64,000 nt of DNA from an uncultured archaeon. GTDB lineage: Archaea > Asgardarchaeota > Lokiarchaeia > Sigyniarchaeales > SOKP01. This document shows, one piece after another, positions 1 through 64,000 of the stretch. The stretch spans positions 1 through 64,000 of the forward strand of contig CAYLZE010000007.1 in assembly GCA_964388035.1 (NCBI GenBank), written 5' to 3'. The notes under the pieces were generated by a model. That model ran no database searches. It saw only the letters and a program-made list of their open reading frames with translations, and had not been told where the DNA came from. Position 1 is the stretch's first letter. Each line of letters starts with the position of its first letter. Both the position numbers and the translations under genes were made by a program.

Positions 1-1
1 T

Positions 2-349
2 TAAGAACCCTGAAGCGATGTTATTGATAAGATCTCTAAATGTCAAAGAAATTGCAACAATTAGAAAAGAGATAATTGCTATTGTGAGGGTAGGACTCAC
101 GACAAACAATAATGAGAATAGAAAGCCCAACCATATTATGTTTAGAATAATGGAAAAGACATATTTTAAAATGCGGTTTTTCTGGATTAGTGTATTAGAG
201 ATTCTAATAAGGATTGTTCTAAGAATATAAATTCCAATATTCATTAAAATTAGATTTAATAATGATTGTTCTAAACCAGAGTAAAAATATACCCAAATTC
301 CAAGAAGGATGATGACAATGGAAATGATAACTTGTATTATTCTCCTCAT
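2..349 (-). CDS. Mechanosensitive ion channel MscS-family protein (N-terminal part, runs off window)
   Basis: Hand translation from ATG at 349 gives MRRIIQVIISIVIILLGIW...AISLTFRDLINNIASGFL with no stop to the window edge. Several TM segments; the last motif resembles MscS TM3 (ALGLAFQDxLxNxxSG). Not in the ORF track. Confidence 0.7.
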   Translation of the reverse strand, partial: MRRIIQVIISIVIILLGIWVYFYSGLEQSLLNLILMNIGIYILRTILIRISNTLIQKNRILKYVFSIILNIIWLGFLFSLLFVVSPTLTIAIISFLIVAISLTFRDLINNIASGFL

Positions 350-612
350 AAATATATAAAATAGAAATTTAACTTAAAAATCTTTGTTTGATAAATTCAA
401 AATATACTATTGAATTAGTCAAAGAAACAAAAAGCTTTAACTGAATTTCAATAAAAGTGTTGAAATACATAGAATCAAGTTCGATAATCCTTCATTTTCT
501 TATTTCAAGCAAGAATTGAAACTTTAAATAATTTGATGATGATAAAATTATAAATTTAGCCTTACATAACAAGTTAATATTAATCAACAAATACCAATAT
601 CTTCCATAGAAA

Positions 613-1698
613 ATGAAAATCAAGGAAATAAAAATTAAGAAAAGAAAAGTAAAAAATATGTCGAAAAAAATAGGACTTCCTCCGGGAACACTAATTTTTA
701 CCGGTGAAAGGAAAGTAGAAGAGGAAAAGATCACAGTTATAGATTACAATGAGATTGAAATTGAATCCCGGGAATCTAAACAATTAGAAAAAAATTTATC
801 TGAAATAGGCAAAAATAAAATTAGATGGATAAATATAGATGGTCTTGGGCAAATTGAAAACATTGAAGAATTAGGGAAAGAGCTCAATCTTCATCCGTTA
901 GTGTTAGAAGACGTTGTGAATCCCCAACAACGCCCCAAAATCGAAGGTTATGAAGAATATATTTTTATAGTATTGAGATGTCTGCATTGGAGTAAAGAAT
1001 TGAAAAATATTATATCCGAACAAATAAGTATCGTTCTTGGAAAGAGACTCGTGATTACATTTAGAGAAAGTTCAAGTCCCATATTTCTACCGATTCTTGA
1101 AAGATTGAATAAATCCCGTGGGAAAATTCGAAAGATGGGGGCAGATTATTTAGTCTATTCCCTAATTGACATCATAATTGATAATTATTTTGAAATTATT
1201 GAAGGATTAGGAAGAAGATTGGACAAATTAGAAGAATTATTGATTTCAAATCCTCAAATCGAAACATTGCAATCAATTCGAAAACTAAAAAGAGAAGTTA
1301 ATGCTCTTAGAAGATCCATATGGCCCTCTCGAAATGTAATTAATGGGCTTCAACGAGAAGAATCTCTTGTAGATGATGCAACGCAGATTTATCTTAGGGA
1401 TGTTTATGACCACATTATACAAATCGTAGACACTTTTGAAAATTATCGAGATACTATATCTGGCATGTTAGACATGTATTTATCAAGTGTTAGCAACAAG
1501 ATGAACGAGATCATGAAAGTCTTGACCATTATCTCCACGATATTCATTCCAATTTCTTTTTTAGCAGGATTCTATGGAATGAATTTTGTATACATGCCAG
1601 AGTTATCCTCTCCTATTGCTTATCCTCTCTTAATTATGGTAATGAGTTTAATTGGAATAACAATGATTTTGTTTTTTAAGAGAAAAAAATGGCTTTAA
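613..1698 (+). CDS. corA: Magnesium/cobalt transporter CorA (copy 1)
   Basis: KIGLPPGTL N-terminus, LHPLVLED, and C-terminal YGMNF..MPEL signature with two TM helices. Alternative start at 658. Confidence 0.95.
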   Translation: MKIKEIKIKKRKVKNMSKKIGLPPGTLIFTGERKVEEEKITVIDYNEIEIESRESKQLEKNLSEIGKNKIRWINIDGLGQIENIEELGKELNLHPLVLEDVVNPQQRPKIEGYEEYIFIVLRCLHWSKELKNIISEQISIVLGKRLVITFRESSSPIFLPILERLNKSRGKIRKMGADYLVYSLIDIIIDNYFEIIEGLGRRLDKLEELLISNPQIETLQSIRKLKREVNALRRSIWPSRNVINGLQREESLVDDATQIYLRDVYDHIIQIVDTFENYRDTISGMLDMYLSSVSNKMNEIMKVLTIISTIFIPISFLAGFYGMNFVYMPELSSPIAYPLLIMVMSLIGITMILFFKRKKWL

Positions 1699-1967
1699 AA
1701 TCCTTCATTTTTTTTTATGTAGTCCATTTTAACATGCATTGCTAATAATTAATATTCTTCATATTTTCTTTTTCTAGATTAAAGAAATGAAATTTAGTTA
1801 GTTGCTAAGAGTGTATTTTAAGTGAATGTAAGAAAGGTAAATAAATTTAGTTAGTTTTGGAAAATTTTTGAAGTCTTATTAGAATTGATAAAAAAGATGG
1901 TAGTAAATGCTTGTATATTCTTTTGTTTTTAAAAAAGTTTATATTATTTAATTATAATTCAATTATT

Positions 1968-2696
1968 ATGGTAATTTCACCGAATACATTCGAATTTAAT
2001 CTATTTTTAACTTTAACCATAATCATTTTGATTGTAAAAATATCATTAGTTGGTTATTTAGTTAAAAAAGTTTTAGATAGAAAAAAAGAAACAGGAACCC
2101 TTCGTTTCGACTTTTTAGTAAGCGTAGCCGTATTAATGTTTTGTCTTTTCGTTTCTCGGTTACTATTTGCAATCTATGATTTCAGCTTAACACAATTTGA
2201 TACCTCCATCGCATACTTATATCCGAATTATCTTGTATGGAAATTTGCAGCACTTTCGTCTAGCATTGGCTTTATTGTTATATTATATACGATAGATAAG
2301 GAGATATTGAACTTTAAACTTAAAGGGATTTTAGCTATTTTAATGTTAATTTTTACTTTGATTCAGTTTTTCTATCCCGTTAATACTCCCCAAGATTTTG
2401 ACATGCTTTCATTCATAGGGATCTTTGGAAATATCGTTGCCATCATTATCCCCATAATTTTTCTTTATACAGGAATAAAGATACAAGGTCTTAGAAAATC
2501 ATCGTTTATTATTGCATTTGGTATTATCATTTATGCGATAGGGTCCAATTTAGTGATTGAACCCATACTAAGTCCATTAAGGGCATTATATGGTCCCGAT
2601 GTTCAGATTGTAATGTACTTTTTACTATTTATTTTCAAGATCACGGGATTATTAATGTTTTCATATGGAGTAACTCAATTTACTTTAAAAAGATAA
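1968..2696 (+). CDS. Lineage-specific ~7-TM membrane protein
   Basis: About seven hydrophobic segments. ATG at 1968 preferred over the TTG at 1911. Similar layout to 42153..42854. Confidence 0.75.
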   Translation: MVISPNTFEFNLFLTLTIIILIVKISLVGYLVKKVLDRKKETGTLRFDFLVSVAVLMFCLFVSRLLFAIYDFSLTQFDTSIAYLYPNYLVWKFAALSSSIGFIVILYTIDKEILNFKLKGILAILMLIFTLIQFFYPVNTPQDFDMLSFIGIFGNIVAIIIPIIFLYTGIKIQGLRKSSFIIAFGIIIYAIGSNLVIEPILSPLRALYGPDVQIVMYFLLFIFKITGLLMFSYGVTQFTLKR

Positions 2697-2762
2697 CTTT
2701 TTTTTCTTTTTAATAAAAAGAAGGCAAAAATTCGTTTATTTAGAGTTCTATTTTCTTGAAGT

Positions 2763-3629
2763 TTAGAAAATTATTTTTAAAATCCTTTTTAAACTTCCAG
2801 GAATCTCGATTTTAAAATAATTTTCTACAATTTCAAATAAAAAGCTTAAATAAATAGCAGATATCTTTACATTAAATTGTTCTTGTAAACCTTTATATAC
2901 ATCCGTAATATCAATTTTAGTGCTCCATTCAATTTTTTCAAAATGACCTGAAATAAATTTAGATAATTCAAAGGCTACTTGGATTTCGTTTTTTAACAAT
3001 ATGAGACTTGATTTCGGATCGGATTCCGCAAGAAATTTTTGAATAATTCTTCTTTCTACTGCAACATCTTTCGAGTTTAAGATTTTTCTATTGTCGTTTA
3101 TTATCACACCTTTCTTATCGAAAACTAAGTAGTTCTTAAAGATTTTGCTATTTTCATTATATTCATTATCTGAAATAATTTCAAGCTCCAATTTAAAAGA
3201 AGTTTGAGTTATATAATTATAAAAATTAATTAGATACTCATGAATAAATTTTACAGGGTCATCCAAAATTAAGATAAATTTTTCACCAAGAAAAATGGCT
3301 TTCAAGGTATATGTTAAAAGAATTGGAGAAAAGTTGAGCTTTATTAAATCTACATCAAGAGGTTTATCCTCCAGTAAGTTTTTTTCTTGATCGATTTCCA
3401 TTTTAGTTTTTAACACCGTTTCGGGAAGTTCAAGATGAAAGTCTGCGTAGAAGTAATCCCTGATGATATAATTTTTATCTAAATATACGATAAAACTATG
3501 TTTACAGCTTATTTTTTGTACATTAACAGCTAAAATTCCCCTATCAAAATTTTTTATAGAATCTTCAGATATCTCAATGATTCCATTTTTCTTACAAATT
3601 GGACAAATAACTCTAACAACTTTTTTCAT
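2763..3629 (-). CDS. Hypothetical protein with N-terminal CPxC...CxH zinc-binding motif
   Basis: 288-aa ORF with ICPICKK and SCKHSFIVYLDKN, a pattern I associate with expanded Lokiarchaeia families. Confidence 0.75.
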   Translation of the reverse strand: MKKVVRVICPICKKNGIIEISEDSIKNFDRGILAVNVQKISCKHSFIVYLDKNYIIRDYFYADFHLELPETVLKTKMEIDQEKNLLEDKPLDVDLIKLNFSPILLTYTLKAIFLGEKFILILDDPVKFIHEYLINFYNYITQTSFKLELEIISDNEYNENSKIFKNYLVFDKKGVIINDNRKILNSKDVAVERRIIQKFLAESDPKSSLILLKNEIQVAFELSKFISGHFEKIEWSTKIDITDVYKGLQEQFNVKISAIYLSFLFEIVENYFKIEIPGSLKRILKIIF

Positions 3630-4196
3630 TATATTATCATCTTTCTCTTAATTCTAATTTCAAATCAATTATTTTCTTTAATAAAAAATTTCTAAATCTT
3701 CTCTCATATATATAATAATTATTAAGGCATCCCATTATATATCTAATGAAAACAATAAACTAAAGAAAATATTCATTTCTTTTAAATGAGATTCATTTTT
3801 TAATCCATTTTTTAAGAATTTAGTTAATTACTTAACTAAATTTAAAATAAATTAAACATTTTGAAATGTCTTCTTAACTCATTTATTAAAATTTATTTTA
3901 CATTTCAGAAATGCTTAAAATGTAAAAGAAGGTATCTTCTTCATCTTAACCATGCGAGATTTTTATCTATAACTTGAATTTATCAGATATTTTAGGAGAT
4001 TAATCATAAATTTTTCTTTTAAATTCAGCTTTGATGATTTTAATGGCCCGATTGCATAAATTCTGCCTTAAATATTAAGATTAGTTTAAGTACGATAGTA
4101 ATTATAATTCTTAAGATGAAGATTGATATTAAATCCGAATTCTATGAATGGTATTAGATATTACATGGGTAAAAAAAAGAAACTAAGGAATGGAAA

Positions 4197-5276
4197 ATGA
4201 AGAAAACATATGTAAATGGACCCAGAAGTATAAAATGGTCAGATAAGATTGGACTCCCTCCCGGTACATTAATTTATACAGGAAAAAGAAAGCGTGAAGA
4301 AGAAAAAATCACTATTATTGATTATGATGAAAATATAATTCAATCAAAAGAATTCAAAAAGTTAGAAAAAAATCTTTCGAAAATAGCTGACGGAATTGTA
4401 AGATGGATAAATATTGAAGGATTGGGACAATTGGATGTTATCGAAGATTTGGGCCGAGAATTTCATCTCCATCCCCTCTTATTAGAAGATATTGTCAATT
4501 CAGAACATCGCCCAAAGGTTGAGAATTATGAGGATTATCTTTTTATTATTTTAAAACATGTATGGTGGAATGACGAGAAAAATCAATTCCTTACGGAACA
4601 AATAAGTATTGTTCTCGGGAAGGATTATGTAATTACTTTTAAAGAAGGATTAAATTCCCTATTTATGCCAATTATAGATATGTTAACTCATGGAAAGGGA
4701 AGGATTAGAAAAATGGGGGCAGATTATTTAGCTTATAGTTTAATAGATGCCATAATTGATTATTATTTTGAAATAATTGATAAACTGGGGTTAAAAATTG
4801 ACGAAATTGAAGAATATCTAATAACTAATCCTGTTACTAAAACATTACAATCAATAAGATCTTTAGAAAGGGAAATATTAACCTTAATAAGATCAGCATG
4901 GGCATCTCGAAATGTTATTAATAATCTCCAAAGGGAAGATTTTTTCTCAGATAAAACGATCCAGCTCTATTTAAGAGATGCGTATGACCACATCATACAA
5001 ATTGCAGATAATTTTGAAAACTTTCGAGAAATTATAGAGGGATTGATTGATATTTATTTATCAAGCGTAAATAACAAAATGAATGAAGTAATAAAGGTAC
5101 TAACGATTATCTCTACCATTTTTATCCCATTATCTTTTTTGGTGGGATTTTATGGCATGAATTTTCAGAATATGCCAGAATATTCATTTCCCTTTGCTTA
5201 TCCTCTCATAATTATAGTCATGTTCGCAATCTCTCTTTTAATGATATTATACTTTAAGAGAAAAAAATGGTTGTAA
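4197..5276 (+). CDS. corA: Magnesium/cobalt transporter CorA (copy 2)
   Basis: KIGLPPGTL, LHPLLLED, YGMNFQNMPEY; clear paralog of 613..1698. Confidence 0.95.
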   Translation: MKKTYVNGPRSIKWSDKIGLPPGTLIYTGKRKREEEKITIIDYDENIIQSKEFKKLEKNLSKIADGIVRWINIEGLGQLDVIEDLGREFHLHPLLLEDIVNSEHRPKVENYEDYLFIILKHVWWNDEKNQFLTEQISIVLGKDYVITFKEGLNSLFMPIIDMLTHGKGRIRKMGADYLAYSLIDAIIDYYFEIIDKLGLKIDEIEEYLITNPVTKTLQSIRSLEREILTLIRSAWASRNVINNLQREDFFSDKTIQLYLRDAYDHIIQIADNFENFREIIEGLIDIYLSSVNNKMNEVIKVLTIISTIFIPLSFLVGFYGMNFQNMPEYSFPFAYPLIIIVMFAISLLMILYFKRKKWL

Positions 5277-5344
5277 ATTTAAAGTAGTAGTACTTTTTCA
5301 TTTTATTTTTTCTATGCATCCATTGATTTTGATTACTTTGGTAA

Positions 5345-6170
5345 ATTTAATTTTAAAATAATTTAAGAATGGATCTGCTTTCGAATTATTAAAAATGATG
5401 TTGACCAGTATTGCTTAAATATAAGTAGAAGATAGTTATTTACCGGAAAATTTAGTGTTAGCATTGCATTCATAACTGCGTGATATACCAATATAGTTAA
5501 TAAGCATCCTTTCCCCTTGTTGTATAACCAGATATAGAAAATTAGAGTTAATTAAAATGATTATAATAAACATCCAAATAGAACCATATAATTGGAGCAT
5601 GGAACTATATTTCAATAGAAAATAAGACCAATACCAAGCAGCTCAAATTAGACCAAGAATTAATAAAGAAAGGAAAGGAGAAAATCATTCTTGTAAATGA
5701 GGTAATGCAAAAAATTTCCACCCAAATTCTACTTCCATGCTAAAAAAGATGTATACAATGAAGACTAGAATAAATCCTTACTATATTATCGCTGAGATGT
5801 CACATGTACCTATAAGGCCAAAATAGAATTTTAATAATTCGAGGACTTCAATTAATAGTAGTAGTAATGTGATGAAAATCTACTTGAGGGATTGCTTTAT
5901 GTTAAGTGCTAATTGCCCAAAATTATAAGATGGTCCCTTTTTCCCATATGAAATACGGGAAGCGATTAATACTCCGCATAGGGGAAAAACGCCCCCTATA
6001 TAGGTATAAATTATATTAAATGGAATGAATTCATAAGATGATAAGACCCATGGCAGGTAACCAATGGCTCCAAAAATATAGGTAAATAGAATAGACCAAA
6101 AAAATGGAGTCATTTTGATAGATTTATTTTTCTCAACAATAGCAGCTATTATGATTCTTGAGAATTACAA
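5345..6170 (-). pseudogene. CPBP/Abi (CAAX-protease-like) intramembrane metalloprotease pseudogene
   Basis: Minus-strand reading VEFGWKFFALPHLQE*FSPFLSLLILGLI*AAW has TGA at 5685-5687 and 5643-5645. After a frameshift it reads YIWLYNKGKGCLLTILVYHAVMN. These match CPBP EExxxR and HxxxN motifs. ORF 5880..6113 is the N-terminal fragment. Ends approximate. Confidence 0.8.
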
Positions 6171-6322
6171 TTTCTACCTCCTTGTTGGAATAAGAATTTA
6201 TAATTCTAGATCAGTTTATAAATTTTCTTCCTTACGTTAGATCGTTATTTATAATAAAAATTTGGTTATGTTCGTTCCTCTATACCTAATTTAATAATCA
6301 TGTAACCTTCTTAATATCTATA

Positions 6323-7108
6323 ATGGAACTATTTTCTCTTAAATTACCTATTATACGGAAAAATGACCCTTTATTAAAGATCATCATAGCTGCAATCCAA
6401 GAACAAGGTAAAATCCTTAAAGATGGAGATATAGTTGTTATCTCGGAAAAAGTTGCTGCCACCTCGCAAGGAAGAATAATTAAATTAGAGGATGTAAAAA
6501 AAGTTTCCGAAAAAGCCAAAGAAATGGCATTGAAATTCGAGATGGATGAACGTTTTGTAGAATTAATTTTAAGAGAAGCTACAATGGTACTTGGGGGCAT
6601 GTATCATGTTATATTAACAAAAGTAAATGATTTTCTTATCGCGAATTCGGGGATAGACCAATCCAATGCGGGTTTAGGAAATGTGGTCTTATTACCTGAA
6701 AAAATTAAAGAATTAGCATGGGAGTATTGGAAATCATTAAAATCACATTATAATTTAACAAATTTAGGGATAATAATTGCTGATTCTCGGGTACAACCGT
6801 TAAGAAAGGGAACCATTGGAATCGCTATAGCCACCGCTGGTTTTGAACCAATTGAAGATTGTAGAGGTAAGGAAGACCTATTTGGAAGGCCTCTACAAAT
6901 AACGTTACGTGCGATCGCAGACGATCTTACCAGCGCAGCTCAATTTCTTCTTGGAGAAGGAAGCGAACAGACTCCTATAATCGTAATACGAGGGGCTAAG
7001 GTGACTTTTACCGAAAATCCCCAATTTACTACTGAAATACCTCCAGAAGAATGCTTATACATGAATATATTTGCTCGATATCTTTTGAAAAAAGAATCAA
7101 TAGAATGA
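6323..7108 (+). CDS. cofE: Coenzyme F420-0:L-glutamate ligase
   Basis: DGDIVVISEKV, ANSGIDQSN, IIADSRVQPLRKG, DLFGRPLQIT..A.AD, GEGSEQTP motifs. Confidence 0.9.
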   Translation: MELFSLKLPIIRKNDPLLKIIIAAIQEQGKILKDGDIVVISEKVAATSQGRIIKLEDVKKVSEKAKEMALKFEMDERFVELILREATMVLGGMYHVILTKVNDFLIANSGIDQSNAGLGNVVLLPEKIKELAWEYWKSLKSHYNLTNLGIIIADSRVQPLRKGTIGIAIATAGFEPIEDCRGKEDLFGRPLQITLRAIADDLTSAAQFLLGEGSEQTPIIVIRGAKVTFTENPQFTTEIPPEECLYMNIFARYLLKKESIE

Positions 7109-7249
7109 TTAAATCTCCTTTTATTGAAATCGAAAAACTTTTTTTAAAATACCACAAAATAGAAATTTCTGGATCAATTATCGAAAGTGAAAGAATTATA
7201 TAGAGTGATTCTATGATTTAACTATATTAATCAATTTGAAAAAAATAAT

Positions 7250-8029
7250 ATGGCAAGGAAACGACAAGCGAATAGAATCTTTCTATTTATAACCATTTTG
7301 ATCTCTTTTTTTACATTCAATATCGCCAACATTTCCATAGTAAACGCTGATTCTCTTCAATATTTTCCGTTAGGGATGGGAACTGAATGGAGATATCAAA
7401 CTTCTGATAATAATGGAAATTGGGAAACACGTCGTTCTATTGAAGAGTGGGAATTTATCGGGCTACAATTCACGATCTATTTCAATGAAGAACATGATGG
7501 AGTTTGGCAAAATCGGATGATGCTCAGTAAATCATCAGATTCGCTGATGTGGTGGGGATTTGAAGACAGCAATGCCAGATATATCGCTTTTAATGGATTG
7601 ATTTATGTTACAGAACCACCTAAGGTCGGAGATGTGAAGGGGGGAAGTACCTCTGGAACATTAACCATAAAGACTGAACATTCGCAGACAATGAACGTGA
7701 ATTTTCAGGGTATATACACCATAGAAGCCATCGAAACCGTAATAGTTCCAGCGGGAACTTTTCAAAATTGCATCAAGGTTCATGAGCAAGAAATCACCCC
7801 TGATGGTATTGCGGATTTTCATGTTTGGTATGCTCCAAATGTGGGTCCCGTGAAATATCAATATCCGTTAAGAAATAATAGAGTAGACGTACTCGATAGT
7901 TATCATGTAACAGATGACGATCCTTTTAATTGGTTTTTACCAAAAGTACCCATATTGGTGATTTCTTGTATTATCGGAGTGAGCGCTTTAATAGTAATTA
8001 TAGTTATTCGGAAAAAAACTAGAAATTGA
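7250..8029 (+). CDS. Secreted, C-terminally membrane-anchored beta-rich protein
   Basis: Signal peptide, YFPL..G.EWRY, ETVIVPAGTFxNC, WYAPNVGPVK, C-terminal TM helix followed by a basic tail (RKKTRN). Confidence 0.75.
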   Translation: MARKRQANRIFLFITILISFFTFNIANISIVNADSLQYFPLGMGTEWRYQTSDNNGNWETRRSIEEWEFIGLQFTIYFNEEHDGVWQNRMMLSKSSDSLMWWGFEDSNARYIAFNGLIYVTEPPKVGDVKGGSTSGTLTIKTEHSQTMNVNFQGIYTIEAIETVIVPAGTFQNCIKVHEQEITPDGIADFHVWYAPNVGPVKYQYPLRNNRVDVLDSYHVTDDDPFNWFLPKVPILVISCIIGVSALIVIIVIRKKTRN

Positions 8030-8089
8030 AAATTATAAAAATTAAAATATTTATGTATAATATTATATTCTTATCTTTTTTTTTAAATC

Positions 8090-8791
8090 ATGACTGCTCT
8101 TAAAACATTAAGTTCAATAAAAAATAGAATTTATGGATTTTTAGTAAATCCAAAGATAGTAAAAGTTAGTATTGTCTTTAGCCTTATCAACTTTTTGGGT
8201 TGTGTTTGCATTGGAATTATCATAGCAAGTCTATTAGGGCCTACGGGATATAATTTTGTTGATAATTATATTAGCGATTTAGGTTCTATTAAGTATACTC
8301 CCTTACCTTTTTTCCTAGATTATGGGGCAATTTCTTCATCCATAACACTCCTACCTTTTGGATTCTGTTTAGAAAAAGTTTTAAATCCGCTTCCTCCAGG
8401 AGAAATCGGGAATCGGGAAATAAGTCGGAACAAAATTCGATTAACTAGTCTTGGAATATTATCTTTCTTAATTGGAATGATTGGTTTTTTTGGGATAGGG
8501 CTTTTTTCAGAGGATAGAACTACTAGCTTGGGACTTCATTATACATTTTCAGTTGTTGTTTTTGCTGGATTAATTTTCACGAGCATTTTTTTTGGATTAG
8601 TAATTACATTTTTTAACACTATATTTCCTCGAAATATAGGGATTTTCATGGTTGTAGTACCCATAACTCCCGGTATCATTTTTATTTTTACGGAGTGGCC
8701 TCTAATGGAATGGTTCATGCTCTTTTCGATTTTGGCTTGGGCTCTTCCTGTAATGTTCTTGATCTACAAAACACTAGGAAATTTGGGGTAA
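8090..8791 (+). CDS. DUF998/Frag1-like membrane protein
   Basis: NYISDLGS, G.FSED, a conserved H and EW in TM segments; paralog of 20820..21635. Confidence 0.7.
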   Translation: MTALKTLSSIKNRIYGFLVNPKIVKVSIVFSLINFLGCVCIGIIIASLLGPTGYNFVDNYISDLGSIKYTPLPFFLDYGAISSSITLLPFGFCLEKVLNPLPPGEIGNREISRNKIRLTSLGILSFLIGMIGFFGIGLFSEDRTTSLGLHYTFSVVVFAGLIFTSIFFGLVITFFNTIFPRNIGIFMVVVPITPGIIFIFTEWPLMEWFMLFSILAWALPVMFLIYKTLGNLG

Positions 8792-8938
8792 GTTCTTTAT
8801 TTATTTCCAATTATTTAAAATTCTCTTACAATAAAAATTAAGAGATGGTCTTGAGCTCATGGTGAATTTTTTTACAAATTGAGAATTAATTAAATCAGAC
8901 CATTTTTAAAATACTTTTTAGCGAGAAGTTGCTGTTCC

Positions 8939-10405
8939 ATGAAATTCTATGAATATATGGGCTATGAATTAATAGAAATGATTAAATCTGGCGAGATCAA
9001 TGTCTCAGAAATCATTAATCAAACCTTTAAAAGAATTCAAGAGACTGAACCGCGACTACATTCATTCGTAACCTTGTCAGAAAAACAAGCTTTAGAAACG
9101 GCCCAAAAAATCGATGATAATATTAAAAAGGGAAAGGATATTGACCCTTTATTCGGATTACCATTAGCCAATAAAGATTTAATATGTCTGAAAGACTTCC
9201 CAACTACATGCTGTTCTGAAATTTTAAAGGGATTTTTACCCCCATACAATGCTACAGTCATAGAACGATTAATAAATAAAGCAGGAGCCATTCACATTGG
9301 CAATACTAACATGGACGAGTTTGCCATGGGAAGCTCTACTGAAAATAGTTGCTACGGTGCTACTTTCAATCCTTGGGATTTAAATCGGGTTCCTGGTGGC
9401 TCTAGTGGAGGTTCAGGAGTTGCGGTAGCTTCAGGTCAAACCATTTTTGCATTAGGAAGTGATACCGGGGGTAGTATACGATGTCCTGCTTCTTATTGTG
9501 GTGTAGTAGGCTTAAAACCAACATATGGGAGAGTTTCAAGATATGGCTTAGTCGCCTTTGCAAACTCTCTTGATCAAATTGGACCAATCACCAAATGCGT
9601 TCATGATGCTGCCATCCTTTTAGAAATATTAGCAGGAAAAGATCCCTTAGATTCTACGTCCGTTGATGTGCCTGTAGATAACTATGTTTCACATTTAAAT
9701 GAACCAATAAATGAGAAGATATTGGGAATTCCCTCGGAATATTTTGGAGAGGGTATTGATCTTGAAGTGAAAGCTCAAGTAAAAAAATCAATTGAAATCC
9801 TAAAAGACTTAGGTGCAAAAACTGTTGAAGTTAATATCCCCCATTTGGAATATACAGTTCCTACTTATTTTTTGTTATGCATGTGTGAAGCAAGTTCCAA
9901 CTTAGCACGATATGATGGTTTAAGATACGGAAAAATGAGTAAAGATGTTGAGGGAGATGTATTTCAAGTTTTCAGCCGGACGAGAGGAGAAAGATTTGGA
10001 CCAGAAGTTAGGAGAAGAATTATCTTGGGAACCTATGCGTTGTCAGCCGGATATTATGACATGTTCTACATCAAAGCTTTAAAAGTGAGAACCTTGTTAA
10101 AAAATGATTTTCAAAAAGCCTTTCAGAAATGCGATGCGATCGTGTGCCCAACCATGCCCAACACAGCTTTTAAAATAGGAGAATTGATCGATGATCCCTT
10201 ACAAATGTACATGATAGATAATCTCACTTGTCCGGTTAATTTAGCGGGTATACCCGCGATTTCTATTCCATGTGGGTATGATAAAAAGAATCTTCCCATT
10301 GGATTTCAAGTGATTGGAAATTATTTTGATGAAAAAACGATTTTGAATGTAGCATTCCATCTTGAACAAGAACTAAATATTTATCGAAAAATGCCATCTC
10401 TTTAA
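8939..10405 (+). CDS. gatA: Asp-tRNA(Asn)/Glu-tRNA(Gln) amidotransferase subunit A
   Basis: Amidase signature GGSSGGS, GSDTGGSIR, SSNLARYDG, RRRIILGTYALSAGYY. Confidence 0.97.
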   Translation: MKFYEYMGYELIEMIKSGEINVSEIINQTFKRIQETEPRLHSFVTLSEKQALETAQKIDDNIKKGKDIDPLFGLPLANKDLICLKDFPTTCCSEILKGFLPPYNATVIERLINKAGAIHIGNTNMDEFAMGSSTENSCYGATFNPWDLNRVPGGSSGGSGVAVASGQTIFALGSDTGGSIRCPASYCGVVGLKPTYGRVSRYGLVAFANSLDQIGPITKCVHDAAILLEILAGKDPLDSTSVDVPVDNYVSHLNEPINEKILGIPSEYFGEGIDLEVKAQVKKSIEILKDLGAKTVEVNIPHLEYTVPTYFLLCMCEASSNLARYDGLRYGKMSKDVEGDVFQVFSRTRGERFGPEVRRRIILGTYALSAGYYDMFYIKALKVRTLLKNDFQKAFQKCDAIVCPTMPNTAFKIGELIDDPLQMYMIDNLTCPVNLAGIPAISIPCGYDKKNLPIGFQVIGNYFDEKTILNVAFHLEQELNIYRKMPSL

Positions 10406-10421
10406 GGAGGAATAAACAAGA

Positions 10422-11873
10422 ATGAGTGAAACAAATTATGAAGTGATTATAGGGCTTGAAGTGCATATACAACTCACCAATTTAAAAACCAAGCTATTTT
10501 GTAGTTGCAATACCGATTATAGAGGAAAAAAACCCAACACGCATGCTTGTCCCGTTTGTTTAGGAATGCCGGGTTCATTACCCGTAGTTAATGAAAAAGC
10601 CATAGAATTTGCCACCAGAATGGCATTAGCTCTTGATTGTAAAATAAATGAGAAATTTTGGTTTTTTAGAAAAAATTATTTTTATCCCGATATGTCGAAA
10701 AACTTTCAAATCTCTCAATATAATAAGGCGGGTGGAAAAGCTTTTGGAGATAATGGGTACGTGACTATAAAAATGGATGGTGTGAAAAAAGATATTGTGT
10801 TAAACCGGATTCATTTAGAGGAAGATCCCGCAAGAATAGTCCATCTTGGGAGCATTACCACTTCACCTTATGCTCTTATTGATTATAACCGATCAGGAGT
10901 GACCCTTTTAGAAATTGTTACCGAACCGGTAATAGAATCTCCCGAAGAAGCCAGGGAATTTCTAAATCAATTAAAATTGTTGGTAGATTATACCGACATC
11001 TCAGATTTAAATTTTGAAGGATCATGTCGGGTTGACGCCAACATTTCGATTAAGGGATATCCTCGAGTAGAAGTTAAAAATATCAATAGTTTTAAAGAAG
11101 TGGAAAGTGCCTTGAAATGGGAAATCACGCGTCAAAAAAATCTAATCAAGAGAAATAAGACATGTGAGCAAGAAACGCGACATTGGGATGGTAAAGTAAC
11201 CATTCCTATGAGAACAAAAGAATTTGAAAAGGATTATCGTTATTTTCCCGAACAAGACTTGGTGCCTATCGAAATAAATGAAGAATATATTGAAAATGTT
11301 CGAGCGAAGCTTCCAGAAATGCCAAGAGAGCGATTAGAACGCCTACAAAAGCAATATCAACTATCTGAATTCGATGCCGAAAATTTAGTATTAAATAAAA
11401 GCATTGCAGACTTCTATGAGCTAGGTGTCCAAGCTGATTCTTCCTTTGGGTCAGAAGAATACAAATTATATTGTAATTGGTTAATGAATGATGTATTAGG
11501 ATGGCTAAATGATAATAATAAATCAATAGCGCAAACAAAACTCAAACCACTTCAAATTACCGAATTAGTTAATTTATTAAAACAAGGGAAGATCACGAGC
11601 AAAATTGCGAAATCAATCATTGATGAAATGATGAAGGGTATATCCATTGAAAAGATTCTCAAAAAACAAGATATAAAACGAATTGCAGATAAAAAAGAAA
11701 TTACTCGGATCGTGCGGGAAGTTATTGAAGAAAATCCAAATATCGTCAGTGATGCTGTTAAAAAACCAAAAGCCATTCAAGCATTAATTGGTAAAGTAAT
11801 GAAGAAGACCAAAGGGCAAGCCGATCCGGATATCACCCAAAACACGATGCAAGAAGAATTAAAAAAATTATAA
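10422..11873 (+). CDS. gatB: Asp-tRNA(Asn)/Glu-tRNA(Gln) amidotransferase subunit B
   Basis: IGLEVHIQL, RKNYFYPD, IHLEED, DYNRSG, DYRYFPE, Yqey-like tail. SD AGGAGG upstream; operonic with gatA. Confidence 0.97.
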   Translation: MSETNYEVIIGLEVHIQLTNLKTKLFCSCNTDYRGKKPNTHACPVCLGMPGSLPVVNEKAIEFATRMALALDCKINEKFWFFRKNYFYPDMSKNFQISQYNKAGGKAFGDNGYVTIKMDGVKKDIVLNRIHLEEDPARIVHLGSITTSPYALIDYNRSGVTLLEIVTEPVIESPEEAREFLNQLKLLVDYTDISDLNFEGSCRVDANISIKGYPRVEVKNINSFKEVESALKWEITRQKNLIKRNKTCEQETRHWDGKVTIPMRTKEFEKDYRYFPEQDLVPIEINEEYIENVRAKLPEMPRERLERLQKQYQLSEFDAENLVLNKSIADFYELGVQADSSFGSEEYKLYCNWLMNDVLGWLNDNNKSIAQTKLKPLQITELVNLLKQGKITSKIAKSIIDEMMKGISIEKILKKQDIKRIADKKEITRIVREVIEENPNIVSDAVKKPKAIQALIGKVMKKTKGQADPDITQNTMQEELKKL

Positions 11874-11903
11874 ACTTTTGGTTAGATTGTTGAGCTCAAG
11901 TGC

Positions 11904-12269
11904 TCATGCAAGCAATGGTTCTAAAGCGTTTTTAGCTGCACTCAACTTTAAATTAATAATTCCTAATTTCGCGTCGAGAGAAGCAAGTAAGCATAATATA
12001 TTTCCCTTAACTTCCGTAAATAATATTTTCCCCTTTTGGGATTCAAGAATTGCATTGCTAAATAATCCTTGTTCTAATTCCTTCGTAGCTCTTTGAGACG
12101 CCTTTAGAACTAACGTGACCATGGCAGCTACTGCTTCAGGGTCCACCCAACCAGGAAGGGCACTGCCCCTTATTAAGCCAAATTTTTCAATTAAAGCTGC
12201 ACCATGAACTCCCTTGATAGATTTTAGGGATTCTAATATTTCAGTTATTTTTTCACTCATAAAAATCAA
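11904..12269 (-). CDS. Roadblock/LC7 domain protein
   Basis: About 120 aa with IKGVHGAALIEKFGL, AVAAM, ELEQG, LGII pattern typical of roadblock/MglB. Confidence 0.9.
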   Translation of the reverse strand: MIFMSEKITEILESLKSIKGVHGAALIEKFGLIRGSALPGWVDPEAVAAMVTLVLKASQRATKELEQGLFSNAILESQKGKILFTEVKGNILCLLASLDAKLGIINLKLSAAKNALEPLLA

Positions 12270-12305
12270 TCCATATTCATATAAATTTAATAGAATTAAT
12301 CATAT

Positions 12306-12653
12306 TTAACTTTTCAAGAAAAGAATTTTCGATTTATCTTCAAACAATTTTATTTGAAAATTTTTTTGGGTGAGAATTATGATGATGTCATCATTAATAA
12401 TGCTTATAAGTACATTCGCTTTATCACTTTCAATAAGCGTTTTTAAAACGGTTCCTTGATTCAATTCATGTAAGGTTTCATTAGATATTTTTAGTAAGGA
12501 ATTTACAAAATCTATGATTATTTTAAAATCAATCCACGTCGGTAGCGTATTTTTTTTGATGGTTCCGAATTTATTAAAGATTGCAATTCCTATGACTTCT
12601 TCAACATCTTTTAGAGCATCAATTACCTCAGAAATATTTATACTCGGATTCAT
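12306..12653 (-). CDS. Roadblock/LC7 domain protein (divergent tandem paralog)
   Basis: Aligns by eye to the neighbour: KFG..K..LP.WID, ELNQG....LIES.K. Confidence 0.8.
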   Translation of the reverse strand: MNPSINISEVIDALKDVEEVIGIAIFNKFGTIKKNTLPTWIDFKIIIDFVNSLLKISNETLHELNQGTVLKTLIESDKANVLISIINDDIIIILTQKNFQIKLFEDKSKILFLKS

Positions 12654-12807
12654 TTTGAAAATAAATTGTTTTAATCTATTTTGTTAAATTTAATGTGATT
12701 AAAGTGATGTATCTCAAATAATGATTAAGGATTTATAAAATTAAATGCTTAATATTTTTTTATTTATAATTATTGGATATTTGAAACTAATTAAAAAAAA
12801 ATAGAAA

Positions 12808-13872
12808 TTAAAGTTTGATGACTTTGCCTTTGACATCTATTATAACAGCAAGTAGGGAAATGAGAATAATCATTACTATTCCTAAGAAAAGGTCAATTTC
12901 GTAACCAATGATATCCGAAATTAAAAATTCAAGGACTACTGCAACAATATAAATTAGAAAAGGACTTTTCCCGTAACTATCTAATACGATAATTGGTTTT
13001 TCATAACACTTTTCAATTGCAATGAATATGAAGGATAGTAATATGGTAAAACCCAAACTGATGTATATATAGGAAGCAGTAACTTGTCTTTTATTGGGAT
13101 ACCATTCAGGGATTAATATCATGATTAATCCTACTAACAATGCTATAGCTCCCATGATCGCATAATTTCTTAATTTTTTTGATTCCACTGGTCCTTCCTG
13201 GACAAATAAGTAATCCCCGATGGATGTTGCATATATCATTATAGCAGAAAAACCAAAAATTGTACCTAAAATACCACCATGGACTGATGCAATGGCATAT
13301 TCCCTCCAACCTCCAAATAATAACATTATTTGATAAAAAATTAACAGCAGGGTTGCAATAACAGCTCGAATTTTCGGTTTAAACCATAAAAATGGTATGG
13401 TAATTAACCCAACTAAACCCAATGTAGGAAGAACATCCCAAGCAACTACAACCATTCCTGATACAACCAAGGGTGCGCCATTGCTCATTTTAATTAAAGA
13501 ACCTTGGTCGATGAGGACAACTAATAATCCTAACCCTAAGATGATGCCATACCTAATAGCTAAATGAAAAACTGCCTTCATCACGCCAGCTTTTTCCCTT
13601 CTCTTGTAAAAAGAAAGGGGCATTAGTAATCCCATAATTATTATGAATGCAGGCGCTCCTATATCATAAAAATTCATTACTTGAGTAGTGGTAGAATTTT
13701 CTGGATGTTCCATGATAAATCGAAGGGGTCCTTCTCGAATTGCTTTTGGTAAATACATGGTGACAACTAACAATAGCATTACAAATCCCCTTGCATGATC
13801 TAACCAGTAGATTCTCTTTTTTTGTTCAATGGGAATTTCTTTTGAAATTTCATCCTGTTCGTTCGTCTTGAT
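12808..13872 (-). CDS. HGSNAT/DUF1624-like membrane acyltransferase
   Basis: Multi-TM protein with YDIGAPAF and WYPNKRQVTASY. The conserved RIYWLDHARG motif lies in frame upstream of the first ATG (13779); the open frame extends to 13872, so the true start is uncertain. Confidence 0.75.
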   Translation of the reverse strand: MKTNEQDEISKEIPIEQKKRIYWLDHARGFVMLLLVVTMYLPKAIREGPLRFIMEHPENSTTTQVMNFYDIGAPAFIIIMGLLMPLSFYKRREKAGVMKAVFHLAIRYGIILGLGLLVVLIDQGSLIKMSNGAPLVVSGMVVVAWDVLPTLGLVGLITIPFLWFKPKIRAVIATLLLIFYQIMLLFGGWREYAIASVHGGILGTIFGFSAIMIYATSIGDYLFVQEGPVESKKLRNYAIMGAIALLVGLIMILIPEWYPNKRQVTASYIYISLGFTILLSFIFIAIEKCYEKPIIVLDSYGKSPFLIYIVAVVLEFLISDIIGYEIDLFLGIVMIILISLLAVIIDVKGKVIKL

Positions 13873-13989
13873 TCACCTTTAAAGTAATTTTAAAAATTTT
13901 TTTATTATTTACATAATTGAATTCGATCCTATTTAATTCTTTAAAAAAAAATGGTGAAATTGAATTTTTATTTTGTAAAACTAAAAAAT

Positions 13990-15396
13990 CTATAATTTTA
14001 TATTAAAATAATTGACTGCATTATTAAAGCAGATATTTTCAATTAATTCTCCCAGCATGTTCATATCATTGGGGATTTCACCATTTTCAACTTCCTTGCC
14101 AATTAAATTGCAGAGAATCCTACGAAAATATTCGTGTCTTGGATAAGATAAGAAGCTTCTCGAATCGGTAGTCATCCCGATAAAACGACTTAATAATCCT
14201 AAGTTAGAGAGCGCATTCGCATTCCATTCTATACCATGTTTCTGATCAAGGAACCACCACGCGGGACCGAATTGAATTTTGCCCGGAATGGTATCATCTT
14301 GAAAATTTCCAATCATGGAAGCAACTAAATAATTATCCCGGGGATTAATATTAAAAAGAATCGTTTTAGCCAATTGATTCGTTCGATCTAATCGATCTAA
14401 AAATTTTGCCATGTCAACAGCTAGCTGAAAATCTCCCATAGAATCAAATCCTGTATCGGGACCTAATTGATTAAAATATCGAGTATTATTATTTCTAATG
14501 GCACCAAAATGAAATTGTTGCACCCAACCCCGTTTATGATTCAATTTTGAAACTTCAAAAAGGAAGGCAGATTTAAATCTCGCTACTTCTTGCTCATCCG
14601 CTTCTTTTCCAGATAATACTCTCTTTAAAGTAACATCGATATCATTCTCATCATATTCCTCTGCATAGAACCTCTTGATCCCATGATCCGAAATTCGACA
14701 CTCATTTTCATGAAAATAGGCATGACGTATATCAATAGCATGTATTAAAGAGGAAAAGTCTTGAATTTTCTCACCTACTTCTTCTGATAGATTATTGATA
14801 TATGTGATATAGCTTTTCGGATTCTCGATTGCCATTGTTTGGTCGGGCCTAAATGCAGGAATTACTTTAATTTCAAAATTATCATTTCTAATTTGACGAT
14901 GATACTTAAGAGAATTAAGTGGATCTTCAGTGGTGCAAACTAATTTTACTTTCATTTTACGCAGTAAATTTCTGACTGAGAATTCAGGAGATTTAAGTAG
15001 AGATTCACAGCATTGATATATTTCTTTATAGGTGGCATGATTCAATATCTTTGTAATATTAAAATATCTTTGGAGTTCTAAATGCGTCCAGTGATATAAC
15101 GGATTCCTAAGCGTCATGGGAACAGTTTCAGCATATCTTTCAAATTTTTCCAGATCAGAGGCATTTCCCGTGCAATATCTTTCTTTTATTCCATTAGAAC
15201 GCATGGCTCTCCATTTATAATGATCTCCTGCCAACCAAGCTTCTGAAAGATTTTTGAAATTTTTATCCTCGGCAATATCCTTTACGGGGAGATGACAATG
15301 ATAATCAAAAATTGGCATTTTTTTTGCATGATCATAATATAAATAGCGTGCAGTTTCTGTATGTAGCAAAAAATTTTCGTCCATAAAGTTTTTCAT
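13990..15396 (-). CDS. uxaC: Glucuronate isomerase (uronate isomerase)
   Basis: MKNFMDENFLL, DYHCHL, GDHYKWRAMR, NPLYHWTHLEL, GPDTGFDS, WWFLDQ, TDSRSFLSYPRHEYFRR. Confidence 0.97.
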   Translation of the reverse strand: MKNFMDENFLLHTETARYLYYDHAKKMPIFDYHCHLPVKDIAEDKNFKNLSEAWLAGDHYKWRAMRSNGIKERYCTGNASDLEKFERYAETVPMTLRNPLYHWTHLELQRYFNITKILNHATYKEIYQCCESLLKSPEFSVRNLLRKMKVKLVCTTEDPLNSLKYHRQIRNDNFEIKVIPAFRPDQTMAIENPKSYITYINNLSEEVGEKIQDFSSLIHAIDIRHAYFHENECRISDHGIKRFYAEEYDENDIDVTLKRVLSGKEADEQEVARFKSAFLFEVSKLNHKRGWVQQFHFGAIRNNNTRYFNQLGPDTGFDSMGDFQLAVDMAKFLDRLDRTNQLAKTILFNINPRDNYLVASMIGNFQDDTIPGKIQFGPAWWFLDQKHGIEWNANALSNLGLLSRFIGMTTDSRSFLSYPRHEYFRRILCNLIGKEVENGEIPNDMNMLGELIENICFNNAVNYFNIKL

Positions 15397-15604
15397 TTTT
15401 CATTTTACCTTTGCTAATTACTTGTTCATCTTTTTTTTACATTATCAAAAAATTTAAATATAAATAGTGCTAAAATGTAAGTTTTAGGTTGATTTCAATA
15501 TAAGATTTGTTATTATGAGATAAAATGAATATTATAATAAAAAAAGAAGTGTAATTGATTGAAAAACGTAAATAAAGATTAAAAAAAATAGAAAGATAAG
15601 AATC

Positions 15605-16588
15605 TTACATCTTTATCAAGCCGCCAATTGTTCCCATTAAAGTTTCCTTTTTAGGCAATCCTTTCATTAATTCTGGCTTAACTCTTTCAGCTAAGATTTG
15701 TGGAGTGAAGGGTTTACCATTATTGCTAATAGAGTTAAATGAATGCCATCCTTGAAATACGAAAACTCTATCGCCTACAACTCGAAAAACTTCTCCGTTG
15801 ATCTTGTTCGCTTTATCTGACGCTAAAAAGACAACCATTGGAGCAACATTGGCAGGATTGAATACATCGAAGCCACTCGCATCTAATTTATTCATTACAT
15901 CAACCATTTGTGGAGTTGCATCAGTCGTAAGTCGAGTTCGAGCTACTGGAACAATACAATTCACAGTAGCATATTTATCTAATTCCATTGATGCAATTAC
16001 AGTAAAAGCAGCTATACCAGCTTTTGCAGCCCCATAATTTGTTTGACCTACATTCCCAAGTAATCCGGCATCGGAAGAGGTATTGATTATTCTTCCAAAA
16101 TTCTTCAACTTTGGATCGGCTTTAACTTTTTCCCTAAAATAAGCGGAGGCATGTCGAGAGGTGTTAAAAGTCCCTTTTAGATGAACAGCCATGATAGCAT
16201 CAAACTCTTCCTCTGTCATGTTGACAAGCATTCGATCTCGGAGAATACCTGCATTATTCACTAAAATATCTAATTTACCGAATTCAGAAATCGCTTGGTC
16301 TATCATTCCTTTTGCTTTATTAAAATCAGTGACAGAATCATAATTTCCCACTGCTTTCACACCTAATTTCTTGCATTCCGCTGCAACCTCATCAGCCACT
16401 TTCATTTCGGCACCTGTTCCATCAAATGAGGCGCCCAAATCATTAATAACCAGATTGCAACCTTCCTTAGCCATCGCTAACGCTTCTTCACGACCTAGTC
16501 CGCGTCCTGCACCCGTAATGAGGGCAACTTTTCCATCAAGCATTCCCATACTTATATCACTTCTTTTTACTTTTGAAAATTTTTCCAT
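15605..16588 (-). CDS. Short-chain dehydrogenase/reductase (MFE-2/3-hydroxyacyl-CoA dehydrogenase-like)
   Basis: TGAGRGLG, VINDLG, NNAGILRD, YGAAK. Likely start ATG 16549. Confidence 0.92.
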   Translation of the reverse strand: MEKFSKVKRSDISMGMLDGKVALITGAGRGLGREEALAMAKEGCNLVINDLGASFDGTGAEMKVADEVAAECKKLGVKAVGNYDSVTDFNKAKGMIDQAISEFGKLDILVNNAGILRDRMLVNMTEEEFDAIMAVHLKGTFNTSRHASAYFREKVKADPKLKNFGRIINTSSDAGLLGNVGQTNYGAAKAGIAAFTVIASMELDKYATVNCIVPVARTRLTTDATPQMVDVMNKLDASGFDVFNPANVAPMVVFLASDKANKINGEVFRVVGDRVFVFQGWHSFNSISNNGKPFTPQILAERVKPELMKGLPKKETLMGTIGGLIKM

Positions 16589-16758
16589 TACTATAAATTC
16601 AATTTGATATGAATAATTAAAGTTGAATTTTAATACTTAAAAAATTTAACGTTATCCCCTTCATCGAATACTTTATCTTATAACGAAAAATATAGTGATA
16701 GTAAAAGGATTATATTTTCATAATTTCTTTTAATCAGTTTAATGAGGAATTTATATCC

Positions 16759-17262
16759 GTGGAAGCTATTACACATAATTTAACGGGTGTACTAATTCAA
16801 ATCCTTTGTTTTAAATATTTTATAACTCCTTATAATATTATTTTAGCCATAGTTTTTGCATTTTTATCTCATTTTCTCGTAGATGCGTTAGCCAAGATTA
16901 CCTATCATACACCCGAAGCGAGGAAGGAAGATAAATTCTGGGTTACGTGGCACATTATCATCCTAATACTTTCTCTGCTCTCTTTTGGAATCTTTATTGC
17001 ATGGTATTGGATAGGAATCTTATTTGCTAATCTCATCGATATTTGGGACTGGTTAATCATCAGAAATATTCAAAATTATAAAAAGAAGGAAAATCCCGAG
17101 TCAAATTGGTGCCAAAAATGCTTTTTTCATCCAATTGCAGATAAAGTACGCAATTTATTATTTCCCTTTTTACCGAATTTAAATTATAAAAGAAAAGGTA
17201 TAATACCGGAAATAATCATTATCTTTGTCTTATCTGTTAGCATCACGTTTTTATTAATTTAG
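16759..17262 (+). CDS. Hypothetical membrane protein, possible metal-dependent hydrolase
   Basis: ITH, SHFLVD, NLID motifs within TM segments. Confidence 0.65.
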   Translation: MEAITHNLTGVLIQILCFKYFITPYNIILAIVFAFLSHFLVDALAKITYHTPEARKEDKFWVTWHIIILILSLLSFGIFIAWYWIGILFANLIDIWDWLIIRNIQNYKKKENPESNWCQKCFFHPIADKVRNLLFPFLPNLNYKRKGIIPEIIIIFVLSVSITFLLI

Positions 17263-17449
17263 ATCCTTTTAAGCATGAAAACAATTTAAGAGTTTTAAAT
17301 TATTTTTAGACAATTTGACTAATCTTTATGAGGAATTATAAAATTTTCTAATAGGGAAAATTCGTGTAGGATTTCTAAAATTTAATATTGTAAAAATCCT
17401 TATTTTGAACATTCATTACGAAATATATATTTTAGAAAAGAGGATATAA

Positions 17450-18502
17450 ATGAATTTAGGACATGGTTCCCTTTCAGGTTTAGCTACCTTAAGAGAGGGT
17501 GTTAAAAGAAAAAGAATTTCAAGCTATGATGTATCGGGAGCTAATTTTGATTTTGTTCACATTCCCAAAAAAGAGAAGCATGAAGTTTGCAATATCCAAG
17601 GTGCCGGATGTATTAAACATATATGGATGACAATGGCCTCCCCTGATCCGCACTATTTACGAAAAGCTTTAATTAGAATGTGGTGGGATGAGGAGAAAGC
17701 ACCGTCCGTGGAAGTACCTATAGGCGATTTTTTTGGGGTTGGGCATGCAAAATGCGTAAATTTCTGGAGCTTGCCTTTAGCAATGGGACCTCAAGATGGT
17801 AAGGGTTTTAATTGCTGGTTTCCCATGCCCTTTTCAAAGAGAGCTAGAATAGAGGTAGAAAATGCAACAGATACACATTTCATGTTATATTTTTATATAG
17901 ATTACGAAGAATATGATAGACTGGATGAGAATAAAGGGAGGTTTCATGCAACGTGGAATCGCGTGAATCCTTGTGAAGGAAGCGATTATAATACCGCAAG
18001 AAAAGTAGAAAGTTTCCGCAAAAAGAATCCGACGCATGAAAATGATTATTTAGTATTAGAAGCCGAGGGAAAAGGGCATTATGTAGGATGCCATTTGGAT
18101 ATCCACAATTTATACGAAACAGAAGAGTTTAATTGGCCCGGAGAAGGGGATGATTATATTGAAATTGATGACGGAGATTATATAATATACGGAACAGGAA
18201 CGGAAGATTATTTTTCTGGCGCCTACTGTCCTGCTCAATATTATTGCTCCCCGTATTTTGGAGTAACTTTACCGGGAGGACAAAATTGGAGTGGAAAAAT
18301 CTCTTATTATAGATATCATATCGAAGATCCCATTTATTTTACTAAAAATATTAAAGTAAAAATTGAACACGGTCATGCTAATCAACGTTCAGATGATTGG
18401 TCCTCAACAGCTTATTGGTATCAACAAGAACCTCATAAAGAATTCAAACCCATGCTCTCTGTAGCAGAGAGAATGCCCAAAGAAAATCCGAAGGAAATTT
18501 AA
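17450..18502 (+). CDS. DUF2961 / glycoside hydrolase family 172 protein
   Basis: GAGCIKHIWMT, PSVEVPIGDFFG, FPMPF, WPGEGDD, GTGTEDYF, YRYHIEDPI, IEHGHAN, SSTAYWYQ. Confidence 0.9.
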   Translation: MNLGHGSLSGLATLREGVKRKRISSYDVSGANFDFVHIPKKEKHEVCNIQGAGCIKHIWMTMASPDPHYLRKALIRMWWDEEKAPSVEVPIGDFFGVGHAKCVNFWSLPLAMGPQDGKGFNCWFPMPFSKRARIEVENATDTHFMLYFYIDYEEYDRLDENKGRFHATWNRVNPCEGSDYNTARKVESFRKKNPTHENDYLVLEAEGKGHYVGCHLDIHNLYETEEFNWPGEGDDYIEIDDGDYIIYGTGTEDYFSGAYCPAQYYCSPYFGVTLPGGQNWSGKISYYRYHIEDPIYFTKNIKVKIEHGHANQRSDDWSSTAYWYQQEPHKEFKPMLSVAERMPKENPKEI

Positions 18503-18715
18503 TACAATACTAAATCATGTGAAAAAAGATTATTCCCATTTAGAATTACTTTCTTTTTTTTATTACCATTATTTCCTTACAACCTTCCTTACTCTCCAAT
18601 CCAAGATAAAAGACATTAAATATTATTTATCCCTTAAAAAAACTATTTAAGTATATTTATTATCATTTTATTTTAGTCTGAATATTACCAGATAAAGAAG
18701 AATCTGTTTCTTTTT

Positions 18716-19126
18716 TTACTTTGTCTCATCATTCAAAAAAATAGGATTAAATTTTTTAAAATAAAGTAAGTGGCTCTTACAGGCACAATCTGAAGAACCA
18801 AAATTTTCTATATAAGAATCTGCAATGGAATCTAATTCTTTTGCCAATACGCATTCTAAGCATATCAATGATGGAACCAAATATAATCGTGTAATCATCG
18901 TTGCGGGATCTTCAAGGAAAAAGTCAATGTGCCAGTGAGGTTTTTTCTTTTCCGGGGGTAACAAGTGTCTTTTTACTCTATTTTCTAAAGTGGTTGCGCC
19001 GTATTCCCCCATTGCACTACCTACATAGAAGAAAAACCCTTTTTTAAATGAGATCTGTCCTAATGCTCCTATTGAAACATGTTTATCGCATGTTAAATAT
19101 ACAACTAAGATGTAAGATCCTTTCAT
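18716..19126 (-). CDS. DUF123 GIY-YIG nuclease
   Basis: MKGSY, YVGSAM, RVKRH, HWHIDF, EC.LA, FGSSDC.C.SHL. Confidence 0.92.
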   Translation of the reverse strand: MKGSYILVVYLTCDKHVSIGALGQISFKKGFFFYVGSAMGEYGATTLENRVKRHLLPPEKKKPHWHIDFFLEDPATMITRLYLVPSLICLECVLAKELDSIADSYIENFGSSDCACKSHLLYFKKFNPIFLNDETK

Positions 19127-19300
19127 TTATTTACAATTCATTTTATGTTCATAAAAACATCCATCGCAGAAATAGTCACCACATTTTCTACAAACATTAG
19201 CGCATTCATCGCATATCTCGTTTCCACATTCTTCACAAGCATAAAGCTCATTTTCAACATTTTCACCGCAATTTGAACATAATTTCTTTACTTTTGGCAT
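19127..19300 (-). CDS. 57-aa cysteine-rich zinc-finger protein
   Basis: Hand translation MPKVKKLCSNCGENVENELYACEECGNEICDECANVCRKCGDYFCDGCFYEHKMNCK*. Five CxxC pairs; stop abuts the DUF123 ATG (TAA ATG). Confidence 0.85.
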   Translation of the reverse strand: MPKVKKLCSNCGENVENELYACEECGNEICDECANVCRKCGDYFCDGCFYEHKMNCK

Positions 19301-19538
19301 TTTATTTTTATTCCATGTTATTTGAATGTTTAATTAAAACTAAAATTGTATAAAAATTACATTATTAGTGGTAAAATAGGTAAAAGATAGACAATTTTAT
19401 CATTCTGGTACATTAAAAAGTAAAGTTAACACCTTATAATAATAATAAATCGAAAACCTAAATTTATAAAAGGATTGAAATTAAAAGTTTATACAAATCA
19501 ATTTAATCAATAATAATACTTTAATTGATTATAATAAG

Positions 19539-20690
19539 ATGAATTCTATTTTCTTTACAAATAAGCATGTTAATCTGCTTGAAGCAGCAGAAAAGTTCTT
19601 AATAAGTGCATTAGAGCCAATTAAGGATGAAATAAATCAAAAAGAAAAGATTCCCATAACAATCATCGAAAAAATGGGACAGCAAGGTTTTTTTGGTCCT
19701 CTTCTTCCAAAAGAATATGGCGGTTCTGAATTTGGCATGATTGCTCACTGTTTAATCACGGAACTCATATCGAGTTTCAATGTTGCTGTTTCTGTAACTC
19801 GAACTCCCTGTATCTTAGATGGTTATCTTCTAAATAAATACGGGTCGAAAGAATTAAAGGACAAGTATTTGAAAAATATCGCAACAGGAAAGAAGATTTG
19901 TAGTATTTGTGTAACTGAAGAGGAAGCAGGTTCCAATGTCGCAGGAATTAAAACCACAGCCCATAAAGTAGATGATTCTTACGTGTTAAACGGTTCAAAA
20001 AGATTCATAACAAATGCTGGAATCGCAGATTATTATTTCATTTGGTGCATAACAGATCATGGGGCAAATCCCCGAAATGGAATGAGTGTTTTCTTAGTGG
20101 AAAAAGATACACCAGGGTTGAAAATTGAAAATCCATATGGTTTAATGGGAATCCGAGGTTTATGGAATGGAATTTTAACTTTAGAGAATTTGAAGGTCCC
20201 TGAAGCCAACCGGATAGGAATGGAAGGAACGGGATTTTCCAGTTTGATGGACACGTTTAACGTGGAGAGATTAACCCTGAGTTCGGAATGTAACGGGATT
20301 TCTCTCGCAGCATTGAAAGATTCAAAACGATACGCAAAGAATAGAATTCAGTTTGAAAAATCCATTTCCTCATTCCAGCTCATAAAAGTTAAAATTGCTG
20401 AAATGGCTACTAAATTGCAGGCCGCCCGTTTATTGACTTATAGTGCTGCTAAATTAATGGAAATGAATAAAAACATTACTAAAGAAGCTTCAATGGCAAA
20501 GGCATTTTCCAGTAAAAGTGCTGTCGAAATTGCTTTAGAAGCTGTTCAAATACACGGAGGCGATGGATATACAGATGTTTATAGCGCGGAGAGATACTTG
20601 CGAGACGCAAAATTCTTCATGATTGGAGGAGGGACCACAGAAATCCAAAATCTCATCATTGCTCGGGAGGAATTAAAACAAAAAGAATAA
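19539..20690 (+). CDS. Acyl-CoA dehydrogenase
   Basis: PKEYGG, TEEEAGSN, NGSKRFITNA, RIQF, QIHGGDGY, RDAK...IGGGTTEIQ. Confidence 0.95.
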   Translation: MNSIFFTNKHVNLLEAAEKFLISALEPIKDEINQKEKIPITIIEKMGQQGFFGPLLPKEYGGSEFGMIAHCLITELISSFNVAVSVTRTPCILDGYLLNKYGSKELKDKYLKNIATGKKICSICVTEEEAGSNVAGIKTTAHKVDDSYVLNGSKRFITNAGIADYYFIWCITDHGANPRNGMSVFLVEKDTPGLKIENPYGLMGIRGLWNGILTLENLKVPEANRIGMEGTGFSSLMDTFNVERLTLSSECNGISLAALKDSKRYAKNRIQFEKSISSFQLIKVKIAEMATKLQAARLLTYSAAKLMEMNKNITKEASMAKAFSSKSAVEIALEAVQIHGGDGYTDVYSAERYLRDAKFFMIGGGTTEIQNLIIAREELKQKE

Positions 20691-20750
20691 GATTTAATTG
20701 CTGGAATTACTCCATATTAGTGCTTTTACAGAATCGATAAAAAGAAAAAC

Positions 20751-20772
20751 AAGGGAAAATAATTATTCCCTT
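20751..20772. terminator. Small hairpin between convergent genes
   Basis: AAGGGAA-N8-TTCCCTT inverted repeat, A-rich on the left and T-rich on the right. Confidence 0.35.
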
Positions 20773-20819
20773 TTACTTCCCTTTTTCTTTACTACTTTTT
20801 TAATAGTTGCTGATGGAAA

Positions 20820-21635
20820 TTATTGATTTAATCGTTTCAAAAGCAATAAATTTAATACTACTAATACCCAAGCTGAAAGAGAGAACATGAGAAGCCATTC
20901 CCAAAAAGGAGCCCATTGCCAGAGAGGTAAAAAAGTCCAAAATGGTTCATTGATAGCCCAAAGATATGGAACCGTATAAAAGAAACCGAAGAATATTGGA
21001 GTTAATATCCAAGAATTAATAGCCAATAATACACGCGCAATAAGCGAGTGTTTTAGACCAATTTGGGTTTTTAGAATATCCGGAAAAATTATGAATTGGG
21101 ATGCAACAAGAATTCCAGCGATCATAAAAAAGGTAAAAGCAAAATCTGCAACAATATCGTGCCATGGATAACCGAAAGGAAATAACATATCAAATTCTTC
21201 CCCTACATCTTCAGAAAATACTCCCGTTAAAAAGAGTCCACAAAGTGCAATATACATGCTGATTAGTGTCAAATTCGCTAAAACATTTCTCAACTTGCTC
21301 AAGCCATCACCTTTTAAGACTTTTTTTAAAAATAAAACAGCCGGAACCATTAATATGGAAGTTTCCATCATTGCAAAATCCAGAATGATTGGCATTGGAG
21401 TAAATCGTAGAGAACCTAAATCACTTATATAGTTGATAAGAAAACTATATCCCGCAGGATCATAACCTGGTCCCGCTGGATCCAATTGCGCTACAAGATA
21501 TGCAAGTGCAACACCTAAAACCCAAACTAAAGTTGCACTAATGACGCAAAATTTTACAACTTTGGGATTTATTAGACTATTATAGACTTGATTTTTCTTA
21601 TTCATGATTCTATCTTTAAAACTCAATTTTCTCAA
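20820..21635 (-). CDS. DUF998/Frag1-like membrane protein (paralog of 8090..8791)
   Basis: LINPKVVK, NYISDLGS, TPMPIILD, GVFSED, WEWLLMFS shared with 8090..8791. Confidence 0.7.
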   Translation of the reverse strand: MRKLSFKDRIMNKKNQVYNSLINPKVVKFCVISATLVWVLGVALAYLVAQLDPAGPGYDPAGYSFLINYISDLGSLRFTPMPIILDFAMMETSILMVPAVLFLKKVLKGDGLSKLRNVLANLTLISMYIALCGLFLTGVFSEDVGEEFDMLFPFGYPWHDIVADFAFTFFMIAGILVASQFIIFPDILKTQIGLKHSLIARVLLAINSWILTPIFFGFFYTVPYLWAINEPFWTFLPLWQWAPFWEWLLMFSLSAWVLVVLNLLLLKRLNQ

Positions 21636-21750
21636 CCTTTATTCATTTATTTATATATTGACTCTCACAACTATATAAAGGTTGAGATTAGAATAGTTCA
21701 AAACTTCATAAATAAGATTAAAACTAAATTAAACATTTGAATAAACTAAT

Positions 21751-23316
21751 ATGAAAATTATTATCATCGGTTCCGGTTTATCTGGACTCACAGCAGGTGC
21801 GCTCTTGGCAAAAGAAGGCCATTCGGTTAGCATTTATGAACAAAATGAAAAAATCGGGGGCGTGACAGCGACAATTGAAAAAAATGGTTATAAATGGGAT
21901 TGGGGACAAATGCTAGTTCCTGATCTCAGTGAAGGAGAACCTGGCAGGAAAATTTTAGACAATCTTGGAATATCAGATAGAGTCAAAACGATTAAATCTT
22001 ATCGGGAATATTACTTTCCAGATTTTAAAATACAACGCCCTAAACAATATCAAGGAATTTATTGGCGAAAACAATTCCTTATAAATCTATTTCCAAAAGA
22101 GGAAAAGGGATTAGAAAAATATTATAAAATTTATGATCGTGTCTATGATTTAATTGGTCTTTCTCAACAAACAGGGTTGCTTTCCAAACTAAAATTAGCT
22201 CTCACTTTTTTACCTTTATTGAGAAAAAAAGGATGGACTGCTAAGCAGTTAATGGACTATTGTTTTTCGGATAATAAACTAAAGTCCGTTTTCACGCATA
22301 TTCTTGCAGATTATACTTCTGCCCCTGAAGATTTCCCTGGTTTAATTATCCCAATAATCAACGCTGAAAATCAATTTGACGAGAGGGTCCCCTTGAAATA
22401 CGGGAAGCATCAAAAGAGATCTTCGTGGGTGTTTGTTAAAAATGGATATGGTGAATTAGTAAACGCTTTAGCCCAGGCAGTAAAACAAAATGGCGGTGAA
22501 ATCGTTACAAATACTGCAGTAACGAAAATAAATGTCAAGGAAGGAACTATTAAATCTATTAACACGTCTAAGGGAGAGGAAGTTTTTATCGATAAAATAA
22601 TTGCAAGTGGAGGTGCTCGAGAGTTATTTTTAAATTTGATAGGACAAGATTTATTGCCTCAAGATTTTATCGAAACCTATCTCAACCATTTAAATCTGAC
22701 TGATTCTGTATTCATGGTACATTTAGGCGTTGATTATGATCCTTCCATTTACCAGAACGGAGCCCCCTTATGTTATTATTATCTCTCTTATGACCTCAAG
22801 GATACGCTTAAAAAACTTAGAGAAGGTTTTTATCATGGCGGAGAGGAAGGATTTTTAGTCTACATACCTACAAAACACTCTCCAGAGATGGCCCCATCTG
22901 GGCACCATGCTATTACTATTTATACTATCGCCCCTAATGAACCTATAAATGGCACGTGGGAGGAAAATAAAGAAGAATGGGCAGAGAAGCTTCTTGACAT
23001 TGCGGAAAGATATATACCAGAATTGCGAGCTCATGAAAAAACAAGATTAATCTTAACTCCCGTTGACTTTAAAAAGCGAACATTTCTTAAGCGACATGCA
23101 TTTGGAGGTACTGTCCCTCATATGAAAATATCTCCTCCACCCCATGAAACGCCAATTCAAGGGCTATGGTTTGTTGGAGCCCAAAGCGAGACTTTTGGAG
23201 GCGTTACTGCTGCAATGGAAGGTGCCAAAAACGTTGTAGAAAGAATATTAAAGAATTCCTCTAATGAGACAAATCAATCCGAACAAGTAAGTTTTTCTAA
23301 ATTTAGTAAGAAATGA
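21751..23316 (+). CDS. Phytoene desaturase/retinol saturase-family FAD oxidoreductase
   Basis: IIGSGLSGL..GA, E....IGG, SVFMVHLG, P.MAP.G, TPIQGLWFVG, GGV. Confidence 0.9.
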   Translation: MKIIIIGSGLSGLTAGALLAKEGHSVSIYEQNEKIGGVTATIEKNGYKWDWGQMLVPDLSEGEPGRKILDNLGISDRVKTIKSYREYYFPDFKIQRPKQYQGIYWRKQFLINLFPKEEKGLEKYYKIYDRVYDLIGLSQQTGLLSKLKLALTFLPLLRKKGWTAKQLMDYCFSDNKLKSVFTHILADYTSAPEDFPGLIIPIINAENQFDERVPLKYGKHQKRSSWVFVKNGYGELVNALAQAVKQNGGEIVTNTAVTKINVKEGTIKSINTSKGEEVFIDKIIASGGARELFLNLIGQDLLPQDFIETYLNHLNLTDSVFMVHLGVDYDPSIYQNGAPLCYYYLSYDLKDTLKKLREGFYHGGEEGFLVYIPTKHSPEMAPSGHHAITIYTIAPNEPINGTWEENKEEWAEKLLDIAERYIPELRAHEKTRLILTPVDFKKRTFLKRHAFGGTVPHMKISPPPHETPIQGLWFVGAQSETFGGVTAAMEGAKNVVERILKNSSNETNQSEQVSFSKFSKK

Positions 23317-23323
23317 ATAGTTG

Positions 23324-23681
23324 TTATTCTAATTTCCCTTATGCATTTTTCCAGATATTAGCTTGCTTGAAAAATTCCAAATAGCCCATATCTCTGATAA
23401 ATTCAATTGATTGCTTACATTTCTTATATTTATATCCATTTTTATTGAAAAAAGAATTTATAATATCGCAGGGGGTTAAATCTTGGCAATCAGAACAGTA
23501 GATAAGATTTTTACCCTGAAAACAACACGATTTGATCCGGCATTTTGCTCTATTGATATCTCTTTCTCCCTTATCAAATCCCAATTTACAACCGTTACAA
23601 ATCTGATTAATGTATTCTTTAGAAGTTTTGCAATAAGCTCCGCAACATCCTACATATTCTTTTTAAATTTTCTTTACTCAT
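23324..23681 (-). pseudogene. DUF3795-like Cys-rich protein pseudogene
   Basis: ATG 23681 (MSKENLK) is out of frame with YVGCCGAYCKTSKEY..CNGCKLGFDKGERD..KCRIKSCC. A premature TAA at 23339-23341 interrupts WKNA*GKLE*. Confidence 0.75.
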
Positions 23682-23834
23682 AAATATCCTATTAATCCAT
23701 TATTCTTAATCCATTATTTTTATTCTTTTTAAAATTTGAAGTCAATTTAAAAAAAAGAGAGCAATTGTTATGAAAAAAAGCTTTAAAGAGAATTTAAAAA
23801 TCTTTGGTAAAGAATAATAAAAAAATTAAAAAGA

Positions 23835-24686
23835 CTAATAATTATAGAAACCTTTTCCCGTCTTTCTTCCTAAAAGCTTTGCATTTACCATTTGTTTTAA
23901 AAGAGGACTCGGAAGATATTTACTTCCCAATTCCCCTGTTAAATATTCGCCTATATGCAAATAAATTTCATTTGAGACCAAATCGGATAATTCTAAAGGA
24001 CCCATGGGAAAGTTAAACGCTAGTTTGCAGGCAGTGTCGATGTCTTCAGCACTTGCAATACCTTCTCTTAGCATGTTGATGGCTTCATTACACATCACGT
24101 AAATTAATCGCGTTGTGACAAATCCAGGCGAGTCTTTAACGGTTACAACTTTTTTATTTAATTGTTCCGAAAATTCTTTGGATACGGCCAGAGTCTCGGC
24201 CGAAGTATTTAACCCACTAATGAGTTCAATAAGTTTCATGATAGGAGCGGGATTAAAAAAATGTATTCCAACAATTCGATGTTGATGTTGCGCTTTTGAA
24301 GCAATTTCAGTGATGCTTAACGATGAGGTGTTGCTTGCCAAGACGACATTTTCAGGGCATTTTTGATCCAATTCTTGAAAAAGGTTCTTTTTCAATTCCA
24401 TGTCCTCAAATACAGCTTCTATAACCATTTGCACGCCTTTTACAGCTGCATCGCGATCTGTTAATATAGTAATTCTACTTAAAATCTCTTCTGCCTCGTT
24501 TAAAGAGAGTTTATTTTTCTGAACAAAAAACCTGTCCAAATTTTTTTTTATTGACTCTTTAGCTTTCTGCAATATTTCGCTAGTCAAGTCCACCAGGTTC
24601 ACATTAAGTCCATGCATCGCTATTAATTGGGCAATGCCTGCCCCCATTGTTCCCGCTCCGAGAACACATACACTCTTTATGTCCAT
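23835..24686 (-). CDS. 3-hydroxyacyl-CoA dehydrogenase
   Basis: GAGTMGAGIA, VIEAVFE, ASNTSSLSI, HFFNPAP, FPMGP, LGRKTGKGFY. ATG 24686 preferred. Confidence 0.95.
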   Translation of the reverse strand: MDIKSVCVLGAGTMGAGIAQLIAMHGLNVNLVDLTSEILQKAKESIKKNLDRFFVQKNKLSLNEAEEILSRITILTDRDAAVKGVQMVIEAVFEDMELKKNLFQELDQKCPENVVLASNTSSLSITEIASKAQHQHRIVGIHFFNPAPIMKLIELISGLNTSAETLAVSKEFSEQLNKKVVTVKDSPGFVTTRLIYVMCNEAINMLREGIASAEDIDTACKLAFNFPMGPLELSDLVSNEIYLHIGEYLTGELGSKYLPSPLLKQMVNAKLLGRKTGKGFYNY

Positions 24687-24694
24687 TTTTTCCT

Positions 24695-25483
24695 TCACTC
24701 CCTATATTGATTAAAATTAGGTTTTCTTTTTTCCAGAAAAGCATTCTTTCCTTCAACTGCTTCATCCGTACCATAATACAAGGACAACCCTCCGACACCT
24801 AATTGGGTAACACCCGTGGTACCATCCGTTTCTGCTAAGAATGCATATTTTAGCATTTTCAATGCAGTTGGGCTTCGTTCTAATAATTCTTGACACCAGG
24901 TATTTACCTCATCATCGAGCTTTTCATATGGAACTACTTGATTCACTAATCCCATTTCTAATGCTTGTTGCGCTGTATATCTACGACAGAGATACCATAT
25001 TTCTTTTGCCCTTTTAATTCCTACCGCCCTCATTAAATCTCCCGTTCCATAACCTGGGTCAAATGATCCCACACGCGGACCAGCTTGTCCAAGTTGGGCA
25101 TGCTCTGCTGCAATACTGAGATCACAAGTTACATGCCATACATGACCCCCACCTATCGCATAACCATTTACCCGAGCGATAACGGGCTTGGGAAGTGTCC
25201 GAATCTGATGTGTTACATGTTGCCAACCAACTTCTAAAGGCAATTGGTATTCTCCTTTATATCCTCCTTTTTCTCTAGTAGTTTGATCCCCGCCCGTACA
25301 GAAAGCTTTATCCCCAGCACCAGTAAACACTACCACGCCGATACTCTTGTCCATGCATCTATTAAACGCATCTATCAACTCATGCACAGTATTTTGCGTG
25401 CAAGCATTATAGCGTTGAGGGCGATTAATAGTTATGCGGGCAATTTTCCCTTCTTTTTCAAATATAATATCTTCATAATTCAA
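24695..25483 (-). CDS. MenB/BadI-type crotonase (DHNA-CoA synthase or 2-ketocyclohexanecarboxyl-CoA hydrolase)
   Basis: AFCTGGDQ, GYAIGGGHV, GPRVGSFDPGYG, EIWYLCRRY, LYY.TDEA.EG..AFLEKRKP. Confidence 0.88.
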   Translation of the reverse strand: MNYEDIIFEKEGKIARITINRPQRYNACTQNTVHELIDAFNRCMDKSIGVVVFTGAGDKAFCTGGDQTTREKGGYKGEYQLPLEVGWQHVTHQIRTLPKPVIARVNGYAIGGGHVWHVTCDLSIAAEHAQLGQAGPRVGSFDPGYGTGDLMRAVGIKRAKEIWYLCRRYTAQQALEMGLVNQVVPYEKLDDEVNTWCQELLERSPTALKMLKYAFLAETDGTTGVTQLGVGGLSLYYGTDEAVEGKNAFLEKRKPNFNQYRE

Positions 25484-25669
25484 CTTTCTTTCACCATCAA
25501 ATTTCTTCTTTTCTTGATAATAATCATTCTTTAAACTATTTAAGTATTTTAAATATGTTTCTTACATGGAAATTTAGGGGAATTATTACTTCAAAAAAGT
25601 GAAAAATAAACATGTTTTTTACCCAAAAGATTGAAAATAAAAGAAGTCTGAAAACTTTACCATATCTCT

Positions 25670-25821
25670 TTATTCTATCCATTCGAGTTCTCCATATTAA
25701 TCAATCTCAGTTCTTAATACACTCTCGATTTCTTTGAGAAGTTGAAGAGTGGTTTTTACAATATTATAACAAGGTTTTCCTTTCAGAACTTTTTTTAATT
25801 CGGAAATAAAAGTTAGTAAAT
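25670..25821 (-). pseudogene. C-terminal half of a DUF1801-like gene
   Basis: FISELKKVLKGKPCYNIVKTTLQLLKEIESVLRTEID*YGELEWIE* resembles the L.GKSCF.IK...Y....W C-terminus of that family. Confidence 0.65.
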
Positions 25822-25944
25822 AACGATTTCTTTTATACATTGATAAATCATTATTAAATTGAAAATATTTTAAGTATCACAAATAAAGATCCACATGAAG
25901 AAAAAAGTGTAGAAAGAAGCATTCCGAAATGAACACCATAGAAA

Positions 25945-27123
25945 ATGTATTTAGAAAGAGAAATTGAACAATATATCCAAGAAATATGTAAAAAAGTTGG
26001 GCCTCGTCCTCCTTGTAGCAAGAAAGAAGCAGAATTAGCAGAACTTTTTCGTGTTAAACTTGAAGGCTTAAGGAGTGATGTTCATATTGAAAAGTTTTTT
26101 ACCCATCCTGGTGCTTATAAAGTATCGTTCAGATTACCGATTTTTTTCTATTTTCTCTCTATTGGACTGTTTTGGTACTTTCCCCTATTAAGTTTAATAT
26201 TCTCTTTATTTGGTTTTTTAATTTTATTTGGGGAGATGAGTTTGTCCAAAGAAGTAATTGATATATTTTTTCCAAAGAAAGAGTCGAAAAATGTAATTTG
26301 TAAGATTAAGCCAAGTAACCCTGCAAAAGATTTATTAATTATCGGTTCTCATCTTGATTCCAATTGGGAATTTCCTTTGATCAGAAGGTTAAAAAATAAA
26401 TTCATGTGGATTATTGCCTTCAATATTTTTCTTAATGGATTATTATTGGTAATGATAAGTTTGAAAAATATTTTAATTTTAATGCAAATTGACAATACAT
26501 TAAGTATAATAGAATCTACGTTTTTCATAATACTATTAATTCTTAGTCCAATACCAATAATTCAATTACTCTTTATCATTTCAAATCGTCCCGTAATGGG
26601 GGCAAATGATAATTTATCTGGAATGGCAGTGTGCTATGAAATTGTTAAATTTTTAAAATCTTCAGAATTCAAATTAAAAAATTTGGAAGTGTGGATTTGT
26701 GCTTTTGGGTGCGAAGAAATTGGTTCAAAAGGAAGTAAAGCTTTTATTCGAGATCATTTTGATGACATTAAAAACGCTAAAGTAATAAATCTCGATATGA
26801 TAGGATGTAAAAATGGAGAGATTATCATTGGAACCTCAGAAATTTCAGGAATAGTAAAATTGGATAAGAAGATTGTTAAGATCATCCATAATTCAGCAAG
26901 AGAATGTAATATTAAAGTAAAAACGAATTCTTTAATGGGATTCACGGATTCTTTAAGTTTTGCTAGAAGGAATATATCAGCCGCTTCTATTATAAGCTTA
27001 CCGGTGAATATGATGGAATTCTACTATCATACTAGGGATGATGTAATTGAAAATCTAAGTTATGAAAATATTATTAATGTATATAAAATCTGTGTCAGAA
27101 TAATAAAGAATTTAGATTGTTAA
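25945..27123 (+). CDS. M28-family metallopeptidase with TM insertions
   Basis: GPR, SHLDS, GANDNLSG, GCEEIG, NLDMIG, YYHT.DD. Confidence 0.9.
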   Translation: MYLEREIEQYIQEICKKVGPRPPCSKKEAELAELFRVKLEGLRSDVHIEKFFTHPGAYKVSFRLPIFFYFLSIGLFWYFPLLSLIFSLFGFLILFGEMSLSKEVIDIFFPKKESKNVICKIKPSNPAKDLLIIGSHLDSNWEFPLIRRLKNKFMWIIAFNIFLNGLLLVMISLKNILILMQIDNTLSIIESTFFIILLILSPIPIIQLLFIISNRPVMGANDNLSGMAVCYEIVKFLKSSEFKLKNLEVWICAFGCEEIGSKGSKAFIRDHFDDIKNAKVINLDMIGCKNGEIIIGTSEISGIVKLDKKIVKIIHNSARECNIKVKTNSLMGFTDSLSFARRNISAASIISLPVNMMEFYYHTRDDVIENLSYENIINVYKICVRIIKNLDC

Positions 27124-27182
27124 AACTTGTTTAAATTTTAAATTAAAAAACATATATAATTTTATATTAAAGTGATTCTTAA

Positions 27183-28325
27183 ATGCCCATTATTTATAGA
27201 CATTATCGTAATGGCGATGATGAACAATTAGCCGATCTATTTAATAGGGCATTCCAAATGAATGGCGGAAGCATTGTAAAAACATCCAAATCTTGGAATT
27301 GGAGGTATGTTCAATCTCCTGGCTTTGAGCCTGAAATGGTTCAAATAGCAGAGGACTTAGAATCGAATTTGATAGTGGGTTCTGTTCATGCAAATTTAAT
27401 CGAAAATATAATAGTTGATGGCAAGAAATATCTAACTGGAGATATTAATGATGTAGCTTGTCATCCAGATTATACTAAGAAAGGAATTGCAAAGAATTTA
27501 ATGGAAATGGCAATAAACTACATGAAAGATAAGGGATGTGCTATTTCATTACTAAGTGCGAGCTATAACAGTTTTACTAGGCAAAAGCTTTATTCCAAAT
27601 TAGGATATCAAGATTTTAAAAGAGAATTATTAAGTGTTCAATTTCCAAATATTATTCAATTTTTGAAAAATTTACCGATCTTTACATTTATTTTTCCCGC
27701 TCTGCTAACCATTTCTTATCTTCCACGATTTTTTAATAGAATGAGAATAAGATTTAATTCCTTTTTTAACGATTTTTCTTATGAAATCATTTACAATAGA
27801 AAACACAATATTTACATGAATGCAGCAAATAGTATAATTCGGAAATATTATTCTGGTTTTCGAGAATATGATAGAGACAAAGTATTATGGGCTCGTATAA
27901 ATGTTCCAGCTCTCCAACAAAGACCTACTTATGTCTTTATGAAAAAAGCAAATAAAGTGATTGCTGGAGCCATTCTTACCCATTTAAATCTATATGCTTT
28001 TAAGTTTGGAGTTAAAATGCGTTTAGGTATAATTAATGAAATATTTCTGGATGAGAAAATATTTAAAAATAAGAGAAATCTTCATTTTGGCTATATCTAT
28101 TTAATTGATAAGGTTATAAAAGCCGCTACTCAACGATTTATTGGAATTATTATTTCAAGATCGGATTATCAAAATGAAGCATTAATGAATGGTTTTAAAG
28201 GCTTGAATTTTTTCACATTTAAAAATGACATGGTAATGATTAAAAAAATAAAAGAAGACATTAAATTTCCAAAATTAAAAAGACCATTTTACATTCCTAC
28301 AAGTTTAACTTTAAGCATTCCTTAA
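27183..28325 (+). CDS. GNAT-family N-acetyltransferase
   Basis: Motif A VACHPDYTKKGIA and motif B LYSKLGY. Confidence 0.88.
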   Translation: MPIIYRHYRNGDDEQLADLFNRAFQMNGGSIVKTSKSWNWRYVQSPGFEPEMVQIAEDLESNLIVGSVHANLIENIIVDGKKYLTGDINDVACHPDYTKKGIAKNLMEMAINYMKDKGCAISLLSASYNSFTRQKLYSKLGYQDFKRELLSVQFPNIIQFLKNLPIFTFIFPALLTISYLPRFFNRMRIRFNSFFNDFSYEIIYNRKHNIYMNAANSIIRKYYSGFREYDRDKVLWARINVPALQQRPTYVFMKKANKVIAGAILTHLNLYAFKFGVKMRLGIINEIFLDEKIFKNKRNLHFGYIYLIDKVIKAATQRFIGIIISRSDYQNEALMNGFKGLNFFTFKNDMVMIKKIKEDIKFPKLKRPFYIPTSLTLSIP

Positions 28326-28451
28326 AGAGTAAAGGAACTTACTTAAATGATTATATTTTCATTGATAGCATAAAACTATAGATGAAAAGATAATAAATAT
28401 ATGATTTTAAAAAAATTATAATAATGCTATTGTTTATTTATATTAGTTTGA

Positions 28452-29951
28452 ATGAGAAATGAAAGGGAATTAACCATGTCTTTATATGATGAATTAGCTA
28501 ACGTTGTAGGAAATAAGTATTGCAGTGATAAGGATTGCGTGTGCATAGCGTATTCGAGAGGATTAGATCCTTGTTTACCCGAAATCCTCCCCCAGATTGT
28601 TATTCGCCCAGAATCAACGGAACAAATAGTTGAAATTTTGCGAATAGCTAATAAATACAAGACTCCGATTCTTCCCAGAGGAGGAGGGTGTGATTTAATG
28701 GGGGGTAGTAAGCCGATTAATAATGAAACTATTGTAATTGATTTAACCAGAATGGATAAAATTTTAGATATCGATGAGGAAAATTATACAGTCACGGTAC
28801 AATGTGGAATTAATTGGTCACGACTTAATTCCAGACTATTTGATAAGGGATTTTATACGGGTAACATGGGCCCTGGTTCTGGTCTTAATGCTTCGATTGG
28901 AGGGGGATTATCTCATCATTCAGGAGGCGGAGGCGGATGTGCCAAATATGGTAAATGTACCGAAAATTGCGTTGGATTAGAAGTGGTATTAAGCACGGGA
29001 GAAGTAATTAAACTTGGCTCCGAGGAAAATAAATTTGTTTCGAAACCTTTTGCTCGACTTGGTATGGGTCCAGATTTAATGGGGATTTTCCTTGGAGATA
29101 ATGGTACCATGGGAGTAAAAGCTACAGCAACGATGAAGATATATCCGAAACCAATCTATTTTTCGGGCAAAACCTACCACATAGCTGATCATCCTTATGA
29201 AAATACCCAAAAAATAGTGAAAGAAATGAAGAAGTTGGGATGGTCACGTGAATTAGGCATCTATGATTTTTTCTTTACTCCACCTCCCGCTCTCATGGGT
29301 ATTACGACCGACAAATTGATTGAATCTTGGGGAGATATCAAGGGAGGTGTCATTTTTTATGTAACGGAAGCGTTTGATCAAAAAGTTTTGGACAGAAATT
29401 CTGAAATATTAGAAGGTATTGCTAAAAGATATTCAACCTCAGAATTAGGTCCCAGTCTTGAAGAGGGTAACATAACAACCTGGTTTTATAAAGAACAAGG
29501 TCATTGGCAAGTGTACCATCCATTATTTTCAATTTGTGGTCCCGGATATTATGCTACTTCAACAGAGGTGATTGTCCCAGTTTCAAAATTTCCAGAAATT
29601 CTCCATAAATTGGACTTATGGGAAGAAGAAAAAAATGAAGAGCTTTTTGAGGCTGATGCCGAAGCGGGAACTAGCCATATTGTATTTTTAAATGATAATA
29701 GCTGTTATATCGGGAGCGGGTTGATTGCTACATCTAATGAGGAATTAAAAGAAGATGTCATTGCACTCTGGAAAGATCAATTTGAATATTTACTTAAAGA
29801 GGGGGGTATACTCTACATGTGTGGGCAAATTGGGTCGAATACGTTAGTAGATTCCAGAGTTTATGATGAAAGATTTTATGCTTTCTTCAAAAGAGTTAAG
29901 GATTTGGTTGATCCGAATCACATTTTAAGTCCTGGAAAATTTAGATTTTAA
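28452..29951 (+). CDS. FAD-binding oxidoreductase (GlcD/D-lactate dehydrogenase-like)
   Basis: PRGGG, DLTRMDKI, ASIGG, GLEVVL.TG, C-terminal DPNHILSPGK. Confidence 0.9.
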   Translation: MRNERELTMSLYDELANVVGNKYCSDKDCVCIAYSRGLDPCLPEILPQIVIRPESTEQIVEILRIANKYKTPILPRGGGCDLMGGSKPINNETIVIDLTRMDKILDIDEENYTVTVQCGINWSRLNSRLFDKGFYTGNMGPGSGLNASIGGGLSHHSGGGGGCAKYGKCTENCVGLEVVLSTGEVIKLGSEENKFVSKPFARLGMGPDLMGIFLGDNGTMGVKATATMKIYPKPIYFSGKTYHIADHPYENTQKIVKEMKKLGWSRELGIYDFFFTPPPALMGITTDKLIESWGDIKGGVIFYVTEAFDQKVLDRNSEILEGIAKRYSTSELGPSLEEGNITTWFYKEQGHWQVYHPLFSICGPGYYATSTEVIVPVSKFPEILHKLDLWEEEKNEELFEADAEAGTSHIVFLNDNSCYIGSGLIATSNEELKEDVIALWKDQFEYLLKEGGILYMCGQIGSNTLVDSRVYDERFYAFFKRVKDLVDPNHILSPGKFRF

Positions 29952-30071
29952 ATTATTTTAATTTAGAAGTCTATCATAATGTATCTACGAAATAAATATT
30001 ATTTAATACATGATATAAGATGTTAGAAATAAGGTAATTAAAATAAAATTTGGAAAAAAAAAGAGAATTTC

Positions 30072-31301
30072 GTGATAAAAACGACAGAAAAAATGAAACG
30101 TATTTCAGATTTAGAGGAAAGAATTCTTTCTTGTATTGCAATAGGGGATTGCCGAGGAGCATTAAAAGGACCTTATAGCAACCCTATTCTAGAAACTACG
30201 TGCCCAATGCGAGATCATGGGCCCGGATTCGAATCATTCTTCGCCCGGGGTAGATTTACGATTGCCAGAGCTTTGCTAGATGAAAAGATAAAACCAAGTG
30301 AAGACCTAGCAAATATAGTATTTCAATGTACTTTATGTGGTTCGTGCAGGGAAGTTTGCAATAATCCTGAAAATAAATGCATGTCTAATCCAGCAAGAGA
30401 TAGCATTGAAGATCATGTGGAAATTTGGGAAAGTTTAAGAGCAGATCTTGTTGATGCGGGAGTAGCACCCATGGCACGTCATAAGGAACTCGTTAACCAT
30501 TTGGAAATTGAACATAATCCTTATTTTGAGAAACATGTTGATCGATTAAACTGGATTCCTAAGAATTTTAAATATTCGTCAAGAGGGGGAGAGGTATTAT
30601 TTTTTATTGGATGCACGTCTGCATTTCGTTTAAATGAAATAAGTATTAATTTTTTGAAAATTGCAAATAAATCAGATATTAATATTACGATATCTCCAGA
30701 AGAATATTGTTGTGGTTCTATTAATTTAAGAACTGGTACAGAAAAGACTTTCAAAAATTTATCCAATCATAATTATCAAATTTTTAAAAAAGTTGAAGTC
30801 GATAAGATTGTCACGACATGTGCCGGATGTTATAGAACACTTAAAAAAGATTATCCTAAATATATCAAAGATTGGGATTTCGAAGTGCTTCACGCCATTG
30901 AAATGATAGATGAGGCAATTCAACAAGGAACGATAAATGTAAAAGAAAAAGTAGATGGAATTATTACTTATCACGATCCTTGCCATTTAGGACGACATTC
31001 AGAAGTCTATGATGCCCCTCGCAATGTCATTGATGCTATTAGGAAAAATGAGTTTGTAGAAATGCGGCGACATAGAAATAATGCATTTTGTTGTGGTGCT
31101 GGAGGAGGAGTTAAATCAGCTTTTCCTGATTTGGCTCTTGAAATTGCTGAAGATCGCGTTAAAGAAGCAGAAGAGACTGGAGCAGATTATTTAACAACAA
31201 CATGTCCTTTCTGCTTAAACAATTTAAGAGATGCAGCTAAAAAGATAAATTCTCCAATAAAGATTGTAGATCTACTAGAATTAGTTGAAAAAGCTATTTA
31301 A
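30072..31301 (+). CDS. Fe-S oxidoreductase with CCG domains (GlcF/HdrD-like)
   Basis: CTLCGSCREVC, YCCG, TCAGC, YHDPCHLGR, CCGAGGG, TCPFC. Confidence 0.92.
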   Translation: MIKTTEKMKRISDLEERILSCIAIGDCRGALKGPYSNPILETTCPMRDHGPGFESFFARGRFTIARALLDEKIKPSEDLANIVFQCTLCGSCREVCNNPENKCMSNPARDSIEDHVEIWESLRADLVDAGVAPMARHKELVNHLEIEHNPYFEKHVDRLNWIPKNFKYSSRGGEVLFFIGCTSAFRLNEISINFLKIANKSDINITISPEEYCCGSINLRTGTEKTFKNLSNHNYQIFKKVEVDKIVTTCAGCYRTLKKDYPKYIKDWDFEVLHAIEMIDEAIQQGTINVKEKVDGIITYHDPCHLGRHSEVYDAPRNVIDAIRKNEFVEMRRHRNNAFCCGAGGGVKSAFPDLALEIAEDRVKEAEETGADYLTTTCPFCLNNLRDAAKKINSPIKIVDLLELVEKAI

Positions 31302-31560
31302 TGTATTATCATCGAATAAACATGATGTATGGAATTATTTAATTAATTTACCAATTAAAATTATAATTTTTATGATTAATCAATAAAACATCTAAGATTT
31401 TATAAAATGAGACGTTTTCATATTTATTCTAATTTTTTTCGATACTACTTCTATCTAAATAAAATTAATGCCATATTGGTTTATTGATTTATAATTAGTG
31501 TATTATTCATTAAAAATGTGTTAAATCTTTCAATGTTAGTTAATACTTCCACGATAAAAC

Positions 31561-32577
31561 TCATTTAGACTTTATATAACCATTTTCATAATACCAATCA
31601 ATTTGTTCTCTAATGGCTAATCTGATATTAGTTTTGGGCATTTTCAATTCAGTCCAAGCTTTAGAACAATCAAATATTCTAAATTGTGCTGCAGCTACAC
31701 TTTCCAAGGGAGTTTTTGGGTCCACGTGTTGTAATTTACAAGAATTAAATTCATCGATGAATGCAAATATTTTTGCTAATACTTTTGGTATGGCTAAAAT
31801 AGGAGCTTTCTTTCTGGCAACATCTGCAATTAAACGCAGGAGGTCTTTAAAGGCTATGTTTTTATTTCCAGCAATATATCTTTCCCCCGGTTTTCCATTT
31901 TCAATCGCAAGCACGTGAGCCATCGCAACATCTTTTACATGTACTACGTTTAACTCAGTATCGACAAATCCAGGCATTTTACCATTCATAAAATCCATTA
32001 CAATCCTTCCCGTCGGGGTTGGTTTGATGTCATAAGGCCCCATAGGGGTAGTAGGTAAGATTGTACATGTCGGTAAACCTTTTTTATTCCATTTTAAGGC
32101 AACCAATTCACCTAAATATTTCGATCTCTTATAATATCCCGATAATTCTCGTTTAGATGCAAACAATTCTTCATTGCCTAATGAACCATCAGAAGGCATC
32201 CCAATTGCACTTTCTGAACTTGTATATATTACTTTTTTAATCTCTTTTTGATGTGCTATTTTCATCAATTTATCGGTTGCCCTAACATTGACATCATAGA
32301 GTGCTTGAATTTTATTAAGATCTGCCCAAAACCAAAGAGGAGAAAAAACATAAATTCCACCATTGTGAATAATAAATTCACATCCTTCCATAGCGTTCTC
32401 TAATGCTTTTTCATTCCTTAAATCCCCATAACATAATTCTATAGGTAAACCATTTATATTACTTAAGTCAGAAGTTTTTCTTACGAGTGCTTTCACATCA
32501 TATTCCAATTTTAAAGCAGCACGTACAATATTAGCCCCTATAAACCCATTCGCACCCGTAATTAATATTTTAGACAT
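31561..32577 (-). CDS. NAD-dependent epimerase/dehydratase (HpnA/dihydroflavonol reductase-like)
   Basis: TGANGFIG, YTSS, YKRSK, GPYDIKPTPTG, VHVKDVA.AH, G..GERYI. Confidence 0.92.
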   Translation of the reverse strand: MSKILITGANGFIGANIVRAALKLEYDVKALVRKTSDLSNINGLPIELCYGDLRNEKALENAMEGCEFIIHNGGIYVFSPLWFWADLNKIQALYDVNVRATDKLMKIAHQKEIKKVIYTSSESAIGMPSDGSLGNEELFASKRELSGYYKRSKYLGELVALKWNKKGLPTCTILPTTPMGPYDIKPTPTGRIVMDFMNGKMPGFVDTELNVVHVKDVAMAHVLAIENGKPGERYIAGNKNIAFKDLLRLIADVARKKAPILAIPKVLAKIFAFIDEFNSCKLQHVDPKTPLESVAAAQFRIFDCSKAWTELKMPKTNIRLAIREQIDWYYENGYIKSK

Positions 32578-32830
32578 ATTAAATATTACACGAATTTTTT
32601 ATTATATAATATTTACGTCGTTTTACTTAAAGAGATTTCTTTATAGAAGGATTTTTGATATTACATTAATTTTAAATCAAGATTTTTCTAATAATTTACG
32701 AAAGTCACGGACATTATTGAACTAAATGTAACACGTAAAAGAAAATATTAGAAGTTATTTTCCCAGACCAGCAGATTGGATAAATAAGAGTATCAGATTA
32801 ATTGAATAAAATACATTTAAAAGTTTTTCG

Positions 32831-33062
32831 TAGTAAATTTTAAAGAATGTCTATCATAATTTTTTTATTGAATAACTTCCGCGAAATATATTTGTTGAAG
32901 ATCTTTTCCAAATAAACTAGCTTCATTTTTTCCTTATAAATTACATGATAATTTCTCTCATGTTGCTTATGAGCTTACATATTTGTCCATTGAGACAAAA
33001 TTTTTAGCGTATTTTTCTAAAATACCTTTGAGTTGTTTAAAGATTGTTTCTAGATCTAGCAT
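32831..33062 (-). pseudogene. N-terminal half of a DUF1801-like gene
   Basis: From ATG 33062: MLDLETIFKQLKGILEKYAKNFVSMDKYVSS*AT*EKLSCNL*GKNEASLFGKDLQQIYFAEVIQ*KNYD, one frame with four stops; resembles the YFAGxIxQKxY motif. Confidence 0.65.
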
Positions 33063-33195
33063 AGAAAAAAAATAAGCTATTTATTTAATCCTTGAACTTT
33101 TAATTCAAAATGAAATTAATATTAAATAAAGCCATGTAATACATAAGCTACAAAAATAAAAAAAATAAAGTTATATGATATTATATTAACATTTC

Positions 33196-34128
33196 TTAGT
33201 TTTCTTCTAAACGAACACCACAATGCATGCAAAATACTACCTTCCTGTCCGTGGGTAAAACATTATTGCAAAAAGGACATATCGATTTATCACTAATATC
33301 AGCTTCAATTACTTTTGGTAAATTTTCTCTCGGTAGACGAAAAGGTAATACATCAATAAAAGTTGATTTCTGTCCACAAGATGGGCAGTAATCCCTTTTC
33401 TTGCCAGTGAAATAATAAATTAACCATATTCCACCAACACAAAAAATAGAAAGCAAAACCATTGCAATGATGGGTCCGGGTTTATATTTCTTTTTAGGTC
33501 GAACAATATTTTTACATCTAGTACAATATTTCAAACCCTTCCAATTTGTAATAAATGGGTAATCTTCCATGTTGGGGGGTTCATGTTCAACCTCAATTTC
33601 TAATCTCTTTTTTGGATCAGCTTTGGCATAGTCAGCAACAGAATGGACTGTAAAGTTTCTAATAATTCTTTCTTTGAGTTTACTATGGACGGGATTATCA
33701 AATAAATATAGGGTTCTTAAATTCTTTAAATTTGATAATACGGGTAAGAACTGTATGTTGTTATTACTAATATCGAGATGCTCTAAGTCGGTTAATCCGG
33801 AATTATTAAGTGTAGAGAGATCTGATATTTGATTATTTTTTAATACTAACCTTTTTAATTTGTTTAATTTATCAAGCCCCTCAATTTTTTTAACATGATT
33901 ATTAGTCAGCGTTAAACTTTCTAAATTCACTAAATCTTCCAATCCAGAAATTTTCTCGATTTCATTATTACTTAAGTTTAATTGTTCTAAGTGATTTAAA
34001 TCGCTAAGTCCTTGAATATCAGTAATATTTTTAATATGTTTTCCTATAATAACCAAATTCCACTTTTTAAGCTCTCTTTTTACACGATATTTCTTAGATC
34101 CAAAAAGAACATATTTTTTATCTGAAAT
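33196..34128 (-). CDS. Leucine-rich repeat protein with LITAF-like membrane zinc domain and C-terminal zinc ribbon
   Basis: SDS22-like LRRs (LxxLxLxNNxIxKIxGL), then CTRC-hydrophobic stretch-CPSC, then CPFC..CMHC. The open frame extends upstream of TTG 34056; ATT 34128 follows a GGTGA box. Confidence 0.85.
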   Translation of the reverse strand: MSDKKYVLFGSKKYRVKRELKKWNLVIIGKHIKNITDIQGLSDLNHLEQLNLSNNEIEKISGLEDLVNLESLTLTNNHVKKIEGLDKLNKLKRLVLKNNQISDLSTLNNSGLTDLEHLDISNNNIQFLPVLSNLKNLRTLYLFDNPVHSKLKERIIRNFTVHSVADYAKADPKKRLEIEVEHEPPNMEDYPFITNWKGLKYCTRCKNIVRPKKKYKPGPIIAMVLLSIFCVGGIWLIYYFTGKKRDYCPSCGQKSTFIDVLPFRLPRENLPKVIEADISDKSICPFCNNVLPTDRKVVFCMHCGVRLEEN

Positions 34129-34384
34129 AAAAATGTCACCTGGAGTATTGTTTTTTCTTAAAAAATGATGATTTAATTGAAAAAAATTTGTCTAATAAAA
34201 TTCTGTACAATGAATTTATAAATATATATTTCACAGATTATATAAAAACATTTTGAAATTATTTAAATAAAACATCCGAATTTTTAAATCTAGTTGATTA
34301 ACTTAAGGAAATTTTATCCTTTAAGACTAATTCAGTTTGCTGTTATTTTTAAAAATAAGATAAGGACTTCGTGAAACAAAGATT

Positions 34385-35038
34385 TCACGAACTATTGACA
34401 CCTTCAATTCCATTTAGGATAATTTTTATTGAATGATCGAAATATTGTTTTTTAGTAATTTTTAGTTGATTCAAGAGCATTTCATACTCAGATGGGACGT
34501 AAGCCGCTGCTTCTATTGAAGCACCAATGAAAAGCGTGGTTTGATAAGGATCTAAATCCGATTTAAGTGTTTTATCTTTAATTCCGGCAGAGATAGCTTT
34601 TTTTGTTAAATTTAATAGGTCAATTGTCAACTTAATATATTCTTGAGCGTTATCAATTTCATTATTAGCAATCATGGCAGCAAATCGAGGCCCTCGTGAT
34701 GCTAGATTAAGACGATAATAATCTGCATTTTGCTGAATGTAGTCATAAAATGCTCTTGCAATGCTTAAAACTTTATCCTTTCCACATTTCTCCTTCTTTA
34801 TGGTTTGTTTAAAAACATCTCTCAGCATGCTCATGCCTTTTATTACCACTGAGAAAAAAAGCGATTGTTTATTCTTATAATATAAATACAGCGTTCCCTT
34901 AGCTAATTCCACATCATTAGCAATATCTTCCATGGATACTTCATCATAAGTATATTTAAAGAATCTTTTCTGGGCTGCTTCGAGAATTTCCATTCTTCGC
35001 TCTAATTTCTCGCGTTCCCTGCGGGTCAATTCGGACAT
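34385..35038 (-). CDS. TetR/AcrR-family transcriptional regulator
   Basis: ILEAA...F, SMEDIA..VELAKGTLYLYYKNK helix-turn-helix. Confidence 0.95.
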   Translation of the reverse strand: MSELTRREREKLERRMEILEAAQKRFFKYTYDEVSMEDIANDVELAKGTLYLYYKNKQSLFFSVVIKGMSMLRDVFKQTIKKEKCGKDKVLSIARAFYDYIQQNADYYRLNLASRGPRFAAMIANNEIDNAQEYIKLTIDLLNLTKKAISAGIKDKTLKSDLDPYQTTLFIGASIEAAAYVPSEYEMLLNQLKITKKQYFDHSIKIILNGIEGVNSS

Positions 35039-35054
35039 TTTGATATATGAAATT

Positions 35055-35933
35055 TCATGTGATTTTCTTTTGATTAATCATATCGTTAACTCGAGCATAA
35101 GGATGGGGATATCTCCCTTTTTCTTCTGTATAAGATTTCATGTAATATTTCGAATATATTTGGATCGCTTCTGAGGGGCAAAAATTGAGACAGGCATAGC
35201 AAAAATAACAATCAACATTAGGTTGCCAGAATGGTCTTTCTTCTACCATGGTAATTCTGCCCGAAGGACACACTTTTTCACAAATTCCACATCCCGTGCA
35301 TTTTGAATTTGAATAAAAGTAATTCTTTTCTCTGGGAGCAAAGTAATGCACAGCAAAAGGAACCATGCGTTCTAATATACCATTTAATAATTTCGAGTTA
35401 GAAAATGTGACTCCATCCATATTATCAGTATAATTTTTCTTTTGCTTAATAATTTCTTCAATAAAGGTTAGTTTTTGTTGAGTTGTTTCCTCAAGGGTTA
35501 ATAATTCATCTTTTGAGGGAATTTCGAATGCTTTTAATTTGGGATCATTCGTATACATAGTTATTATAAAACATGCGTTCAAGTCTTTATTTTGCATTTT
35601 AAGTAATTTTTCAAGTAATTTCTTTCCACGAAATACTGATCCTCCTCTAGTTATTATCGAAAAAATATATTGGGACGACTTGAACGAAAATATTTTTAAA
35701 AAACGCTTAATAGGAATAGGAATGGTCAATCCATGACAAGGAAAGATAAGTCCAATTATTTCTGCTTCTGAAATAAATTTATCGTTTTGAGTTTTTTTAT
35801 CTTGATTATTTGTTAAATACTCCTTAAGAATTGAAGCAATGGGGATGATCTTGGAGTTAGGAAGTTTAAGGGATAATTCCTTTGCGATAAATAAGGAATT
35901 TCCGGTACCAGAAAAATAATATAATTCAATCAT
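35055..35933 (-). CDS. EFR1-family flavodoxin-ferredoxin fusion
   Basis: YFSGTGNS flavodoxin loop; CTGCGICEKVCP and CYFCYACLNFCP; RYPHP. Confidence 0.92.
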   Translation of the reverse strand: MIELYYFSGTGNSLFIAKELSLKLPNSKIIPIASILKEYLTNNQDKKTQNDKFISEAEIIGLIFPCHGLTIPIPIKRFLKIFSFKSSQYIFSIITRGGSVFRGKKLLEKLLKMQNKDLNACFIITMYTNDPKLKAFEIPSKDELLTLEETTQQKLTFIEEIIKQKKNYTDNMDGVTFSNSKLLNGILERMVPFAVHYFAPREKNYFYSNSKCTGCGICEKVCPSGRITMVEERPFWQPNVDCYFCYACLNFCPSEAIQIYSKYYMKSYTEEKGRYPHPYARVNDMINQKKIT

Positions 35934-35962
35934 TTTTAATGCGATAAGAATTTTTTATTTTT

Positions 35963-36028
35963 AATGACCATAATTCATCAAGTGAACCTTGGTCAGTTGA
36001 TGAACGATAGTCATTTTCTATATTTAAA
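35963..36028 (-). promoter_or_regulatory. TATA box plus three phased palindromic operator boxes
   Basis: TGA-N7-TCA at 35965, 35983 and 36001 (18-bp period). Minus-strand TTTAAATA at 36028-36021. Confidence 0.7.
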
Positions 36029-36186
36029 TCTTCCTATTTCACCCTAAGGAAAAATTAGTAGTGAAAAGACCATAATATGAATCCTTTAACCTTTTGATAA
36101 AACATTTAATAATTGGTCCAAAGAAATAGTCAAATAGTTAACTCTATTATGTTAAAATAAGCTAAATACTGAAAATATAATCGCGG

Positions 36187-36708
36187 TTATAATTCCATTT
36201 TTTTCTTAATTTCATTCAACATGTTATCTTTTTCCTTGTTAATATCTTCTAATATTTCCCTAAAAATCTGATTGATATCAATCCCTTTCAATTCACAGGC
36301 TATAAACAGTAAAGATGCAATTTCCCTCGTTAATGTTTTGAAAGATATAATATCAGTTATAGGGATTCGTATGCCTAAAGCTTTCATGTCCTGTTTTTGT
36401 TCAAGATCATATTGCTTAATTGCAATTAAAATATCATTTTTACGACCTTTCCACATTTCAGATATAGCCCTTACCGACAACATGTATCTCTTGGAAGGGC
36501 TTGCAATTCCGTGCACATCTTTCGCAAAATCCAAGGGTTCCGAATTTTGAAGAGTCTTAAGTCCAAAACTCCGGTTAAATTTATCTTGTTTATCTAATTT
36601 ATGTTTCATTTGAGAAATTTCACTGGTCATTTGTTCCATTTTTAACGACAATCTCTCAAAATTCTCAAGAAACAATTCTTTACTCAATTGATCTTCAGAT
36701 TCATTCAT
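36187..36708 (-). CDS. Hypothetical protein (N-terminal coiled coil, possible PC4-like domain)
   Basis: 173-aa ORF; heptad-rich N-terminus followed by beta strands and a helix. Confidence 0.7.
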   Translation of the reverse strand: MNESEDQLSKELFLENFERLSLKMEQMTSEISQMKHKLDKQDKFNRSFGLKTLQNSEPLDFAKDVHGIASPSKRYMLSVRAISEMWKGRKNDILIAIKQYDLEQKQDMKALGIRIPITDIISFKTLTREIASLLFIACELKGIDINQIFREILEDINKEKDNMLNEIKKKMEL

Positions 36709-36984
36709 TCTTTATTAGATTTCAGTTATAATTTATACATCTATTGAATTGTTAATTTAAATAAATTATTATTAAATCAATAATCTCAGAAGATTTTTTG
36801 ATTTATTATCAACAAGATAGGAACCAAAAAATCAGCTAAATACATGTATAAAATAAATAATAATGGAATGACATAGCGATATATATTTTCTGAGAAGAAG
36901 ATCTCAAAGTTAAGTCTTTATAATTTAAATAGTTTTTTTTGCAGATCATTTTTTAATGTCATTAAATTATAAAAAGCATACAAC

Positions 36985-38415
36985 ATGGCAGAATCTGAAA
37001 AAAGCAGTCCTATCTCCAAATCTAAAGAAAAGCAAGGAGTTAAATCCAGAGTTTGGCCCGCTTTTTTATTTCCCATGGGAAATTCTTTCCAAGAACCACA
37101 TCTCTGGCTAGCGATAAACATGATAGTAATTTCACGCATAATATGGCCATCCGATCCCATTCATACCGAACAAATCGCATTATTATTTGGATTATGCTAT
37201 ATTTTTGGTGCTTTTTCTAAATTAACTTCTGGTATTTTAGCGGATAGATATTCCCGTATAAAACTAATAGCTATAACTAGTATTGGGTCGAGCTTTTCTT
37301 TCATGCTATACGGATTCATGCCTGAGGGATTAGCAATGGTGACATTCTATTATATAATAGGAATTTCTCTATTACGTGAAACATTTACGGGAACGGAAAC
37401 TGTTATTCCATCTTTCATAGATGATGCGGTTGATGAGCATAGAAGAACAGAAATATTTGGTTTAACTACTATTCTATATCAATTAATGTCCATCATTTCT
37501 ACTCTAATAGCTTCCTATTTCTTTAGATATGTCTGGAAGCAATACTTTTTGATTGCGGGATTAGGTGGGTTAATTGTTGGCGTTATCATTTTAATAAAAG
37601 GAGTCGAACCAAAACGTGCTTCTAAAAGAAATGAGTTGTCCCATCTTTTACATTCAAAGGAAATTGAATATAAATATAATTTAACTAAGGAAACCTTTAA
37701 ATCTACTATTTTCTCAAAAACTAATCTCATTATAATTGGTGAAGGTTTTTTTACCCAAATTATATTAGTTGTCCCCTATGTTTTTCTTATAGGATATCTC
37801 GAATCCCCTCCATATAATTTTTCCCCCGTTATTTTTGCTTATTTGGGAATACTCTTTGGTGGACCAGGAATGATCCTCGGCAATATTATTTTTTCAAAAA
37901 AAATTGATAAAGCGGCTCAAAAAAACATTAAAAATCGGATTTATTTCATATTTACATTTCTAATTATCTCCTTTATTGCTTGGGGGTTAATGTTATTCAT
38001 TCCTTATAAAGAAATGAGTGTATTGGAAGGAGATAATTTTATAATTTTTATATCGTATCCCGCACACATCCTCGCAGGAATTATATATGCTTTAGGATTC
38101 TTGTCAATAGGAATTTTTGCAATTACACAACGTCCCTTAATCCAAAAACTTAATCTCCCAGAAGCACAAGGATCTATTAGTTCAATAAATAGTTTTTTTG
38201 AGATTTTCTCAATAGGATTAGGGGCTATCATAGCGGGGTTTATTTTAAGTTTATTTAATACCAATTATCAATTGACTGTATTGGTGTTAGTGATTATTGG
38301 ACTGATTGGAGCATTAATTTGGCTTTTCGCTTTAAAAACAATTGAAACGGATGTTAACCGAATCTCTGATATATTAAAACAAAGGTCAGAAGATATGAAT
38401 ACTATTAATGGGTAA
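36985..38415 (+). CDS. MFS transporter
   Basis: About 12 TM helices; motif A SGILADRYSR. Confidence 0.9.
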   Translation: MAESEKSSPISKSKEKQGVKSRVWPAFLFPMGNSFQEPHLWLAINMIVISRIIWPSDPIHTEQIALLFGLCYIFGAFSKLTSGILADRYSRIKLIAITSIGSSFSFMLYGFMPEGLAMVTFYYIIGISLLRETFTGTETVIPSFIDDAVDEHRRTEIFGLTTILYQLMSIISTLIASYFFRYVWKQYFLIAGLGGLIVGVIILIKGVEPKRASKRNELSHLLHSKEIEYKYNLTKETFKSTIFSKTNLIIIGEGFFTQIILVVPYVFLIGYLESPPYNFSPVIFAYLGILFGGPGMILGNIIFSKKIDKAAQKNIKNRIYFIFTFLIISFIAWGLMLFIPYKEMSVLEGDNFIIFISYPAHILAGIIYALGFLSIGIFAITQRPLIQKLNLPEAQGSISSINSFFEIFSIGLGAIIAGFILSLFNTNYQLTVLVLVIIGLIGALIWLFALKTIETDVNRISDILKQRSEDMNTING

Positions 38416-38534
38416 AAAATCTCAATAAATTATCTTTTTAATTTTTTTAAAAATAAAAATTACTAAACAATTCCCTCGGAATTCTTTAGTTTAATTTATT
38501 AAAATAATAGTAGTAATTGATATAAAACTTATAA

Positions 38535-39941
38535 TTAGATTTCATTATTATTATTTTCTTCGTTAGAATCGTCGAATTTATTATTAGAATCCATTTTTTT
38601 GCTAACATCATCTTGCTTCCCTTCCTCAGTAGGCTCAACTGATGCATTATCTCTCGAAGAATCGGATTTCAATTCATCTCTTAATTTTGCCATTTCCGCT
38701 TCAAGCTCTTCATCTTTTAATTCGAAAGGAACATTATCATCCTCCATTTCAGCGTCTTGTATTAATCCCTCTAAAGTATCGTATTCGCTTGTTTCTTCTT
38801 CAGATCCTCCTAATCCTCCTAATTCGTCGAATTCTTCTAACTCTTCTGATTTTAATACTTCTTCCAATTGCTTTAATCCGGGACCTTGTTCTTGGACAAT
38901 AAATTTTCTTAATTCATAGCTACCCACAATAACAATAAGTAAAATGAAGAAAATCAGAATTCCCACATTTTTATAAAGAGAGAGATCGGAACCTATCAAT
39001 ATAATAGTATCTAGTTGAAGAATATTCTGAAGAGCAGGAACGGAATTTAAGAGATCGTAATTAAAATTATTGTAAAATTCATAACAAGCTTTTGAAGCGA
39101 TTAAAGTGATCATTGCCGTATCAATTCCAAAAAATCTAGAATTTAACTTTTTTACCAAGAGCTCAGCCTTATCACTTAAAATAGCGCTGACATTATAAAT
39201 TAATAATCCTATATCCAAGATGTATAATCCAATTTGAGCTGTTAATGTGGTAGTTCCCGAACTACTAAGGGACAAAAAGACTTGGATTACCAAGTAAAAG
39301 GTATAAATAGAAATTAACACTAGGAAAAGCCCAGACCAACCCACTAAAATCTTTTTCTTAGCTAATACATAGAGATTATAAACAAAATAACTAATCAAGA
39401 TGATTCCTACGACAAGATATACCAGATTGATGAATATAGGAATTGAAGGAGATAAAAAGATTACATAGATAATAGATCCCGTAGTAAAAATCCCTAATAA
39501 AAGTATAGAAAGAATAAATCCTCCAAATAATTCCAAACCCCTTGTAAATTTATTATACTTCCTATTTTTTAGGGTTTTATCAACTCTATTAGCGGTTAGA
39601 TAACACCAATACAAGGTAAACCACGATTGAAGAAATACATAGACGAGCACTGCAACCAACGCTAAAATGACTAAAAATGCAAAAATTAATATGAGAAAAG
39701 GTAGGGATATGAAAAAAAAAATAATGATCTGATAAGTGGGATACTCTTCGACATTTTTTTTTGAAATAAGGGAGAGAAATAGAAGAAAGACTAAAAAGGC
39801 AAGCATGGGAAGAAAAATGAATACTCCTACAACCGGAAAGAAGCGCATAAATCCAATTCCTCCGATCAACCATACTACTAATACAGAATAACGCCAATTA
39901 TTCTTAGCAAAAAGGTTTCTAATATTCTCTATTGTTCCCAT
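38535..39941 (-). CDS. Multi-pass membrane protein with long acidic C-terminal tail
   Basis: About 340 aa of TM segments followed by about 120 aa rich in E, D, S and N. Confidence 0.8.
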   Translation of the reverse strand: MGTIENIRNLFAKNNWRYSVLVVWLIGGIGFMRFFPVVGVFIFLPMLAFLVFLLFLSLISKKNVEEYPTYQIIIFFFISLPFLILIFAFLVILALVAVLVYVFLQSWFTLYWCYLTANRVDKTLKNRKYNKFTRGLELFGGFILSILLLGIFTTGSIIYVIFLSPSIPIFINLVYLVVGIILISYFVYNLYVLAKKKILVGWSGLFLVLISIYTFYLVIQVFLSLSSSGTTTLTAQIGLYILDIGLLIYNVSAILSDKAELLVKKLNSRFFGIDTAMITLIASKACYEFYNNFNYDLLNSVPALQNILQLDTIILIGSDLSLYKNVGILIFFILLIVIVGSYELRKFIVQEQGPGLKQLEEVLKSEELEEFDELGGLGGSEEETSEYDTLEGLIQDAEMEDDNVPFELKDEELEAEMAKLRDELKSDSSRDNASVEPTEEGKQDDVSKKMDSNNKFDDSNEENNNNEI

Positions 39942-40027
39942 AAATAAAACATCTTAAAAGTCCTATTTAAAATTTATTACTGTTGGAGGAAAGGGGATCC
40001 TTAAAAGTAAATAAAATCGTTTCTTTG

Positions 40028-40828
40028 TTATAGAAAATCAATCAATTTTTTTTGTAAACTAAAATTTGTATAAGAAAGATCATATTTCTTTTTTAAGATA
40101 TTTGATGTTTCTGGAGCGAATCCTGAAAAATGATTATTTACAATGATAAAAATCTTGTACATTTTTGGACTTTTTTTAAGAGTTTGAAGCTGCTGGTCCA
40201 GATGATTTAGAGCGTCATGTTGCTCTCGCTGTACCATATTAAATTTGCTTAATCTTCGATCTCCAATCAGACGTATGTAATAATGTTCTTGATCTGGGAA
40301 ATAGTATGGATTTACATTTTTCAAATAACTAGTTGCAATTATTACATTACTTTTTTTAACTATTTGAGACAGAACTCGTTCTTGAAACCAATCATCATCT
40401 CTGAATTCTAATATTAATTTCTTTTTGGTAGGAACTCTACTTAGTATTGAGAATAATTTTTGTAGATGATTTTCTGAAAATTTGAACCAAGGAGGAAATT
40501 GAAATAAATATCCAAAAATTTTATTTTCTAATTCTCTAAATCGGTCAAAAAATGAGGTGATTAATTCTTGAGATTCGAAATTGTTCATGTCGTGGGTTAT
40601 TTCTTTATTAACTTTAATGATATAAATAAAATCATTGGGAACAGAATCCTTCCAATGCAATATGGTTTCTTCCGAGGGCCGATTGTAAAAAGTGGAATTT
40701 ACTTCATTTACATCAAAATATTGAGCATAAAACCCAAGATGTTCGTGATTTTGTAATCTTTTTGGATAAAAAGAACCGATCCAATCCTTATATTCCCATC
40801 CTGCGCAGCCAATATAAAGTTCTATCAT
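40028..40828 (-). CDS. DUF72 family protein
   Basis: IGCAGWEYKDW.G.FYP, EVNSTFY, LFQFPP, EFR, YIRLIG, NNHFSG.AP. Confidence 0.93.
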   Translation of the reverse strand: MIELYIGCAGWEYKDWIGSFYPKRLQNHEHLGFYAQYFDVNEVNSTFYNRPSEETILHWKDSVPNDFIYIIKVNKEITHDMNNFESQELITSFFDRFRELENKIFGYLFQFPPWFKFSENHLQKLFSILSRVPTKKKLILEFRDDDWFQERVLSQIVKKSNVIIATSYLKNVNPYYFPDQEHYYIRLIGDRRLSKFNMVQREQHDALNHLDQQLQTLKKSPKMYKIFIIVNNHFSGFAPETSNILKKKYDLSYTNFSLQKKLIDFL

Positions 40829-40951
40829 CGAGAAAGAGCTAATTAAAAATTTAGTTATTTTATTAATAATAAACTATATAGGCATTTAAATTCTAAATTT
40901 ATGTAAAATTAATTTATAAAACTCTTGTGAAGTAAACCAGAATAAAGCATC

Positions 40952-42058
40952 ATGAATGATATTTATTGGGATGATAATTCTGATATAGACAATCAGTTGG
41001 AAATTTCAAAATATGAAAATTTGCAGAGTTTTAAACAAATTTTAGAAAAGAAGAATAACAATAAAAAAGAAACATGGAACACTAACAATCAAAGGAATTG
41101 GAGAAATTTACTATTTTGGGAAGATAATTTAAACGTATTGTATTATCTTTTAAATGATCATGAAGAAAAAGTGGATTTAATTTATATAGATCCTCCTTTT
41201 TTCTCGGGAGTTAATTATAATATTGGAATTCAAGAGAATGGAATAGAGAAGGAAACCCTTGCGTATGGAGATACGTGGCAAAAGGATCTCAATAAGTATC
41301 TTGGCATGTTAAATAGGCGGATTTATTTAATGCGAAAATTGTTGAAAAAAGAGGGATTAATTTTTATCCACTCAGACTGGCATGCCGTTCATTATATCAG
41401 AATCCTACTAGATAGAATTTTCGGTCCGGAAAGATTTGTAAATGAAATAATATGGTATTATTACAATAAATATTCAGCGGGAAAAAAGACCCTTCCTAGA
41501 GCTCATGATAATATCTTGGTGTATTCCAAATCAAATGATTATGCTCTTAATGAAATTCGCATTCCGCGACAAAAACCCACCAAACAACTCAAGAGAGTGA
41601 TGGTTGATGGAGTATTGAAAAATGCTAAGGATGAGAAAGGGCATGTCATTTATAGAATCGTTAATGATAAAAAAATGGATGATGTATGGAAATTACCTTG
41701 CCTCCAACCTGCTTCAAAAGAGTTTACGGGATATCCTACTCAGAAACATCATGATTTGATAAAAAGAATCATTACACTAGGGTCAAATGAAGGAGATTTG
41801 GTTGCAGATTTCTTTTGTGGTTCTGGAACTACTTTACTCGTTGCTGAGCAATTAAATAGAAGATGGATTGGTTCGGATCTTTCAAAGTATGCTATTTATT
41901 TAACAAGAAAAAGGCTATTGAAACTCTACAATAAAGAGAGGAATAGTTTACAAAATTCTTGCTTTTTCGAGATATTTAGTACTATCAATGAAGAAAGAAA
42001 GAAAATTATTGATTCTGGATTTTTTGATAAAAAATTTACTATTAAAAAAGCAAGATAA
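40952..42058 (+). CDS. Site-specific DNA methyltransferase (N6-A/N4-C, beta class)
   Basis: Catalytic LIYIDPPF precedes YPTQK and the SAM-binding DFFCGSGTT. Confidence 0.93.
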   Translation: MNDIYWDDNSDIDNQLEISKYENLQSFKQILEKKNNNKKETWNTNNQRNWRNLLFWEDNLNVLYYLLNDHEEKVDLIYIDPPFFSGVNYNIGIQENGIEKETLAYGDTWQKDLNKYLGMLNRRIYLMRKLLKKEGLIFIHSDWHAVHYIRILLDRIFGPERFVNEIIWYYYNKYSAGKKTLPRAHDNILVYSKSNDYALNEIRIPRQKPTKQLKRVMVDGVLKNAKDEKGHVIYRIVNDKKMDDVWKLPCLQPASKEFTGYPTQKHHDLIKRIITLGSNEGDLVADFFCGSGTTLLVAEQLNRRWIGSDLSKYAIYLTRKRLLKLYNKERNSLQNSCFFEIFSTINEERKKIIDSGFFDKKFTIKKAR

Positions 42059-42152
42059 AGTTAAAATACTTCATAATATTAGCCAAAAAAGACCCTTCTG
42101 AAAGATTAAGTTAAGAAAAGAAGAAAAATTAAAAAAAAAAATATCGATTTAT

Positions 42153-42854
42153 TTAGGTTTTTATTCCATAAAAGAGCAATATGCCGCTAATGATGATTCC
42201 TACCCGTACAATTGGTAAAAGGAGGCCAGGAGGGATTAAAGCATCAAAGACGGTTGCTACGGCAAAGATGATAAATCCAATAGATAAGGAGAGAAATTTT
42301 TTCCTGATTACTCCTGTCCCTTGAACTGCTTTGCGAAGGAATCCAATTCCGTTGAAAATGATAACAGACAAGAGAAAAATTGCGATCAATAGGAACGTGG
42401 GACCAATCTTGTTGGATGTATCTATTAAATCTTCTCCGGGGGTTGCAGGTAAAGTAAAATCAAAGGACCCTTCCAGATTTGTAAATAGAAAAATTTCAAA
42501 TAAAATGCCAAGGATCAAGTAGATGATAATCACAATCATTTTCCGATTAGGAATTAAAAGTTCTGCCCCTAAATACATTGCAAAAAAAACGGCAGGGGCT
42601 GTCCACATGTAGCTTAGCATTCCATATAACCAAATAGGATTTAAATTTGCGCCTGTAATTAAAATGGTTAAAAAATCAGTTGAAGGACCCAACCACAATG
42701 TTCCAGTAAAAAGAATTGTACCACCAGCAACGGCAAGAAGTTTTGCATTTAATTTTCTTGATCTATAAAAGCAATATGACCCTACTATGATATCAAAAAT
42801 CAATACTATTAAGGCGGTAGATCCATTTAACCAGCCTTCTAAACTTAAAGCCAC
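42153..42854 (-). CDS. Lineage-specific ~7-TM membrane protein
   Basis: Seven hydrophobic segments, RKKFLSLSIGF loop; GTG start after GGGTG. Confidence 0.8.
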   Translation of the reverse strand: MALSLEGWLNGSTALIVLIFDIIVGSYCFYRSRKLNAKLLAVAGGTILFTGTLWLGPSTDFLTILITGANLNPIWLYGMLSYMWTAPAVFFAMYLGAELLIPNRKMIVIIIYLILGILFEIFLFTNLEGSFDFTLPATPGEDLIDTSNKIGPTFLLIAIFLLSVIIFNGIGFLRKAVQGTGVIRKKFLSLSIGFIIFAVATVFDALIPPGLLLPIVRVGIIISGILLFYGIKT

Positions 42855-43289
42855 TTTTCACACCCTAAATTATTATTTTATCTCTTAATTAATTAAATTT
42901 TTAACAACAAGTGTAAATAACTTGTATGAAATTATATAATTTTAAGAATATATAAATTTTTATTTATCTTATTAAAATAAAATCATATTTTTAATACATT
43001 AAAATTTATGCGAGTTAAATTCGATTTTTCATATCTTCCTTGCTTCCTATCATCTCGAAGGAATTTTTCTCAAATTAAAGCAACTTGCTGGTATTATAAA
43101 TTAACAAAAGTTAAGTTTATATTATCAAAGATAAATGATTTGAAATCATGATCAAGTTTCTTTATCAAAATATTTTTCATGGATTGAAAACACCTAAACA
43201 GTTCTATTTTTTTGAACAACACATCCCAAATTAAATATGATTTTCTTCATTCTTAGGAATGAAGAATAGTTTTTAAATAGAAAAAAATC

Positions 43290-44492
43290 ATGTATGAGCA
43301 AAGAAACCAATATGATGTAACCCCGGAAGCTTTAGGTTCTATAAAGAGAAAAATTGCTCACCTGGAACGAAAGGTGCCAACAAAGACTGCTTTTTTAGGT
43401 TTTGATGGAAATATCGATTTTCTCTACATGTTACTCAAGTCTCGAGAAGACTTGACCAAATGGCAAAAAATGGATAGCATGAAAACCCTAGCAGAATTAA
43501 TTTTAAAGGTAGCCGGAAGTTCTACCAATGTAGAATTAATTTTAAAGAGAAAAGTATCGGGGGGATTTTGTGCCAATGTCAGTAAGGCAATGGGGGGAGT
43601 AGGTTTAAAAGTAAATATTATTGGAGCGATGGGCTTTCCTAAAATAGACGACGTTTTTAATAATATTCAGAAAAATTCTCAAATAACTATTAAATCCATA
43701 GGTAATCCTGGAATAACAATTGGTTTAGAATTTGATGATGGGAAAATAATGCTTACAGACTTTCAAAATCTGTTAAAAATAAACTGGGATTTAATAATTG
43801 AGAGAGTAGGGCCTCAAGATATAGTTGATTTAACAAGTAATTCAAATATTATTGGGATTGGGTATTGGGCACCAATACCAAGATTTGAAATGATATGGGA
43901 TCAATATATTCAAGATATATTTCCTTCTCTAAATAATCTCAAAGAAAAATTATTTCTTGTTGATTTAGCAGATATTAAGAAGAAAAATCAAAAAGACATA
44001 TTAAGGATGATTAAAATCCTCAAAAAAGTTGATGAATTCACTCCCGTTGTTTTAAGTCTAAATGATCAAGAGACAAACGATTTAGCTAAAGCACTAAATA
44101 TTCAAAATAAAGCAAAAGTAAATAGAGAAAACGATGATGATTTAAATGAAGTAGGAAAATATCTTAATGATGAGTTGAATTTATCCTATTTAATTATACA
44201 CTCTCCAGATTTTGCCACAATTAGCACTGAGAATGATCATTTTTGGGTAAAAGAAGGTTTCACGGCATCTCCAAGATATACTACTAGTGCTGGAGATCAT
44301 TTTAATGCGGGGATGGTGATCGGATTAAGTTGTAATTTGACTCCGTCTGAAGCTCTCATTATAGGGAATGCTCTAACAGCAATCTTTGTCAGAACGGGTA
44401 ATTCGCCCAACTTCCAACAATTATCTTATTTTATCGAGAACTACATGAATTACATTGAAAAAGATATTCCTGATTTTCCTTTAAATAAATGA
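43290..44492 (+). CDS. PfkB/ribokinase-like carbohydrate kinase
   Basis: GFDGNID, GG..AN, LEFDDGKIML, C-terminal TTSAGDHFNAG. Confidence 0.85.
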   Translation: MYEQRNQYDVTPEALGSIKRKIAHLERKVPTKTAFLGFDGNIDFLYMLLKSREDLTKWQKMDSMKTLAELILKVAGSSTNVELILKRKVSGGFCANVSKAMGGVGLKVNIIGAMGFPKIDDVFNNIQKNSQITIKSIGNPGITIGLEFDDGKIMLTDFQNLLKINWDLIIERVGPQDIVDLTSNSNIIGIGYWAPIPRFEMIWDQYIQDIFPSLNNLKEKLFLVDLADIKKKNQKDILRMIKILKKVDEFTPVVLSLNDQETNDLAKALNIQNKAKVNRENDDDLNEVGKYLNDELNLSYLIIHSPDFATISTENDHFWVKEGFTASPRYTTSAGDHFNAGMVIGLSCNLTPSEALIIGNALTAIFVRTGNSPNFQQLSYFIENYMNYIEKDIPDFPLNK

Positions 44493-44506
44493 ATAAAGTA
44501 AAAATT

Positions 44507-46441
44507 TCATCTTTTTCTTGCTAATTCTATTTTAATCACCTTTGATCCATTTGAAATGATTTCCAAGATTTGATCCTTTTCTTTAACTTGGATGGTCTCT
44601 TCAGATAACTTAATCTCATAACCATTAGGAAATTGAATGGAAGGAACATAAATGAGAGTAGGTGCTTTTATGGAACCATTGGCTTCATAAGAAAACGAAA
44701 AATATCCCTTTTTATAATTGAATTGCATCTCCAAGGGAGTTCCCGCACACTTCAGAAAATGGGGACGACAAAATCCCCGTGTTGCTCGTCCCCCACTGTT
44801 AATATCTTTAGGATCTAACTGCTGATCTCGAGAAAACAAGGAGAGATCTTCTAAATTCCATAAATCCCCCCAATCATTACAATTATCCGAAGTATAAACC
44901 CATTCTGTCCCGTGCAAGAGATTTGCATCAAGAGCATTGTAATGCATGCTTAAAGCCCTGACATTCGTATTGAATGCTTTATCTCCAAGCTTTTTAAATT
45001 GTTTATACGCTTTTTTATGGTTCAAATCAACATGCAACCCAAATTCCCCGATTAAAGTGGGATTTCCTCCCGTGATGCGTTCTGAGACGGTCTTAATGAT
45101 ATTTAATTGACGATTAAACATTTTTTGGACATTTTTTTTGCCAAAAACTAATTTATCATTCATGATATCCAAGTTCATTCTAATCCAAGCTTTTTTAGTT
45201 GCAGAGGCGGCAGCATCATACCAATGAGGGGCATGGACAAAAGGACCATTCTGAGCTAAAAGGTTGTAATTCATTTGTTCGCCTTTTATCATGCGCATTT
45301 CAGGACCTTCAAAAAAAAGGATGGCATCCGGAATGATTTCATGAACCATTTTAGCATAATCATTAATAAAAGGGGACATGTAATCCGCATAGAAGTCAAT
45401 TCTTTTTCCTTTTACATTCACGAAATGATCATTCCGTAAAATAATAGGCTCATCCTTCTCGTTGATTGTCCATACACCTTCTCTTCTCCAGATATCCTCT
45501 GCATCTTCAAACCAACAACTGACCTTATCAATATTCAGCATATCTCTTCTGGTTTCCTTTATTCCCACTCCCTTTATCTCCCTGTATCCCACTTCTCTTG
45601 GAATACCCGCTGCAATAGCCATTGCATCGATGGGAGCAAAATCATGACCCAAAATTTCTGAAAAACCTTCTTTTTCTCCTCCATCAACGTATTGTTCAAT
45701 CCAACCCTGTTTCGGTTCATTTAAAGTATCAAACCCTATCACTGAAGGAAAGTCTTTCACGCGAACTGCGACTTCTCTTACGGAGTTAAAGTAATGCATT
45801 TGCATGTATTCTTGTACATTCTTACCCTCTATTTTACAAGAAGGAGCAAAATCTTTACCTCCAAAAAAAAGTGTCCACATAGTTGCACTGGCTAATCTTA
45901 CATTATTATTATCCCAATACATGGCAGGATATGCTTTTGGATCTTCGGGATCATATCGATATTGCATTACGAAAGCTGCCTCAGATGCATCAAATTTAGT
46001 AAAATCTAATCCAACTTTTTCGAACAGCCATCCTGGTGCTCCATCTCCTCCTGTCATTCTACTCCAAGAATCTTGATGTGGATCTATGAAAATATAAAAG
46101 TCATGCTCATCAGCAATTTTTAAAACTTCTTCTAAATATTCTAAGTAATCTTTATCATAATTTCCGGGACCATAATGTTCAATTGCTTCCCAGATAATCA
46201 AAAATCTGAGGCAATTAAAGCCCCAATGCTTAATTCTAGTAAAATGTTCCTCTGCTTCCTCCAGAGGAAAAGGACGACCCACAAAAGAAACATTCTTATG
46301 ATCTCTAAAATCAGTCTTTATGTGAGTAGCTCCGTTCGGATGTACTGGAACTTTCGTACTTCCTCCTAAGTTAACCCCTCGCAATAATACATTCCTTCCT
46401 TCTTTATCCTGAAACCAGTTTCCCTTAATATTTAATCTCAT
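44507..46441 (-). CDS. GH5 glycoside hydrolase, endoglycoceramidase/steryl-beta-glucosidase-like
   Basis: LRGVNLGG, FVGRPFPL, DPHQD.WSR.TGGDGAPGW, acid/base NEP, HWYD, nucleophile IGEFG, GDLWNLEDLS. Confidence 0.92.
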   Translation of the reverse strand: MRLNIKGNWFQDKEGRNVLLRGVNLGGSTKVPVHPNGATHIKTDFRDHKNVSFVGRPFPLEEAEEHFTRIKHWGFNCLRFLIIWEAIEHYGPGNYDKDYLEYLEEVLKIADEHDFYIFIDPHQDSWSRMTGGDGAPGWLFEKVGLDFTKFDASEAAFVMQYRYDPEDPKAYPAMYWDNNNVRLASATMWTLFFGGKDFAPSCKIEGKNVQEYMQMHYFNSVREVAVRVKDFPSVIGFDTLNEPKQGWIEQYVDGGEKEGFSEILGHDFAPIDAMAIAAGIPREVGYREIKGVGIKETRRDMLNIDKVSCWFEDAEDIWRREGVWTINEKDEPIILRNDHFVNVKGKRIDFYADYMSPFINDYAKMVHEIIPDAILFFEGPEMRMIKGEQMNYNLLAQNGPFVHAPHWYDAAASATKKAWIRMNLDIMNDKLVFGKKNVQKMFNRQLNIIKTVSERITGGNPTLIGEFGLHVDLNHKKAYKQFKKLGDKAFNTNVRALSMHYNALDANLLHGTEWVYTSDNCNDWGDLWNLEDLSLFSRDQQLDPKDINSGGRATRGFCRPHFLKCAGTPLEMQFNYKKGYFSFSYEANGSIKAPTLIYVPSIQFPNGYEIKLSEETIQVKEKDQILEIISNGSKVIKIELARKR

Positions 46442-46594
46442 GATCTTGTTGAAAGAATATCATTTTTTTATAATATTATTATTAAAAAAAAAAGACGGAT
46501 AGTAAATAAAAATCACTTAATCTTTAATGATTTTTACAATAATGAGATATAATTCTAAATGGATTAAATTATTACAGAAGGACCGAGGAAAAAT

Positions 46595-47131
46595 TTAGGT
46601 TTGCTTTACATGAACCTGCACTACTTTAGAAACTAATAATTCCACCGCTTCCGCTACATTTTCCCCTGTTTTAGACGATATTTCCATGTAATCAATACAA
46701 GAAGGATATTGATGCACTAAAGATAAAATATGTTCCTCAATCGCTTTTGATGTCTCTTCATCTATTAGATCTCGTTTGGAGCCCAAAAGTAATATGGGAA
46801 TCTCGCTTTGGCTTTCAATAATATTAAACCATTCTCCTATCTTGTCTAACGTACTTAAACGGGTTAAATCGAACAAAAAGAATGCCCCTCTTGCTCCTTT
46901 TACAAAATCAGATAATATAAAACGGAATTGGTCTTGCCCTGCGAAATCAAATAATGAGAGAGTAAAAATTTCATTTGCAAATTCTACTTCATTACAAAAA
47001 AAGTCAATTCCTCTAGTTAGATTGCTATTAGCATCAAAGATCCCGTTGCAATAACGATTCATGAAACAGGTTTTTCCCGAGCCGCCTTCTCCGCAAATAA
47101 TAAGCTTCACGAGATTTTCATTCTTTCCCAT
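46595..47131 (-). CDS. Rab/Ras-like small GTPase
   Basis: G1 GEGGSGKT, G2 TRGIDF, G3 DFAGQ, G4 SKRD, G5 SSK; no C-terminal Cys prenylation motif. Confidence 0.95.
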   Translation of the reverse strand: MGKNENLVKLIICGEGGSGKTCFMNRYCNGIFDANSNLTRGIDFFCNEVEFANEIFTLSLFDFAGQDQFRFILSDFVKGARGAFFLFDLTRLSTLDKIGEWFNIIESQSEIPILLLGSKRDLIDEETSKAIEEHILSLVHQYPSCIDYMEISSKTGENVAEAVELLVSKVVQVHVKQT

Positions 47132-47280
47132 TAACTAGTGCATAGCAATTAAACTTTTTAAAATTCGAGAAAATTTTATTAATTTGTGGCATAATAACGG
47201 ATAACTCATACTGTTCCATTTTGTGGTAAAAAATAAAAAAAGTAGAGAAAGAAAGAGAAAAAGAAAGAAAAAAAGTAATT

Positions 47281-48711
47281 TTATTCATGAAAATATATAT
47301 CCCATCCCAGATAATTCATTAAAGCTTCTTGGACAATCTCAGAAACATGTTGTAGTGTTGCTGCAACATGATGGGCGAATCCTCCAAAACAAAGAACCTT
47401 CAGGAGAGCTTGAAGGTCAGGAATTGCCACTACGCCATATCCACCATAGGTATCTAACGGGTCCTTAGTGTATTCCCCTTCCGCTAAGACACCTTTAATT
47501 TCACCGCTAAAATCATCCGTTTCTATCCTTAACATTGTGCACGGTCGAGCTTTTATTCTTCCTTCAATGGTACCATACGCTTGCTCCGGACTTTTCATAT
47601 CCGAAATGATGGGATGAGCAGTTAACCGGGTTTCTTCAAAAAAAGAGCGAGGGAGATTGCTACAATGGAAAAGAACCATTTTATCAGGATCATCTCCGTA
47701 GTTATTGTTCCAATCTAAAATGGCAGAGGGAGTATCTGAAGCTTCCTGCAAAATAAGCATTCCTACTAATCCACCAACATCTACTTCACATGCGGCAGGC
47801 ACTAACCCCTCACTGAACATGCTCATTACTACACAAGGTACGATTCCTAGATTATCTTGAAGGGATGGCCAACACTGGAAAGCAAAGCCATCCAACTCAT
47901 TTTCAACTACCCATTGTTCCACTACCACGGCCAGTTTAGCTAACTTGATCAGACCTACTTCTTGAAATTGGTGTGTTTGAGAGGTATAATCCTTTATGAA
48001 TTTAATTTTTTCTTTTACCCTTTCATCCTCATCGTTTAATCTACTTATTTCCCCTAAGATTTCTGATAAATCAATTGGTTCAATGCTAATTCCATTCAAT
48101 TCCAGGATTTTTTCACTATATCGAACCGTATCAAACGCTTCTGGTCTCGTTCCAATTTGTCCTAAACGAGCATTACGGACTTTATTAACAATTCTACAAA
48201 CCTTTTCAAATTTTTTAACATCAGCTTTAAATTCTTCGGATTTAATCGAGCAAGTATGGGAGGTAGTCAGGCTGAAAGGAAAGCCATATTGGCGTAATAT
48301 ATTACAAACAGAGAGTTTGCCACAAAATGCATCGCGTCGATATTTTCGAGACATTTTATCGACTTCATCTGACGAGGCTTGAACTAATATGGGAACATTG
48401 AGGTCCGCTATTTTTAAAGTATTTGCAATTCCTTTTTCATCTCCAAAATTTGGAAGACATATTATAATCCCTGAAATTTTATCTCGATTTTTTTTAAATA
48501 ATTCCCCGCATTTTTTCGCATCCTGGTAAGTTCTTACCACACCAGAATCGGTTTCTGATTCGTCAATAATAATATACTTATAGTTCAATTCTTTCATTAC
48601 TTCAAGAATTTCTTGTCTTCCCTCTGCAGCAAGATGAATGGGAAATGCATCTCTGTTACCCACGATAATACCAAACGTGAATTCAGATTTAGGTGGTTTT
48701 ATAAACGACAT
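47281..48711 (-). CDS. L-fucose/L-arabinose isomerase family protein
   Basis: NFGDE, RRDAFCGKLS, QCW, ACEVD, DWNNNYG, FHCSN, GFAHHVA. Confidence 0.9.
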   Translation of the reverse strand: MSFIKPPKSEFTFGIIVGNRDAFPIHLAAEGRQEILEVMKELNYKYIIIDESETDSGVVRTYQDAKKCGELFKKNRDKISGIIICLPNFGDEKGIANTLKIADLNVPILVQASSDEVDKMSRKYRRDAFCGKLSVCNILRQYGFPFSLTTSHTCSIKSEEFKADVKKFEKVCRIVNKVRNARLGQIGTRPEAFDTVRYSEKILELNGISIEPIDLSEILGEISRLNDEDERVKEKIKFIKDYTSQTHQFQEVGLIKLAKLAVVVEQWVVENELDGFAFQCWPSLQDNLGIVPCVVMSMFSEGLVPAACEVDVGGLVGMLILQEASDTPSAILDWNNNYGDDPDKMVLFHCSNLPRSFFEETRLTAHPIISDMKSPEQAYGTIEGRIKARPCTMLRIETDDFSGEIKGVLAEGEYTKDPLDTYGGYGVVAIPDLQALLKVLCFGGFAHHVAATLQHVSEIVQEALMNYLGWDIYFHE

Positions 48712-49232
48712 GTTAAATACACTTCATTTTATCTATTTTTTAAATATGTATAAGAAAAAGTGTTTTTTTTCTTTTATGCTTTATAATAATTTGATGAATT
48801 TGTCGGTTAGTATAAAATGGAGGAAGGGTTGACTTTAAGACTATAATCATACCTTTTTTTCTAAATTTAGCCACATTTTAATTTATGGGGAAAGTATTTT
48901 TAGTTGCTTTTCCGTTTAGATTCCTTTTTAAATACTAACTATTATTGATATTATAAGAAAAACAAAAGTCGTTCAGATTGCTATATTAACCATGCCAGTT
49001 CATAATACCATTCTTTACGTTCATTATGAAAATCAAAAATTACTAAAAGTTTTATTTATCCAAATTTTATTTCACATAGGTTTTTTATTAATAATATGGG
49101 TTTGTAGTTTCAAAATTGAAGTGGTAATTTCTTTTTACTTCGTTAAAATTAGTCACCTAATCTTCATTTTATTAGGTAGGTATAGGCAAGGAATGGAGAC
49201 GTTAGAATCAAAGATAAATAAGTGATGATTTC

Positions 49233-49946
49233 GTGGAAATAATACCCGCTATTGATATTAGTGAAGGCAAATGCGTGAGATTATACAAAGGGAAAAAAGG
49301 CACGGAAGTCGTGTATTATAAAAATCCCGTGGATGCACTTCAGTTCTGGATAGATGCAGGGGCAATTAGATTACACGTGGTTGATTTAGATGGAGCATGG
49401 GGTTCCGATCAAAATAAAAATTTGCTGAAAAAAATGATTAATCAAGCAACAGACAAGGTTAAACTTCAAATTGGCGGAGGAATAAGGAGTGTAAAAGCGG
49501 CAAAGGAAATAGTACAGTTAGGTGCAGATAGGGTAGTAATTGGTACTCTTGCGGTTAAAAATCCACAAGCAATAGAAGAGTTAGCTAATAATATGGGTTC
49601 TGAACGATTAGTAATTGCCTTAGATTATAAATTTGGAAAAGTATCCACTCATGGCTGGACAGAACAAACCAATTTAGACCCCTTTATTTATGGAAAGTTA
49701 ATGGAGGAAAAGGGAGCGGGATATATTCTTTTTTCATCCGTCGAATCGGATGGAGCGTTCACTGGCCCAGATCTGCAAAATGTAGAAAAGATGGTTAAAT
49801 CCGTAGGTATTCCCGTTTATGCTGCCGGAGGAGTCAGAAATGAACAAGACATTCTTGATCTTGAAAAAATTGGTGTTCATGGCGTAGTTGTTGGGAAAGC
49901 TTTTTATGAAAATAAACTATCTTGCTCTATAATCCGTAAATTCTAA
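49233..49946 (+). CDS. hisA: ProFAR isomerase HisA
   Basis: IIPAIDI..GKCVRL, LHVVDLDGA, QIGGGIRS, HGW, DG...GPD, AAGGV. Confidence 0.95.
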   Translation: MEIIPAIDISEGKCVRLYKGKKGTEVVYYKNPVDALQFWIDAGAIRLHVVDLDGAWGSDQNKNLLKKMINQATDKVKLQIGGGIRSVKAAKEIVQLGADRVVIGTLAVKNPQAIEELANNMGSERLVIALDYKFGKVSTHGWTEQTNLDPFIYGKLMEEKGAGYILFSSVESDGAFTGPDLQNVEKMVKSVGIPVYAAGGVRNEQDILDLEKIGVHGVVVGKAFYENKLSCSIIRKF

Positions 49947-50020
49947 ATAAATAAACACAATTTAATTATATAGACATTAAAAATAAAGAAAAATGTCCCA
50001 AGAATAAAAAGGAAACGACG

Positions 50021-50731
50021 ATGCAAGAATATTTTATTATTTTTTTACCAGCATTCTTGCTTGGCATTTTACACACTTTCATACCATGTGAAGATAAAAC
50101 CATATTATTATTTTGGTCTTTAGGCATTTCAAAATCGGCAAGAAAAAGTTTATTTATATTAGCTCTTTATGGAATTGGTTTAATTATTGCAAATTTAACG
50201 ATAGCTTTTGGTACCGTTTTAGTTAGTATCATCCCAAGAATAATCTTTCCCCAAGCCCTTTTCGATCCTTATTCTATAGTTTTTTTTGGTGCTTTATCTT
50301 CAACTTTTGTGGCAATTTTCATGCTGTTCTTCTTAACGCGAGTAGATTACACCCCCCATTCCCATTCCAAAGAAATAAGACTAATACAAAATTTAAATTG
50401 GGATAAATATAGAACCCCTCTTTTCATGGGAATTCTTGCAGGTTTTCCACCTTGCATTTTCGAACTTTTTATATATTCCCAATGTTTAACTTTGAGTCTT
50501 AGTTATGGTTATGCTGAAGCAATACTCTCTGTTTTTTATTTTGCCTTAGGAACGGTTATTGGATTATTTCCCTTGGCTTTAGCGAAACAAAGCACGGAAT
50601 ATATTGTAAGGGAAAAGGCTACCAGAAGATCTAAGATTTTTATTCTGATGCTAATTCTTATTATTGTATTTAATACAATCATCATGATTCTAAGTTTCCT
50701 TAGAATCCGCATTTTTCCCCCGCCGATATAG
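50021..50731 (+). CDS. NicO/UreH/DsbD_2-like membrane protein
   Basis: LGILHTFIPCEDK, HSH loop, GILAGFPPC, FALGT. Confidence 0.65.
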   Translation: MQEYFIIFLPAFLLGILHTFIPCEDKTILLFWSLGISKSARKSLFILALYGIGLIIANLTIAFGTVLVSIIPRIIFPQALFDPYSIVFFGALSSTFVAIFMLFFLTRVDYTPHSHSKEIRLIQNLNWDKYRTPLFMGILAGFPPCIFELFIYSQCLTLSLSYGYAEAILSVFYFALGTVIGLFPLALAKQSTEYIVREKATRRSKIFILMLILIIVFNTIIMILSFLRIRIFPPPI

Positions 50732-51041
50732 ATATTTATGACCTTTTTATTTTCAATAAAAAATAACGAATAAATTAATATTTCATTTAATATTTCCAGC
50801 ATTTAAAGTTTTTAAATGTTATAGATAAATTTTCAATTGGTATTTACTTATTATAATTAGGATTATCACAGTTATTAGTTGGATGAGATAGAGACCGATG
50901 TTTTAAAAAGTATTAATCTCGTTGATAATTCATTATAATAAATTTTAGAAAAAATTGGACTACTATAAAAATATTTAATATTCTTTTCTATTATAATTAT
51001 AATAGAATAAAAGCATGAAAATTTGATTGGAGGAAAAATCT

Positions 51042-53396
51042 ATGCCCAAATGTTTATTCTGTGATTCTCAAAACATTGACTTTACGTGTGAGAAATGTGG
51101 ATCTTCTTTTTGTATCAATCATAATGTGTCAACGGAACAATGGCATTGTAAACGACATGATATATATTATTCCAAAGCAACTGCTACGGAAAATGGTTTT
51201 AAGTGTAATGTTGTGGAAGAAAGTAGATGTCCGGAATGCGGAGGCTCTTTAATGTTAGATAGACTCAAATCCGGACAATATTATCTAAAATGCACCAAAT
51301 GCGATTGGAATTCTTATCTTAAAACACCAGGCTTGTTTTTCCCGAGCAAAGAACAACTTGCCCGTGAAGCCCAAAGATATGGGCTGATAAGAGGACTAAA
51401 ATTGTGTGGGAAGAAATTAAGAAACGTGCCAGGGAAAGAAATCTGTCCTAATTGTTTTATTACCTTATTAAAAAGGTCTCCCATTACAAAATTTTCCACT
51501 CTAGCAGATACTTTTAATATCTCGAATCCACAAATAATAAAAGTTATCAATAAATTCATGGATGAAGAACGGATTTATGGAATAATTGACGAAGTACATC
51601 ACATGTTCTACTATATTTCCTCCGAGCTCCGTGAAAAAATCTTAACTAAGTTTCATGAAGATGGAATCATGAAAGTCTCGGATTTATCTGAAATGTTAGA
51701 TACTAATAACGATGCAGCCATTCAAGTAATTTACAAATTAATTAGCCGATTTCACATTAAAGGCTCCTTCTCCTTGGATAAAAAATATTATTATACTCAA
51801 AGTTATATTTTGGAGAATATTATTAAAAAAATCAAAGAGAAAGGACGAGTCCCGGTTCAAGAATTATCTAGCGAGTTTGGATTACCGCAAGAAAGAATTA
51901 AATCTTTTTGCGTAAATCTAATGAGGACAAAAGAAATTAATGCCTTTTTTGCGGATAAAGGAAATGAAGTTATTACCACAAATCAAATTACGAAAGAAAT
52001 CCTCAATTTTGCGGACCGAGAAGGACTATTTGAACTTTCACGATTAGCCAAAGATTTAAAAATTGCGGTGGAATTAGCCCGAAAAAGTCTTCATGATATC
52101 ATTAAAACCGGCAATATCAAAGGGATTTTTACCCAAAGAAGAGAATTCATGACACTTAAACACATGGAAAAAAAAATAAAGGAAATTGCAAAGGCTTATA
52201 GAACAATGCCCTTGAGAGAATTATCTAACCGATTGGGTGTCACTGAATCCAGTATTGAAGAAAATCTAGCGTTATTAATCAGCAGAAATGAAATTGATGG
52301 ATATATCGATATGGCACAAAAAGTCTTTGTTGCCTATAGTGTTTCCTCACCAGAAACGGCACGAGCTAAGCAGCTAACCGTTGAACATGAAGATGAGGGT
52401 CATATAAAGGTATTAAGAGACTATGATTTCGTGGGAGGACAAGTGAGATTTAAGGTCGTTGTAAAAAATAATAGCAACATGGCTATTAACAATGTAAAAG
52501 TCATCTTGGATGCTCCCACTAGTTATAAAATAAAAGATCCTCTCATTAATATTCCCGTAATTGAATCGGGAAATTCACGAGGAGTAGATTTCTATATTGA
52601 GCCAAAAGAATGCGGAATGTCAAATATCTCGGGAACGGTGATCTATAAAAATGCGAAAGGAGATCAACGAACAATTCATATTCGAAATAAAGAAGTTCAA
52701 ATCAAGTGTCCATTAGTGTGTACGGATTTATCAACCATCGAAGATTGCCAATTAGCAATACAAACCTTGCCAAATGATGCAAGAGCATTCTTAATTGCCG
52801 ATTTGGATCCTCGCTTGGCGTTTAGAGCGGGAATCAGAGCCTTAAAGACTTTTGAAACGAACATGGTCACCTCCTATGAAGGAGGAAATGCACAAAAAGA
52901 ATATGAGGCGGAAGCCTGGTTTTGCGCTGAAGCAAAGGTTACTGGAGGACGTATCATCACAAGAGTGTACGTATCTGCCGCAAGTGAATCATTGGAAATG
53001 AGAGTATGGTGCAATAACCCCGGACAGTTAACCGGTTTTTTAGCTAAAGCAATTGAAGTACTTTTCGAGGAAATTAACATCATTAGAAAAATTAAAAGCG
53101 AAGAAAGAGAAAAAACCTTAGATGTAATGGCAATAACTCAAAACCTTGCAGAAATCAGCGATTATTGCATGCTTCGCTGGAAAGCACAAAATATTCGCAC
53201 TAAACTACATGATACTTTTGTACGACTTCAGAAAGTGATAGGCGAAAATGAAGCTATTTTCGGAAGATTTGAATTTTGGCTGACCCGTTTGAATGCTTAT
53301 GAAAAGGATGATAATATCTCGGATGAAGACGCTGATAAACTTGTCAATGATGTGGAAAAATTCAAGGATCTCCTCGCACGTACTATAAAAATATAA
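51042..53396 (+). CDS. Multidomain protein: zinc fingers, tandem winged-helix (PCI/UFL1-like) repeats, adaptin-appendage-like C-terminus
   Basis: Cys/His-rich first ~140 aa; about five repeats of 'LS..L.....I..LI....I.G.F.....F'; then an Ig-like beta sandwich and an alpha/beta domain. ATG 51042 follows GGAGG. Confidence 0.8.
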   Translation: MPKCLFCDSQNIDFTCEKCGSSFCINHNVSTEQWHCKRHDIYYSKATATENGFKCNVVEESRCPECGGSLMLDRLKSGQYYLKCTKCDWNSYLKTPGLFFPSKEQLAREAQRYGLIRGLKLCGKKLRNVPGKEICPNCFITLLKRSPITKFSTLADTFNISNPQIIKVINKFMDEERIYGIIDEVHHMFYYISSELREKILTKFHEDGIMKVSDLSEMLDTNNDAAIQVIYKLISRFHIKGSFSLDKKYYYTQSYILENIIKKIKEKGRVPVQELSSEFGLPQERIKSFCVNLMRTKEINAFFADKGNEVITTNQITKEILNFADREGLFELSRLAKDLKIAVELARKSLHDIIKTGNIKGIFTQRREFMTLKHMEKKIKEIAKAYRTMPLRELSNRLGVTESSIEENLALLISRNEIDGYIDMAQKVFVAYSVSSPETARAKQLTVEHEDEGHIKVLRDYDFVGGQVRFKVVVKNNSNMAINNVKVILDAPTSYKIKDPLINIPVIESGNSRGVDFYIEPKECGMSNISGTVIYKNAKGDQRTIHIRNKEVQIKCPLVCTDLSTIEDCQLAIQTLPNDARAFLIADLDPRLAFRAGIRALKTFETNMVTSYEGGNAQKEYEAEAWFCAEAKVTGGRIITRVYVSAASESLEMRVWCNNPGQLTGFLAKAIEVLFEEINIIRKIKSEEREKTLDVMAITQNLAEISDYCMLRWKAQNIRTKLHDTFVRLQKVIGENEAIFGRFEFWLTRLNAYEKDDNISDEDADKLVNDVEKFKDLLARTIKI

Positions 53397-53762
53397 TTTA
53401 TTTCAATATCTTTTGTTTTACCTTTTTTAAAAAAATACTTGTAGTGTAAGAATTGTCCTGTTTTTCTTACTTAAGGATTACTTAGCAATTTAGTCTTAAA
53501 AAGATTAAGATCGATAATTGGACCATTCAAGATGTTTACAATGGAAAATTAAATATGTTACTTATAAGGGATTTTAGTAAAAATATGGCTTAATTTCCCT
53601 TCAAAAACATGAATGTAAAAATATTTTAAAAAAAATCAATTGAGTTATATAGAGAACATATATATAAGCATCATGATTAATTAACTAGTAATAGAAAAAA
53701 ATTATTATTGAATTAGTGTAAATTTAATAATAAATTAAAATTATAAAAAAGTCGGAATACTT

Positions 53763-54182
53763 ATGCCCATTATCAGTATCAGCCTTAATAAAAGTCTGGA
53801 AAAATTTATTAATAAATTAGTTTGCGACGACCAGTATCAAAATAAATCAAAAATAGTTCGAGATGCCTTGTTAAGGTTGATGTCCACCATGGACGTTTCC
53901 GATTCGATTGCGGAAGGATATGGCGAACTGGTCCCTATATCTAAAAACATCATGGGGAACATGATCATCATCGTTGAAAATGATGTTGAAATTCATAAAA
54001 AGTTAAATAAAATCGAGTTGGACTTCAAAGATCAAATTGTAAGTAAAACTCAGAATTTTTCTCCAAAAGAGAGCTTAATTTTCATAACATATGAAGGAAC
54101 AGTAAAAGATTTCCAAAGAATGGTCGTGGAGATCAATAGCATAAAAGAATTAAAGAACTTTCGTTATTTAATTGTAAATTAA
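53763..54182 (+). CDS. Ribbon-helix-helix (CopG/NikR-like) regulator
   Basis: MPIISISL...YQNKSKIVRDAL RHH motif followed by an ACT-like domain. Confidence 0.85.
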   Translation: MPIISISLNKSLEKFINKLVCDDQYQNKSKIVRDALLRLMSTMDVSDSIAEGYGELVPISKNIMGNMIIIVENDVEIHKKLNKIELDFKDQIVSKTQNFSPKESLIFITYEGTVKDFQRMVVEINSIKELKNFRYLIVN

Positions 54183-54348
54183 ATTTAATTGCTTTAAGAT
54201 TAAATCTAACCTACTTTTTCTTGTTCACCCCATTTTTATTTAATTAAAGTTAGGACGTAAATAAAATTGATATCTAGTTTTTATTTCTTTCTTTCACGTT
54301 AGTTTAACTTTCAAAGTTTATTTGACATTCATTGTTAATTTTATTATC

Positions 54349-54708
54349 ATGGGAAAAAATAAATATGGAAAGGGATACCAAGATAAGAAAAGTACCTCAG
54401 AAAGTTCCGGTAAAAGTGGAGGTGCACCCATTAAAGGAGGAAAAATAAAAGCGTCTCATATTCTCGTGGATAAGTTGAGCCAAGCGCAAGATATACATGA
54501 ACAACTTCTTTCGGGAGCAGACTTTGCAGACCTTGCAAAAAAATATTCTACTTGTTCAAGTAGAAAGAAAGGTGGAGATTTAGGAGCATTTCCTAAAGGA
54601 ACCATGGTACCCGAATTTTGGGATGCTTGCGTGAAACTGAACATTAACCAAATTTCCACTCCCGTGAAATCCAGGTTTGGATATCACATCATTAAACGTA
54701 CGGGATGA
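54349..54708 (+). CDS. Parvulin-type peptidyl-prolyl isomerase with basic N-terminal extension
   Basis: ASHILV, F.DLAKKYSTC.S..KGGDLG.F..G.MVPEF, PVKSRFGYHII. Confidence 0.95.
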   Translation: MGKNKYGKGYQDKKSTSESSGKSGGAPIKGGKIKASHILVDKLSQAQDIHEQLLSGADFADLAKKYSTCSSRKKGGDLGAFPKGTMVPEFWDACVKLNINQISTPVKSRFGYHIIKRTG

Positions 54709-54734
54709 TTTCTTTAATTCTTATAGCATTAAAA

Positions 54735-54839
54735 TAGTCCCGCCCGGATTTGAACCGGGGTCTCGGGATTTCTCCACGTCCGAACGGCTAATAAGAACAT
54801 TTCAGAGTCCCAAATGCTTGGCCGCTACACCACGGGACT
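54735..54839 (-). tRNA. tRNA-Gln(CUG) with 32-nt intron at 37/38 (54770..54801)
   Basis: AGTCCCG/CGGGACT acceptor stem (A1-U72), anticodon CTG at 54805-54803, GTTCAAATC T-loop. Full BHB motif (CTCT/GGAG helix, GAA and AAA bulges). CCA not encoded. Confidence 0.96.
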
Positions 54840-55917
54840 TGAGTATTTATTTAAGCAATAAAGTAATAAGGAATTACTCGAATTATTGAAGTCAAATTCA
54901 TAGATAAAAATACTTTAAATTGTATAATTTAACGAAATATTAATTTTTTGTTATTTTTTTTCTTTACTCGTCCTCGAAAAATATTATTATAATGCCAAAT
55001 AATGAGAAAGTGAACCTACATGTCTAAAAATTAAGAAAACTCTAAATTCACTAGAGATAATTGTTTTATGTCCTTTGATCTTTGCTGAATAAAAAAAGAG
55101 ACCTTTCGATATGGTTTTAAGCCCAATTATAATTATTATTAACCTATTAATATGCTTCAATAGTTAGAATTAGTTAAGGCGTAAAAAAAAGATCCCATAT
55201 GTATCCCCTCGTTTTAAGGAGCAAAATAGTTAAATTATCCATGTATGGGTAGCCAATTCAATCATTAAAATCTCAATTGTTTGAAATCCCTTTGCTACAG
55301 CTAATGGAACTCGAAAGAAAATTTGAATACTTCAATTATATTGGTCTTCTCGAAAACATAGAATCTTGAAAATAGAAATGCAAATGGAAATTTCATTTTA
55401 ATAGTGGTCTTAAATTCAGATGAATGATTTCTTAGAACATAAGTTTTTTTCGAATATTTTTGATAATTTATATATATTAAAGATAGATTTATTAACGTTT
55501 ATATCTATTTTATTACTAGGATTACACATTCATGGAGAATCGAAAAAGAGAGATTCAGTTTTAAAAACTTATTTTTTAACCCTTTTTTAGGAAAAAAAAC
55601 CCCGTGACTTACTTAAAAAGACTGAAAAAAAAACCCTAAAAACTGGATAATCTTTAAAATTCTCCAGTGTAATCCGCTTTAATAATTATTTAAATTCTAT
55701 TATTTAAAATTGATGTAATATACAAACATGTATGATATTTGATCTGAAGCATGTTATTCCTTTTACCCATTGAAATTATTTATAATTAGGTTATGTAGAG
55801 TATTGTTCTTTTTCTAGGTGTTAAGCAATGCTATAGTGAATCAGAATAAAGATTTATCCCTGCCCAAGCACAAATTAGAATTTTTTGAATTCAAATGCAA
55901 GGTAAAAAAATTGCAGT

Positions 55918-57150
55918 TTAATCTAAACTTTTCGTTATAGATTTATAGACATGTTTAAAATATTTATCACTCATCCCCGACACGTAATCTCGAACAATGA
56001 GAGGCAAGTTTCCTTCTTTTCGAAGCGGCTCGTAATATGTTGAATATTTTTCATCATCAATATACTCTATGTGATCCTTGAAAATAGGAGCTTCATAATT
56101 TTGTTCTATCAAATCCTTGAGACTAGTATCAAAAATAAGTTCAAATTTTTTTTTCAATTCTTCTAAATAAGTTTGATTCGAGTTTTCTTGTTTCACGAAA
56201 AGATCTCTCCTGAGATATACATTTTCGTGATTAAAAATTTTTAGTTCTCTTAAAGCTTCAAAGATTTGTTGAGAATAACCTATGGAGTCATTATCAAAGC
56301 TAAAAGTAAGGAGGTCCATGATTAAAGTATTCATGATACTGCGATTCGTGTCCCCCAAAATTTCCCGACATCTATTAGGAATATCCTCTCGTTTTATAAA
56401 ATTTAATAGAATAGCATCTTCCAGATCCCTTCCAATATATGAAATGGTATCTGCAAATCGGACTGCAATCCCTTCATAAGACATCGGAATTCTTTTAATT
56501 TTATGGTCTCCGAAACAATCTTCATATTCCTTCTCATGATCGTTCCATGTTTTTCCATTAATTTTAGTGGGTTTTAATTTCTGCTCATTAATTTCTCCAT
56601 CATGACATAAGATGCCATCCAGAACTTGTAGAGTCAAGTTCAATCCTTTTGCGGGTTGCTTGGGAAAGCGCCTTTCTAAATAGGATAGCCATCTAACGCT
56701 TTGGGCATTATGGCTGAAACTTTTCATGCCATTTTTCCTGCTAATTTCATCCAAAATTCTCTCTCCTAAATGTCCAAAAGGACTATGTCCAACATCATGC
56801 CCTAAAGCAATGGCCTCAATTAAATCATTATTTAATTTTAATACTCTACCAATTTGCCTAGAAATTCTTGAAACGAGAATCACATGTAAAGACCGATGGG
56901 TAATATTGGCATTGTTAATTTCAAAAAATACTTGAGTTTTATCAATATATCTCGCATAGGCTTTGCTATGGACGATTCTATCTACATCTCTAAAAAAAGG
57001 GGGCCTAATATCTTTATAGCCTCTTTCCTCTTCATCTTCTTCATATAATCGGGAGGCTTGAGAATCTAAAATGCCATGTGGAGCAATATCAGAATCTTTT
57101 CTTAATCGAACACGCAATTGTTCAATCATTTTTTGATCCATATTTAGCAC
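55918..57150 (-). CDS. HD-domain dGTP triphosphohydrolase-like protein
   Basis: R.PFFRDVDRIVHS.A, KTQVF, R.LH, ALGHDVGHSPFGH.GE, ADTISY...DLEDA, DYVSGMSD. Likely start ATG 57141. Confidence 0.92.
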   Translation of the reverse strand: MLNMDQKMIEQLRVRLRKDSDIAPHGILDSQASRLYEEDEEERGYKDIRPPFFRDVDRIVHSKAYARYIDKTQVFFEINNANITHRSLHVILVSRISRQIGRVLKLNNDLIEAIALGHDVGHSPFGHLGERILDEISRKNGMKSFSHNAQSVRWLSYLERRFPKQPAKGLNLTLQVLDGILCHDGEINEQKLKPTKINGKTWNDHEKEYEDCFGDHKIKRIPMSYEGIAVRFADTISYIGRDLEDAILLNFIKREDIPNRCREILGDTNRSIMNTLIMDLLTFSFDNDSIGYSQQIFEALRELKIFNHENVYLRRDLFVKQENSNQTYLEELKKKFELIFDTSLKDLIEQNYEAPIFKDHIEYIDDEKYSTYYEPLRKEGNLPLIVRDYVSGMSDKYFKHVYKSITKSLD

Positions 57151-57259
57151 CTTGGATGGAAATTACTTATATTTATACTTTACCTTGGATTTTGGGATTG
57201 AATTAAATTCAAGGTCACATGGCTTGTGTAATATTAAAGAATAAAAGATATTCATAAAA

Positions 57260-58213
57260 TTACCCAAATTTTATTTCAATAGCTAAATGTGGGCATTGTT
57301 CTTTGCACGTTAAACAGAGATTACATTCCCCTTTTCCATTAAAGAACTCAAAGGGTTCATCTAAAATGCGGATTTGTTTAGGACACACTTTTTCACATAT
57401 TCCACAATTGGCTCTGCCCACGCATCTCACGGGACTTCGGGATAATTTTAAAAAAGAATAATTGCCAATGTATGCAGCAAAAGCTCCGAATGGGCACAAA
57501 TACTTACAATAGGCTCTTGGATACCAGACGGAAATAACAATGACGATTAAATAATAAATAAATATGAAAAAAGTTAGAAAATCCTTAAATAAAGATTGTA
57601 AATTGGCTTGCTTTAAAATTTGTTGGATTAGATTGGGAAGAAAATAGAAAAGATATTCGGACAGAGAAAAATATCCCATGGGCTTATTTCCAAGAGCACC
57701 CAGATTATCCCTAAAACTTTGATAAAACTCAGGATCTGTATTATAAGTAAACGCTAAAGGAATGGTGATAATGAATAAAAGAATTAGTATAAATTTTTTA
57801 ATTCGAACAAGGAAATTGTGCATGTCTTTTGACACCGTTTTTTTATTTTTAGTGGGAATCGCCACTAACGCATCTTGAATTGCCCCTATAGGACAAATCC
57901 ACCCACAAAAGAATCGGCTGGTAAATAGCAAAATTAAGACGAGCGCGCCTATCAAAAACCAGGGATAAATTCCCTCCGTTAGGGAGAAAAAAATAAATTC
58001 TAAAAAACCAGCGCCATCTGAAAGATGATTTCTGGGAGAATTTAAGATAGGTAAGATTTTAATTAAAACATCATATTCAGAAAGGTTGATCGAGAAAATA
58101 TATTCTATGATAACAAAATTGATTACAATAAATGCAATAATTTGAATGACATGTCGAATTTTCGTGGTAACATGTTCCGTGAATTTCATTTTCTTAAGAG
58201 TCAATACATCCAC
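57260..58213 (-). CDS. NapH/MauN-type 4Fe-4S membrane protein
   Basis: RFFCGWICPIG, YCKYLCPFG and two C-terminal ferredoxin motifs. Confidence 0.9.
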   Translation of the reverse strand: MDVLTLKKMKFTEHVTTKIRHVIQIIAFIVINFVIIEYIFSINLSEYDVLIKILPILNSPRNHLSDGAGFLEFIFFSLTEGIYPWFLIGALVLILLFTSRFFCGWICPIGAIQDALVAIPTKNKKTVSKDMHNFLVRIKKFILILLFIITIPLAFTYNTDPEFYQSFRDNLGALGNKPMGYFSLSEYLFYFLPNLIQQILKQANLQSLFKDFLTFFIFIYYLIVIVISVWYPRAYCKYLCPFGAFAAYIGNYSFLKLSRSPVRCVGRANCGICEKVCPKQIRILDEPFEFFNGKGECNLCLTCKEQCPHLAIEIKFG

Positions 58214-58371
58214 TACAAACCAAGTTTAAATTATTTAATCTTTGTTTTTTAAAAAAAATTCTCATAATCACATTAATCTTTAAGATAACTTGAACGATTA
58301 TCTTAAAATTATTAAATAGAATTATGAGTTGGACGGTAAAATTAGGTATTAAGAATAAATTTTTAATATTA

Positions 58372-60282
58372 TTATCTCAATAAGATCGTTTCACAATTTC
58401 GCATTGCTTTGGTCGCCTTCCTGAGCTTTTTGTGCACCATCGTGGAAAGACTAATTGTTTTACTCTCCTCTCCGTGATTAGTTAAAACTACTTTAGGGCG
58501 GGGTTGAATTCTTCTGAGGAATTGCGATATTTGGGATCTTGATGAGTGCCCACTAAATCCTTCTAATGTAAAACTATTAAGATTTAATCTTACTAATTGT
58601 GTTCTCCCCTTTTCATCCACGTATTGGAATTCCTTGAATCCTTTTTGTATTCTATTACCTAATGTTCCCGCAACTTGATAAGAAACAAAGACCAAGGAAC
58701 TATTTTTATCTTCAGCCAATCCTTTTAGATATTGAACAGATGGGCCTCCAATAAGCATTCCACTGGTAGCCATGATGACGCATGGACCTCCCCCAAGAAT
58801 ATCTAATCGTTCTTGATGCGTATTAACGGTGGTGAATAAATCACTGAGAAAGGGATTTTTTCCTTGATGTAATATTTTTTCCCGTAAATCGCTGCTTAGA
58901 AAATCGGGATTGGCAGTGTGGATTGCGGTTGCTTCTGCAATTAACCCGTCTAAAAACACGGGAACTTTATCGATTAATCCTTTTGAAATAAATTCTTCCA
59001 GGACAATAATTAACTCTTGTGCTCTTCCTACTGCCAAGACAGGGATCAATATTTTTCCACCTCTATTAATGGTAGAATTAACGATTTGTCGGAATTCTTT
59101 TTCAGAATCTTGCCTGCTAGGGATTCTATCTTGGGGTCCACCATAAGTAGATTCAATTAATAGACCCTCAACTCTTGGGAATTTTACATTTGCTTTCTCT
59201 AATAGCCTTGTTTTTTGATATTTCATATCTCCCGTATATACGAAATTAAATCCTCCTTTTCCGAAATGTAGGTGTATCATGGAAGAACCAAGAATATGAC
59301 CAGAATTATGAAGAGTTAATTTAATGTCAGGAGCAATATCCGTTACTTTTCCCCAAGATAATGGGATAGTATGAAGTACCGTGGTTTTAACATCACGTTT
59401 TGAATACGGAGGTACCACTCCTTCCTTTTCACAAATTTGCACGAAATCTAATTGTAGCATGGTGGATAAATTACGGGTGGGTAGAGTACAATAAACTGGT
59501 CCCCGATATCCGTATTTATAGAGAAAGGGAACCATTCCACAATGGTCTAAGTGTGCATGAGATACTACCACAGCATCTAAATCTCTTACACTGAATTCGG
59601 GTAATTCAAAATGGGGAAACATTTCCGAATTATTACCCACATTTAATCCACAATCTAAGAGTACATTACTATCTCTAGTTTGCATCAAGATGCACGATCT
59701 TCCGACTTCTCTAAAACCTCCCAAGGTGGTTAAACGAATATTCAGATCATTAAAAAGTACGGGCCTATGAATCCTTTTTCCAATTCTTAGTAAAATATCC
59801 TTTTGAGTTTGTCTTTCATTTGCAAGCATCTTTCTTATTAAAGTGATGGTTTTTGATTCTAAAGGCGGGGTTCGGATGGTTTTAGGTTGCCAAAACGTAT
59901 TAGTTCGAATTTCCTTTAGATTAACTCCTTTTTTTCCAATCACGATACCGGGTTTCCCGCTTTCAATTATTACCTCGCCCCTAGTATGATCAAATTCAAT
60001 CGCAGATACTTCTGCCGCTTCGCCAACAAGATTTCGTATATATGCTTCTGTTTCGGCTGGATCTTTCCTTTCTTCTACGTTCCATCGAAATACAATTCGC
60101 TTTCGCATTTTTTTGGCAAGTTCTTTTAATACCGAACTATTTTCAATGGATTCGGTATCATGATTTGAACTATATACCGCAATTTCCGGACCTTCAAATT
60201 CAATGCGATGTACATCGACATCAGGAGGAAGACTTTGAATAATTTGGTCCTTTATTTTCTGTAATGCAATATCTACTGACAT
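58372..60282 (-). CDS. fttA: Beta-CASP ribonuclease aCPSF1 (transcription termination factor FttA)
   Basis: Two KH domains (IEFEGP, GIVIGKKG), GGFREVGRSC, SHAHLDH, SGHILGS, ESTYG, GFSGHS, HGE. Confidence 0.96.
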   Translation of the reverse strand: MSVDIALQKIKDQIIQSLPPDVDVHRIEFEGPEIAVYSSNHDTESIENSSVLKELAKKMRKRIVFRWNVEERKDPAETEAYIRNLVGEAAEVSAIEFDHTRGEVIIESGKPGIVIGKKGVNLKEIRTNTFWQPKTIRTPPLESKTITLIRKMLANERQTQKDILLRIGKRIHRPVLFNDLNIRLTTLGGFREVGRSCILMQTRDSNVLLDCGLNVGNNSEMFPHFELPEFSVRDLDAVVVSHAHLDHCGMVPFLYKYGYRGPVYCTLPTRNLSTMLQLDFVQICEKEGVVPPYSKRDVKTTVLHTIPLSWGKVTDIAPDIKLTLHNSGHILGSSMIHLHFGKGGFNFVYTGDMKYQKTRLLEKANVKFPRVEGLLIESTYGGPQDRIPSRQDSEKEFRQIVNSTINRGGKILIPVLAVGRAQELIIVLEEFISKGLIDKVPVFLDGLIAEATAIHTANPDFLSSDLREKILHQGKNPFLSDLFTTVNTHQERLDILGGGPCVIMATSGMLIGGPSVQYLKGLAEDKNSSLVFVSYQVAGTLGNRIQKGFKEFQYVDEKGRTQLVRLNLNSFTLEGFSGHSSRSQISQFLRRIQPRPKVVLTNHGEESKTISLSTMVHKKLRKATKAMRNCETILLR

Positions 60283-60872
60283 TGGGATTATTAAGGTTAT
60301 CTTCTCTTTTTTTAGTATAATTTCTTTAGGAATTAATAATAACGCTTTTGAATTTCTTAGTATCTAATTATTTTCAAAATATTAGATTAAATATGATGAT
60401 TAATAATATTCTTTTTAATTAACTCGTATTAGTTAATTGGCGTGTAGATATGGTTTTATTTGCTTTAATAATTAGGTAGCGTGTCAAAACGCTAATTTCA
60501 GCGTTAATAAAACAAATTCAAAAAGAAATTATTTCTTAATTTCTACTTAAAATAAAACATAAAATAAATAAAAACCTTTCCATTTACTTGAGAAAAACCT
60601 TTACCCTTAATAAGATCCACTGAAGGACAATTTGTTAATTATCTGGTTAAAATTTGTTTTTCCTCCATTAATTATCTTTAATGCCTTCATGATTCAAAAT
60701 TTAAGGTGTTATTATTTCAAGGGTAATTCAACCTTTACTGGTTATTTCACTCGATATCTTGGGTCAAACTCTTATAATTTTGAAACATCTATACTCAGAT
60801 TTTAATCTGAAGATAATGGATAATTCTCCTTTGATACAAAATTTTTTTATATATAAAAATTACAGATGAAAT

Positions 60873-61505
60873 ATGGACAAGGTGAAAATTGGAGCTATAG
60901 CTTCTGGATCGGGGTCTAATTTTGAAGCTGTTGTTAAGGCATGTGAAACGGGAATTTTAAAGAATAAGGCAACCGTGGAAGTGCTAATTTGTAATAAAGC
61001 AGGAGCGTATTGCATGGAGAGAGCTAAAAGCCATTTAATCCCATATTATTTAATAGAATCAAGCGAGCATGAGGGGACGAGAGAAGAATTTGATGCAAAA
61101 ATGGTTCACGTTTTAAAAAAACACGAGTGTACTTTGGCCATTTTAGCGGGATACATGAGATTTGTAAGCCAATATTTTATTGAGGCGTTTAAGGGTAACG
61201 TCATGAATATTCATCCCGCTCTATTACCTTCGTTTAAAGGCATGCATGCCCATAGGGATGTTCTAAATTATGGCGTGAAAGTTTCGGGATGCACTGTTCA
61301 TTTTATTGATGCAAAGGAGGATCACGGTCCGATTATCATACAAAAGTGCGTGCCCGTTTATGATACTGACACGGAAGTAACTTTAGGAGCAAGAGTGTTG
61401 GAATTTGAACATAAAATTTTTCCTAAGGCAATTGAACTTTTTTGCGATAATCGGCTTCATGTAGATGGAAGAATAGTACGAGTTGATGGAGAAGTTACTT
61501 TATAG
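60873..61505 (+). CDS. purN: Phosphoribosylglycinamide formyltransferase
   Basis: SGSGSNFEA, LAGYMR, NIHPALLPSF.G, GCTVHF, DHGPII.Q, EH. Confidence 0.96.
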   Translation: MDKVKIGAIASGSGSNFEAVVKACETGILKNKATVEVLICNKAGAYCMERAKSHLIPYYLIESSEHEGTREEFDAKMVHVLKKHECTLAILAGYMRFVSQYFIEAFKGNVMNIHPALLPSFKGMHAHRDVLNYGVKVSGCTVHFIDAKEDHGPIIIQKCVPVYDTDTEVTLGARVLEFEHKIFPKAIELFCDNRLHVDGRIVRVDGEVTL

Positions 61506-61539
61506 AGAACTTAATTTATCATCTTTTTTTTAATATATT

Positions 61540-61665
61540 GGGAAATGGCAATTTATGATTGTTCTGACCCATCTGATATTGGAGTTTTCAATAAATGAAG
61601 AAGATCTTGAGTTCTGACTTTTTTATTCCCTCTCCTTCTATATTAGAGGGAATAAGTCATTTCCC
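61540..61665 (+). ncRNA. Candidate C/D-box sRNA enclosed by a 10-bp terminal stem
   Basis: C-like ATGATTG (61555), D' CTGA (61573), hairpin TATTG/CAATA, C' ATGAAGA (61595), D CTGA (61614), with 11- and 12-nt spacers. Also an 11-bp hairpin 61623-61655 and a terminal stem 61540-61549/61656-61665. Confidence 0.6.
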
Positions 61666-61753
61666 TTTACATTTTCCTTAATTTATAACACCAAACTTTT
61701 AATCAAACTAAATATGAATTTTATTAGACTTTTTTAATTAGGATGGAAAAAAA

Positions 61754-63943
61754 ATGCCCCGTCGAAAAGAAATTTCGGAAATATTAAAATTAATGGAAAA
61801 ACCCGCTTCAACAAGAAATTTTGGACTCATAGGACATATTGATCATGGTAAAACCACCCTTTCTGACTCTCTCTTGAGTGAAGCAGGGTTGTTATCTCCG
61901 GAATTAGCAGGAGAAGCTCGAGTGCTGGACTATTTAGAAGAGGAACAAAAAAGAGGAATTACGATGAAGTCTACAAATATCTCCTTATATTATGAAAAAA
62001 CTGCGGAAAAGTCTGAGCCGTTCTTGATAAATTTAGTAGATACTCCGGGACATTTAGATTTTAGTGGAAAGGTCACTCGGGCATTACGACTAATCGACGG
62101 TGTAGTGGTCGTGGTAGATGCTGTAGAAGAAATCATCACGCAATCAGAAACGGTCATTAAACAAGCATTGGAGGAAAATGTAAAGCCGGTCCTTTATATA
62201 AATAAAGTAGATCGACTCATTCGAGAATTGAGTCTCACGGATGATCAAATAAAAGAAAAATATGTTCGGATCATTAAAGATTTTAATACTTTAATTGAAC
62301 GTTATGCTGATGAAGCATTTAAAGAAGAATGGAAGGTTTCTCCTGCAAAGGGCACGGTTGCCTTCGGCTCAGCCCTTCATAAATGGGGGTTTACCTTAAA
62401 AATCTTAGAAAAAAGCAGCTTGAAATTTAAAGATATACGAGAAAGATACAAGAAAGAAACCATATCAGAAAGGAAGTATGAAGATCTTCCCGTATATTTT
62501 CCCATTCATGAAGCCATTTTGGAGATGGTAGTCAATCACATGCCAAATCCTCAAGAAGCTCAGAAATATCGTATTAAAAAAATCTGGGATGGAGACATGA
62601 ATACAAAAGCGGCTAAAGCCATGGTATCCTGCGATCCAAAAGGACCTTTAATAATTTGCTTGAGCAAAGTACAAGCAGATAAACATGGTTTGATCGCTAC
62701 CGGAAGAATATTTTCCGGTTCCTGCACGGAACGAAAAGAAATCTTCTTAATGAGAGAAAATGAGTATGGGACTATTCGAAGGGTAGCAATTTTTATGGGA
62801 CAGCGAAGAGAACAAGTGAAGAGCATTCCTGTAGGGAACATCGTGGCGATTGAAGGATTAAAGATGCTTAAAAGTGGAGAAACTCTGGTGGAACCGACAA
62901 TTCTCAATGAAATGGTACCATTTGAGAATGTAAAATATGTATCAACGCCTGTTGTTACTGTTTCTATTGAACCGGAGTATTTAAGGGAATTGGATCAAAT
63001 GAAAAGAATCATAGAAGAATTATTAATAGAAGATCCTAACCTAAATTTTGAAATTAATGAGGAGAATGGAGAATTCCTATTGTCAGGAATGGGCCCGCTC
63101 CATTTAGAAGTTACAACAAATGAAATAGAAAAAAGAGGAGTTAAAGTCTCAACATCTCCCCCGCGTCCCGTATTTAAAGAATCTTGCAAGAAGAATTCTT
63201 CGCTCATTGAAATTCAATCTCAAAATGAACAAAATAAGTTAAAAATTTATATTGAACGATTGGACGAAATAACCGTTCAATTTTTTCACAATACTAATTA
63301 TCACTCTATAAAACCAAAAGAATATCTTAAATCTGTTTTGAAAACGAAAACATCTCTCAGCGAAGAAGAAGTGCAAAAATTCTGGCAATGCGATGAAGAT
63401 CAAAATCTATTATTATGTGATAATTATGAACAACTGGATGAGTATATACAAAAAAATATCCTTGAAATAGTTCAGAAAGTTCATTTAAATGGCCCTCTTG
63501 CAGGTGAAAAGCTCACTCAGGTAAAGATTGCCATCAAGGAATTAACTTTAAACGACATCAATGAAGATACTGCTTTTACGGAATTATCTGCCCTATTATA
63601 CGAGGGAATAAAACAAGGGTTGAAAGAAGGAGAAATGATTTTCATAGAACCGATATATAGAACTGTTATTCAGATCCCCCCAGCATATATAAAAAATACT
63701 CTTACTATTTTATCTAAAAATGGTGGTAAAATTAAAACCATTAATCAAGAAAAGGAGTATCAAGCCAGCATTGAAGTACTAATTCCCGTTAGAAAATCCC
63801 TTACCTTTGCTGAAGATATTCGTTCTTCCACTTCAGGTCGCGCATTTTGGATGAATGAGTTTTACGCCTTCATGGAAGTACCCCCTCACGAAGCACAAGA
63901 AATAATCAGTACTTTGCGATTTAGAAAAGGATTATCCTGGTAA
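61754..63943 (+). CDS. Elongation factor 2 paralog (aEF-2p type, no diphthamide His)
   Basis: GHIDHGKTT, RGITM, DTPGHLDF, NKVD, GMGPLHLE, RSSTSGRAFW. Domain IV loop reads LNDINEDTAFTE instead of HEDxxHRG. Confidence 0.92.
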   Translation: MPRRKEISEILKLMEKPASTRNFGLIGHIDHGKTTLSDSLLSEAGLLSPELAGEARVLDYLEEEQKRGITMKSTNISLYYEKTAEKSEPFLINLVDTPGHLDFSGKVTRALRLIDGVVVVVDAVEEIITQSETVIKQALEENVKPVLYINKVDRLIRELSLTDDQIKEKYVRIIKDFNTLIERYADEAFKEEWKVSPAKGTVAFGSALHKWGFTLKILEKSSLKFKDIRERYKKETISERKYEDLPVYFPIHEAILEMVVNHMPNPQEAQKYRIKKIWDGDMNTKAAKAMVSCDPKGPLIICLSKVQADKHGLIATGRIFSGSCTERKEIFLMRENEYGTIRRVAIFMGQRREQVKSIPVGNIVAIEGLKMLKSGETLVEPTILNEMVPFENVKYVSTPVVTVSIEPEYLRELDQMKRIIEELLIEDPNLNFEINEENGEFLLSGMGPLHLEVTTNEIEKRGVKVSTSPPRPVFKESCKKNSSLIEIQSQNEQNKLKIYIERLDEITVQFFHNTNYHSIKPKEYLKSVLKTKTSLSEEEVQKFWQCDEDQNLLLCDNYEQLDEYIQKNILEIVQKVHLNGPLAGEKLTQVKIAIKELTLNDINEDTAFTELSALLYEGIKQGLKEGEMIFIEPIYRTVIQIPPAYIKNTLTILSKNGGKIKTINQEKEYQASIEVLIPVRKSLTFAEDIRSSTSGRAFWMNEFYAFMEVPPHEAQEIISTLRFRKGLSW

Positions 63944-63946
63944 AAA

Positions 63947-64000
63947 TGCGCCCGCCGGGAATTCCGTTCGACTCGAAAAGAGCGCGAGCTTCGAACCCGG
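63947..64000 (-). tRNA. 3' part of a tRNA (probably Gly) with ~29-nt insertion in the T-loop; truncated by window end
   Basis: Minus strand reads CCGGG-TTCGAA...TT-CCCGG-CGGGCGC-A. The implied 5' acceptor GCGCCCG with A73 suggests Gly; the anticodon is outside the window. Confidence 0.75.

Follow-up and report, generated by a model that had tools for sequence, protein, structure and literature searches.

We found that the segment at 61540-61665 of the window (the whole 64,000-nt stretch of DNA that was analysed) is, as judged from its sequence and from that of its relatives, the gene for a single-copy box C/D-type guide sRNA. What appears to be new is a guide arm that is invariant across the order and seems to co-evolve with a tag in a tRNA intron, the spacing between the tag and the wobble base being constant. 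We consider it probable that, taken as a whole, this is a C/D sRNA whose D guide directs formation of Cm34 in tRNA-Leu(CAA), whose D' arm docks on intron tags, and whose 3' hairpin has no conserved role. The guiding of Cm34 in tRNA-Leu(CAA) is textbook archaeal RNA biology, of a known kind; for the pairing or docking of a D' arm on an intron we found no published description.

A box C/D-type RNA and its relatives

The boxes, spacers and stems listed in a preliminary description of this DNA were all found where it had placed them, on the plus strand. The 5' strand of a terminal stem (GGGAAATGGC, 61540-61549) is followed by a degenerate C-like box (ATGATTG, AUGAUUG in the RNA, 61555-61561), which agrees with RUGAUGA at 5 of 7 positions, a caveat already entered in that description. 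There follow an 11-nt D' guide spacer (TTCTGACCCAT, 61562-61572; UUCUGACCCAU when written as guide, with the core UCUGACCC), the D' box (CTGA, CUGA in the RNA, 61573-61576), an internal hairpin between D' and C' (TATTG-N7-CAATA, UAUUG-N7-CAAUA in the RNA, 61577-61593), the C' box (ATGAAGA, AUGAAGA in the RNA, 61595-61601), a 12-nt D guide spacer (AGATCTTGAGTT, 61602-61613; AGAUCUUGAGUU as guide) and the D box (CTGA, CUGA in the RNA, 61614-61617). The 3' strand of the terminal stem (GTCATTTCCC, 61656-61665) forms 10 bp with the 5' end, one of them G-U, and is reached only after an insertion (61618-61655) that is present in this genome only among 43 homologues and consists of a 5-nt linker and a perfect 11-bp hairpin (61623-61655, with 61623-61633 pairing with 61645-61655). 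The 126-nt stretch has a minimum free energy of -36.2 kcal/mol (z = -3.2; 2 of 200 shuffles were equally good), and in the corresponding fold both the terminal stem and the 3' hairpin are formed.

A covariance model built from ten relatives and searched in 151 genomes of the order detected the sRNA as a single copy in 121 of them, comprising 109 of 131 genomes in family f1 and 11 of 14 in family f2, with weaker matches in family f4, where the C boxes are canonical (AUGAUGA or GUGAUGA); no second, paralogous copy was found in this genome. A search of relatives with intergenic DNA placed the conserved core, of ~80 nt, at 61540-61617. Conservation of the element is far beyond chance. When 43 homologues were fitted to the model, a procedure that somewhat favours the structure, double changes affecting both sides were present in 16 of 16 modelled pairs, that is, in all ten of the terminal stem (7+3) and all six of the internal hairpin, and paired cells amounted to 90%, a figure that was 65% after shuffling and 35-66% after sliding of the partner column. 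The internal hairpin of the preliminary description is therefore genuine and covaries family-wide, its six modelled pairs all being compensated.

The boxes were also compared in these homologues. The D' box conforms to NNGA in 43/43 homologues and to CNGA in 41/43, the C' box to UGNNGA in 41/43, and the spacers of 11 and 12 nt occupy the same offsets in every one of the 43. The terminal boxes C and D are degenerate across the family, retaining a G-A core, and canonical in distant members: the UGA core of box C stands at its fixed offset in 35/43 homologues and box D reads NNGA in 37/43, the present copy being one of only two with canonical CUGA. In relatives, a 10-15-bp stem abuts the boxes. 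Between D' and C', a covarying hairpin (11-57 nt across the family, 17 nt here) takes the place of the short K-loop linker (about 3-9 nt) of archaeal box C/D sRNAs. In this copy the hairpin abuts D', and 3' of it a 3-nt bulge (AAU, 61594-61596) precedes a GA (61597-61598) that faces the GA of D'; read from the sequence, the C'/D' motif is thus shaped like a stem-bearing kink-turn and not like a K-loop, and the internal hairpin would be the canonical stem of that kink-turn. A D'-C' kink-turn with a stem is found in many eukaryotic snoRNAs, and here would be a snoRNA-like trait in archaea that are said to be close to eukaryotes.

None of the 4227 Rfam families reached its gathering threshold; those that came closest were models of eukaryotic snoRNAs, which still fell far short of it (E = 1.2-6.5). 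Among the characteristics of archaeal box C/D sRNAs we found the C/D and D'/C' boxes, spacers of ~12 nt, a target at D+5 and the genes for the proteins: those for Nop5 and fibrillarin are adjacent in this genome (C92:11248-12718) and there are two L7Ae-family genes. The sRNA would thus assemble with L7Ae, Nop5 and fibrillarin, all three of which are encoded in this genome. The suggestion that the element is an unannotated box C/D-type guide RNA is borne out by its conservation, boxes, spacers, covariation and tRNA targets.

The extra 3' hairpin fared differently. It had been taken as part of the RNA, but 61618-61655 is absent from the 42 other homologues, including that of a same-genus genome, and in these the 3' stem strand lies within about 4-12 nt of the D box, with no hairpin. 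Within the insertion the 3' stem strand recurs twice, once in degenerate form and once inverted, so that it looks like a local duplication-inversion; a search for further copies in this genome found none, and a mobile element was rejected on that ground. It is the distal strand (GUCAUUUCCC) that pairs with the 5' end: where the 5' strand ends in C instead of U, the distal strand has a compensating G (A in relatives), and an adjoining A-to-G change leaves a G-U pair. Because these 38 nt part the D box from the 3' stem strand, a standard terminal kink-turn is doubtful in this copy, and that motif may have been altered by the insertion, which appears to be lineage-specific and without a conserved role.

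The D guide and the wobble base of tRNA-Leu(CAA)

The D guide core GATCTTGAGT is invariant in all 43 homologues, and the invariant core GAUCUUGAGU pairs without a mismatch to ACUCAAGAUC of the tRNA-Leu(CAA) anticodon arm. Against the tRNA-Leu(CAA) gene of this genome (G000:C31:19047-19160), the guide forms 11 pairs (10 Watson-Crick and one G-U) that place the wobble base C34 at D+5, the fifth pair from box D. This is the best match among the tRNAs detected; tRNA-Leu(UAA) is next, with 9 Watson-Crick and two G-U pairs. The preliminary description had derived both of its D+5 target strings correctly without being able to place either, and had suggested an orphan guide as a fallback. That fallback no longer applies, as both targets have been placed: AACU[C]AAGAUCU corresponds to the tRNA-Leu(CAA) anticodon loop, the target nucleotide being C34, and the second string belongs to an intron tag of pre-tRNA-Met.

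In Pyrococcus abyssi, sR47 methylates C34 of tRNA-Leu(CAA) in vitro (PMC3413156). Compared by target rather than by sRNA sequence, the present D guide resembles that of sR47, since it is complementary to GACUCAAGAUCC of the same anticodon arm and addresses the same target in the same D+5 geometry. From this characterised case and the rule for the family, we infer that fibrillarin would 2'-O-methylate C34 of tRNA-Leu(CAA) to give Cm34; the pairing itself is shown by the sequences. Unlike sR47, the present sRNA has a covarying hairpin of 11-57 nt, not a short loop, as its D'-C' linker, degenerate terminal boxes, and a D' guide aimed at tRNA introns.

Besides the tRNA-Leu(CAA) gene, all of the near-exact D-target sites checked in this genome lie in ordinary sequence and occur at chance frequency. 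rRNA was rejected as the target of either guide. In a scan of this genome's partial LSU, a same-genus full LSU and the SSU and LSU of two complete genomes of the order, no convincing ungapped match was found for either guide, and the best (10/11) has a central mismatch and is not conserved. No SSU rRNA gene was found in the assembly of this genome (G000), and of the LSU only the 3' half is present (C23:53762-55777), where 2016 nt for 1550 model positions suggest expansion segments.

Several observations concern the tRNA genes themselves. The tRNA-Leu(CAA) gene (L167) is interrupted in its variable/T-arm region by an intron of about 30 nt, because of which ARAGORN types it as tRNA-Ser(CGA) with an anticodon-loop intron. 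Another intron-containing tRNA lies in the window on the minus strand (54735-54839; 45 bits against the Rfam tRNA model); ARAGORN assigns it to "Pyl(cta)" and gives it an intron of 32 nt, an assignment that is probably artefactual and due to where the intron was placed. With only 19-22 tRNAs detected in a genome of 5.5 Mb, it is probable that many intron-rich tRNA genes were missed. The D guide holds an 8-nt palindrome (AAGATCTT, 61604-61611) that would permit the sRNA to pair with itself; the palindrome probably just follows from the sequence of the tRNA target.

The D' guide, the intron tag and a proposed docking

The D' guide core UCUGACCC, invariant in 42/43 homologues, is complementary to a tag, GGGUCAGA, and in relatives TGGGTCAGA lies within the intron of elongator tRNA-Met. 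The core of the second predicted target string, AUGG[G]UCAGAA, thus proved to be a conserved tag of the elongator pre-tRNA-Met intron. Near the anticodon, GGGTCA was present in 30 of 30 retrieved tRNA-Met loci and GGGTCAGA in 28 of 30, with variable flanks. In each of the 22 genomes holding both genes, the guide spacer forms 8-10 contiguous Watson-Crick pairs with its own pre-tRNA-Met, a level of pairing that permuted guides reach 0-22 times in 2000. The usual pair, in most genomes, is UCUGACCCA with UGGGUCAGA; a compensated pair, UCUGACCCU with AGGGUCAGA, is found in two separate genera (G010 and G032), and the nucleotides at both ends of the duplex covary between guide and tag in several genomes. 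In the fourth family (f4) the register is shifted, with GACCCUUU against AAAGGGUC in G031 and, in G029, a guide UGACCCUAUU against AAUAGGGUCA of its congener G027. A Fisher-type count for the ninth guide-tag pair, which ignores relatedness, gave p of about 0.09 and is no evidence on its own. Across these genomes, the D' guide and the pre-tRNA-Met intron tag are complementary and, by the pattern of their sequence changes, co-evolving.

An elongator tRNA-Met gene was not found in the present assembly with ARAGORN, the Rfam tRNA model or BLAST with the genes of two relatives, so for this genome the D' target is shown only through relatives; in the same-genus relative the guide-tag match is 8 bp. 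No meaningful site for the D' complement was found in this assembly, where TGGGTCAGA occurs at 11 other sites. CUGA and GAUG strings in the tRNA-Met intron were considered as C/D boxes and rejected, being better explained as strands of the intron's own helices.

The position of the tag points to nucleotide 34. In 24 tRNA-Met loci the tag follows C34, its third G being 21-25 nt downstream, and in five whose intron is on the other side of the anticodon this G is 22-23 nt upstream, so that the distance to C34 stays near 22 nt despite the side that the intron takes. Such constancy, with the intron 5' or 3', suggests that nucleotide 34 is the relevant site. As to the introns themselves, that of tRNA-Met is 3' of the anticodon in most genomes (L086-L099) and 5' in the five (L100, L102, L108, L112 and L114), and the 5'-side introns hold a pseudo-anticodon remnant, ACUCAU, as if the intron had switched sides.

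A related tag, GGGTCAAGAC, occurs in a D-loop intron of tRNA-Leu(UAA) at 20 of 22 loci, and the tRNA-Leu(UAA) tag lies 23-27 nt upstream of nucleotide 34 in 22 of 23 cases. In this genome it gives 7 contiguous pairs with the D' guide, a less perfect match than that of the Met tag. The fit of the Leu(UAA) tag to the guide of the same genome extends over 10 positions in G030 and over 8 in G031. The tRNA-Leu(UAA) gene of this genome (L166; G000:C62:17896-18040, minus strand) apparently has two insertions in the D-loop region, one of them with the tag (GGGUCAAGACC). By contrast, tRNA-Leu(CAA), the sole perfect match of the D guide, has no tag. When the three wobble-guide cores were searched in this genome, only that for Leu(CAA) was in a C/D context; no separate Met or Leu(UAA) guide was found, although with so simple a pattern this is a weak negative.

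The geometry of the tag, its absence from tRNA-Leu(CAA) and the lack of a separate Met or Leu(UAA) guide together favour docking, in which the D' arm would hold the ribonucleoprotein (RNP) on the intron-containing precursors of tRNA-Met and tRNA-Leu(UAA) and could let an imperfect D guide still act on nucleotide 34 before the intron is removed. On this pattern of sequences, docking is most likely the purpose of the D' pairing. There are real difficulties: the D guide has two internal mismatches to the tRNA-Met anticodon loop and a G-U pair at the target nucleotide 34 of tRNA-Leu(UAA), and a Watson-Crick pair at N+5 has been reported to be essential (PMC6009581). We put forward only tentatively, as something that may well not hold, the fuller proposal that one C/D RNP serves three tRNAs, acting perfectly on Leu(CAA) and reaching Met, and perhaps Leu(UAA), only after D' docking ~22 nt away.

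The register shifts also bear on whether the D' guide could instead be a conventional one, which would 2'-O-methylate the intron G at D'+5 or cover the intron hairpin and so govern how the intron is spliced or what becomes of it once excised. They move the D'+5 nucleotide from the third G of GGG, as in most genomes, to the first G, as in G031, and thus suggest that the pairing, rather than methylation of one intron base, is conserved. Because of this variation, and because the distance from the tag to nucleotide 34 is kept whichever side the intron takes, we regard a conventional D' guide as unlikely, even though the pairing has the usual guide geometry (the duplex begins 1-3 nt from D') and the tag shares nucleotides with the 3' strand of the intron hairpin, beside a predicted bulge-helix-bulge region, so that binding of the sRNA would remodel the splice substrate.

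Within the intron, the UCAGA of the tag pairs with UCUGA, and the Leu(UAA) tag is similar to GGUCAA of the D-loop, so that structure could account for part of the conservation. It might accordingly be supposed that Cm34 of tRNA-Leu(CAA) alone is guided and that the D' arm is idle, its intron match being shared structural sequence or chance, and orphan guides are indeed common in archaeal C/D sRNAs (PMC6009581). However, the invariance of the D' core, the compensatory and register-shifted changes between guide and tag, and the persistence of the tag without a UCUGA partner in family f2 make an idle arm quite improbable.

In eukaryotes, accessory base-pairing of box C/D snoRNAs with the substrate, near the methylation duplex, helps the guide to act. 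Docking of the D' arm would likewise be a second pairing near the methylation duplex, but one made through the canonical slot of the D' guide, with an intron that is subsequently removed. Pyrococcus has wobble-base guides for the same group of tRNAs at the same position, namely Leu(CAA), Leu(UAA), Met and Trp (PMC7994747); there, each tRNA has a separate, fully matched guide, whereas here the Leu(CAA) guide is the only one found in a C/D context, and the Met and Leu(UAA) precursors instead have an intron tag for the second arm. Box C/D-guided formation of Cm34 on intron-containing tRNA precursors also has a parallel in Haloferax volcanii, with sR-tMet and the pre-tRNA-Trp intron guide (PMC4033218, PMC11408192), although in its tRNA-Trp the intron itself is the guide and here the intron is a second target site for a trans-acting sRNA. 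What archaeal tRNA introns are for is an old question, and docking, if true, would give them a concrete function, with introns being kept as landing pads for modification machinery; it would show one guide serving several imperfectly matched substrates, and would represent an archaeal forerunner of the accessory pairing of eukaryotic snoRNAs.

Genomic setting and candidate promoters

The sRNA lies between genes for a PurN-type formyltransferase and for an EF-G/EF-2-family GTPase (the EF-2 paralogue), an order that is conserved in most relatives, some members being beside only one of the two genes. A TATA-like sequence, TTAATTTAT (61511-61519, plus strand), 21-29 nt upstream of the first G of the RNA and partly in the purN stop region, is a candidate for the sRNA's own promoter. 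Downstream of the sRNA, and outside it, is a promoter-like motif of the EF-2 paralogue, AAACTTTTAATC (61693-61704, plus strand), and the motif AAAnTTTTAATC recurs 3' of the sRNA in relatives. A conserved TATA-like motif between the sRNA and the start of the EF-2 paralogue argues against a 5'-UTR element, and promoter-like motifs on either side suggest an independent or purN-3'-derived transcript rather than a leader of the EF-2 paralogue. An L7Ae-bound kink-turn element regulating the purN or EF-2 paralogue mRNA in cis, of the L7Ae-bound kind that the preliminary description had raised as a fallback and for which one could cite the retained gene order and the L7Ae-based translational control that reportedly exists in archaea, is hardly credible given this intervening motif, the members that adjoin only one of the two genes, and the fact that the invariant parts are not the boxes but the antisense spacers, whose complements are in tRNAs.

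In relatives, the purN stop region reads AAATTATAA at a similar distance upstream of the sRNA. The last codons of purN and its stop (61490-61519; ending in GAAGTTAAATTATAA in relatives) are TATA-like and lie at promoter distance from the sRNA, and to judge from their sequence the end of the purN gene may double as the sRNA promoter.
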